IMG/VR virus record: IMGVR_UViG_3300027759_000071
Coordinates: 1 to 64,000 of that record
DNA: 64,000 bases
Source: a virus
Direction: 5' to 3' (one strand)
The notes beneath the pieces were generated by a model that was not told the origin of the DNA, did not search any database, and worked only from the letters and a program-made list of their open reading frames with translations. Within the stretch, counting starts at the first letter, position 1. Each line of letters begins with the position of its first letter. Below are positions 1-64,000 of the stretch, one piece after another. The translations under genes were made by a program, and so were the position numbers.

Positions 1-303
1 AATAAAAAATACACAAATTTAGATGAAAAACAAAAGGGCTTGTTAAAAGAGTATATTAATAACATGTCTAATACATCTAAATTTAAAGATTATTTAGCAG
101 TAGAACTTCCACAAATTGTGAAAGAATTAAAAACAATTAAATCTAAAATATCAGATAAAGTAACTACAATCAAATTGTCAGAAACTATTTCTGTTTTAGA
201 AAAAATGAAAATTGGTAAAACTGTATCTGATAATAATGTTTCATCTATCATGCTTTCTTATGAGTTAATCAAAGAATTAAAATCAAAGGTAAATGTCAAA
301 TAG
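1..303 (+). CDS. 5'-truncated hypothetical protein of the head module
   Basis: Frame is open from base 1 (NKKYTNLDEKQKGLLKEYINN...), so the TTG at 40 is probably not the true start; overlaps the next ATG. Confidence 0.7.
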   Translation, partial: NKKYTNLDEKQKGLLKEYINNMSNTSKFKDYLAVELPQIVKELKTIKSKISDKVTTIKLSETISVLEKMKIGKTVSDNNVSSIMLSYELIKELKSKVNVK

Positions 304-880
304 ACTAAAAGAAATAATCAGAGGGATAGTTAAAGAAATCCAAGACGAAAAGGAATTGGAAGAAATGACTGGAACTGGTGCAGTTGCTGGATACGATACT
401 CCAAACGCATTTTCAAAACCTGGCCAAACTGCAAAGAAAAACAAAAGATTAGCTAACGTAACTGGTGGTGAGGTTGTTGATGATTTAGAAGAAGCAAAGG
501 ATTATTTGAAAAACGATGTTCCTGCTAATTCTAAAAAACCATTAGCAATAAAGCCAACGGCAATTAGTTCAGCTGATGCTGGTGGTATTGCTGATAAGAG
601 TGGTATGATATTAGCTAAAGAGGATGAGGAAGCTAGTTTAAATGAAAATCGTTGGTTAGAAATTAAAAACGGAGATGGTTCACCTAAAGCTAAAATGAGC
701 AGAGGTGTAACATCTATCAAACAACAATTGGGTGAAGTAGAGAAATTTGTTAACTGGTATTCTAAAATAAAAAATGAGAATGGGGTTAAAAGAGGAGATT
801 ATTATAAAAGAACAAATAAGAGTTTACATAAGATAAAAGAAAGGTTAATGAATCTTTCAGAAAAAATAAGAACTTTATAA
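293..880 (+). CDS. Hypothetical prohead/internal head protein
   Basis: Charged 195-aa ORF in a tightly packed operon before the protease; EMTGTGAVAGYDTPNAF motif and L-x-E/L-N-E sites typical of gp21-processed head proteins. Confidence 0.55.
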   Translation: MSNRLKEIIRGIVKEIQDEKELEEMTGTGAVAGYDTPNAFSKPGQTAKKNKRLANVTGGEVVDDLEEAKDYLKNDVPANSKKPLAIKPTAISSADAGGIADKSGMILAKEDEEASLNENRWLEIKNGDGSPKAKMSRGVTSIKQQLGEVEKFVNWYSKIKNENGVKRGDYYKRTNKSLHKIKERLMNLSEKIRTL

Positions 881-881
881 A

Positions 882-1556
882 ATGCCAGCAGTATCAAAAG
901 CACAACAACGATTTATGGGTATGGTTCATGCAGTACAAAATGGAGACATGGAAGCACCATCTAAAGAAGTTGAAAAAGCAGCTGATTCAATGAGTAAAAA
1001 AGATGCAAAAGATTACGCATCTACATCACATAAAGGTCTACCAAATAAAAAAGAAAATATGAACACATCAATTACAAAATCAAGACTAAAAGAATTAGTT
1101 AAGGAAGTAATGACAGAAGAAACCGAATATCAAGCGTTTTTTGCTAAAGCATTAGAAAAAGCTGGAAAATCTATTCCATCTATGAGTGATGAAGAAAAGA
1201 AAGCTTTTTTTAATAAGATTGATTCTGCTTGGAACGGTAAAGGTGATAAGAATGAAGCATTGGTTGGTGGACAAAAAGAATTAGATGTTGATAAGGATGG
1301 TGATATTGAAGGAGATGATTTAGCAGATTTAAGAGCATCAAAAAACGAAGCTAGAGATTCTAGCGGAAATGAATTTCCTGAACTTGAAGATGTTAAAACA
1401 GCTGTTAAAAAAATAATCCAAAATAATGATGTTGAAAAGCTTTTAAGAAATAAAGTTACTGCTTATCTACAAAAAGAAAAAGGATTTACTGGAGCTGGTA
1501 ATACAAATAGTAGTAGATTATACGATAAAGTAATAAATGATTTACTTAAACACTAA
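882..1556 (+). CDS. Internal head protein with DUF3008-like N-terminus and EF-hand-like loop
   Basis: MPAVSKAQQRFMGMVHA...ASTSHKGLP resembles DUF3008; LDVDKDGDIEGDDL is a DxDxDG loop. Confidence 0.6.
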   Translation: MPAVSKAQQRFMGMVHAVQNGDMEAPSKEVEKAADSMSKKDAKDYASTSHKGLPNKKENMNTSITKSRLKELVKEVMTEETEYQAFFAKALEKAGKSIPSMSDEEKKAFFNKIDSAWNGKGDKNEALVGGQKELDVDKDGDIEGDDLADLRASKNEARDSSGNEFPELEDVKTAVKKIIQNNDVEKLLRNKVTAYLQKEKGFTGAGNTNSSRLYDKVINDLLKH

Positions 1557-1570
1557 GAATTAAATTAAGA

Positions 1571-2167
1571 ATGAAGAATCTTTTAATAGAAACAAAATTA
1601 TTTGAAGGTAAAGTACAAGAAGACGAAGGTGGAAGAACCATTGTTAAAGGTATTCTACAAAGAGCTGGTGCTGAAAATCAAAACGGAAGAATCTATCCTA
1701 GAGAAATCCTAATGAGAGAAGCTAAAAAGTATGAGCAATTCATCAAAGAGCGTAGAGCATTGGGTGAATTAGACCATCCGGATTCTACTGTAATTAACTT
1801 AAAGAATGTTTCTCACAATATTAGAGAGATTCATTGGGACGGTGATGATTTATGTGGAACTGTTGAAGTTCTATCTACTCCATCTGGTAACATCTTAAAA
1901 GAATTATTAAAAGCTGGTATCCTATTAGGTATTTCATCAAGAGGTATGGGTTCTACTCGTAACTTATCTGGAAACAAAGTAGAGGTACAAGAAGATTTTG
2001 AATTGATTGGTTGGGATTTTGTATCTAACCCATCTACACATGGTGCATTTATGGTACCTGTAAACGAATCGGTTAATAGAGGTTTACAACAAATAGGAAC
2101 TGATGTTTGCGGAGACTTCTGTAAAGCACAAGACTTAATGAGAGAAATAATAACTGAAATAGCATAA
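1571..2167 (+). CDS. gp21: Prohead maturation protease (T4 gp21-like)
   Basis: NQNGRIYP, ALGELDHP (catalytic His), GISSRGMGS (catalytic Ser), DFVSNPS motifs; lies upstream of scaffold and capsid genes. Confidence 0.93.
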   Translation: MKNLLIETKLFEGKVQEDEGGRTIVKGILQRAGAENQNGRIYPREILMREAKKYEQFIKERRALGELDHPDSTVINLKNVSHNIREIHWDGDDLCGTVEVLSTPSGNILKELLKAGILLGISSRGMGSTRNLSGNKVEVQEDFELIGWDFVSNPSTHGAFMVPVNESVNRGLQQIGTDVCGDFCKAQDLMREIITEIA

Positions 2168-2169
2168 TA

Positions 2170-2715
2170 ATGGCAAAGAACTTTGATATATACGATTTCG
2201 TACACAACAATAAGATAACCTTAAAAGTTGATGGCAATAAAGGAACTACTGTAGCGAAAGCATACAATGATATCCGTAAAACTAACTTGAAAGAAGTAAA
2301 GATAGTTAATGGTAAATTCAGTTTAGCTGAAAACTTAGAAGATAGAAAATTATCAAATGAAGTTAAAAAACACTTCTTAGAGATTATTTCTACTTACAAT
2401 ACTTTCCAAGACCAAATGAGAAGACAATCTGATTTGACTGAAGTTGCAAATACTTTAGGTGCTATCGTTGAGGCTGCAAAAGAAATGACATTAAGAGAAA
2501 GCGGTGATTGGTTTGATGCAGTGACTGTAAAAAGAAATATGACTGAATTAGATAAGTTAGGTAAATCGTTTGATAAGTTTGCTGTTGAAGCAAACTCAAT
2601 GGATGAAAGATTACATTCTTTATATGAAGATATGGGTCACATCTTAAATCGTTACTATGAAATCGCTGATATCTCTGTAGATACAATGAAAGAAAGATTA
2701 GGTAAAAAGAAATAA
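2170..2715 (+). CDS. Hypothetical head-module protein (helical)
   Basis: 181-aa ORF spaced 2 nt from both neighbours; no recognisable motif. Confidence 0.55.
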   Translation: MAKNFDIYDFVHNNKITLKVDGNKGTTVAKAYNDIRKTNLKEVKIVNGKFSLAENLEDRKLSNEVKKHFLEIISTYNTFQDQMRRQSDLTEVANTLGAIVEAAKEMTLRESGDWFDAVTVKRNMTELDKLGKSFDKFAVEANSMDERLHSLYEDMGHILNRYYEIADISVDTMKERLGKKK

Positions 2716-2717
2716 TT

Positions 2718-3551
2718 ATGATTCGTTTAGGTGGTTTAATATCGCAAAAAGCATTTGGTAAATTTGAAATGGGTAAAGTAATTTCAAATCCATTTGCAAC
2801 GGCATTCATTAAAGAAGGTGAAGGTGAAGACCATGAAGTTTCTATGGCAAACAATTCATTGGATACCATTATTAAAATGGCAACTGAATTGAAAGCTAAA
2901 ATGGGAGAAAACGAAAAGGATATTCCTGCTTGGATTCAAGACCATATTACTAACGCAGCTAATTTTATTTCACAAGCATCAACTAACTATCACGAATACG
3001 GAACAAACGAATCGGTAAATGAAGGAGCTGGTAGAGAAGCAATGGGAATTGCTAAATTTACTGGTACTCGTGCAATTGCAGTACAAAAATTTATAGATGA
3101 TTTTAATTTGAACGCTAAAAAGCTTTTTAACTTTATAGCTAAAGGAAAATTAAAAGATAGAATGGACTTTGCAACAGCAATAAGTGGAACACGTGGTAAC
3201 AAATATCAAGGTAATTTTGTAGGTATGTTCGGAGAAGGTACACTAAACGAAGATTCTGAAACAAAGAGATTGGAAATGCTAATTAAAAACTTGGAAGAAA
3301 CAAATAAACTATTAGTACAACAACTTAAAGATAATAAAAGTTTAGCAAATAATAAAAAAGAAAATATTAAAAAATCAATAGTACTAAACTTAGATTTAAT
3401 TAACTATTATAAAAAATGGTTAAAGGATTATCAATCAGCTGCAAACGAATCATTAGTAAACGAAGACGGCCCTTGTTGGAAAGGATATAAGCAAGTTGGT
3501 ATGAAAGATAAGGGTGGCAAGCAAGTTCCTAATTGTGTTCCAAATAAATAA
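2718..3551 (+). CDS. Mosaic internal head protein
   Basis: Short modules separated by SVNE/TLNE/LVNE sites; ends in PCWKGYKQVGMKDKGGKQVPNCVP, a motif I recognise from T4-like phage head-region proteins. Confidence 0.55.
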   Translation: MIRLGGLISQKAFGKFEMGKVISNPFATAFIKEGEGEDHEVSMANNSLDTIIKMATELKAKMGENEKDIPAWIQDHITNAANFISQASTNYHEYGTNESVNEGAGREAMGIAKFTGTRAIAVQKFIDDFNLNAKKLFNFIAKGKLKDRMDFATAISGTRGNKYQGNFVGMFGEGTLNEDSETKRLEMLIKNLEETNKLLVQQLKDNKSLANNKKENIKKSIVLNLDLINYYKKWLKDYQSAANESLVNEDGPCWKGYKQVGMKDKGGKQVPNCVPNK

Positions 3552-3750
3552 ATTCTAAAGAAAAGTATAGTTTTTTTACGTTTTGTAAAATTTTATATAT
3601 TTATTCTTAATAATAACCTATTAATTTAGGTTTTTCTATTGGTAAATGAATACTCTCGTTCTATGAGAAGTGACCAAAACGCCAATCAAAAACATACATT
3701 GAAGTCCACAAATTTAATGACTTCAGAAATCCGATAAATAAGGAAAACAA

Positions 3751-4869
3751 ATGGCAAGTTCAAAATTGTTGAAAGAAGCAATTGCTGATGCTAAAGCTGT
3801 ACGTGAAACTGCTATCGCTAATGCTAAAATCGCACTAGAAGAAGCATTTACTCCTCGTTTACAATCTATCTTATCTCAAAAATTACAAGCCGAAATGGAA
3901 GGTGATGAAGAAGATACGGAAGATGCAGTAAATGAAGATAATGATACTTCAAGTGAAATAGCTAAAGGTGATAACAAACAACCTGCAGATAAAGCAAATT
4001 CAGCACAAACTGACCTAAGTGGAATCTCTAAACAATCTGGTGAGCCAGGTAGCGAAGGTGAAGAAACTAAAGTTAAAGACCTTACTGAAGGCGAAGATGA
4101 GTTTGGTGCAGAAGAAGAAATTCCTGCAGAAGAACCAGCAGCTATGGAAGGTGAAGACATGGCTCCAGAAATGGACATGGATGCAGATGACGAAGATGAG
4201 TTAGATTTAGAATCTATCATCAGAGAGTTAGAAGCACAAATCGCAGGTGAAGAAAGTGAGGAAGAAATTCCTGCTGAAGCACCAGCTATGGAAGGTGAAG
4301 AAGCGCCGGTTGAAGAACCAGTAGCAGCTGAACCAACTGAAGCACCAGCAGTAGAGGGTGAAGACCCAGCTATGGCTGATGATGAAATTGACTTAGACGA
4401 GATTCTAAGAGAAATGGGATACGGAGAAGATGAAGCTGAAGAAGAAAAAGCTGACGATGCAACTGAAACTCAGGCTAAAATGGAATCATTACAGTCTGAA
4501 TTAGAAGAAGCATTAGCAGTAATTAAATCTTTAAAAGGAACAATCAACGAAGTAAACCTTTTAAACGCTAAATTACTTTACACAAACAAATTGTTCAGAA
4601 GTTATAACCTAACTAACGAACAAAAAGTTAAAGTTGTAGAAAATTTAGACAGAACTTCTAACGTAAGAGAAGTTAAATTAGTTTACGCAACACTTTCTGA
4701 ATCAATGAAATTCACAGGAACTGAAAGAAAAGTAGCTCAAGTTAAAAAGAACATTACCGAAGGTATTGCTTCTAAGGCTCAAGCTTCAACAGCTCCTAAA
4801 AAAGAAATTATTTCTGAAAGTAATGAATTAGCAAATCGCTTTAAGCAATTAGCTGGTATCATAAAATAA
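3751..4869 (+). CDS. gp22: Prohead core/scaffolding protein (T4 gp22 position)
   Basis: Very acidic centre, coiled-coil ends, C-terminal RFKQLAGIIK; immediately upstream of the major capsid gene. Confidence 0.75.
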   Translation: MASSKLLKEAIADAKAVRETAIANAKIALEEAFTPRLQSILSQKLQAEMEGDEEDTEDAVNEDNDTSSEIAKGDNKQPADKANSAQTDLSGISKQSGEPGSEGEETKVKDLTEGEDEFGAEEEIPAEEPAAMEGEDMAPEMDMDADDEDELDLESIIRELEAQIAGEESEEEIPAEAPAMEGEEAPVEEPVAAEPTEAPAVEGEDPAMADDEIDLDEILREMGYGEDEAEEEKADDATETQAKMESLQSELEEALAVIKSLKGTINEVNLLNAKLLYTNKLFRSYNLTNEQKVKVVENLDRTSNVREVKLVYATLSESMKFTGTERKVAQVKKNITEGIASKAQASTAPKKEIISESNELANRFKQLAGIIK

Positions 4870-4893
4870 TAATCCATAAAAAAATAAATAAAA

Positions 4894-6549
4894 ATGGCAA
4901 ATTTTGATTTAAGCAAACTTATGGAAGGCAAGAACCCACAAGCGGTAATGTTGGCTGAAACACGTCAATTGAAAAGCAAATGGGAGAAAACAGGTCTTCT
5001 TGAAGGTATGAAAGATAGAGACCAACACTCTATGGCAGTTCTATTAGAGAACCAAGCTAAACAATTGTTGGATGAGGCAACTCAAACAGGTACATCATCA
5101 GGATCAGAAGAATGGTCTGGTGTTGCTTTACCTTTAGTAAGAAGAATCTTCGGAGAAATCGCATCTAAGGAATTCGTTAGTGTTCAACCAATGAACCTTC
5201 CTTCAGGTCTTATTTTCTTCTTAGACTTCAAATATGGTTCTTCTCAAGGTGCACAAGGACAATTCGCTGGTAAATCACTTTTTGGTGGTACTAACGTAAC
5301 TGGTTCAGCAGCTAACTTCGGTAGAACTGACGCAGCAATAGGTGGTTTATATGGTGAAGGACGTTATGGCTATTCAGTAAATGATGCAGTTTCTGCAGCA
5401 GCAACTGGTAAAGCAAATGCAACAGTAGCTAACACATTCTCATCAGCATCTGCAACATGGTCTGATGTTGGATTTGATGCATCTTTATCTGCATCTGTAG
5501 CAGCTGGTGACATTGTTAAATTAACAATTGCAAAAGCTAGTATTTCTACTACTGCTGACACTGAAGCAGTTCGTTCATTCGCTGTAAACAACGCAGCTGT
5601 TGCTTCTCAAATTGGTCAATTCAACTATGTATCTGGTACAAATGTTGTATTGTTCGTTTCTGCATCTGATATAACTGATTTCTATACGACTGGTGGTGAG
5701 ACTATCACTGTAACTTATTCTGAAGTTCCTGTAGCTTACGATAGAGGTGATTTCGAAGATTCAACTGCAAACTCTGCTGGTAACACAACAACTGCATTGG
5801 ATATTCCTGAAATCGATCTTGAATTAAAATCAGAGGCTATCGTTGCTAAGACTCGTAAGTTGAAAGCAGTATGGACTCCTGAATTAGCACAAGATTTGAA
5901 TGCATATCATTCAATCGATGCTGAAGCTGAATTAACTTCTATGTTATCTGATTATATCTCTTTAGAGATTGATTTAGAAATCTTAGATATGTTAAAATCA
6001 AACGCTTTGACTACTGAATACTGGTCTACAACTGTAGGTGAGGAATATGTACAAGGTGCTTGGTCTAATATCGGTGGTTCTTCAAATGCATACACAAAGA
6101 ATGCATGGTTTCAAACTTTAGGTGTTAAATTGAACAAAGTATCTAACAAGATTCATCAATTAACATTAAGAGGTGGTGCTAACTTTATCGTTGCTTCTCC
6201 TGATGTTTGTACTGTTTTAGAATCAATTCCTGGATTCGTTGTAAATGCAGATAAAGATGCAATGCAGTTCGCTGCTGGTGTTACTGCAGTTGGTTCTATG
6301 AGTAATAGATACACAGTTTACAAAAACCCTTACATGACTTCTAACGAAATCTTGATGGGTTATAGAGGTAACAACTTCTTAGAGACTGGTGCTGTTTACG
6401 CTCCATATGTACCATTGATTATGACTCCATTAGTGTATGACCCTCAAAACTTCACACCAAGACGTGGAGTTATGACTAGATACGCTAAGAAGATGGTCCG
6501 CCCTGAGTACTACGGGAAGATTTATGTTAAAGATTTAGCTTCTATCTAA
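4894..6549 (+). CDS. gp23: Major capsid protein (T4 gp23-like)
   Basis: LLENQ, LPLVRR, VSVQPMNLPSGLIFFLD, AKTRKLKAVWTPELAQDLNAYHSIDAEAEL, YAPYVPL, FTPRRGVMTRYA motifs. Confidence 0.97.
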   Translation: MANFDLSKLMEGKNPQAVMLAETRQLKSKWEKTGLLEGMKDRDQHSMAVLLENQAKQLLDEATQTGTSSGSEEWSGVALPLVRRIFGEIASKEFVSVQPMNLPSGLIFFLDFKYGSSQGAQGQFAGKSLFGGTNVTGSAANFGRTDAAIGGLYGEGRYGYSVNDAVSAAATGKANATVANTFSSASATWSDVGFDASLSASVAAGDIVKLTIAKASISTTADTEAVRSFAVNNAAVASQIGQFNYVSGTNVVLFVSASDITDFYTTGGETITVTYSEVPVAYDRGDFEDSTANSAGNTTTALDIPEIDLELKSEAIVAKTRKLKAVWTPELAQDLNAYHSIDAEAELTSMLSDYISLEIDLEILDMLKSNALTTEYWSTTVGEEYVQGAWSNIGGSSNAYTKNAWFQTLGVKLNKVSNKIHQLTLRGGANFIVASPDVCTVLESIPGFVVNADKDAMQFAAGVTAVGSMSNRYTVYKNPYMTSNEILMGYRGNNFLETGAVYAPYVPLIMTPLVYDPQNFTPRRGVMTRYAKKMVRPEYYGKIYVKDLASI

Positions 6550-6613
6550 GGATAAAAGTTAGGTTTATAACTAGATTTTTAAGTAATAATCTTAGATATA
6601 GTCTAATAAAATT

Positions 6614-6639
6614 GGGAAGAAGAAATTCTTCCCTTTTTT
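6614..6639 (+). terminator. Intrinsic terminator after the capsid gene
   Basis: GGGAAGAA-GAAA-TTCTTCCC stem with GNRA loop followed by T6. Confidence 0.85.
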
Positions 6640-6662
6640 ATGCTCTTTTGGTAGAATTCTGT

Positions 6663-6671
6663 ATATTTATA
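6663..6671 (+). promoter_or_regulatory. Putative late promoter motif ATATTTATA
   Basis: Same 9-mer recurs 15-40 nt upstream of nine gene starts in the window. Confidence 0.6.
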
Positions 6672-6688
6672 TAAAACAATAGAATATT

Positions 6689-7252
6689 ATGGATGTTATT
6701 TACAAAATTAGTTCACCAAAAGGAAAAGTTTACATTGGTAGAACAAACAACTTTGATGGTAGGATGGCCGAACACAAATGTAATGCTCTAACAAAGAAAT
6801 CAAAAAACTCATTACATAAAGCCATTAGAAAGTATGGGTGGGATAATATGACAAAAGAAATTTTAGTTGAGATAGACCCATCACAAGCTCAAAAAATAGA
6901 AGAAGAATTCATACTAGCTTATGATTCAGTAAAGAGAGGATACAACGATACCTATAATGGTGGGGGTGGTAGTAGATGGGAAGGTAGGTATGATACAAAA
7001 GAGTATGCAGAATTTGTTGAAAAAATGAAAGTAATCAATGGTGGTGCTAATAATGGTATGTTCGGCAAATCGCATAAAGATTCTACAATGGATGCTATGA
7101 AAGCTAAAGCCAAAGGCCGTTTCACATTAGATTGGTATAGGGAAAGAAATGGTGATGTAGAAGGTGAGAGATTATATGAGGAGAGGAGAGTATGGTTAAA
7201 GAGTAGAAATTTGAAGAAAGATGAGAATGGTAGATTTTTAAAAGCAAAGTAA
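6689..7252 (+). mobile_element. Free-standing GIY-YIG homing endonuclease (Seg-like) with NUMOD3-like motif
   Basis: VIYKI...VYIGRT, conserved Arg (DGRMAEH), Glu (IEEEFI), GYN; NGMFGKSHKDST is NUMOD3-like; has its own promoter motif. Confidence 0.88.
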
Positions 7253-7271
7253 AGGTTTCCTAAACATTCTT

Positions 7272-7280
7272 ATATTTATA
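7272..7280 (+). promoter_or_regulatory. Putative late promoter motif ATATTTATA
   Basis: Recurrent motif, 23 nt before ATG 7304. Confidence 0.6.
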
Positions 7281-7303
7281 GGTAGAAAACAAATTAAAAT
7301 AAA

Positions 7304-7852
7304 ATGGGACAAATAAAAGGAAATCCAACACCATCGTATCAAGATCAGGCATACGAAACATTAAGACCAAATGATAGAACTAATAGAAATTTAGGTACAT
7401 CACCTGTAATGATTAATCATAATACAACATTAACTGCAGTAATTGATTCAACCTTTGCAACTGATGCAGATGTAGAAGCATCTGCCCCAATAATGAAAGG
7501 TAAAACGGATTTAAGTTCAGCTACTGGAACTGTAACTTATGATTGTTCAAATGGAAAAAGAGTATTCTCACATTTTGGAGTGAATGCATCGGCAAATTGG
7601 ATAGCAGACTTTACTAATTTACCAATGAGTAATAATGAAGCACATTATATAACTGTAATATCTTCTAATGGAAGTTCAAATGCAAATACATATTTTATAA
7701 ATGGAATAAAAATTGATGGTGTAAATGCAATATGGACTGCAAGTTGGAGTAGTGGTGCAAAAAACACATATTACATCTATAAGTTTGTAATTGTAAATAC
7801 TGTATCTGGTCCTGTGGTTTATGGAGATAGAGTAACAACTATACCACAATAA
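7304..7852 (+). CDS. Putative virion structural/decoration protein
   Basis: Beta-rich, Ser/Thr/Asn-rich; its TYDCSNG...FTNLP segment loosely resembles the C-terminal domain of the 4164-aa fibre. Confidence 0.5.
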   Translation: MGQIKGNPTPSYQDQAYETLRPNDRTNRNLGTSPVMINHNTTLTAVIDSTFATDADVEASAPIMKGKTDLSSATGTVTYDCSNGKRVFSHFGVNASANWIADFTNLPMSNNEAHYITVISSNGSSNANTYFINGIKIDGVNAIWTASWSSGAKNTYYIYKFVIVNTVSGPVVYGDRVTTIPQ

Positions 7853-7869
7853 AAATCAAATATATACAT

Positions 7870-7934
7870 AAAAGGAGATACTAAAACTATCTCCTTTTTT
7901 ATTTTTACTCCTTTTCAACATTTTAATATTTATA
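7870..7934 (+). terminator. Terminator hairpin plus promoter unit, copy 1
   Basis: AAAAGGAGATA-ctaaaac-TATCTCCTTTT with T-tract, then ATATTTATA at 7926-7934. Confidence 0.8.
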
Positions 7935-7969
7935 GGTGTTATATTCTATAATGAATTAATTAAATAAAA

Positions 7970-9007
7970 ATGAGCAAGCAACCAAAGCATCAAATACTTC
8001 AACCAAAAAATGTAGAACAATATTGTAGTTATACAAAAGTTGGAAGCAAAGTATATGGTAACACTATCGAATCTGCTTCATTGGAGATGGAAACTTATGT
8101 AAGTGCTTCTTTTGATTCAGTAAGTGCAAGTTTTATTTCTAACATTAGGGTTCGTAATTCAAATTCATTAAAGCAACAATTAAAAGCAGCAAGTTCATCT
8201 TCATTAGATATAGCAGAAATTATAGGATTGTATGATATAAGATTGAATCCAGATTTATATAAAAAATATCAATTAAATTACGCATTATCAACTGGTTCAA
8301 CTTTTAACGAAGCAGTAATGTGGGCAGATAGAAACTTACATTGTATAGAACCAGCAGCAAGTGGTGACCTTACATTAGTATTTTCAAGCTTTACAACGGT
8401 TGATTTACTTTTAACAAATGGATTTGATAGTCTTAGTGATTGGAATACTGCATTAATACAAACCGGTAATCCTTATACATCAATTAGTGTAGATGAAGAA
8501 ACATATACAATATATTTAAGTGGTGGTTCTAATGTAGTATTAAAAAATTATGCATTTGTTGGTTATATTGAAGCTCCTAATGGGCTTGGACATGACCTTT
8601 TAGAAATTCAAGATAATGGAACAATTTCAGAAGTTGGATATGGTGGATTCCAAGGTTGTGATAATCTTACTACGGTTGAATTATTAGGAGCAACAACAAT
8701 TGCGGATAATTCATTCTCAGCTGATTCTAAATTACAATATGTGTATTTACCAAATGTAACATCGGTTGGGGCTAGTGGATTTTATTCTGCTTTTAACGCA
8801 GCAACTTTACCAATAACATTATATTTACCTCTTTGTACTTCGTTAGGAGTAGCCGCACTTAGTGGACCAATTAATATTGATACACCAAACGGATTGATAG
8901 CAACATTCCCTATTGTAATGCAAACCAATGGTGGAGGTGGAGGTGTTAATGATGAAATCCAACAATTAATCGCATATAGTGATGGGGCAGTAATAAATTA
9001 TGTTTAA
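7970..9007 (+). CDS. Protein with BspA-type leucine-rich repeats
   Basis: GGFQGCDNLTTVELLGATTIADNSFSADSKLQYVYLPNVTSVGASGF fits the LRR_5 pattern. Confidence 0.65.
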   Translation: MSKQPKHQILQPKNVEQYCSYTKVGSKVYGNTIESASLEMETYVSASFDSVSASFISNIRVRNSNSLKQQLKAASSSSLDIAEIIGLYDIRLNPDLYKKYQLNYALSTGSTFNEAVMWADRNLHCIEPAASGDLTLVFSSFTTVDLLLTNGFDSLSDWNTALIQTGNPYTSISVDEETYTIYLSGGSNVVLKNYAFVGYIEAPNGLGHDLLEIQDNGTISEVGYGGFQGCDNLTTVELLGATTIADNSFSADSKLQYVYLPNVTSVGASGFYSAFNAATLPITLYLPLCTSLGVAALSGPINIDTPNGLIATFPIVMQTNGGGGGVNDEIQQLIAYSDGAVINYV

Positions 9008-9470
9008 TTTAGATGATTACTTATATAGAGATGTAATATCGGTAGAAGAAGAAATTGAATTAAATCAAAATATACCAAATCTTACTAGAAAATATAGTAG
9101 GAAGATATTACGATATGGTATTTCAAAATACAATAATAATTTAATATCTTTAGAAGTACCGCAATATCTTTTAGATTTATCAGACAAACTTACTGAATTG
9201 GGCATACTTAAATTCGTACCCAAAGATTATACAATTAACATTTACAAACCAAATGATTTCATAGATTATCATATTGATTTAGGGGATGATGATACATTAA
9301 TACTTAGTATTCTAACTCCAATCAATTTTAATTTAAAAAAAGGAGATGAGATGGTATCCTTTGAATTCCCACAAAGGTCAGCACTTTTATTAACTGGAGA
9401 GTATAGAACCGATTGGGAACATTCAATAGAGCGTGTTACAGATAGGAGAATATCTGTGGTGTTTAGATAA
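9000..9470 (+). CDS. AlkB-like 2OG-Fe(II) oxygenase
   Basis: TINIY...IDYHID (HxD), FPQRSALLLTGEYRTDWEHSI (distal His), RRISVVFR (RxxxxxR). Confidence 0.85.
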   Translation: MFNLDDYLYRDVISVEEEIELNQNIPNLTRKYSRKILRYGISKYNNNLISLEVPQYLLDLSDKLTELGILKFVPKDYTINIYKPNDFIDYHIDLGDDDTLILSILTPINFNLKKGDEMVSFEFPQRSALLLTGEYRTDWEHSIERVTDRRISVVFR

Positions 9471-9480
9471 AAATACAACT

Positions 9481-9545
9481 AAAAGGAGATACTAACACTA
9501 TCTCCTTTTTTATTTTTACCCCTTTCCAACTATTTTATATTTATA
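9481..9545 (+). terminator. Terminator hairpin plus promoter unit, copy 2
   Basis: AAAAGGAGATA-ctaacac-TATCTCCTTTT with T-tract, then ATATTTATA at 9537-9545; near-copy of 7870-7934. Confidence 0.8.
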
Positions 9546-9568
9546 GTAGTATAAAACTAAATTTTCTT

Positions 9569-9952
9569 ATGTCAGCAGCAAAATACTCATTTATAATAGA
9601 GCAAGGCGCAACTTTAAACTTTCAAATAGATTGGGCAGACGCTAGTGGCTCTGCTATTGATTTATCAGGCTATTCCGCAAGAATGCAAATAAGACCTGAA
9701 ATTGAAGCAACTGGTTCTTACTTATCAATCTCATCATCAGCAAATTTTAATTGCTTAAGCTATATAAGTTTAAGTGGTTCTAATTTCGTAACACCTGTAC
9801 AAAGTGGTTCGGTTGGAGTTTATTTAACCGCAGAAGATACAATGAATTTGAATTTTGATAAAGCATTCTATGATTTAGAAATGGTAAAAGGTTGTGAGGT
9901 AACAAGATTAATTGAAGGATTGGTTCATCTATCTAAAAATGTGACACGATAA
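9569..9952 (+). CDS. Small beta-sandwich virion protein (BppU-N/LtfC-like fibre anchor)
   Basis: IEQGAT...IDLSGYSARMQIR...YDLEM...VTRLIEG...VTR pattern, commonly found before collagen-like fibre genes. Confidence 0.65.
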   Translation: MSAAKYSFIIEQGATLNFQIDWADASGSAIDLSGYSARMQIRPEIEATGSYLSISSSANFNCLSYISLSGSNFVTPVQSGSVGVYLTAEDTMNLNFDKAFYDLEMVKGCEVTRLIEGLVHLSKNVTR

Positions 9953-9955
9953 GAA

Positions 9956-11101
9956 ATGAGTGTAAAGGTAACAAAACAAATAACTCATGTAACGGTTTCC
10001 CAAGCTGGTATTCAAGGACCTAAAGGAGACCCGCATGGTACATCCGGTACGGCAGGTTCATCTGGTTCGTCTGGTAGTGATGGATATGATGGAACAAGCG
10101 GTAGTAGTGGTACATCGGGAACATCTGGCTCGGCTGGTACATCTGGAACTTCGGGTAAAACTGGATTAAGAGGACCTTCGGGTTCATCTGGTAGTAGTGG
10201 TTCATCTGGAACGGCAGGCTCTCATGGAACATCTGGTAGTAGTGGTACATCCGGATTAGCTGGTAAAGCTGGTTCATCTGGAACATCTGGAAAAGCTGGT
10301 ACATCTGGTAAAACAGGTTCAACCGGTTCAACTGGTTCGCATGGTACATCGGGAACATCTGGTTCATCTGCAGAATTTGCATCCGTAACAATTTCCGAAA
10401 CTCCTCCTGATACAAATACATCTGGAAAACTTTGGTTCAATAGTAATGAAGGAACTTTATATGTTCAATACGATAATGGTAATGAAATAATTTGGATACC
10501 TACAAACGATTTAATAGGGGCTGATGGTTCATCTGGTTCGGATGGTAGTAGTGGTACAAGCGGTACTAATGGTACGTCAGGAACTTCTGGTACATCTGGT
10601 GTAAGCGGAAGTGGTGGAACTTCTGGCACATCTGGTGTAAGTGGAAGTGGTGGAACGTCTGGCACCTCTGGAGTAAATGGTAGTAGTGGAACATCAGGTA
10701 CATCCGGCTCCAATGGGACTAGTGGCACCTCAGGAACTTCTGGTACGAGTGGCTCAAATGGTACGGATGGAACTTCGGCAGAATATGCAGCAGTTTATAT
10801 TTCAGAAACCGCACCAACAACGGGAACAAACGGAAAGTTTTGGTGGAATAGTAACGAAGGAACTTTATATGTAGAATATTATGATGGTAACGGAACAAAT
10901 TGGATTCCTACAAATGATTTAGTAGGAGCTGATGGTAGTTCGGGTACATCTGGAACATCGGCAAATTTATCAGCAAATGTTATATTAGCACAAGTTTCAC
11001 AAAGTTTAGATTTTGTAGATGATACAGCTGCAGCAAGTGGTGGAGTTGCATTGGGTGGATTATATAGAAATGGAAATATAATTCAGATAAGAATAGTATA
11101 A
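9956..11101 (+). CDS. Gly-X-Y (GTS/GSS) fibre protein
   Basis: Two G-X-S tracts alternating with two copies of a W(F/W)NSNEGTLYV...WIPTNDL domain. Confidence 0.75.
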   Translation: MSVKVTKQITHVTVSQAGIQGPKGDPHGTSGTAGSSGSSGSDGYDGTSGSSGTSGTSGSAGTSGTSGKTGLRGPSGSSGSSGSSGTAGSHGTSGSSGTSGLAGKAGSSGTSGKAGTSGKTGSTGSTGSHGTSGTSGSSAEFASVTISETPPDTNTSGKLWFNSNEGTLYVQYDNGNEIIWIPTNDLIGADGSSGSDGSSGTSGTNGTSGTSGTSGVSGSGGTSGTSGVSGSGGTSGTSGVNGSSGTSGTSGSNGTSGTSGTSGTSGSNGTDGTSAEYAAVYISETAPTTGTNGKFWWNSNEGTLYVEYYDGNGTNWIPTNDLVGADGSSGTSGTSANLSANVILAQVSQSLDFVDDTAAASGGVALGGLYRNGNIIQIRIV

Positions 11102-11114
11102 TTAAGGTTTTTCA

Positions 11115-11123
11115 ATATTTATA
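11115..11123 (+). promoter_or_regulatory. Putative late promoter motif ATATTTATA
   Basis: Recurrent motif, 15 nt before ATG 11139. Confidence 0.6.
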
Positions 11124-11138
11124 AAAAGAAACAAACAA

Positions 11139-12575
11139 ATGGCATTAACTTTTCCAATATCGGCATCAATAGGGCAGACTTACCAAAGTGGGAGTTCCAA
11201 TACTTACGAGTGGACAGGGACCTATTGGAAAATAAAGAATGTAGTATCTTATAATTTTGTAAATACTGCATCATTTAACGAATTTTCGGCATCGGTATCG
11301 GATAGAATAGTTACAGCAACAAATGAAGGACAATTTGCAACAACTGGTTCGAATCAATTTATAGGTGACCAATTATTAAGTGGTTCAATCACTTTTTATG
11401 ATGGACCTAATATTGGTGCTATCGCATTGGCTCCTGTAATATCTGGAAGTGATTCATCTTTATATAATGATTTAAGTGGAGATTTTTTTATAGCATCCCC
11501 AACATCTGATATTACATTTTTCACACTTTTAAATAATGTAATCCCCAGTAGTTCACAAAATATTACTGATGTTGCTTTAGTTAGTTTAACTCGTAGTGGT
11601 TCATTGGATGTTTACGCTAATATGATGGTTAGTGGTTCAATCATACCTAATACGGGAAATGGAACTAATACATCTTCATTTAGTTTAGGTTCGGCAACAA
11701 ATGCTTGGAAAGACCTTTATATATCACATGGTTCAATTATTTTCGTAGATGCTCAAACACAAGCTACTACATCATTCTCAATTGAAAATAATACCGGTGG
11801 ACAAAACACTGTAAAATATACGGCAGCAATAACGGCATCGGCTTATTTAGGAGATGGTAGACAACTAACAAATTTATCAGCAAATACAAATTGGAATAAC
11901 ACATACGACTCTTATACAATAAGAAATACTGAACAATTAACTTTTTCAGGAGATTATATTTTAGAAAACGGATTTTTATTAATTGAAGGTAGTGAACCTA
12001 ATAGTATTGGTGAATGGACAAATGTAAATGTAGATGGAGATGGAACTATAACTAGAACTGGAAACAATACATATAGAATTGATGGTCCAAACGATAATCA
12101 AGATGATGGATGGCTGTTTATAAAGAGACAGTTTGATACCCCAACAACAATGTCAATAGATTATGTATGGAGTAATTCCGATGAAGAATCGGAAGATTGG
12201 CCAATGTACGATGTGTTATCCGAAGAACCGACTGGTGAAATAAGTAATACAAATAGATTAGATGATAATAATGCTTTGTATGAAACTGGAACTTGGGAAA
12301 TAAATGTACCATCTGGTAGTTGGTTAGCAATTGGAGTTTTTAGTAGCGATAGTTGTTGTGGTAGTGGTAGTTTGAATATTACACTCCCATACATACTTAA
12401 CGAAGATGTACAATACGCACCAAACAAATACTTCAAAAAAGAAGGTTCAATATTTATAGGTGGAAATCTATTACTTAAAGATAGTGTTATTGAAAACAAT
12501 GGTAAGATAAGTGTGGGTGGAGAAGTTATACTAATAGGTAATTCACAAATAGAAGGAACAGGAACAATAATATAA
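11139..12575 (+). CDS. Putative virion fibre/structural protein
   Basis: MALTFP...GQTY...YEWTGTYW N-terminus; FATTGSN, LGSATNAWKDLY and GDGRQLTNL fibre motifs. Confidence 0.6.
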   Translation: MALTFPISASIGQTYQSGSSNTYEWTGTYWKIKNVVSYNFVNTASFNEFSASVSDRIVTATNEGQFATTGSNQFIGDQLLSGSITFYDGPNIGAIALAPVISGSDSSLYNDLSGDFFIASPTSDITFFTLLNNVIPSSSQNITDVALVSLTRSGSLDVYANMMVSGSIIPNTGNGTNTSSFSLGSATNAWKDLYISHGSIIFVDAQTQATTSFSIENNTGGQNTVKYTAAITASAYLGDGRQLTNLSANTNWNNTYDSYTIRNTEQLTFSGDYILENGFLLIEGSEPNSIGEWTNVNVDGDGTITRTGNNTYRIDGPNDNQDDGWLFIKRQFDTPTTMSIDYVWSNSDEESEDWPMYDVLSEEPTGEISNTNRLDDNNALYETGTWEINVPSGSWLAIGVFSSDSCCGSGSLNITLPYILNEDVQYAPNKYFKKEGSIFIGGNLLLKDSVIENNGKISVGGEVILIGNSQIEGTGTII

Positions 12576-12582
12576 AAGATAT

Positions 12583-15147
12583 ATGCAATACATTCAATTA
12601 CAAGGGCAAGTAGCCGCAGATTTAGACTTACCAATAGAAGGTAGTTATAATTTGTTTATAGATACATCAGATAACTCCATCAAAGCAAAAGATTTTGAAG
12701 GTAATTTATCTGGAGGTGGTGGTTTATCATTAACCGAATTAACAAGAGGTGAGATAGATGTTTTAATAGCATCGGCATCTTTAACGCCAGGTGCATTCTA
12801 CAAAATAACTGGAGTAGCATCGGCATCATTCTACGAAGCTAATTCAATTAGTTACACTGGATACGGTAATGAAATTCAAGATGGTGGTACAACTATTATC
12901 TTACAAGCCGCAACTGATTCAACCCTATCTAAAAAAGGTATTGGTTTATTCTATGTTCCTAATTATGAAAATCCACAAGTACCAACTGCACCTCCCGATA
13001 ACAATTATTTAGTTTGGGATAGTACATCTCGTCTTGAGTTTAGTTCATCGTTTGGAGTATTTGACCACGATGAATATGTTAATTTATATGCAAATGGTTC
13101 ATCTTCATATTCTAATTTAAGAGCTAATATTGGTAATAATAGTATTACCTTAGAAGCTCCAGGTGATGAAGAAGTTCCTTCTCCTGATTTCTTTACAAAC
13201 CCCGCTAACTATCCAATGAGTATTGTTGGTGATAATACGGATGCTTGGGCTGGTATTGTTGATTACTACCAGACAGCATCTTATGTAGCTGGTGATTGTG
13301 TAATTTGGGGTGGTAGAGTTTGGCAAAATAGAAGTGGTAGTTTAGGATATACAACAGGCGGATGGCCATATTCTCAATTAACATTAAACGAAGGTGATTG
13401 GACAAAAGTTGCTTTCAATGAAACTAATTATACAATAGTTGCAGATTTAATTGAATACGAATTTGAATGGGATAATATCTCTTATAGAAAAGGTGCAAAT
13501 AATGTAGAAGTAAGATGTGATGGAAGATTGATGTTAAATGAATGGGGATATAATATGATTAAGTATTTTCCTTGGGGACATTATGGAACTCAAAATATTA
13601 GTATTAGTAATTCATATTTAGATGCATTTGTAAACTATCCACATGATGCATGGGCTTCTGAAATTAAGTTTGCAGATTATGGTGGATTTAACGCACATTA
13701 TTGGGGAAGGGAAACTGAAATATACAATATATCTTCCGACTTTGGTGGACATATGGTTAGTTTGAATTTAGGATACCGTACAATAATTAATAAAATCACA
13801 TTAGGTAAAAACGCATGGATATCGGATATTTACACATATGATAATGAGAATGGATACCACACTGCATTATATAAGATTACATTAAGTAATGGTGCATCCA
13901 TTGATGATAATTGGGATAATATCTATATGTATAATGGTTCTTATATGCAAAGGTTAATATTAGAAGATAATGCTAATATTACTGATATTAATTTATACAA
14001 AGAGTCTGGTATAGAAGATTCAAAATTAGGAACTTACTCTTATATCGCTGGAATCGGATTAAATGATTATGCAGCTTTTAGACAAGTTGAGCTTGGTAAT
14101 AGTAGTTATATAGAATATATAAATGCTGATGTTAGTGCTTGTTTTAAGAGAGTTAAATTAGGCATTGATTCTTATATTAATGCCATTGGTATTGGTGTAA
14201 ACGGATATTTCAAACATGTTGAGATGGGTGACCAATCTTCAATATATTGTAATGTAATAGGCGATGGTTCATACTTCCAATATGTTAATTTAGGAATCCA
14301 TTCTTCAATTAACACAATAGACCAAAGTGCTGGTAATTCATATTTTGAATATATTAATACTGGAATTGATTCTGACATATATAATATTGATTTAGGTTCT
14401 AATTCTTACTTTGAAAATATTAATACTGGAGTAGGTTCAAGTATATATAATATATACCAAGAAGAAACATTTCTTGCTGAGACTACTGCAAGTTATACAA
14501 TTCCTAGTACTAGTTCTTACTTCCACAATATTAATACTGGTATAAATTCCGACATAAGTGGTATCTATATGGGTAGTAATACATCATTGGATAATTTTGA
14601 AGTAGCAAATGAAGGAGGATTTGGACCTTTACTTCTATCGGAATCAGTTGATTTGGCATTATTTAAGATTGGGCAGGATTATGGATTTGGTCAAATGGTA
14701 TTTAGTTCATCATTATCCAATATAACAATTGAAAGAGGATTTAGCAATTTGATGAATACGGCAACTCAAAGTTTGGATGCTAGTGTTGGTGGTAATGGTA
14801 ATCCACTTATTGATTTTTATAATAGAAATATTATAACTATTGATATAACTGGAGCAACTACTCCTTATAGTTATGATTTACCTGATGGGGAATATGAAGG
14901 ACAAGAACTTACATTTGTGGTAAAATCCGATGGCTCTCATTCAATATTTCCTTACGATATTAATATATGGACAAACAAATTAGTTGTTAGTGGTCTTGGT
15001 TGGGGATTAGAAAACCATAGTGGAAGTTATTATGGAATACGACCATTTGCAAAATACGATGGAACTAATTGGAATTGGAAAAACGCAACCAAAGTAATTT
15101 GGACAGGTGGAGTATGGGTAACTGATGCAGAAGCATTTAACGATTAA
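12583..15147 (+). CDS. Large virion protein with beta-helix-like 11/22-aa repeats
   Basis: Periodic YFxxIN(T/L)GxxSxIxxIxxxxNS repeats from about 13700 to 14720. Confidence 0.6.
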   Translation: MQYIQLQGQVAADLDLPIEGSYNLFIDTSDNSIKAKDFEGNLSGGGGLSLTELTRGEIDVLIASASLTPGAFYKITGVASASFYEANSISYTGYGNEIQDGGTTIILQAATDSTLSKKGIGLFYVPNYENPQVPTAPPDNNYLVWDSTSRLEFSSSFGVFDHDEYVNLYANGSSSYSNLRANIGNNSITLEAPGDEEVPSPDFFTNPANYPMSIVGDNTDAWAGIVDYYQTASYVAGDCVIWGGRVWQNRSGSLGYTTGGWPYSQLTLNEGDWTKVAFNETNYTIVADLIEYEFEWDNISYRKGANNVEVRCDGRLMLNEWGYNMIKYFPWGHYGTQNISISNSYLDAFVNYPHDAWASEIKFADYGGFNAHYWGRETEIYNISSDFGGHMVSLNLGYRTIINKITLGKNAWISDIYTYDNENGYHTALYKITLSNGASIDDNWDNIYMYNGSYMQRLILEDNANITDINLYKESGIEDSKLGTYSYIAGIGLNDYAAFRQVELGNSSYIEYINADVSACFKRVKLGIDSYINAIGIGVNGYFKHVEMGDQSSIYCNVIGDGSYFQYVNLGIHSSINTIDQSAGNSYFEYINTGIDSDIYNIDLGSNSYFENINTGVGSSIYNIYQEETFLAETTASYTIPSTSSYFHNINTGINSDISGIYMGSNTSLDNFEVANEGGFGPLLLSESVDLALFKIGQDYGFGQMVFSSSLSNITIERGFSNLMNTATQSLDASVGGNGNPLIDFYNRNIITIDITGATTPYSYDLPDGEYEGQELTFVVKSDGSHSIFPYDINIWTNKLVVSGLGWGLENHSGSYYGIRPFAKYDGTNWNWKNATKVIWTGGVWVTDAEAFND

Positions 15148-15177
15148 TAAACAAACAAAAAATAAAATAACAATAAG

Positions 15178-15474
15178 ATGGCAAAATACACAACAAACCC
15201 AGACCCTAAAAAACCTGAAGGTGGAATTGAAGTACAACTTGAAAACCCAATTGTAACTCGTCAATTTGATGGACAAGAAATCAAAAGAGGTGTTATCACT
15301 ATTAAGAAATTTATGGATAATCCTTCTAGAAAGATTGTAGCAGTAATGACTGATGATAACAAATTGTATGAATTATGGAAAGGTGATACATACGATGCAA
15401 TTGGTGATTGGACAACTGCACAAGCAGTAGCAAGACTTAAACAAATGGCAGAAGCAGGATACGCTGGTGCATAA
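15178..15474 (+). CDS. Hypothetical protein
   Basis: 98-aa ORF with A-rich leader, in operon, with phage-like codon usage. Confidence 0.6.
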   Translation: MAKYTTNPDPKKPEGGIEVQLENPIVTRQFDGQEIKRGVITIKKFMDNPSRKIVAVMTDDNKLYELWKGDTYDAIGDWTTAQAVARLKQMAEAGYAGA

Positions 15475-15487
15475 ACCAAACTAAAGA

Positions 15488-16909
15488 ATGTTTGAAAGTA
15501 AAATAAATAGAGGTAGAGCAAACGGATATGCTCCATTGAACGGCGATGGTAAAGTAGGACTTAACTATTTACCTGATGTTGTTGGAGTAGCTGGTACATC
15601 TGGAACATCTGGTGTAAACGGAGTTAATGGTTCTCAAGGAAGTAGTGGAGCAAATGGAACAAATGGTCTAAATGGCACAAATGGCTCAGATGGCACAAGT
15701 GGCACATCTGGCACATCACCTTTTGAGGGAGTTAATACTGGTTCGTTTGCAACAACTGGTTCAAACATTTTTACAGGAAATCAAAACATTATTGGTAACA
15801 TTAATTTAAGTGGTTCATTGAATATTAGTAGTTCAATGATTATATCTTCAACGGTAGTTAATAACGGAACGATAAATGCACTTAATTCAGATTTAATAAT
15901 TGATGGTGGTGATATTATATTAAGTGGCTCATTAATTTTAAGTAGTAGTAATATACCAACAAATCTTACTGGTTCTTTGGGTGATATTAATGGTACTATA
16001 AAAATTGATAATAATTCAATTTACTATTGTTCTGGTAGCTTTGTTCCCGAAACATATCAGATAATTGTAAATCAAGGCATACCATATCCCACCCACGTAT
16101 TTATTCCAAAAAATCAACTGGGTGTACCAAATTTATATAGTAATGGTTTTAGTATTACAACCTCTGGCAACACAACTTATGTATTGACTGGTGTATATTC
16201 GGATGGAGATAACTGGGATTGTGAAATTGATAATTTGAATAGTAATTACCTTGGTGGAACTCAAACAATGACCCTAACTTGGTTGGATTATGAACCAACT
16301 AATATTTGGACAAAAACTGATTTTGGATTTGAAAGAGGTAAGTTTGCAACAACGGGTTCAAATACTTTTGTTGGTAACCAAACTATAAGTGGTTCATTAA
16401 ATGTAAGTGGTTCTATCTATAAAGATGGTAACAAACAATTCAACTACGGACAATGGGCTTCATTGGAAACTCAAACGGGTTCTGCTAATACGGCATACCC
16501 TATGAAGTTGGAAGTTCCGATTCCTGAATTTGAAGGTATCTATGTGGGCAATAATGCAAGTGGATTCCCAACTAGAATTTATGCAGAACATACTGGATTA
16601 TACAACATACAATTTTCAGCACAATTACACACCACATCAAATGAATCGGCTGATTTTTCTGTATGGTTTGCTATGACAGGTTCTAATATAGCAAATTCAA
16701 ATACGGATTTTTCTATTGAAAAGGTAAGTGGTGGTGGATTCCAAGTGGCAGCATTAAACTTCTTAACTCCAATTACATCTGGAAGTTATGTAGAATTGTA
16801 TTGGTCAAAAACAACGGCAAACGGACAATTGCAATATAAGGGAACGCAAGTATCACCAACTAGACCAGCAACTCCATCGATAATTGTGACAGTAACGCAA
16901 GTAGCATAA
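15488..16909 (+). CDS. Fibre protein with short G-X-Y tract and C-terminal C1q/BclA-like domain
   Basis: NGYAPLNGDGKV N-terminus, GTS/GVN triplets, C-terminal GLYNIQFSAQL...YVELYW...PSIIVTVTQV jelly-roll pattern. Confidence 0.6.
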   Translation: MFESKINRGRANGYAPLNGDGKVGLNYLPDVVGVAGTSGTSGVNGVNGSQGSSGANGTNGLNGTNGSDGTSGTSGTSPFEGVNTGSFATTGSNIFTGNQNIIGNINLSGSLNISSSMIISSTVVNNGTINALNSDLIIDGGDIILSGSLILSSSNIPTNLTGSLGDINGTIKIDNNSIYYCSGSFVPETYQIIVNQGIPYPTHVFIPKNQLGVPNLYSNGFSITTSGNTTYVLTGVYSDGDNWDCEIDNLNSNYLGGTQTMTLTWLDYEPTNIWTKTDFGFERGKFATTGSNTFVGNQTISGSLNVSGSIYKDGNKQFNYGQWASLETQTGSANTAYPMKLEVPIPEFEGIYVGNNASGFPTRIYAEHTGLYNIQFSAQLHTTSNESADFSVWFAMTGSNIANSNTDFSIEKVSGGGFQVAALNFLTPITSGSYVELYWSKTTANGQLQYKGTQVSPTRPATPSIIVTVTQVA

Positions 16910-16921
16910 TATATAATAATT

Positions 16922-18121
16922 ATGTCAATTACATTTCAAAAAAGTTTAAGATTAACATCAACTCCAATAGCATACAAATACTATAAGTGGCATATAACCG
17001 CAATTAGAGATATTGGGATACAAGCTTATGTTCAACTTTCTGAATTTACATTTTTATTAGATAGTGTTGATACTGATATGAGTTTAGTTACTATATCTTT
17101 ACTAAATGGACATACTAGTCCAAATGGTGAAAACGCAATTAATCTAAAAGATGGTAGTCTTGTTAGTAAATTTTTAGATTACAATTTTGAAGATGGTGGG
17201 ACTGAAGTTCTTTTTGAATTCCCAACTGCAATAATATTTAACGGATATAAATGGGGAACTGGAAACGATTCTGATTGGAGAGACCCTAAAAGTTGGACAT
17301 TGTATGGTAGTAACGATAATACAAATTGGGACGTATTAGATACTGTAACTGATTTTATAGCAACAGTTGATAGAAGTACCTTTAACACACCCTTTTCATA
17401 TACATCTACTAATAATATAGAAAGCAAATTAACATTTACGGCAAACCCACCAATACCTGCAGCACCATCTATTGTATTAGACGGATTGGTATTGTATTAT
17501 GATTTTAGCAATCCCACTTGTTATTCAGGTGGTGTTACTGTAAATGATTTATCAACAGCCAATAATGAAGGCTCTGTGGTAAATGCCTACGGTCATTTAT
17601 CATATGTTGATTCTGGTAGCAATAGTTATTTTAATTGGGATAGTAATTCTGGTGGTAATGGCGGAAGTAATTCATTTGGAAGTTCTATTTGGACAACTTC
17701 AGAAAATATCTATAAAGATTTTACAATGATTATTGAGCCTGATTTTTCTCTTGGTGGGTTTGCTGGTTTATTTTCCATACCAAACGATAAAAGTTTAAGA
17801 ATTTATAATAATAATTGGCAATTTCCTAATAATGGCAATGATGATGATTGGGGTAATCCATCATCAACTTTTTATGTAAATGGACAAGTAACTAATCAAA
17901 TGGTATCCGGTTGGAATATTATTGGAGGAGCAAAAAATAATAATAATCCGGCTTTCCCTGATAATGGTAAGTTATATGTTGGTACATCTGGATATGATAG
18001 TAGACATATGAAGGGTAAAATTGCTGTGGTGTTAATGTATAATAGAACTCTTACAGAACAAGAACAATTACAAAATTATAATTTCTTTAAATTTAGATTT
18101 GGATTAGTACCCATTGGTTGA
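16922..18121 (+). CDS. Discoidin (F5/8C)-like plus LamG/ConA-like lectin protein
   Basis: RDPKSWTLYGSNDNTNWDVLD (discoidin-like); GLVLYYDFSN...GKIAVVLMYNRTLTEQEQLQNY (LamG-like). Confidence 0.72.
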   Translation: MSITFQKSLRLTSTPIAYKYYKWHITAIRDIGIQAYVQLSEFTFLLDSVDTDMSLVTISLLNGHTSPNGENAINLKDGSLVSKFLDYNFEDGGTEVLFEFPTAIIFNGYKWGTGNDSDWRDPKSWTLYGSNDNTNWDVLDTVTDFIATVDRSTFNTPFSYTSTNNIESKLTFTANPPIPAAPSIVLDGLVLYYDFSNPTCYSGGVTVNDLSTANNEGSVVNAYGHLSYVDSGSNSYFNWDSNSGGNGGSNSFGSSIWTTSENIYKDFTMIIEPDFSLGGFAGLFSIPNDKSLRIYNNNWQFPNNGNDDDWGNPSSTFYVNGQVTNQMVSGWNIIGGAKNNNNPAFPDNGKLYVGTSGYDSRHMKGKIAVVLMYNRTLTEQEQLQNYNFFKFRFGLVPIG

Positions 18122-18220
18122 TATAGGTCCACATTCGCATCCTACAACTGGAAGTGCGGTGGTTGTTATTGATGGGCCGGTGATATAATTTCTTTTTAAA
18201 TACTAAACTTACATATTTTT

Positions 18221-18229
18221 ATATTTATA
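18221..18229 (+). promoter_or_regulatory. Putative late promoter motif ATATTTATA
   Basis: Recurrent motif, 32 nt before ATG 18262. Confidence 0.55.
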
Positions 18230-18261
18230 GGTAACATTCAAAAAAGTGCTTAAGCAGAGGT

Positions 18262-21200
18262 ATGTATAATAGCGATTTCAACACAAGTAGATATAATGAC
18301 CCAAACGTAACGGTAACTAAGATTACTGAAAATATAAATCGTGTCACAATATCACAAGCGGGAGTTCCTGGTCCAAAGGGCGATAAGGGTGACCCGTATG
18401 GTTCATCTGGAACGGCAGGGTCATCGGGAACATCTGGGACAAGTGGTACATCGGGCTCTGCTGGAAGTAGTGGTACAAGCGGTACAACTGGTTCACATGG
18501 CACATCTGGTTTTAGAGGCCCTGCCGGAACAAGTGGTACAACGGGTAAAGATGGTACATATTTCGGAAGTAGTGGAACTTCAGGAACAACTGGTTCGCAT
18601 GGTACATCTGGTACAAGCGGCTCATCGGGAACATCTGGCACAAGTGGTACATCGGGAACATCTGGAACAAGTGGTACATCTGCAACGGATGGTAGTGCTG
18701 GCACTGACGGTAGCGCTGGTACTGATGGTAGTGCAGGAACGGATGGAACGGCTGGAACTGATGGTTCAGCTGGTACAACAGGTTCACATGGCACATCTGG
18801 TACTAGTGGAAAAAATGGTACATCTGGCTCATCGGGAACATCTGGCACAAGTGGTTCATCTGGAAGTAGTGGTTCAACGGGAACTGCTGGTACATCTGGT
18901 ACAACCGGCTCACAAGGTACATCTGGTACATCTGGAAGTAGTGGAAGTGATGGTTCGTCTGGTACATCTGGTACTGATGGCTCTGCTGGTACATCGGGAA
19001 GTAGTGGAAGTAGCGGAAGTAGTGGTACTGATGGTAGTGCTGGAACTGATGGTAGTGCGGGAACAGATGGTTCAGCCGGTACATCGGGAAGTTCTGGAAG
19101 TAGTGGAACTGATGGTAGTGCCGGAACATCAGGAACAAGTGGTAGCAGTGGTTTAGCAGGTAAAGCTGGTTCATCGGGAACATCCGGTACGAGAGGTACA
19201 TCTGGTAGTAGTGGAGCAAGAGGACCTAATGGTTCTAATGGTTCATCTGGGTCATCGGGAACTTCAGGAAAAAATGGTACATCTGGTAGTAGTGGTAATG
19301 ATGGTACATCCGGTAGTAGTGGAAGTGATGGTTCATCTGGTACAAGCGGTACTGCTGGTTTAAGTGGAGCTGATGGTCCTATTTGGATTTTTGATTCAAC
19401 TATTGCAGCATTTAATGAACCTACCTCTGGACATTTTATAACAAATGATAATTTCTTTAGTTCTATTCTTAATGTTAGTATTTGTGAAGCAAATGCATCT
19501 AATGGAGATATGTATGGATGGTTTAACGCAATTAGCGTATATGCAGCAAATGGACATGATACATATGTAAGAATTAGTCAAGTTGGAAACACTGGTAATT
19601 TTGGTATTTATAAACTTAATACTTGCAATCGTAACCTATCAGGATTAAATCCATATTGGGATATTACATTCTATCAAGTTATTGCATCATCTGGACTTTT
19701 AGATAATGGAATTTCTTTTTCATTTTCTTGGTTTACAAATGGTATAACTGGTACATCGGGAACATCTGGCACAAGCGGCACATCTGGTGAAAGTGGTAGT
19801 GATGGCTCAGCTGGTACATCTGGAACATCTGGTACATCTGGAAGTGGTGGCTCAACTGGTTCGGCTGGTACATCGGGAACATCTGGCACAAGTGGGAGTA
19901 GTGGAAGTAATGGTTCATCGGGAACATCAGGAACATCTGGTACAAGCGGTACATCTGGAAGTGATGGTAGTACGGGGTCAGCGGGAACATCTGGAACATC
20001 TGGCACAAGAGGAACATCGGGAAGTAGTGGTAGAACTCCTATTCAAGGTATAGATTATATTAGTACATCAGGTACAACCGGTTCGGCTGGTACATCCGGA
20101 TTAGATGGGCAATTTTTAGGAAGTAGTGGTTCGTCTGGTAAAGATGGAACATCAGGAAGTTCTGGTTTTAATGGTACGGCTGGTTCATCGGGAACATCTG
20201 GTTCATCGGGTTCATCTGGTATTTCAATAGCAGGTACATCTGGTTCATCTGGTACAACGGGTTCATATGGCACATCTGGTAGTGGTGGGCAAACTGGTTC
20301 ATCGGGAACATCTGGAAGTGATGGATATGATGGAACATCTGGTACATCTGGACAAGCTGGTTCATCGGGAACATCTGGTTCATCTGGTTCATCTGGAACA
20401 TCTGGATTTGATGGAGGACCTGGTTTAAATGGTACGGCTGGAAGTAGTGGTACATCGGGAACGCAAGGTGCACAAGGAGATCCTGGTACATCGGGAACAT
20501 CTGGTACATCTGGTAGTAGTGGACTTGCTGGATTTTCAGGAACATCTGGAACATCTGGTACTGGTGGTTCGGCTGGTACATCTGGAAGTAGTGGAACATC
20601 TGGTACGACAGGTAAAGATGGACAAAATGGTACATCGGGAACATCTGGAACTGGTGGTACATCATCAACCGCTGGTAGTGCTGGTACGGCAGGTTCATCT
20701 GGCACAGGCGGTTCTGCTGGAACTGATGGAGTAGCTGGTTCATCTGGAACATCCGGTAAAAGTGGTACGGATGGTGCAGCTGGTAAAGATGGTTCGTCTG
20801 GAACATCGGGAAACACAGGATATAATGGTACTGATGGTTCAGCCGGCTCATCTGGAGTTAGTGGTACATCTGGTACAACTGGTTATAGTGGTGTTAATGG
20901 AACATCTGGAAGTAGTGGTGCTAATGGAGCAGCTGGTACATCTGGTAAAGATGGTGCTGGATTTAGTGCTATATCACCTACAACATCTGGAGCAGTATTA
21001 ACGGCAAATGGTACGGCAACAAGTGCAACAGCAAATACGGGTGTAACTATTACTGGTAACACACTTTATGCAGATGCATATTATCAAAATTCATCTCGAA
21101 CTTTAAAAACTAATATTCTTCCATTTAATAAATCGGCATTACAAATTATTGGAAATGTTAATGTTGTAGAATTTAATTATTTAACTGATTTAAAAAATAG

Positions 21201-21345
21201 ACATATTGGATTTATTGCAGAAGATACTCCAGTTGAATTGACAACTAAACATCAAAATACAATGGATGTTCCATCTACTGTGGGAGTATTGGTAAAAGCA
21301 GTTCAAGAATTAGAAAAAAGAGTTAAGGATTTAGAAAATAAGTAA
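18262..21345 (+). CDS. Long GTS/GSS-repeat fibre with C-terminal peptidase S74 intramolecular chaperone
   Basis: Two long G-X-Y tracts around a globular insert; C-terminus NSSRTLKTNI...IGFIAED...LVKAVQELEKRV matches the S74 autocleavage chaperone of trimeric fibres. Confidence 0.82.
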   Translation: MYNSDFNTSRYNDPNVTVTKITENINRVTISQAGVPGPKGDKGDPYGSSGTAGSSGTSGTSGTSGSAGSSGTSGTTGSHGTSGFRGPAGTSGTTGKDGTYFGSSGTSGTTGSHGTSGTSGSSGTSGTSGTSGTSGTSGTSATDGSAGTDGSAGTDGSAGTDGTAGTDGSAGTTGSHGTSGTSGKNGTSGSSGTSGTSGSSGSSGSTGTAGTSGTTGSQGTSGTSGSSGSDGSSGTSGTDGSAGTSGSSGSSGSSGTDGSAGTDGSAGTDGSAGTSGSSGSSGTDGSAGTSGTSGSSGLAGKAGSSGTSGTRGTSGSSGARGPNGSNGSSGSSGTSGKNGTSGSSGNDGTSGSSGSDGSSGTSGTAGLSGADGPIWIFDSTIAAFNEPTSGHFITNDNFFSSILNVSICEANASNGDMYGWFNAISVYAANGHDTYVRISQVGNTGNFGIYKLNTCNRNLSGLNPYWDITFYQVIASSGLLDNGISFSFSWFTNGITGTSGTSGTSGTSGESGSDGSAGTSGTSGTSGSGGSTGSAGTSGTSGTSGSSGSNGSSGTSGTSGTSGTSGSDGSTGSAGTSGTSGTRGTSGSSGRTPIQGIDYISTSGTTGSAGTSGLDGQFLGSSGSSGKDGTSGSSGFNGTAGSSGTSGSSGSSGISIAGTSGSSGTTGSYGTSGSGGQTGSSGTSGSDGYDGTSGTSGQAGSSGTSGSSGSSGTSGFDGGPGLNGTAGSSGTSGTQGAQGDPGTSGTSGTSGSSGLAGFSGTSGTSGTGGSAGTSGSSGTSGTTGKDGQNGTSGTSGTGGTSSTAGSAGTAGSSGTGGSAGTDGVAGSSGTSGKSGTDGAAGKDGSSGTSGNTGYNGTDGSAGSSGVSGTSGTTGYSGVNGTSGSSGANGAAGTSGKDGAGFSAISPTTSGAVLTANGTATSATANTGVTITGNTLYADAYYQNSSRTLKTNILPFNKSALQIIGNVNVVEFNYLTDLKNRHIGFIAEDTPVELTTKHQNTMDVPSTVGVLVKAVQELEKRVKDLENK

Positions 21346-23303
21346 TGAGTAAAGTTAATAATTATCTAGTAACATTTACGGAAGTTAGTACTATGGGATT
21401 TACCGCCAAAGCAACTTGGCCGGTTGGGTCTGGTAGTTACGCAATGAATAGAGGTGAGGTTGATACCTATTGGTATGTAAGACAAGATGGAGCAACTTAT
21501 TCAGCATATACAAATAAGAGATATCCTCGTTATCAGGATTTAGAAGCAACTACAACTACTTCAACTACTTCAACTACTTCAACTACCACAACACCCGCCC
21601 CAAGTACTATGTTTGGTAAATCAACCAGTACATATGCTACTGTTGGATTGGCCTGTGCCGGAACAATAACTGGAACGGTATATCAAGACCCAGCATACGG
21701 AACAACGCCAACATCTGGACAGCAATTATATACTGATAGTGGTAGAACTACAACTTGGACTCCACCATCAACATCTGGATATTATCTATTTCAATATGGA
21801 AGTACCTCAAAATGGGCAGTTAGTGTAAGTAGTGGAGGTGTTATTACAGGAGTTACATCGTGTTATTACTCAGCAGTTATTGGATATGATGCATCATCTG
21901 TAACTACCGCTTGTTCTCTTACAAATTCAATAGGTGTTACTGGTAATGATACTGATTTTTGTAATTCAACAAGCTTTACATCTGCTGCAGGATTTTCAAT
22001 GGCTACTGGAAATTATTATCTATCGGATGGAACTAATTATATACAATGTAGTCACACAACTAGTACTAATTTATTCACTAGAATTAGTTTTGGGTGTACT
22101 ACATGTCCAGGTACAACCACAACAACTACAACCACAACAGCAGGTCCTTGTCAAGTATCATTGAGTCCTAGTAATGTTGATGGCGCTACGGCATGTGATA
22201 ATTGGAATAATGTAATTGATAGAACAACATATTATGCATTATATGCAGGATGTTCTGCAACCAATGGCCAACAACTTTATACTAATAGTGGATTAACAAC
22301 ATTAATTCCAAATGGTTGGTATTCTGATGGTACTAATTATTGGTTAGTTGCTGGCGGAGCTGGTACTTTAAATAGCCAAACTGCATGTGCTGGAACAACT
22401 ACAACCACTACAACCACTACAACTACAACAACTACAACAACTACAACAGCAGCTCCATTAAATTCAGTAACCTATGGGTATCACTTATCTGACCCAGACC
22501 AAGCATGTACAAATTATGAAACAAATGTACATGTGACGAAATATAATGCAGGGAATGCAGCTTCTGCAAATGGTATTACAATATACAATAACTCTAATGG
22601 TAGTGGTACACCTACGGATGGATATTATGCTAGAGGCAGTAATGTTTGGTATTCTACCAGTGGTGTATTAGGAAGTGAAGCTGCATGTTATGGAGGAACA
22701 ACCACTACAACCACTACAACTACAACAACGGAGCCGCCAACAACAACGACTACAACAACAACGACTACAACAACGGAGCCGCCAACAACAACGACTACAA
22801 CAACGGAGCCGCCAACAACAACGACTACAACAAGTACTTCAACTACAACGGAGCCGCCAACAACTACGACTACAACAACTGCAGCACCATCTGTAGTGAA
22901 TATCACAGTTAATTATGAGAGTGCAAATAATTTAGGAAACATAACATCTTTAGAAATAATAGGAAATGATGGTACGGGATACCCAGTTACCATAACATCG
23001 GGAACATTCCCATTAACTACCGTTGGGCAATCGGTAACAGCAACCACACCGCACTACGATGGTGAATATACATGGGATACTGACTATCCAAACGGTGTAT
23101 ATGCACCTGTTTTATGGGAAGTTAGACTTTACTATAATAATATTGGTGGAGCAATTGATAAAACAGTTGCAACAAGAAATGGAACAGAATCTGTTTGTTT
23201 TGGTTTAAGTTCAGTATCAGGACCGGGAGCAACTCAATTTGGATTTAGTGCACTAAACCTAGGGGACAGTATTGTAATTGAAGCTAAAGCTGGAATTTGT
23301 TAA
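21345..23303 (+). CDS. Mucin-like virion protein: Cys-bracketed repeat domains joined by poly-Thr linkers
   Basis: Four related AC...LYT...G(Y/W)Y...C domains, poly-Thr runs and a (T)nEPP repeat. Confidence 0.7.
   Translation: MSKVNNYLVTFTEVSTMGFTAKATWPVGSGSYAMNRGEVDTYWYVRQDGATYSAYTNKRYPRYQDLEATTTTSTTSTTSTTTTPAPSTMFGKSTSTYATVGLACAGTITGTVYQDPAYGTTPTSGQQLYTDSGRTTTWTPPSTSGYYLFQYGSTSKWAVSVSSGGVITGVTSCYYSAVIGYDASSVTTACSLTNSIGVTGNDTDFCNSTSFTSAAGFSMATGNYYLSDGTNYIQCSHTTSTNLFTRISFGCTTCPGTTTTTTTTTAGPCQVSLSPSNVDGATACDNWNNVIDRTTYYALYAGCSATNGQQLYTNSGLTTLIPNGWYSDGTNYWLVAGGAGTLNSQTACAGTTTTTTTTTTTTTTTTTTAAPLNSVTYGYHLSDPDQACTNYETNVHVTKYNAGNAASANGITIYNNSNGSGTPTDGYYARGSNVWYSTSGVLGSEAACYGGTTTTTTTTTTTEPPTTTTTTTTTTTTEPPTTTTTTTEPPTTTTTTSTSTTTEPPTTTTTTTAAPSVVNITVNYESANNLGNITSLEIIGNDGTGYPVTITSGTFPLTTVGQSVTATTPHYDGEYTWDTDYPNGVYAPVLWEVRLYYNNIGGAIDKTVATRNGTESVCFGLSSVSGPGATQFGFSALNLGDSIVIEAKAGIC
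22696..22885 (+). repeat. Tandem repeat encoding (T)nEPP
   Basis: Four copies of acaacggagccgccaacaac within ACN-codon runs. Confidence 0.9.
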
Positions 23304-23356
23304 TAAGAAAGAATAAAACAAAAAATTGATAATTATATTAAATAAAGGTTACAAAA

Positions 23357-25576
23357 ATGGAAGAACTATTTAAATCTTGGGGAATTCAATATGACCCAAA
23401 TAATAGCATAAATGAATTAGCATCCAAACGAATTGAAGTTTGTAATTCATGCGAAAATAAAATACAAAACCAATTATCTAATAATATTTGTAATTTATGC
23501 GGATGTGGATTAAAATCAAAAGTATTCTCATCTGAAAAGGGTGAATGTCCTGCTGGAAAATGGAATGAGGTTGATAATATTCTGTTAAAAAAGAAAATAC
23601 CACAAAATATAAGATATATATGTTGCCAACCAGCAATCACTTATTATACTTGGCAAGTTGAAGTTTTAATTAATAACTTCAAAAAGATGGGAGTTAATCC
23701 AAATTACATTGATATTGTATGTGCTATTGATAATAATGTAATTCCACCAGAATGGATTAAATTAATGACTCATTATAATAGTGTTAGATTTTTCTTTTAT
23801 AATGATACTAGAAAAGATAAAAATTACCAACCATCCATTTATTTTAATCTGATGAAGCAGCATATTGTTGCAAGACCGGAAATTCAAAAGGATGTTTTAT
23901 TTTTACATGATTCGGATATTGTATTTACTAAACCAGTAAATTTTAATTCAATGATGTTTGGAGATGCTTGGTATGTAAGTAACACAAATTCTTATATAAA
24001 CTACGATTACATACAAGTTAAAGGAAACGATATTTACGAAAAAATGTGTGATATAGTTGGTATAAATAAAAATATACCAAAGTTGATGAATAACAATTCA
24101 GGCGGAGCTCAGTATATTGTTAAAAATACTACTTATAAATTTTGGGATAAAGTAGAAAATGATAGTATTGAATTGTATAAATATTTTTGTGAAGTAGAAC
24201 CGCAATATGTAAAAAAGAATGAATATGATTATCCAATTCAAAAATGGACTGCTGGCATGTGGTCTTTACTTTGGAATGCTTGGTTAGCTGGACATGAAAC
24301 TATTGTTGATACAAGAATGGATTTTGGATGGGTTACAAATTCTTACGATGATGTAAATAAATATGCAATATTACATAATTCTGGAGTTACTCCTGCTTTT
24401 AAAAATTTGTTTTTAAAAAGTAATTATATAAATAAATTACCATATTTTGAAAATATTGAAGTAGATACAAATAGGGCATCTTATTATTATTGGCAAGAAG
24501 TGTGTGAAACTGCAAATAAATCTATATTAATAGAGTCAACGCCTGAGATGAAAATTAAAAAAGATTTTGAAAAATACAAAATAACTCAATTACAATTAGA
24601 CCCTTATGGTGTATGTAACGCAAAATGTTGGTATTGTCCTGTAAAATATAAAGGAAATCCGGTAGAGGGTAGAGAAGTAATGAGTATTGAATTGATGGAA
24701 AAGATAATTAAAAATCTAATAGATGAAAGAGATAAGCCAAACGGATTAGTAGGAAAAACATTTAACGGATTATATACAGCGCATTATAACGAAATTTTAT
24801 TATATCCACATTTTGAAGAATTTTTAAAACTATGTAGAAAATATAAATTAGTTACAATGGTACTTTCAAACGGAGTACCTTTGACTCGTAGTAAAATTGA
24901 TATACTAAAAGAATATCAAGATGTACTAAGTGGAATATGCCTAAATACCCCAGCATTTGATGCAGAAACTTGGAGTAAACGAAGTGGTATTAATATAAAG
25001 CAGTTTGATACTTTAATTGATAATATAACATATGCAGTTGAACAATTACCAAATATGGTTAAAAACAAAGCATTTTCAATTCAAATAAATGGAGTGCATG
25101 ATTTATCATTTGGAGATAAAGGTGGATGGTTAGAAAAGGGAGAGCAATTTCCACATGATATAGATTTGGATGTTGAAACTGGAGAATTGGTACAACAAAA
25201 GAAAAAAGCTGAGGAATTATTTCCTGATGTAAACATATTCACTGTCCCATATCTAATTGATAGAGCAGGATTACTGGATGAAGTAATAACCAACAAACCT
25301 GCAATTGAGAGAAATTTAATGAGAAATAACGAAAGTAAGAAAGTTATTGGATGTGGTAATGGTAGAGAGGTGGGTGGTAGACCTATTGGTTGGTTACATG
25401 TAAATGCCGCTGGGGATGCTTTCCTATGTTGTAACGATTATGATTTTGATTTTAAATTTGGTAATTTTAAAACGCAAGAATTAAGAGATTTTTGGGGAAA
25501 CGAAGAACATATCCAAAAAATTAAAACCTCTTATGAAACTATATGTACGAATTGCGCATCTGCAGTTTTTGAGTAA
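23357..25576 (+). CDS. Three-domain fusion: Cys-rich domain + GT-A glycosyltransferase + radical SAM/SPASM-like enzyme
   Basis: CNSC...CNLCGC...CPAGKW; YYTWQVEV...FLHDSDIVF (DxD)...KWTAGMWS; CNAKCWYC (CxxxCxxC); C-terminal GC...LCCNDY...CTNC. Confidence 0.8.
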   Translation: MEELFKSWGIQYDPNNSINELASKRIEVCNSCENKIQNQLSNNICNLCGCGLKSKVFSSEKGECPAGKWNEVDNILLKKKIPQNIRYICCQPAITYYTWQVEVLINNFKKMGVNPNYIDIVCAIDNNVIPPEWIKLMTHYNSVRFFFYNDTRKDKNYQPSIYFNLMKQHIVARPEIQKDVLFLHDSDIVFTKPVNFNSMMFGDAWYVSNTNSYINYDYIQVKGNDIYEKMCDIVGINKNIPKLMNNNSGGAQYIVKNTTYKFWDKVENDSIELYKYFCEVEPQYVKKNEYDYPIQKWTAGMWSLLWNAWLAGHETIVDTRMDFGWVTNSYDDVNKYAILHNSGVTPAFKNLFLKSNYINKLPYFENIEVDTNRASYYYWQEVCETANKSILIESTPEMKIKKDFEKYKITQLQLDPYGVCNAKCWYCPVKYKGNPVEGREVMSIELMEKIIKNLIDERDKPNGLVGKTFNGLYTAHYNEILLYPHFEEFLKLCRKYKLVTMVLSNGVPLTRSKIDILKEYQDVLSGICLNTPAFDAETWSKRSGINIKQFDTLIDNITYAVEQLPNMVKNKAFSIQINGVHDLSFGDKGGWLEKGEQFPHDIDLDVETGELVQQKKKAEELFPDVNIFTVPYLIDRAGLLDEVITNKPAIERNLMRNNESKKVIGCGNGREVGGRPIGWLHVNAAGDAFLCCNDYDFDFKFGNFKTQELRDFWGNEEHIQKIKTSYETICTNCASAVFE

Positions 25577-25598
25577 AATAGTATTCTTTTGATTTCTA

Positions 25599-25607
25599 AT
25601 ATTTATA
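25599..25607 (+). promoter_or_regulatory. Putative late promoter motif ATATTTATA
   Basis: Recurrent motif, 26 nt before ATG 25634. Confidence 0.6.
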
Positions 25608-25633
25608 GGTAACGTTAAAATAAGTACTTATAA

Positions 25634-26824
25634 ATGGAACAACAATATCAACCGGGCCAAGTAACAGAAATACTAATATATCCGGGTTCATCTTCTTTTT
25701 TTCCTGGTCAAACACCATTTGGAATATATGATGAGGATTACCGATTTAGTGAAGATGCTCCTAAAATGGCACTTTGGTGTGCTAGAAGATTGGGATACCC
25801 TATTCAAAATATCGAATTAATAGATGAAAACTTCTATGCATGTTTTGAAGAAGCAACATCGGAATACTCCGCACAAGTAAATCAATTTAATATCAGAAAT
25901 GACCTTTATTCACTTAAAGGTAGACCATCTGGTACAAACTATTCACAAAAATTAGTAGAAGGTACTATTTTGCCACACTTAGTACAAATTTCAGACGCAT
26001 ATGGTACTTTGGTAGGAGTTGGTGGAAATACTGAAATTAAGAAAACAAAGATAACTTTAACAGCGGGTCAGCAAGTATATGATTTAGATACATTGATATC
26101 AGTTGTGAGTGAAAGTGGTAATCGTATTGATATTAGTAGAGTTTATTTTGAAGCAACGCCAGCAATCAATAGATTCTTTGACCCATATTCAGTAAGTGGA
26201 CAAGGTACATTGAATTTAATTGATGAATTTGGATTTGGTTCATATTCACCAGCAGCACAATTTGTATTGATGCCTGTATTTGAAGATTTACTTAGAATAC
26301 AACATATTGAGTTTAATGACCAGATTAGAAAATCGGCACATACATTTAATATAATAGATAATAAACTTACTATATTTCCAAGACCAACAACTACAACAAT
26401 CTCAACAAAACCAAATCTTTACATAGATTATTTTGTAAGAAACGATTTTATAACAAATTCTACATCTGTTAAAAGCGATGTGGTAGCTGATTATTCTAAT
26501 GTAGGATATGATTTTATTACATATGATTCAATAAACGATGTTGGTAAGCAATGGATTAGAAAATATACATTAGCTTTAGTAAAAGAAATGTTAGGTGCTA
26601 TTAGAGAGAAATATTCTAATATTCCTATTCCTGGCGCAGAGATATCATTAGATGGAGCTGCATTGAGAAGTGAAGCACAAACCGAAAAAGATAACTTGAT
26701 GACTCAATTAAGAGAAACTTTAGAAGAATTAAGTAGAAAGGTTCAGTTTGAAAACAGAGCTAATGAAGCTAAGCAACAGCAAGAAATGTTACAAAAAGTA
26801 CCGTTGGCAATATACATTGGATAA
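25634..26824 (+). CDS. gp13: Neck protein / head-tail adaptor (T4 gp13-like)
   Basis: RRLGYPIQNIEL N-terminal motif and WIRKYTLALVKEMLGAIREKY...PGAEISLDGAALRSEA C-terminal motif. Confidence 0.82.
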   Translation: MEQQYQPGQVTEILIYPGSSSFFPGQTPFGIYDEDYRFSEDAPKMALWCARRLGYPIQNIELIDENFYACFEEATSEYSAQVNQFNIRNDLYSLKGRPSGTNYSQKLVEGTILPHLVQISDAYGTLVGVGGNTEIKKTKITLTAGQQVYDLDTLISVVSESGNRIDISRVYFEATPAINRFFDPYSVSGQGTLNLIDEFGFGSYSPAAQFVLMPVFEDLLRIQHIEFNDQIRKSAHTFNIIDNKLTIFPRPTTTTISTKPNLYIDYFVRNDFITNSTSVKSDVVADYSNVGYDFITYDSINDVGKQWIRKYTLALVKEMLGAIREKYSNIPIPGAEISLDGAALRSEAQTEKDNLMTQLRETLEELSRKVQFENRANEAKQQQEMLQKVPLAIYIG

Positions 26825-26826
26825 TT

Positions 26827-27282
26827 ATGGCAAGATTTGCATTAAGTAGAGATATAAAATTCTTTGAAGGAATATCAAGAGAATTAGTAGAAGCAGTAGT
26901 TGAAAACATTGTAGTTTTTTACAAGCTTATTATTAATGATTCTAAAGTAAACCTATATGGTGAATCGCTTTCTAAAAGTTATTACGATGGAGTACATTGT
27001 GCAGCTATGCTCGATAGACAAGATACAACTGCTAATTATGAGGGATTTGGCGCAGATGCATCTCAAATTGTTCAATTCCGTTTTAATAGATTTACTTTAG
27101 AAGACAAAAACTTTTATCCTGAAATTGGCGATTTAATTTTTCATAATAACGCATATTACGAAATTGATAATGTAAATGAAGACCAGTTTATAGCTGGACA
27201 AGAATCTCATAAATTTTCAATAATATGTTCTACATTTATGAGTAGAAAATCAACAATTCAAACTGAACCAAGAACTATATAA
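26827..27282 (+). CDS. gp14: Neck/head-closure protein (T4 gp14-like)
   Basis: NLYGES and PEIGDLIF...YYEI motifs; follows the gp13-like gene. Confidence 0.7.
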   Translation: MARFALSRDIKFFEGISRELVEAVVENIVVFYKLIINDSKVNLYGESLSKSYYDGVHCAAMLDRQDTTANYEGFGADASQIVQFRFNRFTLEDKNFYPEIGDLIFHNNAYYEIDNVNEDQFIAGQESHKFSIICSTFMSRKSTIQTEPRTI

Positions 27283-28361
27283 TGGAAAGAAAAGATACAA
27301 ATAGGGCAAACCAATTATCAATAGATAAACAATTCCAAAAAGGAGTTTCTCTTATTGATGTGGATGGTGCTATTGCAGAGTATATGGTTAATCATATTAT
27401 TCCGGATTTAACGGAAAATGGTAACACAGTAAAAGTTCCAATGATATATGGTAATGCTGAGAGATGGGAAGGTGCACGAAAGAATGGATATCTAAGAGAC
27501 CAAAGAGGTAGAATACAAATACCTTTAGTAATGTTTAAAAGAAATTCAATACAAAGAGATGATTCGCATCCAATATTAAAGGATGTGTATAAAATGCCAG
27601 CATATAAAAAATATTCTACAACAAATAGATATGATAGATTCACTACAATAAATGGAGCAACTCCTACATACGAAACATATGAGGTATCTATTCCATCTTA
27701 TGTAACTGTAACTTACGAAGTAATGATTTGGACATCATTTACAGAACATATGAATAAAATAGTTGAAGCATTTCAATACGCTACTGATAGATATTGGGGA
27801 AATGAGGAAGGATATAAATTTAGAACTAAAATAGATTCATTTGAAAATCAGCAAGAAGTTGGTGAGGGAACTGAAAGAGTTATCCGCACAACGTTTACAA
27901 TGGCTGTAAATGCATATCTTTTACCTGAAGTATTTGATAAGAAGCCAGTTGTTAAAAAAAGATTTACTCCAAAAAGAGTAATATTTGGAATTGAAACGGA
28001 CTTAACTGGAAATTCATTTTCAAATGGTAGTGTTTATAATGAATATTCAAATGTGATTAATTTTATTGCTGTTAGAGGTTCTCAATTAGCAGAGTTTGTA
28101 AATTCAAATACTATAAAATTAACAAATGTATCAATACCTATATTACCTAAAGAATTGATAGGTTCATTTGATACAACTAATTGGTTTAGAGTTTATTTAA
28201 ATGGTAAATTTATATCACCATCTCTTTATACATACAACTATAATTCTTTTACAAACGAAATAGTATTTTCATTTGTTGAACCTTGTGAATGGACAAATGA
28301 TTGTAGCGGATTTGAAGATATTGATGAGATTGCAATAACTGGTAAATTTGAGCAAATATGA
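27282..28361 (+). CDS. gp15: Tail terminator/sheath stabiliser (T4 gp15-like) with extra C-terminal beta domain
   Basis: KVPMIYGNAERW, IPLVMFKR, PSYVTVTYEVMIWT...MNKIVE motifs; gene order. Confidence 0.7.
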   Translation: MERKDTNRANQLSIDKQFQKGVSLIDVDGAIAEYMVNHIIPDLTENGNTVKVPMIYGNAERWEGARKNGYLRDQRGRIQIPLVMFKRNSIQRDDSHPILKDVYKMPAYKKYSTTNRYDRFTTINGATPTYETYEVSIPSYVTVTYEVMIWTSFTEHMNKIVEAFQYATDRYWGNEEGYKFRTKIDSFENQQEVGEGTERVIRTTFTMAVNAYLLPEVFDKKPVVKKRFTPKRVIFGIETDLTGNSFSNGSVYNEYSNVINFIAVRGSQLAEFVNSNTIKLTNVSIPILPKELIGSFDTTNWFRVYLNGKFISPSLYTYNYNSFTNEIVFSFVEPCEWTNDCSGFEDIDEIAITGKFEQI

Positions 28362-28711
28362 ATTTAGTAGGATTAAAAGAAATATTAAAAGAAATAAATG
28401 AGCCAAACGAATTTGTATTGGAGCCGTTAAATTTGGAACACCCTTTATATTGGGTATATTCAGTACCAAATGTAAGATTAAAAAAATTAAATCCAAATCT
28501 TAATGACTTAAGAAAATTTGAAGCTCAGTTTGATGTTTTTATAAATGGTTTATTTATAATACATGATGATTTTTTAATTGATAATAAAGCAAATCAGTTT
28601 GTTATAAATTTCATAAAAAGTAGATTTCCGGTATTAGACCGTTTTGGTAATCCGTATATACTTGATGAAACCGATATTGTAACAATTAAAGGTGATTTAG
28701 AAAATTTTTAA
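28358..28711 (+). CDS. Hypothetical virion protein (VFING beta domain)
   Basis: FDVFINGLFI...DIVTIKGDL resembles the C-terminus of the preceding gene. Confidence 0.6.
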   Translation: MNLVGLKEILKEINEPNEFVLEPLNLEHPLYWVYSVPNVRLKKLNPNLNDLRKFEAQFDVFINGLFIIHDDFLIDNKANQFVINFIKSRFPVLDRFGNPYILDETDIVTIKGDLENF

Positions 28712-28712
28712 T

Positions 28713-29099
28713 ATGCCAAGACAAAAACCAAATATCAACATAAATAATTCAAATCTACCTGGAGATAGAAATCAATTAAAGGATTTAATTTTACAAGCAA
28801 TTACTGATACTTTTATATATTCATATTATCCAAATGACATAGCGCTGGATGGAACAGGTAACCTGTTTACTTTATATTTATATAACAAATACCTGGTAAT
28901 AGATGCTTTACAAGTAGACAACTATTCGGATTATGTAGATGTTTATTTATATGGTATTAAACAACCAAATGAAAGATATACTATAACAACAGACGGAACT
29001 GATATAACAATTGAATTTAATGTTAGTATCACTCTAGTACCAAATGAAGTTATAAAAACAGATTTTGAAATTAAAGGAAAAATAGTAGAAATAGTATAA
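28713..29099 (+). CDS. Hypothetical virion protein (VYLYG beta domain)
   Basis: VDVYLYGIKQ...DFEIKGKI resembles the two preceding proteins; its stop overlaps the giant gene's ATG. Confidence 0.6.
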   Translation: MPRQKPNININNSNLPGDRNQLKDLILQAITDTFIYSYYPNDIALDGTGNLFTLYLYNKYLVIDALQVDNYSDYVDVYLYGIKQPNERYTITTDGTDITIEFNVSITLVPNEVIKTDFEIKGKIVEIV

Positions 29100-44000: not shown

Positions 44001-44134
44001 GTAACGAAACTGGTGACTTTAGAATTGGTACTGGATTGAGTATTAATCAGGCAACTGGTACTTTGGTGGGTAGAACATTTAGTAAATCTCTATTCTCATT
44101 AGTAACTCCGTTCTCATTGGCACTACAAATATAA
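29099..44134 (+). CDS. Giant 5011-aa virion protein: beta-helix N-terminus, cupredoxin-like domain, 22 phycobiliprotein-like CxRD domains, two nested beta-domain blocks
   Basis: LYVSSTDGDDTNDG...RTVKRA pectin-lyase-like start; repeated NxxFIQxExxxY...CKRDVGYILDAVxxDLLYGGNERS...YYYxYPS...GIxYA unit of ~108-118 aa. Confidence 0.85.
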   Translation: MARLIPRKQIEEQQNISASLSIRENVFVGQDAIISGSLFVSQSFFFGNDTGSINEITGSVFLTGSLVIDGLFQTTNPSAIFSVTASNALESFDTTRYGGVLARDFGANVPTLYVSSTDGDDTNDGRTIQFPLRTVKRAAQLATPGYDGRYGLSSSSLFSGYVIRVQAGTYLEDNPVILPKNASIWGSGLRITKINALNKGEDLFYVNSGCYVAEVTMGGLRLFPDQINPVKGFAIAFQPGAFITTSPYIQNCSQISNQENSFTELYEDIPPGGGGLYVNGDVIDPDSPLASMVLDAYTQISPNGVGCLVNGRGFIQLVSFFNNFSYYAIRVNNGGHATLNNSNISFGLYGMYASGSRLISGSGGNIAARDSVRGTWSCVVDVLNKGLENGLPTITKLNTAEGIRLTSPALYTQSRVSAGTTLSTTAADEISADYTLISEIVDKGVTNFPTLLAKSSIKGYGFDSPYNILGAEQITSSISASVGDLTQISASYAAILSILANGTGSFNFKSNTSASRQIGTDVIEQIGNIATNYTASVSSSFGTVINIITKGVSVKPTYIANTSASIKGGSVEQTMLGVTSSLATINSVSASFSIVYNILANGTGSNILQIPANHQKSFVITNNNSSSFNFEGIGSNPTLTLFRGETYKFNIDAIEDFGGIEYPFWIRTEQLEGITEKYDYNIGMVNNGDSRGTITFTVPYNAPNRLYYVSQNKSSMGGVIDIVNSSTTPFDLIKNTLTYPATIQSGSIAKTNIDVVTAYEILVNNITFIQDEVIQYVSSSWSGFSYPEETCKRDVAYIVSGSAKDLLFGGNEESIRNGLFYYQYPSQATTTQLGPTLTAMKHAAEVSLNLIRGKVYVEPINDVVDVWSTIRDNKTFVQNEVITYLSSSWSNFYYNEEKCRRDTGYILDAVATDIKYGGNERSITAGEYYYQYPSLAIVRGDGDGVGQLGQTSDGIRYASGLVDSLLKRKTFTAPSASTLSAYNNLKNNKELIQNETIQFINVAFPNLKYNQATCKRDVGYIIDNVATDLLYGGIERGVTAGRYYYDYPSIATKTQKTSTIAGVKYAKIIGDTIVQNIILDTPRIVYNDEKNFRASSLTNVTSSFSGSATQQTSIGNTFSIIEGIVARGLSSIKSLLAQNTGLTWNKYNPISVSSGSQITSSYTTPNEVTTIGRNFDVVNTIIGGGLVAEPLFTSSHAGLTKVTTGTQTTASFAVSGSATASLSSSFALITGIITDGVKSFTPTTATYNPADGNFVMTIPSHTLKTSNGIYLKPESFVFTCDMDGNRTEHKLPSVGQPAHTNRLKIQSVTNNTVTVNVGASGPDVYFNPTNATYNPATGDFVITVASHSLSVGEGIVLSTGSFAFTCDMDGNQSTKSYPRFGIDPYSVRSIPITAVTATTMTVNVGVSAANKYFTPTSASYNALTGDMSVTVGQHGLGVGRSVILVSSSIAFTCDQDNNATTHSYPRSGSDPYAGKSIEITSVGFTEHTVTNAPYNAETGDVTLTIASHSFSNGDYIKLSDNSLTYTCILDGNLVSKSYPRVGYDYPSGRWLSISGVTTSSFDINIGASSYTSAHTFVTASINGLQRQNGIFTINVGDAGSASGSIHTFVSASANAIQHLPQSVHTFVSASSGAVKHLPQAAHTFVRTNQNSVSTVPVLVQNTYGLIKVTNTVFTASSAATTAESASISSSFALVERVLKNGTSIIPALTSSLNANIKVTNASQYISASYSASASDVNFISSSISIVTKIIEGGEFSAPAFQTYTNRITSSNSVAAYEILKNNIGFIVSESIAYLSSSWSTASYDEDKCRRDLGFILSGSAEDLIWNANSASIFNGLFYWEFPSQAQGAQLQQTLDGINYASRLAQKVILNTPFVTASSDITKAKVLLRNNTQFIKDETIAYLSSSWIGHDYNETTCKRDVGHILDAAITDMVYGGNERSRIASYYYFTYPSAATGSQLMQTVDGINYANRLAQKTVLNSTFIQAESNKVNASNLIRLNRDLIANEVVEYVSSSWSDAPYDDIKCRRDVKYILDAVRTDLVYGGNERSKFAGEYYYEYPSKAIVAGVPSATAQLDSTITGIDYGSGLVQNIIKNNILSVPSVAITNAAALVRKNRLFLQQNTVDYVNDVYPNLDYIESKCYRDTGFIVDAVITDLVYGGNERSITAGRFYYLYPSQATGVQSEETIDSLNFTKGLAKLVAIGGKSIEDGFDIVANVIESGSNSAPSVVLNTAAGIKATTAQQITSSISVATNDKSIISSSFGNILNIVSNGTGSIPTTIVKNTNKGVNVLGGTQITSSTAPNTSEKVKVTTGFDTVIDIVANGTGSIPTIVTNVNSLIKRTTTNSYITTASISSTYLTASNNSFDIVLDIVENGTGSLPTLVKNTDSLVKITNTNQFTSSVIISSSLARNISGSFDKIINILENGTGSLPTIVTNVNNIKVTDATQYFGVNAATQTEANAISASISIVTNIIANGTGSLPTVTLYTSSISSSNVLAAYAILKSNLDFIVSESIAYLSSSWSTASYDESKCRRDLKFIISGSAEDLIFNANSASVFNGVFYYQFPSQAQGAQLNQTLDGIKYASRLAQKLVLNTLFVTQSAQIKDAYTLLVNNKEFIKDEVIPYISSSWSTHQYVESTCKRDIVHIIDAVSTDLLYGGNERSINAGVFYYRYPSEATGSQIQETVTGIEYARNLAFKILRGNTFVKVSQNKLQAKELIYNNRAFIQNEVISYISASWSTASYNETTCKRDVGHILDAVTTDIVYGGNERSVNAGKFYYEYPSQATTSQLGPTLSGIKYAKDLTDSVLKNSTFASASNSNVTAYELIFNNKAFIQNETIAYLSSSWSAFSYNQTTCKRDIGYILDAVATDILYGGNERVAKAGEYYYLYPSSASVANDGDTGGQLNQTLDGIKYAKGITEKIVANLLLQSPTTSELTGFNLLLDNKKFIQSESIAYLSSSWSGGDGFYYNETTCKRDIGHIIDAVRTDLVYGGNERSSKAGEYYYLYPSAAILTGSVSPTVTTQKGPTLDGIKYVAGTAENIIANTQLISPNGFATASVNLLRQNKLFIQNETVQYIDAFFPNLVYLRETCRRDVGYILDAVITDTFYGGNQRSVIAGQYYYLYPSLATKSTQVIETVAGVDYAKALAKAIVQNIKLNSPTLTTNTDGNIKVTNTTQYTSSLSASIIEVNQISSSFGLVTGIITDGVKSFTPTTATYNPANGEFVITIPSHTLTKYNSIYIRPESFVFTCDMDGNRTEHKLPSIGQYAYSNKLQIQSVTTNTITVNVGASGPNVEFTPTNATYNPATGDFVMTVGTHSLSIGEGIVITTGSIAFTCDMDNNQSVKSYPRFGIDPYAGRSMVITNTTPTTLTVSVGASAANKYFTPSAANYNALTGDMSVTVGQHGLGVGRSVILATGSIAFTCDQDGNTTTHSYPRVGSDPYVGKSIEIKSVGFTQHTVTNAPYNAETGDVTLTIASHGFSNGDYIKLSDNSLTYNCVLDDNVVSKSYPRAGYDYPSGRWLSISGVTTNTFNINIGASSYTNSHTFVTASINGVQRQNGIFTINVGDAGSASGSIHTFVSASSNAVKYLPQSVHTFVSASAGAIKHLPQATHTFVRTNKNSISTLPVLVENGNGLIKVTNTTQYSSSISASRAELDIITSSFKHVADIIENGVAFVPDSLARNYNYGFELSTPTLLHISSKEQTIGTGSYNLSTQITNVSSSYGTVVNVVKNGLSVLPTLVTNTSSSLKVTNANPVRQATSASSFDTNKIASGFDLILSVIENGTSVLPTIISNTSASIKVTNTPQLISGSAAGRLQGKLISSSLSLVIDVLLNNGTSSITYRPSAYPIANTNAKINSAYNLLVSNSKFIVDETIAYMSSSWSGFAYTQSKCERDLTGILSGSAFDLLYGGNSASLFNGKFYFDFPSQATGSQLDQTITALKYASGLAEKVVLNTVFTHISASQLVSSSASYNSLRENKGFIQSESIAYLSASWAKHDYNETTCKRDIGYIIDAVATDLLYGGNERSVIAGRYYYDYPSQATNAQLEPTLTGVRYAKGTAMNVVVNKQIFTASLEVQYAYDLIKANKLFIQSESVAYVNVKYPNLDYSESKCYRDLGYIIDGVATDLLYGGNERSRDNADYYYQFPSQANGFGSQVIQTTDAIKYAARITTASISSTLIAAPSIVLNTLENIKVTNATQLVTSSLFGTVAEANAISASISIVANIVRNGTGSLPTLIPYTTQSVDTNVIYSYNLLKANIGFIVSESIAYLSSSWSTASYNEESCSRDLRFILSGSAEDLLYNANSASIFNGVFYYQFPSAATSSQLNQTLDGINYASRLAQNIVQNVTYVTASAIVSASYALIRKNREFIQNETIAYLSSSWSTASYDEVTCKRDVGHIIDAVSTDLLYGGNERSTNAGVFYYLYPSQAQGSQLQPTLAGVNYAGQLSKNVAASLTFVTASQIVSASVNLLRKNREFIQNETLAYLTASWSTFEYDKDKCKRDVGYILDGVTTDLLYGGNERGVFSGEFYYKYPSKAIIEGDGDGVGQLGQTIDGINYASRIAQKIVKNTLFVTASVEASASFDLLRKNKSFVAAETIAYVSSSWSSVYYNEATCKRDVGYLIDAAATDVLYGGQERTVIAGQYYYLYPSNAINSGVPSTLNQLDPTLTGIRYAGKVSKKIITNPTYLVPSASLLLTAKLLTDNKQLIQKETITFLSSSWSNLKYNEVSCSRDLGFIIDAIRTDLVYGGNERSIEAGSYYYKFPSVAIVESYADNTGQKKQTVDGINFARGISEKVVANTLLTYLAPATKRRQAAERLKSGKDELKQRAIGYTNGAFPYLVYNEASCSRDTGFIVDACVTDLLYGGNERGIAAASSYYDGQYGSAIAVTRDQLLETLETNRYLRTRAEFIAAGAPLESFGSLIVATGIDYSYNGSGVTFKALPPNQGGSGVANPLFEITELGGGRIFFTSGNETGDFRIGTGLSINQATGTLVGRTFSKSLFSLVTPFSLALQI
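32790..34110 (+). repeat. Internal duplication, copy 1 (beta-domain block)
   Basis: High nucleotide similarity to 38690-40010, offset ~5901 nt (e.g. gatggagtaaaatcatttacaccaactacggcaac in both). Confidence 0.9.
38690..40010 (+). repeat. Internal duplication, copy 2 (beta-domain block)
   Basis: See copy 1. Confidence 0.9.
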
Positions 44135-44158
44135 AAAAGAAAATAAAAAAATAAAAAA

Positions 44159-45076
44159 ATGGCAGAAGTTTTTGTACCCTTAAATCGGTTTCAGTCAGTA
44201 GTAACAGGCCTGACTGGAGAACCTGATGAAATATATGCAACTCCGGCGGGTGTATCATCTATTGTGTTATCATGTCAAATTACAAACAATAGTTTGATAA
44301 CACAACCTGTAACTATATTTGTAATATCAAATAAAGAAATACCCTTACCTGAATTTGGTAATGTATATAGTGGAAGTTCCTTTATAAGTTCTTCCGTATC
44401 TTTATTAGATTTTAGTGGTAGTTTTGCTAGTGCATCTTTATTACTTAATTCAAATAGACAATTTTTAAGAAAAGAAATAGCGGCATATACTGATAATCAA
44501 AATAGTTTATCGGAAACTCCATTTACTTTTATATCATCCTATTTTGAGCAAAATACTTTAGATGATGTGGATGCAATAAAGTATGATATAGTTAATAATA
44601 CAACTATTAGAACAAATAAAGCAGCTAAAGCATATTTTGATAAAAATGGTGTATCTTTAATTGATTCAACTGAATATTCGGCATCTTTGTTCGCTTTAGA
44701 TTATTTAAAAGTATTATCAAATCAAATTATAAAAAATGAATCAACAACAGGTTCGTTGGATTCACCATTATTATTTCAAAGTGGCGTTACACAATCTGTA
44801 TTAAGTGGATTTACAAATGGCACAACTGCTGGTATATCAGCATCTATATATGTAGTAAATTCTTTAGTAGATGTTATAAAAGCTACAATTGAATCTCCTG
44901 TACTTGTTGAACAAGAAGCTGTGAGATTGGTTACTAACGTATCAATTCCGCCAGCAGATTCTTTATCTCCTGTTGTTTCTGGTAAATTAGTATTAGAAGA
45001 AACTTATGGATTTATTGTTTCTGGTTCACCTGAATTAACTGTGGTTCTTTCCTTGTTAGAAAGTGCAAATGAATAA
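44159..45076 (+). CDS. Small virion protein carrying one inserted, Cys-less phycobiliprotein-like domain
   Basis: Ends (IYATPAGVSSIVLSCQITN / VSIPPADS...VVLSLLE) resemble ORF 59349-59684; the middle (LLNSNRQFLRKEIAAY...DAIKYDI...ALDYLK) resembles the repeat of the giant protein. Confidence 0.7.
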   Translation: MAEVFVPLNRFQSVVTGLTGEPDEIYATPAGVSSIVLSCQITNNSLITQPVTIFVISNKEIPLPEFGNVYSGSSFISSSVSLLDFSGSFASASLLLNSNRQFLRKEIAAYTDNQNSLSETPFTFISSYFEQNTLDDVDAIKYDIVNNTTIRTNKAAKAYFDKNGVSLIDSTEYSASLFALDYLKVLSNQIIKNESTTGSLDSPLLFQSGVTQSVLSGFTNGTTAGISASIYVVNSLVDVIKATIESPVLVEQEAVRLVTNVSIPPADSLSPVVSGKLVLEETYGFIVSGSPELTVVLSLLESANE

Positions 45077-45094
45077 CAATAATATCATTGATTG

Positions 45095-45123
45095 ATATTT
45101 ATAAGGGATTCTCTATATTTATA
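45095..45123 (+). promoter_or_regulatory. Tandem putative late promoter motifs ATATTTATA
   Basis: Copies at 45095-45103 and 45115-45123 before ATG 45144. Confidence 0.6.
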
Positions 45124-45143
45124 ACAAAGCTGGAAAGTAACGC

Positions 45144-48100
45144 ATGGCAATTAGTAATCTATTAACAGGAAGGGTAAGGGTTGTAAGCCCAAAAAATGTA
45201 ACATCTGACAGATATCAGTTTTTGGATTTGTCACAGGCCGAACCAAATTTTGGAGTCCCATCGTTCAGCGCATCTCTTTATGATAATCCAGCGATATTAG
45301 TTTCAGATTCCGATGGAAATAGAGGATTTGTTCAATTACCATCATCCACAAAATTAGTAACTGGTTCAATAACGGCATCTGTAACTCCTGAATATGGATT
45401 TCAGGTAGTTTCTGTAGATAGTGGTTCTCAATTTACTGGTAGTGTATTTGTAAGTGGTAGTGTAACGGCCAATTATTTTATTGGAGATGGTTCACAACTT
45501 ACAAATGTTGCATCGACTGTAGCACCTAGAATTGCTAGTGGTAGTGCAACCGCATCTATTTCTCCTGATTTGGGATTGCAAATAAATGTTGATACTACAA
45601 TATTAGGAAATCTTTATGTATCCCAATCAATAATTGCAGACCAACTTATTGTTAATTTAATCTCATCGTCTGTAATTTTTTCGTCTGGGTCTAATATATT
45701 TGGAAACACCAATACTAATATCCAACAATTTACTGGTTCTGTTCAAATACAAACGGAATTAATAGCGGGATATGTAACAGCATCATCTTTTAGTGGTTCA
45801 TTTACTGGAGATGGTAGTAATTTATTTAATGTACCTGCCGCAACTTCTCCTAGAATTGTTTCTGGTTCTGCAACAGCATCCATATCTCCGAATGAGGGAT
45901 TATTAGTTAATACTGGAGTAACTATTGCGGATTATTTAATAGTTACTGGTTCGGCAACATTTTATTCAGCTGTATCCGCTTCAGTATTTAGTGGTAGTGG
46001 TGAATCATTGTTTAATTTACCTGACTCAAAAAGAATAGCAAGTGGTAGTGTAACCGCATCTGTAAGTCCTGATTCTGGATTTATTGTTGAATCATTAATT
46101 AAAGGTTCTCAATTTACTGGTAGTATAAATGTTAGTGGTAGTGTATTAGTACAAAGTGGTTCATATCTTGTTGGAGATGGTAGATATTTAAGCAATATTT
46201 CTTTTGCAAATTTATCAATAGATTCAACAAGAATATTTAGTGGAAGTGCAACAGCATCTATTTCACCATCAGAAGGATTTAAAGTAAATGTTAATTCAAG
46301 TATTAGTGGTAGTTTAAATGTATCTCAATCAATTATAGCATCACAATTTAGTGGCTCATTCTCTGGTTCTTTTCAAGGGGATGGTAGTAGATTAATAAAT
46401 TTACCAATAGCTACTAAAATAGCAAGTGGTAGTGTAACTGCATCGGTTGACCCAAATAATGGATTTGTAGTAACATCGGTAGCAAATGGTTCTACTTTTA
46501 GTGGTAGTGTATTTTTAAGTAGCGGCTCTTATTTCTCTGGTAGTGGTAAATATATATTTGATATACCATTTGCAAATTTAACAGGAGATACAATTAGAAT
46601 ATCAAATGGTAATGTAACTGCATCAGTAAGTCCTGATTATGGATTTAAAGTAGAATCATTAGTAAGTGGTTCTCAATTTACTGGAAGTATAAGTGTAAGT
46701 GGAAGTATAAGTGTAAGTGGTAGTGTGACAGCATCATTTTTTGTTGGAGATGGTAGTAAATTATTTAACATACCAGCTTTAACCGCTGTATTAATAGCAA
46801 GTGGTAGTGTAACTGCTTCGGTAGCACCTGATAAAGGATTTATTGTAACATCTACGGCAAGTGGTTCTAAATTTACTGGTTCAATAAATGTAAGTGGTAG
46901 TGTAACTGCATTTAATTTTTATGGTTCTGCATCTCAAGCTGAAAATGCAAATTTATTTGATGGTAGAGAATCATCAACATTTGCAACAACTGGTTCAAAC
47001 TTATTTACTGGTTCTCAATTTATTACTGGTAGCTTAACTGCTAATTTCTTTATTGGGGATGGTTCTGGATTAACTGGAGTAAGAGCTGATGTTACACCTC
47101 GTATAGCAAGTGGTAGTGTAACGGCATCTATATCTCCTGATACTGGATTATTAGTAAACACAACTGTATCAGCATCTTCATTTAGTGGTAGTGGTGATGG
47201 ATTATTTAATATTCCATTATCTGCATTTAGTAGTGAAGTATCTAGAATAGCAACTGGTAGTATAACAGCATCTGTTAATCCTGATTATGGATTTAGAGTA
47301 GAATCTATTAGTAGTGGTTCTCAGTTTACGGGTTCATTATTTGTAAGTGGTAATATCCAAGTATCTTCTGGTTCATTTTTTAGTGGTAGTGGTGAGGGAT
47401 TATTTAATATACCATTTGCATCTATATCTGGAGAAATATCAAAAATTTCAAGCGGTTCTGCAACGGCATCAATTTCTCCTGATAAAGGATTTGAAATAAA
47501 TGTAAATACAAGAATAACTGGCTCTCTATTAGTAGTTAGTTCTAGTAATTTTTTATCATCAGTATCTGCATCTATATTTAGTGGTAGTGGTGAATCTTTA
47601 TTTAATATTCCATTAGCAGCATTAGCAACGGAAGCTCTAAGAATAGCAAATGGTGATGTAACCGCATCTGTTTCTAATGATGGATTTGTAGTAAAAACTC
47701 CATTCTCTGGTTCTCAAATTGGTTCTAGATTTACTGGTAGTTTATCAATTAGTGGTAGTGTATTTTTAAGTAGTGGTTCTTTTTATTCTGGATCTGGAGA
47801 AGGGTTATTTAATATTCCGTTTTCAGCATTATCTACTGAAGTGTTTAGAATTGCAAGTGGTAGTGTAACTGCATCAGCAAGTCCTAATTTTGGATTTGTC
47901 GTAACATCTGCTGCAAGTGGTTCTCAGTTTAGTGGTAGTGTTAGTATTAGTGGTTCATTAAGTGCATATGGAAATGGATTTATTAGTGGTACATTACTTG
48001 TAACATCTGCCTCTAATTTCTTTGATAGTACTTTAATTATAACTCGCCAATATTCTCAATTTAGTGGTAGTGTATATGGTTCAATATTTAGTGGTTCTAA

Positions 48101-51100
48101 TTTCTTTGGACAATCATTTAGTGGTTCGCATATTGGAGATGGTTCTCAATTAACTAATGTAAATGCATTATCGGCATATGTATTACAATCTGGCTCATTC
48201 ACAGCATCATTTATACCAAATATCGGATTAAAAGTTAATACAAATTTATTTGTTGAAAATGGTAGTGTAACCGCAAGTAATTTAAATTTAGTAAATAGTG
48301 CATATGTAGGAAATAATCTTTATGTAGAAAATAATATATACGCTAAACAAATATCTGTTCAATTTATATCATCATCGATAATTTATTCAACCGGTTCAAA
48401 TATATTTGGAAACACCAATACCAATATCCAACAATTTACTGGTTCTGTTAAAATACAAACGGAATTAATAGCAGGATTTGTAACAGCATCATCATATACT
48501 GGTTCATTTAGTGGGGCATTTAAAGGTGATGGTAGTGGATTAATAAATATCCCAGCAACAATACCAACATTAATAGCAACAGGCAGTGTATCTGCATCTG
48601 TATCATTACAAAATGGATTTGTAGTAAGAGCTTCTGAAAGTGGTTCTTTGTTTTATGGTAATGTTATTATTACTGGTTCTAAAACTGAATTAACTTCAAG
48701 TTTATTTGTAGAAGGACCTGCATTATTTAAAAGTGGTATATCGGCATCTGTATTTAGTGGTAGTGGTGCGGGATTAACAAATTTACCAGAAACTACTAGA
48801 TTGGGTAGTGGTAATGTAACAGCTTCAGTAAATTCTAATTTTGGATTTATTGTAATATCAACCGATAGTGGGTCTGTATTTACTGGTTCTATTTTAATAA
48901 CCGGTAGTGTAACAATACCATCTGGGTCTGGATATTTTAGTGGTAGTGGTGAAGGATTGAGTAATATTCCATTCTCTGCTTTATCTGGGGATGCATTAAG
49001 ATTAGCAAGTGGAAGTGTAACAGCTTCTATTTCTCCAAATAAAGGATTCGAAGTAAATACTTTTACAAAAATATCTGGAAGTTTAGTTGTATCATCATCG
49101 GGACATGTAGTAGATGTATCTGATATTAATAAAGTATTTGCTGTAACTAATAACTCTTCTATGGAGTATTATTTTACCGGTGCAGTTAGTGGTTCAAATC
49201 CTACAATAACTTTAGTAAAAGGAGTAACTTATACATTTAACGTAAACGCAAGTGGCCACCCATTTTACATAAAAGCTGCACCTGTAACTGGAACAGGTAG
49301 TACATATAATACGGGTGTATCTGGAAATGGAACACAGGTAGGAACAATAACATTTACTGTACCAAATACCGCACCAGCAACTTTATATTATATTTGCCAA
49401 TACCATTCAATGATGGTAGGTACAATTAATATTGTTGATGAATTGGTAATACCAGCTACTATTGAATTAATTGGAGATGTGAATGTTACTGGAAGTGTAA
49501 GTATAACATTTGGTTCAACATTTAGTGGTAGTGGGGCAAACTTATTTGATATTCCATTCTCTGCATTTAGTGGAGATGCAATTCGTATAGCAAGTGGTTC
49601 TGCAACGGCATCAATATCTCCGATTAATGGATTTTTGGTAAATACTAAAGCACAATTTGAAGGTAATGTGTCGGCATCAATGTTTACTGGTAGTGGTGCT
49701 GGATTATTTGATATTCCGTTCTCATCATTTACCGGAGATGCATCTAGAATTTCTAGTGCTAGTGTAACGGCATCTGTTTCACCTACATTTGGATTTAAAG
49801 TGGAATCATTGAAAAGTGGTTCGCAATTTACTGGTAGTATAAATGTAAGTGGAAGTATTTCAATATCATCTGGGTCTTTTTATTCTGGTAGTGGTAGATT
49901 TTTATTTGATATTCCAGAATCTGCATTATCATTTTCTCCAAATAAAATAATAAGTGGTTCAGTAACAGCTTCTGTAAGTCCGGATTATGGATTTAGAATA
50001 GAATCAGTAGATTATGGTTCTGAATTTACTGGAAGTATTAGAGTATCTGGCTCTGTGAATATAGATAATTCATTGACTGTAACTAATTCGGTTATAGCAA
50101 ACGAATTTAGTGGTTCATTTAGTGGTAGTGGTGCAAATTTATTTGATATTCCATTATCTGCGCTAGTACAAAATGTTTACCAAATAGCAACAGGTTCAGT
50201 AACCGCATCAGTAGACCCTAATATTGGATTTATTGTAAATTCAAACGCAACAATTACAGGTAGTTTAATTGTATCATCATCAACCACATTACAACAAGGT
50301 TTAAATGTATTGGGTAATGTAAATGTTGATACTCTTAATAGTGGTAGCTACGGAACTATTAATTTAAGTGGCTCTACAAATATAACTGGAGCATTGGATA
50401 TTATAGGAGATGCTCATTTACATAATGATTTATATGTTGATGGTAAAATTATAGCAAACCAAATAGTTACTAATTTAATTTCATCCTCAATAATTTATTC
50501 GTCTGGTTCTAATATATTTGGAAATGATGTAACAAACTTCCAACAATTCACTGGTTCACTATATGTAAGTGGTGGAGTTGGTGGCGGGGTATTTTTAAAT
50601 ACTGGTTCAACATTTAGTGGTAGTGGTAGGGGGTTATTTGATATTCCTTTATCGGCATTAGCAGAAAATGTTTATCAGATGGCATCTGGTAGTGTAACTG
50701 CATCTGTATCTCCTAATAACGGATTTAAAGTTTATTCATTGGATGCTGGTTCTCAATTTACCGGTTCAGTTTATGTAACAGGTAGTGTATCGGCATCATT
50801 CTTTGTAGGAGATGGTTCACAATTAACAAATGTTCTTGCAATAGTAGCTCCATTTATTGGTAGTGGTTCTGCAACTGGTTCGGTAACAAGCGGGGACCAA
50901 TTTATAGTAACAACAGCAAAAACTGGTTCTCAACTTGGTTCTATATTTACTGGTTCAATAGAAGTTAGTGGAAGCATTAGAGCAACTGATTATCTTATTG
51001 GGGATGGTACATATATTACAAATGTATTTGCACAATCATCTCCAAAAATTGAAAGTGGTAGTGTAACGGCTTCAGTAAGTCCTAATTTTGGATTTAGAGT

Positions 51101-54100
51101 ACAAACTCCATTTACACAATCTCAAATAGGTTCTCAATTTACTGGTTCAATTGAAGTTAGTGGAAGTATTAGAGCAACTCAATATTTATTTGGTGATGGT
51201 ACGTTTATTACTAACGTACAAGCATCAGCAGCCCCTTTAATAGCAAGTGGTTCAGCAACAGCATCGGTATCAAGTGGTAATACATTTGTAGTAACAACTG
51301 GAGCAACTGGTTCAGCTATTGGTTCTAGATTTACCGGTTCTATTGATGTAAGTGGTAGTGTTAAGGCATTTACGTTTATAGGAGATGGTTCTCAATTAAC
51401 CAATGTACAAGCATCATCTGCGCCATTTATCGCTAGTGGTTCGGCAACAGCATCTGTACAAAGTGGTGATACATTTATAGTTATAACTGGTGCAACGTCT
51501 GGTTCGGCAGTAGGTTCTCAATTTACTGGTTCGGTGGCAATTAGTGGTTCACTAAGCGCATCCTTATTTGTAGGAGATGGTGGTGGATTATTTAACATTC
51601 CAGCCGCAGCATTGCAAGATCTTGAATTAAATAAAATTATTTCTGGTTCGGCTATAGCAATAATTTCACCTAATAATGGTTTGAATATTAATACAACAAT
51701 ATCAGCATCTCTTTATTTTGGAGATGGTGGTGGATTGTTTAACATCCCTGCAAATGCATTAACAGACCTTAAGTTAGATAAATTAGTTTCTGGTTCTGCA
51801 ACAGCATCTATTTCACCTATTGATGGATTTAGAACAAATATATTTGCAGCAATTACCGGTGGTATTTATGTAACTGGTGGGAATTTTGTAGCAGCATCCG
51901 GTTCTACATATGTAGGAGATGGAAGTGGATTGACAAATATTAATATTGCAAACTTAGCATTTGAAACATCAATATTAAAATCAGGATCATTTACAGCATC
52001 TGTTTCTCCTAATAATGGATTTGTTACAAACGCATCTGCAAGTATTTACGGTAACTTATATGTTGATAAAGGAATTACTAGTTCATTTATATATTCTCCA
52101 TATTTTACTGGTTCATTCAATGGCACATATACATTTAGAGGAACTGGGCCAACCGCATCTGCTGAATATGATATTTTAAGATATGATGAAGCTAGGGGAT
52201 ATTATATTCCTCAACCTGAATATTCAAATGTGGAAACTGTTGGATTTAGTAATGTAAACATTTTAACAATTGTTCACAACTTAGGAGTTTTATATCCGGT
52301 TGTTCAGGTTTATCAAACTGGTTCACAACAACAAATTCTACCAGCAACTATTGAATCAATTGACTTAAACACTATAAAAATTACATTTAGTGGAACTGAA
52401 AGTGGACAAGTAGTAATTGGTAGTGGGGGTAGTGTAATTAGTGGTACAATACAAGGTAATAGAGTAGTAGGAACTGTTAATTCCGCATCTTACGCAGTAT
52501 ATGCTGAAAATGCAGGAACGGCATCTACTTTACTTGGTTTAACAAATGAAAATGTACAACAATTATTGTCAGCATCATTACAGCCTGGCAATTACGTTTT
52601 ATCATCTCAAACTGCATCGATGAGAGTATTAAGCTCATCTTACGCAGCAACTGCATCTTACGCATTAAATGCAAATATTGATACAACATTATTTGTATTA
52701 AATTCACAAACAGCTTCAATGTTTGTAGGTACAGCATCTTTAGCATACCAAGCGATATCAGCATCATTCTCTGCCAATGGCGGTGGCGGTGGTGGTTTTG
52801 TTGATACGGCTAGTTTTGTATTAAATTCACAAACAGCTTCAATGCGTGTATTAAGTGCATCATATGCTATAACAGCATCTTACGCAGCTTACGCAGCAAA
52901 TGCTTCAAACGTAGACACAACAGCATTTATTAATAAGTACTTAGATAGTACTATGTTCGCAAACTTTGTTGTAACAGGAAGTTTTGGTGCTAGTGGTAGT
53001 GTTTATGTAAATAATTTATATACATCCTCTTTATCATCTTATGTATTAACTTGGAATACAACAACTCATCAATTAGAAGCTAGAGACGTAGCTGGAGCAA
53101 GTGGTACATCCGGAACATCTGGCACATCGGGAACATCTGGGTCATCTGGTACATCTGGTTCATCTGGAAGTAGTGGTACTGATGGTTCTGGTGGTACATC
53201 TGGTACTAGTGGTACATCTGGTAGTGATGGTACATCTGGAAGTAGTGGTACGGATGGCTCAGCTGGTACATCGGGAACATCTGGTACATCTGGAACATCG
53301 GGTTCGTCTGGTTCAAGCGGTTCATCTGGTAGTGATGGTTCATCTGGTTCAAGCGGAAGTAGTGGAACATCAGGAACATCTGGTACATCTGGGTCATCTG
53401 GTACATCTGGTTCATCTGGAAGTAGTGGTAGTAGTGGAACAAGTGGTTCATCTGGAAGTAGTGGTTCTGCTGGTACATCGGGAACATCTGGTTCTACGGG
53501 TTCGGCTGGAAGTAGTGGTACATCAGGAACATCTGGTACATCTGGAAGTAGCGGTTCATCTGGAACATCTGGAACATCTGGCACAAGCGGCTCATCGGGA
53601 ACATCTGGTACAAGTGGTACATCGGGAACATCTGGTACAAGCGGAAGTAGTGGTTCATCGGGATATGATGGTTCATCCGGTAGTAGTGGTTCATCTGGTT
53701 CATCTGGAAGTAGTGGAACATCCGGTACATCTGGTACATCGGGAACATCTGGTACATCTGGAAGTAGTGGTGAATCTGGAACGGATGGTTCGGCTGGTTC
53801 ATCTGGTACAAGTGGTGAATCAGGAACATCTGGTACATCTGGAAGTAGTGGTACATCTGGAAGTAGTGGTACATCTGGAAGTAGTGGTTCATCGGGAACA
53901 ACTGGTTCAGCTGGTACATCTGGCTCATCTGGAACATCTGGAACAAGCGGTTCATCTGGAAGTAGTGGTTCATCGGGAACATCTGGAACATCTGGAACAT
54001 CTGGTTCAACAGGTTCGGCTGGTTCATCTGGGTCATCTGGAACATCTGGAAGTAGTGGAACGCGTGGTACATCTGGAAGTAGTGGTACATCAGGTTCAAC

Positions 54101-57100
54101 TGGTTCGGCTGGTACATCTGGTACAAGTGGTTCATCTGGTTCGGCTGGCTCATCGGGAACATCTGGAAGTAGTGGTACATCAGGAACATCTGGTAGTAGT
54201 GGTTCGTCTGGTTCTACTGGTAGTGATGGTACATCTGGAAGTAGTGGTTCATCTGGTTTAGACGGAACATCTGGTACAAGCGGAAGTAGTGGTAGTAGTG
54301 GAACATCAGGTACATCAGGTAAAAGTGGTACGGATGGCACATCTGGTTCGTCTGGGTCATCTGGTTCGTCTGGTTCGTCTGGATTAAGTGGAACATCTGG
54401 TACATCAGGTAAAAGTGGTACGGATGGTACAAGCGGCTCATCTGGAACATCTGGTAAAGCTGGTTCATCGGGAACATCTGGTAGTAGTGGTTCATCTGGT
54501 ACATCAGGTAAAAGTGGTTCATCGGGAACATCTGGTTCGTCTGGATTAAGTGGTACTGATGGTACATCTGGAAGTAGTGGTTCATCTGGAAGTAGTGGCA
54601 GTAGTGGTACTGACGGTTCGGCTGGAACATCTGGCTCAAGTGGTACTGATGGTTCAGCTGGTACAAGTGGTTCATCTGGTACAAGCGGTTCATCTGGTTC
54701 AGCTGGAAGTAGTGGTAGCAGTGGTACTGATGGTTCTGCAGGAACAAGCGCTACAAGCGGTTCATCTGGTTCATCTGGAAGTAGTGGTAGTGATGGTACA
54801 TCTGGCACAAGTGGTTCATCTGGAAGTAGTGGTACTGATGGTTCAGCTGGAACATCTGGAAGTAGTGGAGAAAATGGAACATCAGGAACATCTGGCACAA
54901 GCGGTACATCTGGTACATCAGGAACATCTGGAGAAAGTGGTACTGATGGTTCATCTGGAAGTAGTGGTATTTCTTGTTTAACATATCTTTTATCTAATGA
55001 GGATCCTGATAATCCTGCAGTGTTCGATTGGACACGATGTGATTTTACATCAGGAGACCAAATAACAATAAACCCTGGTGACCCGAATGTAGAAATTTGT
55101 GCAATTGGAGAATCTGTTGTATTAGCAAATCCACCATACGGAACAATAAATTTAGTAGGTGCATGTCATGGTACATCTGGTGTTGATGGTTTACCTGGAT
55201 ATACTCCTGAATTTGGAGTAGATTACTTTAATGGTACGGATGGTTCATCTGGTTCATCTGGTTTAAATGGATTAGCTGGTACATCTGGTACATCTGGTAC
55301 ATCGGGCAGTAGTGGAAGTAGTGGTTCATCGGGAACATCTGGTACAAGAGGTACAAGCGGCTCATCTGGTACGAGTGGTTCATCAGGATTAAGTGGAACA
55401 TCTGGAAGTAGTGGTACATCTGGCACATCAGGTATATCTGGTTCAGCTGGTACATCTGGAACATCTGGAAGTAGTGGTGAAAATGGTTCATCGGGAACAT
55501 CTGGTAGTAGTGGTTCATCTGGTACATCAGGAATAAGTGGTACAGCTGGAAGTAGTGGTACATCTGGTAGTGGTGGTAAAGATGGTACATCTGGAAGTAG
55601 TGGAGCAGACGGTACATCTGGAACATCTGGTACATCTGGTTCTTCTGGATATTCTGGAACGGATGGTTCAGCTGGTACATCTGGTACATCTGGAAGTAGT
55701 GGAATAAGTGGTTCATCAGGAACATCAGGAACATCCGGAACAAGTGGAAGTAGTGGTTCATCGGGAACATCTGGTATTAGTGGAGCTGGTTCAACATCTG
55801 GAACTTCGGGAACATCTGGAACATCGGGACAAAGTGGTTCGTCTGGAACAAGCGGTACATCTGGAGAAAGTGGTTCGGCTGGTACAAGCGGAACATCTGG
55901 TGTAAGTGGTAAAGACGGTAAAGATGGTACATTTGTTGGAAGTAGTGGTTCGTCTGGAACATCAGGAACATCTGGTTCGTCTGGTACAAGCGGAACATCT
56001 GGGTCATCTGGTTCATCGGGAACATCTGGTATTAGTGGAGCAAGTACAACATCAGGAACATCTGGTTCATCTGGTACATCCGGGCAAAGTGGTACATCTG
56101 GTTCATCAGGAACATCTGGCACAAGCGGCATTAGCGGTACGGATGGTACTTACTTTGGTACAAGCGGAACATCAGGAACATCTGGTACATCTGGTTCATC
56201 TGGTGAAAGTGGCTCTGCTGGTACATCTGGAACTTCGGGAACATCTGGAGCAAGTGGTAAAGATGGTACTTATTTTGGTTCAGCTGGTACAAGCGGTACA
56301 AGCGGTACAAGCGGTACATCTGGAGAAAGTGGTACATCTGGCATATCCGGCTCATCAGGAACATCTGGTGTAAGTGGTACGGATGGTACATTCTTTGGTA
56401 CATCCGGAACTTCGGGAGTAAGCGGTTCATCTGGAACATCTGGTATTAGTGGAGTAGCATCAACATCTGGTTCATCAGGAACATCTGGTACATCTGGAGC
56501 AAGTGGTAAAGATGGAACATTCTTTGGCTCATCAGGAACGTCTGGAGTTAGTGGTTCGGCTGGTACATCTGGTACATCTGGTATTAGTGGAGCTGGTGCA
56601 ACGTCTGGTTCATCTGGTACATCTGGAAGTAGTGGTAAAGACGGAACTTACTTTGGAAGTAGTGGTACATCTGGAGTTAGCGGTTCATCTGGTACATCGG
56701 GTCTTAGTGGAGCTGGTGCAACATCTGGGACATCGGGAACATCCGGTGTAAGTGGTAAAGACGGTACTTATTTTGGAAGTAGTGGAACATCTGGAGTTAG
56801 CGGAACATCTGGTACATCAGGTCTTAGTGGTGTAACCGCAACCGCCGGTACATCTGGAACATCTGGGTCATCTGGTACATCTGGTATTAGTGGTTTAAAT
56901 GGTACATATTTTGGAAGTAGTGGAACATCGGGCACATCGGGTCTTAGTGGTGCAACGGCAACAGCAGGTTCATCCGGCACATCTGGGTCATCTGGTACAA
57001 GCGGTATTAGTGGAACTGATGGTACTTATTTTGGTACAAGCGGAACATCAGGAGTAAGTGGAACATCTGGTACATCATTCTATGGTGTAACATCTGGAAC

Positions 57101-57638
57101 GTCTGGAGTATCTGGAACATCTGGTACATCCTTTTACGGAGTAACATCTGGTACGCGTGGTTCTGCTGGTACATCTGGAACTTCTGGGTTTTTAACTTTA
57201 ACCGGTACAACTGATAATGGTATATTAACATTAAATGGTGCACAACCAAATGCAAGTGTTGAAGCTAATTTAACATTTGATGGTAGCTTGTTGACAGTAG
57301 CTGGAGCAGTATCACCAACAACATATAGAGAAACATATTCTGATTTAGGAACTGGTGGAGCAACATTCTCAATCGATTTAAGTACAGCAAACAATTTTAA
57401 GAAAACTGTAAACGCAAATGGAACGGTTACAATAACAAATCCACCAGCTGGAAAAGCATTTGGATTTACACTAGCATTAACAAATGGTGGTGGATATACA
57501 ATAGCTTGGACTAGTGTTAAATGGGCTGGTGGAGCACAACCAACTCTAACAACATCTGGTACGGATATTATTGTAATATATACTTATGATGGAGGCAGTA
57601 CCTATTATGGTTTCTTAGCCGGAAAAAATATGATATAA
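45144..57638 (+). CDS. Giant 4164-aa fibre protein: ~29 IASGSxTAS repeats, cupredoxin-like domain, ~1360-aa GTS/GSS tract, C-terminal tip domain
   Basis: Repeat unit IASGSVTASVSPxxGF...GSQFTGS...GxGxxLxNIP over 45350-52020; HPF...CQYHSMM; G-X-Y tract 53090-57190. Confidence 0.85.
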   Translation: MAISNLLTGRVRVVSPKNVTSDRYQFLDLSQAEPNFGVPSFSASLYDNPAILVSDSDGNRGFVQLPSSTKLVTGSITASVTPEYGFQVVSVDSGSQFTGSVFVSGSVTANYFIGDGSQLTNVASTVAPRIASGSATASISPDLGLQINVDTTILGNLYVSQSIIADQLIVNLISSSVIFSSGSNIFGNTNTNIQQFTGSVQIQTELIAGYVTASSFSGSFTGDGSNLFNVPAATSPRIVSGSATASISPNEGLLVNTGVTIADYLIVTGSATFYSAVSASVFSGSGESLFNLPDSKRIASGSVTASVSPDSGFIVESLIKGSQFTGSINVSGSVLVQSGSYLVGDGRYLSNISFANLSIDSTRIFSGSATASISPSEGFKVNVNSSISGSLNVSQSIIASQFSGSFSGSFQGDGSRLINLPIATKIASGSVTASVDPNNGFVVTSVANGSTFSGSVFLSSGSYFSGSGKYIFDIPFANLTGDTIRISNGNVTASVSPDYGFKVESLVSGSQFTGSISVSGSISVSGSVTASFFVGDGSKLFNIPALTAVLIASGSVTASVAPDKGFIVTSTASGSKFTGSINVSGSVTAFNFYGSASQAENANLFDGRESSTFATTGSNLFTGSQFITGSLTANFFIGDGSGLTGVRADVTPRIASGSVTASISPDTGLLVNTTVSASSFSGSGDGLFNIPLSAFSSEVSRIATGSITASVNPDYGFRVESISSGSQFTGSLFVSGNIQVSSGSFFSGSGEGLFNIPFASISGEISKISSGSATASISPDKGFEINVNTRITGSLLVVSSSNFLSSVSASIFSGSGESLFNIPLAALATEALRIANGDVTASVSNDGFVVKTPFSGSQIGSRFTGSLSISGSVFLSSGSFYSGSGEGLFNIPFSALSTEVFRIASGSVTASASPNFGFVVTSAASGSQFSGSVSISGSLSAYGNGFISGTLLVTSASNFFDSTLIITRQYSQFSGSVYGSIFSGSNFFGQSFSGSHIGDGSQLTNVNALSAYVLQSGSFTASFIPNIGLKVNTNLFVENGSVTASNLNLVNSAYVGNNLYVENNIYAKQISVQFISSSIIYSTGSNIFGNTNTNIQQFTGSVKIQTELIAGFVTASSYTGSFSGAFKGDGSGLINIPATIPTLIATGSVSASVSLQNGFVVRASESGSLFYGNVIITGSKTELTSSLFVEGPALFKSGISASVFSGSGAGLTNLPETTRLGSGNVTASVNSNFGFIVISTDSGSVFTGSILITGSVTIPSGSGYFSGSGEGLSNIPFSALSGDALRLASGSVTASISPNKGFEVNTFTKISGSLVVSSSGHVVDVSDINKVFAVTNNSSMEYYFTGAVSGSNPTITLVKGVTYTFNVNASGHPFYIKAAPVTGTGSTYNTGVSGNGTQVGTITFTVPNTAPATLYYICQYHSMMVGTINIVDELVIPATIELIGDVNVTGSVSITFGSTFSGSGANLFDIPFSAFSGDAIRIASGSATASISPINGFLVNTKAQFEGNVSASMFTGSGAGLFDIPFSSFTGDASRISSASVTASVSPTFGFKVESLKSGSQFTGSINVSGSISISSGSFYSGSGRFLFDIPESALSFSPNKIISGSVTASVSPDYGFRIESVDYGSEFTGSIRVSGSVNIDNSLTVTNSVIANEFSGSFSGSGANLFDIPLSALVQNVYQIATGSVTASVDPNIGFIVNSNATITGSLIVSSSTTLQQGLNVLGNVNVDTLNSGSYGTINLSGSTNITGALDIIGDAHLHNDLYVDGKIIANQIVTNLISSSIIYSSGSNIFGNDVTNFQQFTGSLYVSGGVGGGVFLNTGSTFSGSGRGLFDIPLSALAENVYQMASGSVTASVSPNNGFKVYSLDAGSQFTGSVYVTGSVSASFFVGDGSQLTNVLAIVAPFIGSGSATGSVTSGDQFIVTTAKTGSQLGSIFTGSIEVSGSIRATDYLIGDGTYITNVFAQSSPKIESGSVTASVSPNFGFRVQTPFTQSQIGSQFTGSIEVSGSIRATQYLFGDGTFITNVQASAAPLIASGSATASVSSGNTFVVTTGATGSAIGSRFTGSIDVSGSVKAFTFIGDGSQLTNVQASSAPFIASGSATASVQSGDTFIVITGATSGSAVGSQFTGSVAISGSLSASLFVGDGGGLFNIPAAALQDLELNKIISGSAIAIISPNNGLNINTTISASLYFGDGGGLFNIPANALTDLKLDKLVSGSATASISPIDGFRTNIFAAITGGIYVTGGNFVAASGSTYVGDGSGLTNINIANLAFETSILKSGSFTASVSPNNGFVTNASASIYGNLYVDKGITSSFIYSPYFTGSFNGTYTFRGTGPTASAEYDILRYDEARGYYIPQPEYSNVETVGFSNVNILTIVHNLGVLYPVVQVYQTGSQQQILPATIESIDLNTIKITFSGTESGQVVIGSGGSVISGTIQGNRVVGTVNSASYAVYAENAGTASTLLGLTNENVQQLLSASLQPGNYVLSSQTASMRVLSSSYAATASYALNANIDTTLFVLNSQTASMFVGTASLAYQAISASFSANGGGGGGFVDTASFVLNSQTASMRVLSASYAITASYAAYAANASNVDTTAFINKYLDSTMFANFVVTGSFGASGSVYVNNLYTSSLSSYVLTWNTTTHQLEARDVAGASGTSGTSGTSGTSGSSGTSGSSGSSGTDGSGGTSGTSGTSGSDGTSGSSGTDGSAGTSGTSGTSGTSGSSGSSGSSGSDGSSGSSGSSGTSGTSGTSGSSGTSGSSGSSGSSGTSGSSGSSGSAGTSGTSGSTGSAGSSGTSGTSGTSGSSGSSGTSGTSGTSGSSGTSGTSGTSGTSGTSGSSGSSGYDGSSGSSGSSGSSGSSGTSGTSGTSGTSGTSGSSGESGTDGSAGSSGTSGESGTSGTSGSSGTSGSSGTSGSSGSSGTTGSAGTSGSSGTSGTSGSSGSSGSSGTSGTSGTSGSTGSAGSSGSSGTSGSSGTRGTSGSSGTSGSTGSAGTSGTSGSSGSAGSSGTSGSSGTSGTSGSSGSSGSTGSDGTSGSSGSSGLDGTSGTSGSSGSSGTSGTSGKSGTDGTSGSSGSSGSSGSSGLSGTSGTSGKSGTDGTSGSSGTSGKAGSSGTSGSSGSSGTSGKSGSSGTSGSSGLSGTDGTSGSSGSSGSSGSSGTDGSAGTSGSSGTDGSAGTSGSSGTSGSSGSAGSSGSSGTDGSAGTSATSGSSGSSGSSGSDGTSGTSGSSGSSGTDGSAGTSGSSGENGTSGTSGTSGTSGTSGTSGESGTDGSSGSSGISCLTYLLSNEDPDNPAVFDWTRCDFTSGDQITINPGDPNVEICAIGESVVLANPPYGTINLVGACHGTSGVDGLPGYTPEFGVDYFNGTDGSSGSSGLNGLAGTSGTSGTSGSSGSSGSSGTSGTRGTSGSSGTSGSSGLSGTSGSSGTSGTSGISGSAGTSGTSGSSGENGSSGTSGSSGSSGTSGISGTAGSSGTSGSGGKDGTSGSSGADGTSGTSGTSGSSGYSGTDGSAGTSGTSGSSGISGSSGTSGTSGTSGSSGSSGTSGISGAGSTSGTSGTSGTSGQSGSSGTSGTSGESGSAGTSGTSGVSGKDGKDGTFVGSSGSSGTSGTSGSSGTSGTSGSSGSSGTSGISGASTTSGTSGSSGTSGQSGTSGSSGTSGTSGISGTDGTYFGTSGTSGTSGTSGSSGESGSAGTSGTSGTSGASGKDGTYFGSAGTSGTSGTSGTSGESGTSGISGSSGTSGVSGTDGTFFGTSGTSGVSGSSGTSGISGVASTSGSSGTSGTSGASGKDGTFFGSSGTSGVSGSAGTSGTSGISGAGATSGSSGTSGSSGKDGTYFGSSGTSGVSGSSGTSGLSGAGATSGTSGTSGVSGKDGTYFGSSGTSGVSGTSGTSGLSGVTATAGTSGTSGSSGTSGISGLNGTYFGSSGTSGTSGLSGATATAGSSGTSGSSGTSGISGTDGTYFGTSGTSGVSGTSGTSFYGVTSGTSGVSGTSGTSFYGVTSGTRGSAGTSGTSGFLTLTGTTDNGILTLNGAQPNASVEANLTFDGSLLTVAGAVSPTTYRETYSDLGTGGATFSIDLSTANNFKKTVNANGTVTITNPPAGKAFGFTLALTNGGGYTIAWTSVKWAGGAQPTLTTSGTDIIVIYTYDGGSTYYGFLAGKNMI
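53090..57190 (+). repeat. Low-complexity 9-nt-period repeat encoding G-T-S/G-S-S
   Basis: ggtacatct/ggttcatct/ggaagtagt units, with one non-repetitive Cys-containing interruption at ~54970-55230. Confidence 0.95.
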
Positions 57639-57644
57639 TAAGTT

Positions 57645-58508
57645 ATGGGAATAGCAAGAAGATTAATACCTAGCGGAATGGCAGAACCTTTCAAATTTAC
57701 AATAGCAGTTGGTGCTGGTGGTTTATTTACTTTACCATTGAATGATTATAATGGATTAACTCCAAACTTTAGTGTAAGTTGGGGCGATGCTACGTCAAAT
57801 AGTATAACAGCATATAATGATACTAATAGAGCACACACATATACATCAGCTGGTACATATCAAATAGAAATAACTGGATTCATGCCATCATTTGCAGTTG
57901 ATAATAAAGCAGCAATAAAAAGTTTGATTACATCTGTTGATGCATGGGGGACTGTTGGTTTAAGAGTTATCAATTTTTATGGTTGTAATAATATTAGTAC
58001 TCTACCAACTGATTATATTGGATTAGCTGATGTTGAGATATTTTCAAATTTTATGCGTTCAACTGCTATAACAACAATTCCTTCAACAATATTTTCAAAT
58101 TCAACACAAGCATTATCTTTTACGGATATTTTTTCATTTACAGCCATAACAAGTATACCATCTGGGTTGTTTACTAATAATGTTAATGCTACTGATTTTG
58201 GTGCTGCATTTAGTACATGTCTTTCTTTAGCAACATACCCATCTAATTTATTTGATACTAATATAAATGTATCTGGTTTTGCTGGTACATTTAAATTATG
58301 CAAATTATTAACATCACCATTACAATTTACATATAATACTGCTGTAACTGATTTTTCTAATTTATATTTTCAAAACACAACAACAAATAGTATGTCTGGT
58401 ACGGCACCATCACTTTGGACTAGAGTTCCTCAACCATATGGAGTGGGTGCATTTAAAAATTGTACTGGTTTATCAAATTTCGCATCAATACCTTCAAATT
58501 TTAAATAA
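57645..58508 (+). CDS. PKD-like plus BspA/DUF285-like repeat protein (putative fibre-tip adhesin)
   Basis: VSWGD...HTYTSAGTYQIEITG (PKD-like); ITSIPSGLFTNNVNATDFGAAFSTC-type repeats. Confidence 0.7.
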   Translation: MGIARRLIPSGMAEPFKFTIAVGAGGLFTLPLNDYNGLTPNFSVSWGDATSNSITAYNDTNRAHTYTSAGTYQIEITGFMPSFAVDNKAAIKSLITSVDAWGTVGLRVINFYGCNNISTLPTDYIGLADVEIFSNFMRSTAITTIPSTIFSNSTQALSFTDIFSFTAITSIPSGLFTNNVNATDFGAAFSTCLSLATYPSNLFDTNINVSGFAGTFKLCKLLTSPLQFTYNTAVTDFSNLYFQNTTTNSMSGTAPSLWTRVPQPYGVGAFKNCTGLSNFASIPSNFK

Positions 58509-58510
58509 TT

Positions 58511-58954
58511 ATGTATTTAAGAATTATAAACGATACTATAATATATCCATATACAATTCAACAATTAAAGTTAGATAATTCAAATGTAACTTTTCCTGAA
58601 AATTTAACTAATGCTGTTTTACTTCAATGGGATATGATTAGTGTTCAACCAACAGTAAAACCAAACGATTATACAAAAAATATTTCCGAAGGAACTCCTG
58701 AATTAATAGATGGTACATATAATCAAGTTTGGAATCAATCAAACGCATCTGAAACGGAAATTAATATTCGTATAGAAAATAAATGGATAGAAATCAGAAA
58801 TTTGAGAGACCAATTACTTTTAGAATCTGATTGGACACAATTAGCAGATTCTCCGCAAATTACAAATAATGACTGGAAAACATACAGACAATATCTTAGA
58901 GATATTACCAGTCAAAGTAACCCTTTTGGTATAAGCTGGCCTACAAAACCTTAA
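58511..58954 (+). CDS. Tail fibre assembly chaperone (Phage_tail_APC-like)
   Basis: IRNLRDQLLLESDWTQLADSP...WKTYRQYLRDIT...WPTKP. Confidence 0.85.
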   Translation: MYLRIINDTIIYPYTIQQLKLDNSNVTFPENLTNAVLLQWDMISVQPTVKPNDYTKNISEGTPELIDGTYNQVWNQSNASETEINIRIENKWIEIRNLRDQLLLESDWTQLADSPQITNNDWKTYRQYLRDITSQSNPFGISWPTKP

Positions 58955-58967
58955 AAGGAAATTTATT

Positions 58968-58976
58968 ATATTTATA
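58968..58976 (+). promoter_or_regulatory. Putative late promoter motif ATATTTATA
   Basis: Recurrent motif, 24 nt before ATG 59001. Confidence 0.6.
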
Positions 58977-59000
58977 CCTATAACAAAATTACGGATATAA

Positions 59001-59336
59001 ATGAAAATAAATAGTCCCATTTTTTCAGGCTCAATAACGCAAGCAGTTAATGCGTATGCTACATTGAGTGGTTCGTTTACGGGCTCATTTACAGGTTCAT
59101 TCAAAGGTTCTATTGATGTTCAGCAAGCATCTTTTGATTATTTAACAATTGGTCAAAGATTAATAGTTAGCGGAAGCTTAATTGTTACTGGTTCTGGAAA
59201 TATAATTGGCCCATTAAATGTAACCGGTTCTACTAATATATTATCTGGCTCGGTGAATGTATTATCTGGCTCGGTAACAATAGAAGGTGTAAGTGTGTTA
59301 GATACAGCTTTAGCATATGCTATCGCATTAGGATAA
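59001..59336 (+). CDS. Small virion fibre-associated protein
   Basis: SGSFTGS/VTGS repeats; ends in ALAYAIALG. Confidence 0.6.
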   Translation: MKINSPIFSGSITQAVNAYATLSGSFTGSFTGSFKGSIDVQQASFDYLTIGQRLIVSGSLIVTGSGNIIGPLNVTGSTNILSGSVNVLSGSVTIEGVSVLDTALAYAIALG

Positions 59337-59348
59337 AAATAAAAATAA

Positions 59349-59684
59349 ATGGCAAATACATTTAAAAATAGTATAAGTGGTTCGATTGGTACGGCAAATA
59401 CAATTGTATATCAAGCACCAGCTGCTACATCAACAACTGTAATTGGGATGAGTGTTGCAAATACTAACCTTAATAATAATATTAATGTTAGTGCAACTTT
59501 AACAAGTGCTGGACAAGCTAAGACGGTATATGTAGTTAGAAATACTACTATACCTGTTGGAGGAAGTGTAGTGTTTGTTGGTGGTGACCAAAAAATAGCA
59601 ATGAGTGCAGGAGATTTTATTTCGGTACAATCTTCAGTAGCTGCATCGGCAGATGTAATTGTTTCGGTTTTAGAAATTAGTTAA
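59349..59684 (+). CDS. Small beta-sandwich virion protein
   Basis: MANTFKN...VYQAPAATSTTVIGMSVAN...IPVGGS...DVIVSVLEIS, a common phage structural family; paralog of the ends of ORF 44159. Confidence 0.65.
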   Translation: MANTFKNSISGSIGTANTIVYQAPAATSTTVIGMSVANTNLNNNINVSATLTSAGQAKTVYVVRNTTIPVGGSVVFVGGDQKIAMSAGDFISVQSSVAASADVIVSVLEIS

Positions 59685-59698
59685 AAGTAATAAAATAG

Positions 59699-62600
59699 AT
59701 GAATGTTTTAGGCAAAAATCCTAACGGGTTTAATCAGATTAGTCAAAGTGTATTAGCGGTAACGGTAAATGGTATTGACCAAGTAAATGTATCAACATCA
59801 TCGGTATCAGTTAATACATCGTTAAATGTAATAAACTCAATAACCGCATCTATATTTAGTGGTTCACAATTTAGTGGTTCGTTTAGTGGTTCGTTTACTG
59901 GAGATGCTAGTAAGTTATATAATGTAACTCAAATAGCTAGTGGTTCTATCTATGTAAAAGTAAATGAAAATAATGTACTAATAAGTGGTAGTACTCAAAT
60001 TACTGGTAGTGTAAGAGTAACTGGTAGTGTATATGTAGAAACTGGTTCTTATTTTGTTGGAGATGGTTCTCAATTAAGAAATATTAATGCTGATTCAATT
60101 GGCGATATAAATAGAATTAAGTCAGGTTCAGCAATTGCTGTAATATCTCCTGATAAAGGATTGGAGATAAATATAAAAACAACTATAACAGGTTCTTTAA
60201 TAGTTAGTGGAAGTGAAATAATTACTGGTAGTGTAAACATTTTAGGTAATGAAACTATCAATGGTAATGTAATTGTAAACGGAACGGAAAATATAAATGG
60301 TAACTTAAATGTTACTGGAGCTTTACAGGTAACAGCTGGTGAAAATATAACTGGTAGTTTGAATGTAAGTGGTAGTGAAAATTTAATTGGTAACTTAACA
60401 ATAACTGGTAACGAAAATATAAATGGAAATTTAGTTGTTACTGGTTCTCAAATAATAACACAAAATTTAACTGTAGCTGGTACTATTGTTTCAAATCAAA
60501 TTGTAACAAACATAGTATCATCATCAGTAGTATATTCATCTGGCTCAAACATATTTGGTAATTCTGTAACAAATATACAACAATTAACTGGTAGTGTAAA
60601 AATAACAGGTAGTTTAATTGTTAGTGGTAGTGTTTATGTGGATAGTATCCCATCATCATTATCAAACCAAGTATTAGTAGTTGATACATCAACTGGTCAA
60701 ATTGGTTCTAGATTTGCAGCAGCAACATCCGGTACATCTGGCACATCGGGAACATCTGGTACTTCAGGAGTAAGTGGTACATCTGGTAGTAGTGGTTCAT
60801 CGGGAACATCTGGAAGTAGTGGTTCATCTGGTAGTACTGGTACAGCTGGTACAACGGGTTCGGCTGGAACATCTGGAAGTAGTGGAACATCAGGAACATC
60901 TGGTACAAGCGGTTCATCCGGAACATCTGGCACATCGGGAACATCTGGTTCATCCGGAACATCTGGTACACGTGGTACATCAGGAACATCTGGAGTAAGT
61001 GGTAGTAGTGGTTCGTCTGGAAGTACTGGTTCTGCTGGTACATCTGGTTTGACTGGTACAAGTGGTTCATCTGGTACATCCGGAAGTAGTGGTTCATCTG
61101 GTAAAGATGGTTCATCTGGTACATCCGGAAGTAGTGGAAGTAGTGGAACAAGAGGTTCAGCTGGTTCATCGGGATTGACAGGAACAAGTGGTTCATCTGG
61201 TGTATCTGGTAGTAGTGGAACATCTGGTAAAGATGGAAGTAGTGGTAAAGATGGTTCATCTGGTACATCTGGTACATCTGGAAGTAGTGGAATAAGTGGT
61301 TCAGCCGGAACATCTGGCACAAGTGGAATAAGTGGGTCATCAGGAACATCTGGAACATCTGGTTCATCTGGAAGTAGTGGTTTAACTGGTGGTGGTGGTA
61401 CATCTGGAATAAGCGGTACAAGCGGTACAAGTGGCACAAGTGGCACAAGTGGAAGTAGTGGTTCGTCTGGTTCATCCGGCTCTACTGGTACGGCTGGTAC
61501 ATCTGGAAGTAGCGGTACATCTGGTACATCAGGAATAAGTGGTTCATCTGGAACAAGTGGGGTTAGTGGTTCATCAGGATTATCTGGAACTGCTGGTTCA
61601 TCTGGAAGTAGTGGTTCATCGGGAACAACTGGTTCAGCTGGTACATCAGGAACATCTGGGACAAGTGGGTCATCAGGAACAAGTGGATTATCTGGTGCTA
61701 CTGGTACATCAGGATTATCTGGAACTGCTGGTTCATCTGGTACAAGTGGTACATCGGGAATATCTGGCACAGCTGGAACATCTGGTAAAGATGGAGTAAT
61801 AGGTTCATCTGGTTCGGCTGGCACATCGGGAACATCTGGCACATCGGGAACATCTGGAAGTAGTGGTTCATCTGGTTCAGCTGGTACATCGGGAACATCT
61901 GGTTCATCGGGTTCATCTGGAGCACAAGGTTCATCTGGCTCAGCTGGTACATCGGGTACATCTGGAAGTAGTGGTTCAAGTGGTAGTAGTGGGACTAGTG
62001 GAACAAGCGGAAGTAGTGGTTCATCTGGAAGTAGTGGTTCATCTGGAGCACAAGGTTCATCTGGTTCAGCTGGAACATCGGGAACATCTGGCACAAGCGG
62101 TTCATCGGGAACGTCTGGTACAAGTGGCTCATCGGGAACATCTGGTATAAGCGGTTCATCAGGAACATCTGGCACAAGCGGTTCATCAGGAACATCTGGA
62201 GTAAGTGGAAGTAGTGGTTCATCGGGAACATCGGGAACATCGGGCACATCTGGAAGTAGTGGAACATCTGGTTCATCTGGTACGTCAGGAACAAGAGGTA
62301 CATCTGGAAGTAGTGGTAGTAGTGGTTCATCTGGTTCATCCGGAAGTAGTGGTGCTACGGGAGCCAGTGGTTCATCTGGAAGTAGTGGTAGTAGTGGCAC
62401 AAGCGGTACATCAGGAACATCTGGCACAAGCGGTACTTCAGGAACATCTGGAAGTAGTGGTTCATCCGGTTCATCTGGTTCATCGGGAACATCTGGCACA
62501 AGCGGTACATCTGGAAGTAGTGGTACATCAGGATCAAGAGGTACATCCGGTTCATCTGGATTGTTATCTTTAAGTGGTGGTACTGATAATGGTGTAATAA

Positions 62601-64000
62601 CACTAAATGGTACTGCACCAAATGCAACCGTTGAAAGTAATTTATTATTTGATGGTACTACATTGACGGTAACTGGAAATAATACTGTTTCTGGAAATAG
62701 TGTTATGGGTGGTTTAACGGCAATTGGTAATACAACAATATATAAAGCTGGTGTAAGCGCACCAACAACTGCGGATAATACAAATAATGCACATTTAGTA
62801 TTAGCTGGAACTAACGCATTAGTAAGATTACAATTAGGTACTCAAAACGTTTCACCATTCGCAGGATGGATTCAAGCATCATATGATAATACAGGTGGAG
62901 CAAATGGTGTAGAACCCATAACATTAAATCCTTTAGGTGGTAATATTAATATCAATGGTAGTACATATTATCTTAGTAATGCTACATCAAACTTAAACGC
63001 ATTAACATTAGCTGGTACTTTAAATGGTACAAACGCTGTGTTTTCATCAAATGTATCAGCAACAAATTTTTATGATGGTACTGGTACATTTAACGTAAAT
63101 TTAGGTAATGGCGGTTCTGAAGGTAGAGGTATTGTAGCTGGTTATAGTGGTGGTTCTTATGGAGGATTAGGATACAACGTTAGACATACAACAACAGGTG
63201 GTAGCTGGAGAGCACCATTAGCAGACACATCAACTTATTTATTATTTAATAGTGGATTTACTTTCTATAATGATGCAGGTACAACATTAAATAGATTTGC
63301 ATCATATACTCAAATAGGTAGATTGGATGGTAGTGGTAACTTTACTATTCCTGGTAACTCACAAGTAGGAACTTCATATGTAGGTAACGCAACAACTTAT
63401 TATGTTAATTCAGGTACATCCTATTTAAACAATTTAAGTTTAGCTGGAAACTTAGTAGCAGCTGGTGGTATGTATTCATCTGGTGTTTACAACTACGCAT
63501 TCTTACAAGTAACTGATACTAATAATTTCTGGATTACACCGGGAGCTAATAACTGGGGTTTATATTTTGAAACTACGGCTGGTGGATTATTGGGTGGTAG
63601 TGGTGATTCTAATAGATTAGGTTTTGTTGGTAGTGGTGTTGCTAGATTCTATGTAGATTTAAATAATGGAACTGGTTGGTTTGGAGGAAATTTAACAGCA
63701 GGTACGATTTATACTGGTGGTGGTTCTACATATTATATTAATGCAGGTACATCTTATTTAAACTCATTAACATTAGCTGGTAACTTAACTGCTAATACTG
63801 GAACTGTAATTGGAAATGTACTTTCATTTGGTAATAATAATTCACCTTTAGTTTATTGTGGCTTTAGTGGAGGTTATTTATATAATGGATTTGCATATTC
63901 ATCGGTTTGGTCTAATTTAAGACATGGTGATTTAATAACGTATGAAACATCGGCAAATAATTCATCTTGGACATCACAAACTATTACCGATACAATTAGA
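59699..64000 (+). CDS. 3'-truncated long fibre protein with GTS/GSS tract (absent from ORF track)
   Basis: ATG at 59699 (MNVLGKNPNGFNQ...); same frame at the spot-checked GTS tract (60725-62560) and at the window end (...SWTSQTITDTIR); shares the TDNG(V/I)xTLNG...NAxVExNLxFDG neck with the 4164-aa protein. Confidence 0.85.
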   Translation, partial: MNVLGKNPNGFNQISQSVLAVTVNGIDQVNVSTSSVSVNTSLNVINSITASIFSGSQFSGSFSGSFTGDASKLYNVTQIASGSIYVKVNENNVLISGSTQITGSVRVTGSVYVETGSYFVGDGSQLRNINADSIGDINRIKSGSAIAVISPDKGLEINIKTTITGSLIVSGSEIITGSVNILGNETINGNVIVNGTENINGNLNVTGALQVTAGENITGSLNVSGSENLIGNLTITGNENINGNLVVTGSQIITQNLTVAGTIVSNQIVTNIVSSSVVYSSGSNIFGNSVTNIQQLTGSVKITGSLIVSGSVYVDSIPSSLSNQVLVVDTSTGQIGSRFAAATSGTSGTSGTSGTSGVSGTSGSSGSSGTSGSSGSSGSTGTAGTTGSAGTSGSSGTSGTSGTSGSSGTSGTSGTSGSSGTSGTRGTSGTSGVSGSSGSSGSTGSAGTSGLTGTSGSSGTSGSSGSSGKDGSSGTSGSSGSSGTRGSAGSSGLTGTSGSSGVSGSSGTSGKDGSSGKDGSSGTSGTSGSSGISGSAGTSGTSGISGSSGTSGTSGSSGSSGLTGGGGTSGISGTSGTSGTSGTSGSSGSSGSSGSTGTAGTSGSSGTSGTSGISGSSGTSGVSGSSGLSGTAGSSGSSGSSGTTGSAGTSGTSGTSGSSGTSGLSGATGTSGLSGTAGSSGTSGTSGISGTAGTSGKDGVIGSSGSAGTSGTSGTSGTSGSSGSSGSAGTSGTSGSSGSSGAQGSSGSAGTSGTSGSSGSSGSSGTSGTSGSSGSSGSSGSSGAQGSSGSAGTSGTSGTSGSSGTSGTSGSSGTSGISGSSGTSGTSGSSGTSGVSGSSGSSGTSGTSGTSGSSGTSGSSGTSGTRGTSGSSGSSGSSGSSGSSGATGASGSSGSSGSSGTSGTSGTSGTSGTSGTSGSSGSSGSSGSSGTSGTSGTSGSSGTSGSRGTSGSSGLLSLSGGTDNGVITLNGTAPNATVESNLLFDGTTLTVTGNNTVSGNSVMGGLTAIGNTTIYKAGVSAPTTADNTNNAHLVLAGTNALVRLQLGTQNVSPFAGWIQASYDNTGGANGVEPITLNPLGGNININGSTYYLSNATSNLNALTLAGTLNGTNAVFSSNVSATNFYDGTGTFNVNLGNGGSEGRGIVAGYSGGSYGGLGYNVRHTTTGGSWRAPLADTSTYLLFNSGFTFYNDAGTTLNRFASYTQIGRLDGSGNFTIPGNSQVGTSYVGNATTYYVNSGTSYLNNLSLAGNLVAAGGMYSSGVYNYAFLQVTDTNNFWITPGANNWGLYFETTAGGLLGGSGDSNRLGFVGSGVARFYVDLNNGTGWFGGNLTAGTIYTGGGSTYYINAGTSYLNSLTLAGNLTANTGTVIGNVLSFGNNNSPLVYCGFSGGYLYNGFAYSSVWSNLRHGDLITYETSANNSSWTSQTITDTIR

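Follow-up and report, generated by a model that had tools for sequence, protein, structure and literature searches.

We analysed a 64-kb window (the whole stretch of 64,000 nucleotides) from an uncultured T4-like water phage, with searches covering an 82-kb contig that represents 41% of the genome. At positions 23357–25576 of the window, on the plus strand, a single uninterrupted open reading frame of 739 amino acids (local G+C 31%) encodes an N-terminal module with six cysteines (Cys6 module), a central GT-A glycosyltransferase (GT) domain and a C-terminal twitch radical SAM domain. A preliminary description had read this gene as a triple fusion, and that reading holds: the frame is open throughout and is kept in relatives of 72–95% identity, and all of the motifs that it named (CxxC, CxxCGC, CP, YYTWQ, DSD, KWTAGMW, CX3CX2C and a C-terminal Cys cluster) are present. 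The same three-part layout occurs in P0002 (739 aa, 95% identity), which lies on a separate contig, and in P0020 (744 aa, 72%), and about 45 further clusters (618–690 aa) combine the GT and radical SAM domains without the N-terminal module; the fusion is thus not an assembly artefact. No hydrophobic segment was found in the 739-aa protein (Kyte-Doolittle maximum 0.96 in a 19-residue window), which is therefore predicted to be soluble and cytoplasmic.

The fusion gene is followed by neck and tail-sheath-stabiliser genes (25634–28361, plus strand) with Ad2-like, Hc2-like and gp15-like products, placing it within the virion structural block; the gp23 capsid gene is at 4894–6549. Upstream, at 21345–23303 (plus strand), a gene encodes a mucin-like protein that is 25% Thr, with runs of 6–18 Thr parted by EPP or AAP and 15 Cys in all, and this protein is the probable acceptor. 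It is the sole gene in the 64-kb window with Thr runs of six or more; two other such runs fall in minus-strand frames that overlap plus-strand genes. A collagen-like G-T/S-S fibre (18262–21345, plus strand; Pfam Collagen, 7.2e-92) with a Peptidase_S74 chaperone end (7.1e-9) is mentioned for context only. A promoter and terminator scan around the fusion gene performed no better than on shuffled sequence.

Domains of the fusion protein

The GT domain (aa 85–390; 23609–24526, plus strand) matches phrog_4417 over aa 86–384 (6.7e-64), a family with 815 representatives that carries the PHROGs label 'unknown function'. The segment HDSDI (aa 184–188; 23906–23920, plus strand) corresponds to the DxD motif for metal and nucleotide sugar: D187 (D113 of the family alignment) is invariant and D185 (D111) nearly invariant in 59 relatives, and both are invariant in 71 long family representatives. 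The motifs YYTWQ (aa 96–100) and QKWTAGMW (aa 295–302) flank it. The GT and radical SAM domains were modelled separately with AF2. The GT model (pLDDT 96) has a Rossmann-like GT-A fold, and its nearest solved folds by Foldseek and VIA are retaining GT-A enzymes of GT8 and GT24. By VIA, the LPS enzyme LgtC (Z 15.0) ties with the protein-directed glycogenin (14.8), UGGT (14.6) and Skp1 alpha-galactosyltransferase (14.6); the O-antigen enzyme WbbM is also among the best fold matches, and Fringe lies lower (Z 10.7). Fold and DxD motif together identify the central domain as a predicted metal-dependent GT-A glycosyltransferase, in agreement with the glycosyltransferase proposed earlier.

The solved GT8/GT24 enzymes (LgtC, glycogenin, the UGGT catalytic domain, Skp1 alpha-galactosyltransferase and GlyE) share the fold and DxD motif with the window domain (VIA Z 13.4–15.0 over 216–250 residues), but identity is 6–14% and the phrog_4417 family has motifs of its own (YxxWQ, GGAQY, QxWTAxMW and HNxGV). 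Several GT8/GT24 enzymes act in the cytoplasm on proteins or protein-bound glycans, and GlyE takes part in glycosylation of serine-rich-repeat protein. The likeness to GT8 is one of fold and does not extend to sequence membership: Pfam gave no family for aa 75–395 at E ≤ 10, Glyco_transf_8 (GT8) included, and NCBIfam likewise gave nothing. A profile of 59 GT relatives had chance matches only to PDB sequences, and a profile search with names returned 1944 relatives, of which the 120 listed had neither a Pfam domain nor any name but 'hypothetical protein'.

The preliminary description had also likened this domain to the enzymes HPAT (hydroxyproline O-arabinosyltransferase, GT95) and SGT1 (peptidyl-serine alpha-galactosyltransferase, GT96) of plants and algae, which initiate O-glycosylation of hydroxyl-rich, Pro-punctuated repeats. 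This likeness is weakly supported. The HPAT model matched 2 of the 59 relatives weakly (best 1.3e-4), but gave no match for the window protein at E ≤ 10, and a further set of 71 relatives contains no HPAT (PF23452) match at ≤ 1e-3. HPAT and DUF6492 models had no match in the contig, and the structure matches include no GT95 or GT96 entry, of which none may have been solved.

The GT is N-terminal in 63 of the 71 long family representatives. C-terminal partners in this set comprise Glyco_transf_7C (10 cases), Glycos_transf_2 (6), GT6 (3) and Glyco_tranf_2_2 (2), with single cases of GT25, GT1, Gly_transf_sug and Methyltransf_24; GT11 and further methyltransferases were also found as partners of the family. 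The C-terminal slot of this GT family is otherwise occupied by glycan-building enzymes.

The radical SAM core and twitch auxiliary-cluster domain span aa 397–739 (24545–25573, plus strand). Pfam detects Radical_SAM (PF04055) at aa 417–566 (36.6 bits, cut-off 29.5) and SPASM at aa 678–733 (33.3 bits, cut-off 21.5), a model that scores twitch domains too. The segment CNAKCWYC (aa 420–427; 24614–24637, plus strand) holds the CX3CX2C [4Fe-4S] motif (C420, C424 and C427), which is invariant in 31 relatives, as is the twitch Cys set, C666-x19-G-x4-C691/C692 ... C730-x2-C733 (25346–25561, plus strand). The protein ends at residue 739, six residues after C733, leaving room for one auxiliary cluster only; the seven-Cys pattern of a full, two-cluster SPASM domain (CX9-15GX4C ... 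CX2CX5CX3C ... C) is absent, and the Cys pattern points to a twitch domain of the BtrN type with one auxiliary cluster. The AF2 model (pLDDT 90) is a partial TIM-barrel, which VIA matches to over ten structures of radical SAM enzymes at Z 13–16 (16.2–14.4 to ChlB, SkfB, anSME, CteB, MoaA, BtrN, SuiB and DesII). Motif and modelled barrel place the domain in the radical SAM superfamily, with predicted cleavage of SAM.

Among PDB sequences this domain matches BtrN alone at a significant level (profile E 3.6e-5; LCC...CRNC against LPC...CKNC), and the Foldseek list is headed by DesII and BtrN. Pfam, the AF2/VIA comparison and the BtrN profile all agree with the radical SAM/twitch C-terminus proposed earlier. 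BtrN is a twitch radical SAM 2-deoxy-scyllo-inosamine dehydrogenase (PDB 4M7T/4M7S) with DesII, BlsE and SpeY as relatives. The window domain has in common with it the CX3CX2C motif and a short twitch domain at the C-terminus with a single predicted auxiliary cluster (VIA Z 15.2, rmsd 3.2, 197 of 214 residues aligned at 18% identity), but differs in sequence (about 14–18% identical), in an insertion of ~50 residues, in its fusion to a GT, and in a virion-protein rather than an antibiotic-pathway context. No homologue of the domain was detected by tblastn in 50,697 GenBank phage records, and this part of the protein lacks a model phage in culture.

The N-terminal Cys6 module (aa 1–75; 23357–23581, plus strand) follows the pattern R-x3-CxxC-x12-CxxCGC-x4-K-x8-CP-x2-KW, represented in the window protein by CNSC (aa 29–32), CNLCGC (45–50) and ECPAGKW (63–69). 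It matches phrog_13558 (1.1e-8, aa 12–69), labelled 'unknown function' in PHROGs, and more weakly DUF6171 (0.0095) and double zinc ribbon (0.023); a profile of the module gave weak zinc-ribbon or RING-like matches only in the PDB (E 0.04–0.6). The module probably binds metal, and it may be an accessory with a redox or substrate-holding role. Free-standing homologues of ~80 aa adjoin the radical SAM gene at six loci (L007, L009, L010, L011, L014 and L015). A strict linkage between module and radical SAM gene is weakened by the complete 274-kb phage G006, where the GT–radical SAM gene is far removed from two free copies of the module, and by L004–L006, where no module is nearby.

Association with poly-Thr proteins and with other glycosyltransferases

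A poly-Thr protein of the 'TTTTTT-EAP/EPP' type is encoded directly upstream of the GT gene in the window and at loci L004, L005 and L006, and at L016 the GT gene likewise stands immediately after the gene of a virion protein with poly-Thr tracts. The GT gene comes directly after that of a poly-Thr capsid, tail-tube or decoration protein in all eight cultured phages sampled (from eight host genera), with the Thr tracts either terminal or carried within the particle protein, and phages with this arrangement include siphophages of 36–59 kb. Among the cultured phages that carry the GT are phiFL1A, iLp84, phiCTP1 and LP65. A poly-Thr gene also lies just upstream at 8 of 10 distinct viral radical SAM loci. 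The link to the upstream Thr-rich mucin gene, drawn in the preliminary description for the window, thus recurs across many independent loci. The poly-Thr proteins of the window, L005, L006, L009, L010, L011 and L015 have Cys-rich ends, often with a terminal Cys.

Members of three different GT-A families are joined to the radical SAM family by fusion or overlap. Besides phrog_4417, these are PF11397, with overlap or fusion at L009–L015 and 622-aa fusions in Syntrophorhabdus, and GT2, in a fusion behind a 'TTTTAAP' protein at L045. Fused and free radical SAM forms interleave in the tree, where well-supported branches force at least four changes. Directly downstream at L005 and L006 are genes for GT1+MT24+GT25, GT9-like, cytidylyltransferase-like and PfkB kinase proteins.

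The association has exceptions. At L007, which carries a radical SAM gene and a Cys module, a poly-Thr gene is lacking within ±8 kb, and the 56.8 kb covered of this contig contain neither a phrog_4417 nor a PF11397 GT. The setting of the Syntrophorhabdus fusions is one of type VI secretion, and a poly-Thr gene is absent there. Phage G003 (85% complete) pairs the GT with a Cys-rich poly-Thr protein and has no radical SAM gene.

Proposed activity and competing explanations

We give even odds (a probability of about 0.5) to the fusion being a soluble, late-expressed enzyme for virion-protein glycosylation, in which the GT acts on the mucin-like protein and the radical SAM domain tailors the sugar. 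We infer the acceptor, the identity of the sugar and all radical SAM activity as follows. The GT-A domain would use a nucleotide sugar and the DxD-bound metal to place a sugar on the poly-Thr hydroxyls of the mucin-like protein encoded upstream, probably in alpha linkage, given that the closest structural neighbours of the domain are of the retaining type. The BtrN-like twitch domain would cleave SAM to a 5'-deoxyadenosyl radical and take hydrogen from a carbon of either the freshly installed sugar or the nucleotide-sugar donor, which would leave a sugar in keto, epimerised or deoxy form.

The GT-A fold with its invariant DxD and the position of the gene behind poly-Thr proteins argue for the proposal, as do the additional glycan genes downstream at L005 and L006, the tie of the radical SAM family to GTs in three separate ways, the glycan-building nature of the other GT partners, the room for a single auxiliary cluster only, and the sole significant match, BtrN, a carbohydrate-type dehydrogenase. 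Against it, the VIA comparison ties the peptide enzymes ChlB, SkfB, anSME and CteB (15.7–16.2) with BtrN (15.2) and DesII (14.4), and the Cys-rich ends of the poly-Thr proteins in radical SAM loci would suit a peptide cross-linking enzyme; L007 and the Syntrophorhabdus fusions, with the absences described above, also count against the proposal. Tentatively, and at less than even odds, the GT and twitch radical SAM domain may constitute the unit of an unrecognised protein-modification pathway, often with the six-Cys module, that equips poly-Thr, mucin-like proteins of the virion with a sugar altered by radical chemistry or with a non-standard bond between sugar and protein; it would have come together at least three times, each time with another GT family, and would have been co-opted in Syntrophorhabdus as cargo beside a PAAR-like type VI secretion gene.

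The same fold scores and Cys-rich ends bear on a rather unlikely alternative in which the GT glycosylates as proposed and the polypeptide, not the sugar, is the substrate of the radical SAM domain, for thioether cross-linking, epimerisation or anSME-like oxidation of Ser, Thr or Cys, the two being fused since they share one protein substrate. Peptide maturases are among the top VIA matches (ChlB and SkfB, 16.2; anSME, 16.1; CteB, 15.7), Cys-rich domains end the poly-Thr proteins of the window and the six loci listed above, and thioethers are within reach of a twitch enzyme, as in SkfB, which makes them. However, most peptide-modifying SPASM enzymes have two auxiliary clusters, whereas the Cys pattern here fits one. 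A Pfam scan found no RRE/PqqD-like leader-binding domain, no sequence other than BtrN matches significantly, G003 combines the GT with a Cys-rich poly-Thr protein in the absence of a radical SAM gene, and all other identified partners of the phrog_4417 GT act on glycans.

It is quite improbable that the acceptor is hydroxyproline rather than Thr, with the Pro of xP-(T)n hydroxylated first and the radical SAM domain and Cys module helping to prepare the acceptor. Pro directly precedes the Thr run in most repeats seen (KP/AP/QP/EP-TTTT; EPP/AAP/PAP), and PF11397, the alternative partner GT, is the family to which the GlcNAc-transferase for hydroxyproline in Skp1 belongs; Skp1 Gnt1 and plant HPAT are hydroxyproline-directed, and HPAT is the model with weak Pfam matches in two relatives. 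Prolyl-hydroxylase-type 2OG oxygenases (PF13640) also lie beside or inside the gene module at L009, L011 and L014 (at L014 in the order Cys module, oxygenase, radical SAM, GT). But these oxygenase loci carry a radical SAM gene as well, so the oxygenase is no substitute for it, and we know of no precedent for hydroxylation of proline by a radical SAM enzyme. The 82-kb contig yielded no oxygenase of the PF13640 type, and in the cultured Gram-positive phages the inspected surroundings of the GT (±4–6 kb) have none annotated. The one 2OG oxygenase considered in the window (9000–9470) was rejected as a prolyl hydroxylase, being of the AlkB type.

A target other than a virion protein (DNA bases in the manner of JGT/TAGT, a host envelope polymer or a small molecule), with the position among structural genes incidental, is very improbable: GREB1/JGT/TAGT-related GT-A enzymes do modify DNA bases in phages (PMC7968844), the best fold matches include LgtC (LPS) and WbbM (O-antigen), and genome coverage is 41%, but the GT family directly follows poly-Thr-tailed capsid and tail proteins, also in the 36–59-kb siphophages, the fusion protein has no membrane segment, Fringe, to which the GREB1 GT domain has been likened (PMC7968844), scores below GT8/GT24, the upstream neighbour is the only window gene with Thr runs, and no TET/JBP or base-hydroxymethylating partner was recognised among the scanned or inspected genes of the 82-kb contig (41% of the genome).

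Relation to known phage virion glycosylation

The new element described here is the radical SAM partner of a virion-linked GT; a GT–radical SAM pairing is not known to have been described for any virus. Literature searches on poly-threonine phage proteins and on radical SAM enzymes with phage glycoproteins yielded nothing on a GT–radical SAM system, and a literature search found no report of radical SAM tailoring for glycoproteins. Self-glycosylation of phage particles has, to our knowledge, been shown experimentally only for mycobacteriophages, whose virion O-glycosylation was reportedly the subject of work by Freeman and colleagues in Cell Host Microbe in 2023. Glycosylation shields mycobacteriophage virions from antibodies.

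According to papers that cite this work (PMC12619734, PMC12801897), phage-encoded GTs act on mycobacteriophage particle proteins, and the glycans sit on capsid and tail-tube subunits at their C-termini. The likeness lies in a phage GT with particle proteins as known or predicted targets; relatives of the window GT stand behind capsid and tail-tube proteins with poly-Thr C-termini; indeed, the mycobacteriophage-type arrangement of a GT gene next to the gene of a Ser/Thr-rich particle protein was found in the window, L004–L006, L016 and 8 of 8 cultured phages. In contrast to the mycobacteriophage system, the window GT belongs to an unannotated family, phrog_4417, its candidate acceptor is a separate mucin-like protein, and it carries a radical SAM domain and a Cys6 module, which these accounts do not mention.

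If the proposal is true, the phrog_4417 family would extend virion self-glycosylation to aquatic, gut and dairy phages, and radical SAM tailoring would add a chemical step to it. The compact single polypeptide, genetically linked to its candidate substrate, is easily tested by co-expression, and the fusion enzyme could become a tool for placing unusual O-glycans on simple Thr-repeat tags. For radical SAM enzymologists, the repeated independent GT–radical SAM fusions define a well-delimited orphan family with a strong hint of its substrate.

Architecture and genome setting of the fusion protein

The reading frame at 23357-25576 (+) is uninterrupted over 739 aa. All of the motifs named in the preliminary description, which had read the gene as a Cys-rich domain joined to a putative peptide O-glycosyltransferase resembling GT95/GT96 and a radical SAM enzyme, were found in the protein. 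The observation itself is confirmed; the interpretation is supported in part. Pfam matches above cut-off place Radical_SAM at aa 417-566 and SPASM at aa 678-733. PHROGs assigns the central glycosyltransferase (GT) domain (aa 86-384) to phrog_4417 (6.7e-64) and the N-terminal Cys module (aa 12-69) to phrog_13558, both families of 'unknown function'. No membrane segment was detected in the 739-aa protein. The three-part architecture recurs in two proteins on other contigs (P0002, 95% identity; P0020, 72%), and ~45 clusters of 618-690 aa contain the GT and radical SAM domains without the N-terminal module.

The window covers the first 64 kb of a phage contig in IMG/VR that is 82 kb long and has an estimated completeness of 41%. 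It is the structural block of a T4-like myophage, with a gp23 capsid gene (4894-6549), neck and gp15-like genes (25634-28361), collagen-like fibres and two giant ORFs (5011 aa and 4164 aa). The nearest capsids are those of an uncultured 484-kb phage (55%), Microcystis phage Mel-JY01 (51%) and Flavobacterium phage immuto (50%). No further sugar enzyme was found among the genes scanned or inspected on the 82-kb contig. A 156-aa AlkB-type 2OG-Fe(II) oxygenase (PF13532, 2e-8; window 9000-9470), which is not of the prolyl-hydroxylase type, adjoins an LRR protein.

The central glycosyltransferase and its poly-Thr neighbours

The central GT family, for which there is no Pfam model, comprises 815 representatives at 50% clustering. 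A profile search with the central GT returned 1944 clusters, and the 120 of these listed all lack Pfam domains and informative names. Residues Y83, D113, Y139, Y144, G176, M227, W228, F249, H266, K280 and P288 are common to 59 relatives, in whose alignment D185/D187 of the fusion protein correspond to D111-x-D113. The confident AF2 model of the domain (pLDDT 96, pTM 0.92) has a GT-A fold, and its best solved matches in Foldseek are the UGGT catalytic domain, LARGE1, WbbM, GT6 enzymes, glycogenin, LgtC and GlyE. An independent all-against-all structure alignment (VIA Z) ranked LgtC (15.0), glycogenin (14.8), UGGT and Skp1 alpha-galactosyltransferase (both 14.6) highest, followed by WbbM (14.4) and GlyE (13.4), with the capsid-glycosylating chlorovirus enzyme A64R (11.2) and Fringe (10.7) lower. 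Close matches among predicted viral structures were limited to uncharacterised phage proteins (TM 0.92) and LP65 Orf49 (TM 0.70). The central domain is thus a GT-A glycosyltransferase with a DxD motif, closest to the retaining GT8/GT24 group. Enzymes that act on LPS and enzymes that act on proteins score alike, so the fold alone cannot name the acceptor. The proposed likeness to GT95/GT96 finds thin support: two of the 59 relatives match the HPAT model (best 1.3e-4), the window protein does not, and none of 71 further relatives reaches 1e-3. One family member, P0099 (543 aa), has an N-terminal extension that is GT25-like by eye, together with a Pro-rich tail (PPPPPPLP). Its appearance is that of a eukaryotic or giant-virus protein, and the family may thus extend outside phages.

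Runs of at least six Thr in the window are confined to the gene directly upstream of the fusion gene (21345-23303), except for two in minus-strand frames overlapping plus-strand genes. Its product is 25% Thr, with T runs of up to 18 residues and EPP/AAP spacers. At three related loci (L004, L005, L006) a 'TTTTTT-EAP' protein likewise precedes the GT-radical SAM gene. In all eight cultured phages sampled, from eight host genera (Chryseobacterium, Enterococcus, Clostridium, Lacticaseibacillus, Staphylococcus, Lactiplantibacillus, Lactococcus and Arcanobacterium), the GT gene lies directly 3' of the gene for a particle protein with poly-Thr tracts at its end or elsewhere in the chain, and the major capsid protein often has the same ending. 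In phiFL2A, for example, gp42 ends ...TTTTTKPTTTTTKPTTTTTTTQG and gp48 ...TTTTTSTTTTTTSSTTTTTTTQASSK. The pairing of GT and poly-Thr proteins is a recurring theme, still unpublished. Such virion glycosylation is known to have been shown by experiment only in mycobacteriophages, whose capsid and tail-tube subunits carry glycans at their C-termini according to two papers that cite the original work (PMC12619734, PMC12801897). The poly-Thr-ended capsid and tail proteins encoded before the GT mirror those glycan-bearing C-termini.

In Staphylococcus phage RQ1 (L020:4247-4949) and Arcanobacterium phage TPWB06 (L023:4164-4926) the T run ends the major tail protein, whose gene is overlapped by a short ORF of almost pure (T)n-xP repeats; the overlap looks like a source of a putative long, frameshift-made form of the tail tube protein bearing the poly-Thr tract. 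In Enterococcus phage phiFL2A (L002:4001-4889) an unannotated GT homologue behind the major tail protein gp48 matches in two pieces, and the gene may be frameshifted there and in phiFL1C; the match is a single piece in phiFL1A, phiFL1B and phiFL2B. Poly-Thr proteins of aquatic phages have Cys-rich ends, the Cys usually terminal or next to it (...CCAC, ...CTAC, ...GPGC, ...GIC), as in window 21345-23303, L009:596-1645, L010:7018-7542, L011:5590-7476, L015:3925-5559 and L016:166-2151.

Coupling of radical SAM enzymes to glycosyltransferases

The radical SAM domain has a CX3CX2C motif (C420/424/427) and a C-terminal Cys set, C666-x19-G-x4-C691/C692 ... C730-x2-C733, after which the protein ends within six residues; both are invariant in 31 relatives. 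A full SPASM domain holds two auxiliary clusters and the twitch type one. The Cys residues are too few for two, and the domain matches the twitch type. The AF2 model (pLDDT 90) places it in the SPASM/twitch clade, with Foldseek matches to DesII, BtrN, CteB, anSME, SkfB, SuiB and BlsE. Free-standing copies are common in metagenomes (341-346 aa, 61-74% identity), and no homologue was found among 50,697 GenBank phage records.

At four loci (L009, L010, L011, L014; L012, L013 and L017 are identical to L011) a PF11397 'GlcNAc' GT gene adjoins the free radical SAM gene or shares an overlap with it; at L015 the GT gene comes first. In Syntrophorhabdus and other Deltaproteobacteria MAGs (contigs of up to 1.4 Mb), PF11397 and radical SAM/SPASM domains form a single 622-aa protein. 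A distant family member on a Geobacter MAG contig joins GT2 to radical SAM and SPASM in 558 aa, directly 3' of a gene for a 201-aa 'APTTTTAAPTTTT' repeat protein (L045:6619-8888). Fusion or adjacency with phrog_4417, PF11397 and GT2 therefore joins three GT-A families to one radical SAM family. In the phage clade of the radical SAM tree, fused and free forms interleave, and well-supported branches force at least four changes. Ten distinct viral loci carry the radical SAM gene, and in eight of them a poly-Thr gene lies within ~3 kb upstream; L007 has none, and the L014 sequence ends 1.2 kb upstream.

The 622-aa fusion gene follows DUF3540, Tox-PAAR-like and pentapeptide-repeat genes (L037:6031-9844; also L027-L034, L036, L046). 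Cargo modules of type VI secretion are laid out in this way, and the product could be an effector or a spike-modifying enzyme. Two more ORFs lie upstream at L045, one with T10 runs, in what resembles a prophage tail region.

The Cys module has the invariant pattern R-x3-CxxC-x12-CxxCGC-x4-K-x8-CP-x2-KW. A free module of ~80 aa lies directly 5' of the radical SAM gene at L009, L010, L011, L015 and L026, 5' with a PF13640 oxygenase gene between at L014, and directly 3' at L007; in P0088 it is fused to PF11397. The module is not exclusive to the GT-radical SAM system: in phage G006, a complete genome of 274 kb, two free copies lie elsewhere (L053:1001-2182; L054:1447-2280). One copy sits between APS-kinase-like P-loop and cytidylyltransferase-like genes, and the other adjoins cupin and thymidylate-synthase-like genes. 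The module could be a substrate-holding zinc ribbon, or it could serve as an Fe-S/redox partner; this second role is hinted at by the C-P ending and by a thioredoxin-like gene (WCGPC) directly 5' of the free radical SAM gene in the L007 region (L052:219-1755).

Candidate substrates and acceptors

We give sugar-directed chemistry by the radical SAM domain a probability of about one half. The family profile has a single significant match among all PDB sequences, BtrN (3.6e-5), in an alignment that spans the twitch Cys, and this link and the twitch type point to a probable carbohydrate-type substrate. The C-terminal slot of the GT family is otherwise taken by glycan enzymes, namely GT7C, GT2, GT6, GT11, GT25, GT1 and methyltransferases. 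At L005 and L006 the fusion gene is followed by a glycan-building set, among it GT9-like and HldE-like kinase and adenylyltransferase genes. This set, directly 3' of the GT-radical SAM gene (L005:10372-14816; the same in L006 and L004), comprises a 722-aa GT1, Methyltransf_24 and GT25 fusion and GT9-like (heptosyltransferase-like), cytidylyltransferase-like and PfkB kinase genes. It resembles an ADP-heptose supply and transferase, which hints at a possible heptose in the glycan.

Peptide-directed chemistry is the less probable reading, which we consider about half as likely. Maturases score equally high in the fold comparison, and structure does not separate sugar from peptide substrates because the VIA Z scores (ChlB and SkfB 16.2, anSME 16.1, CteB 15.7, MoaA 15.6, BtrN and SuiB 15.2, DesII 14.4) tie across both. 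The poly-Thr proteins at radical SAM loci also have Cys-rich C-terminal domains. Against the peptide reading, phage G003 (85% complete) pairs the GT with a Cys-rich poly-Thr protein and has no radical SAM gene.

Hydroxyproline was raised as the acceptor, given that most T runs are directly preceded by Pro, that the partner GT family is PF11397 and that prolyl-hydroxylase-type oxygenases lie beside or within the module at L009, L011 and L014, but no oxygenase of this type was found in the window's 82-kb contig. The PF13640 2OG-Fe(II) oxygenase genes, in clusters of five to seven (L011:9945-16572; L009:5509-10497; L014:628-1233), adjoin the set of Cys module, radical SAM and PF11397 genes; at L014 one separates the Cys module from the radical SAM gene.

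All activities given here are inferences. The coupling of GT to radical SAM is the main new result; what is new is the fusion to a radical SAM domain, the joining of GT and radical SAM domains several times independently, and the Cys module.
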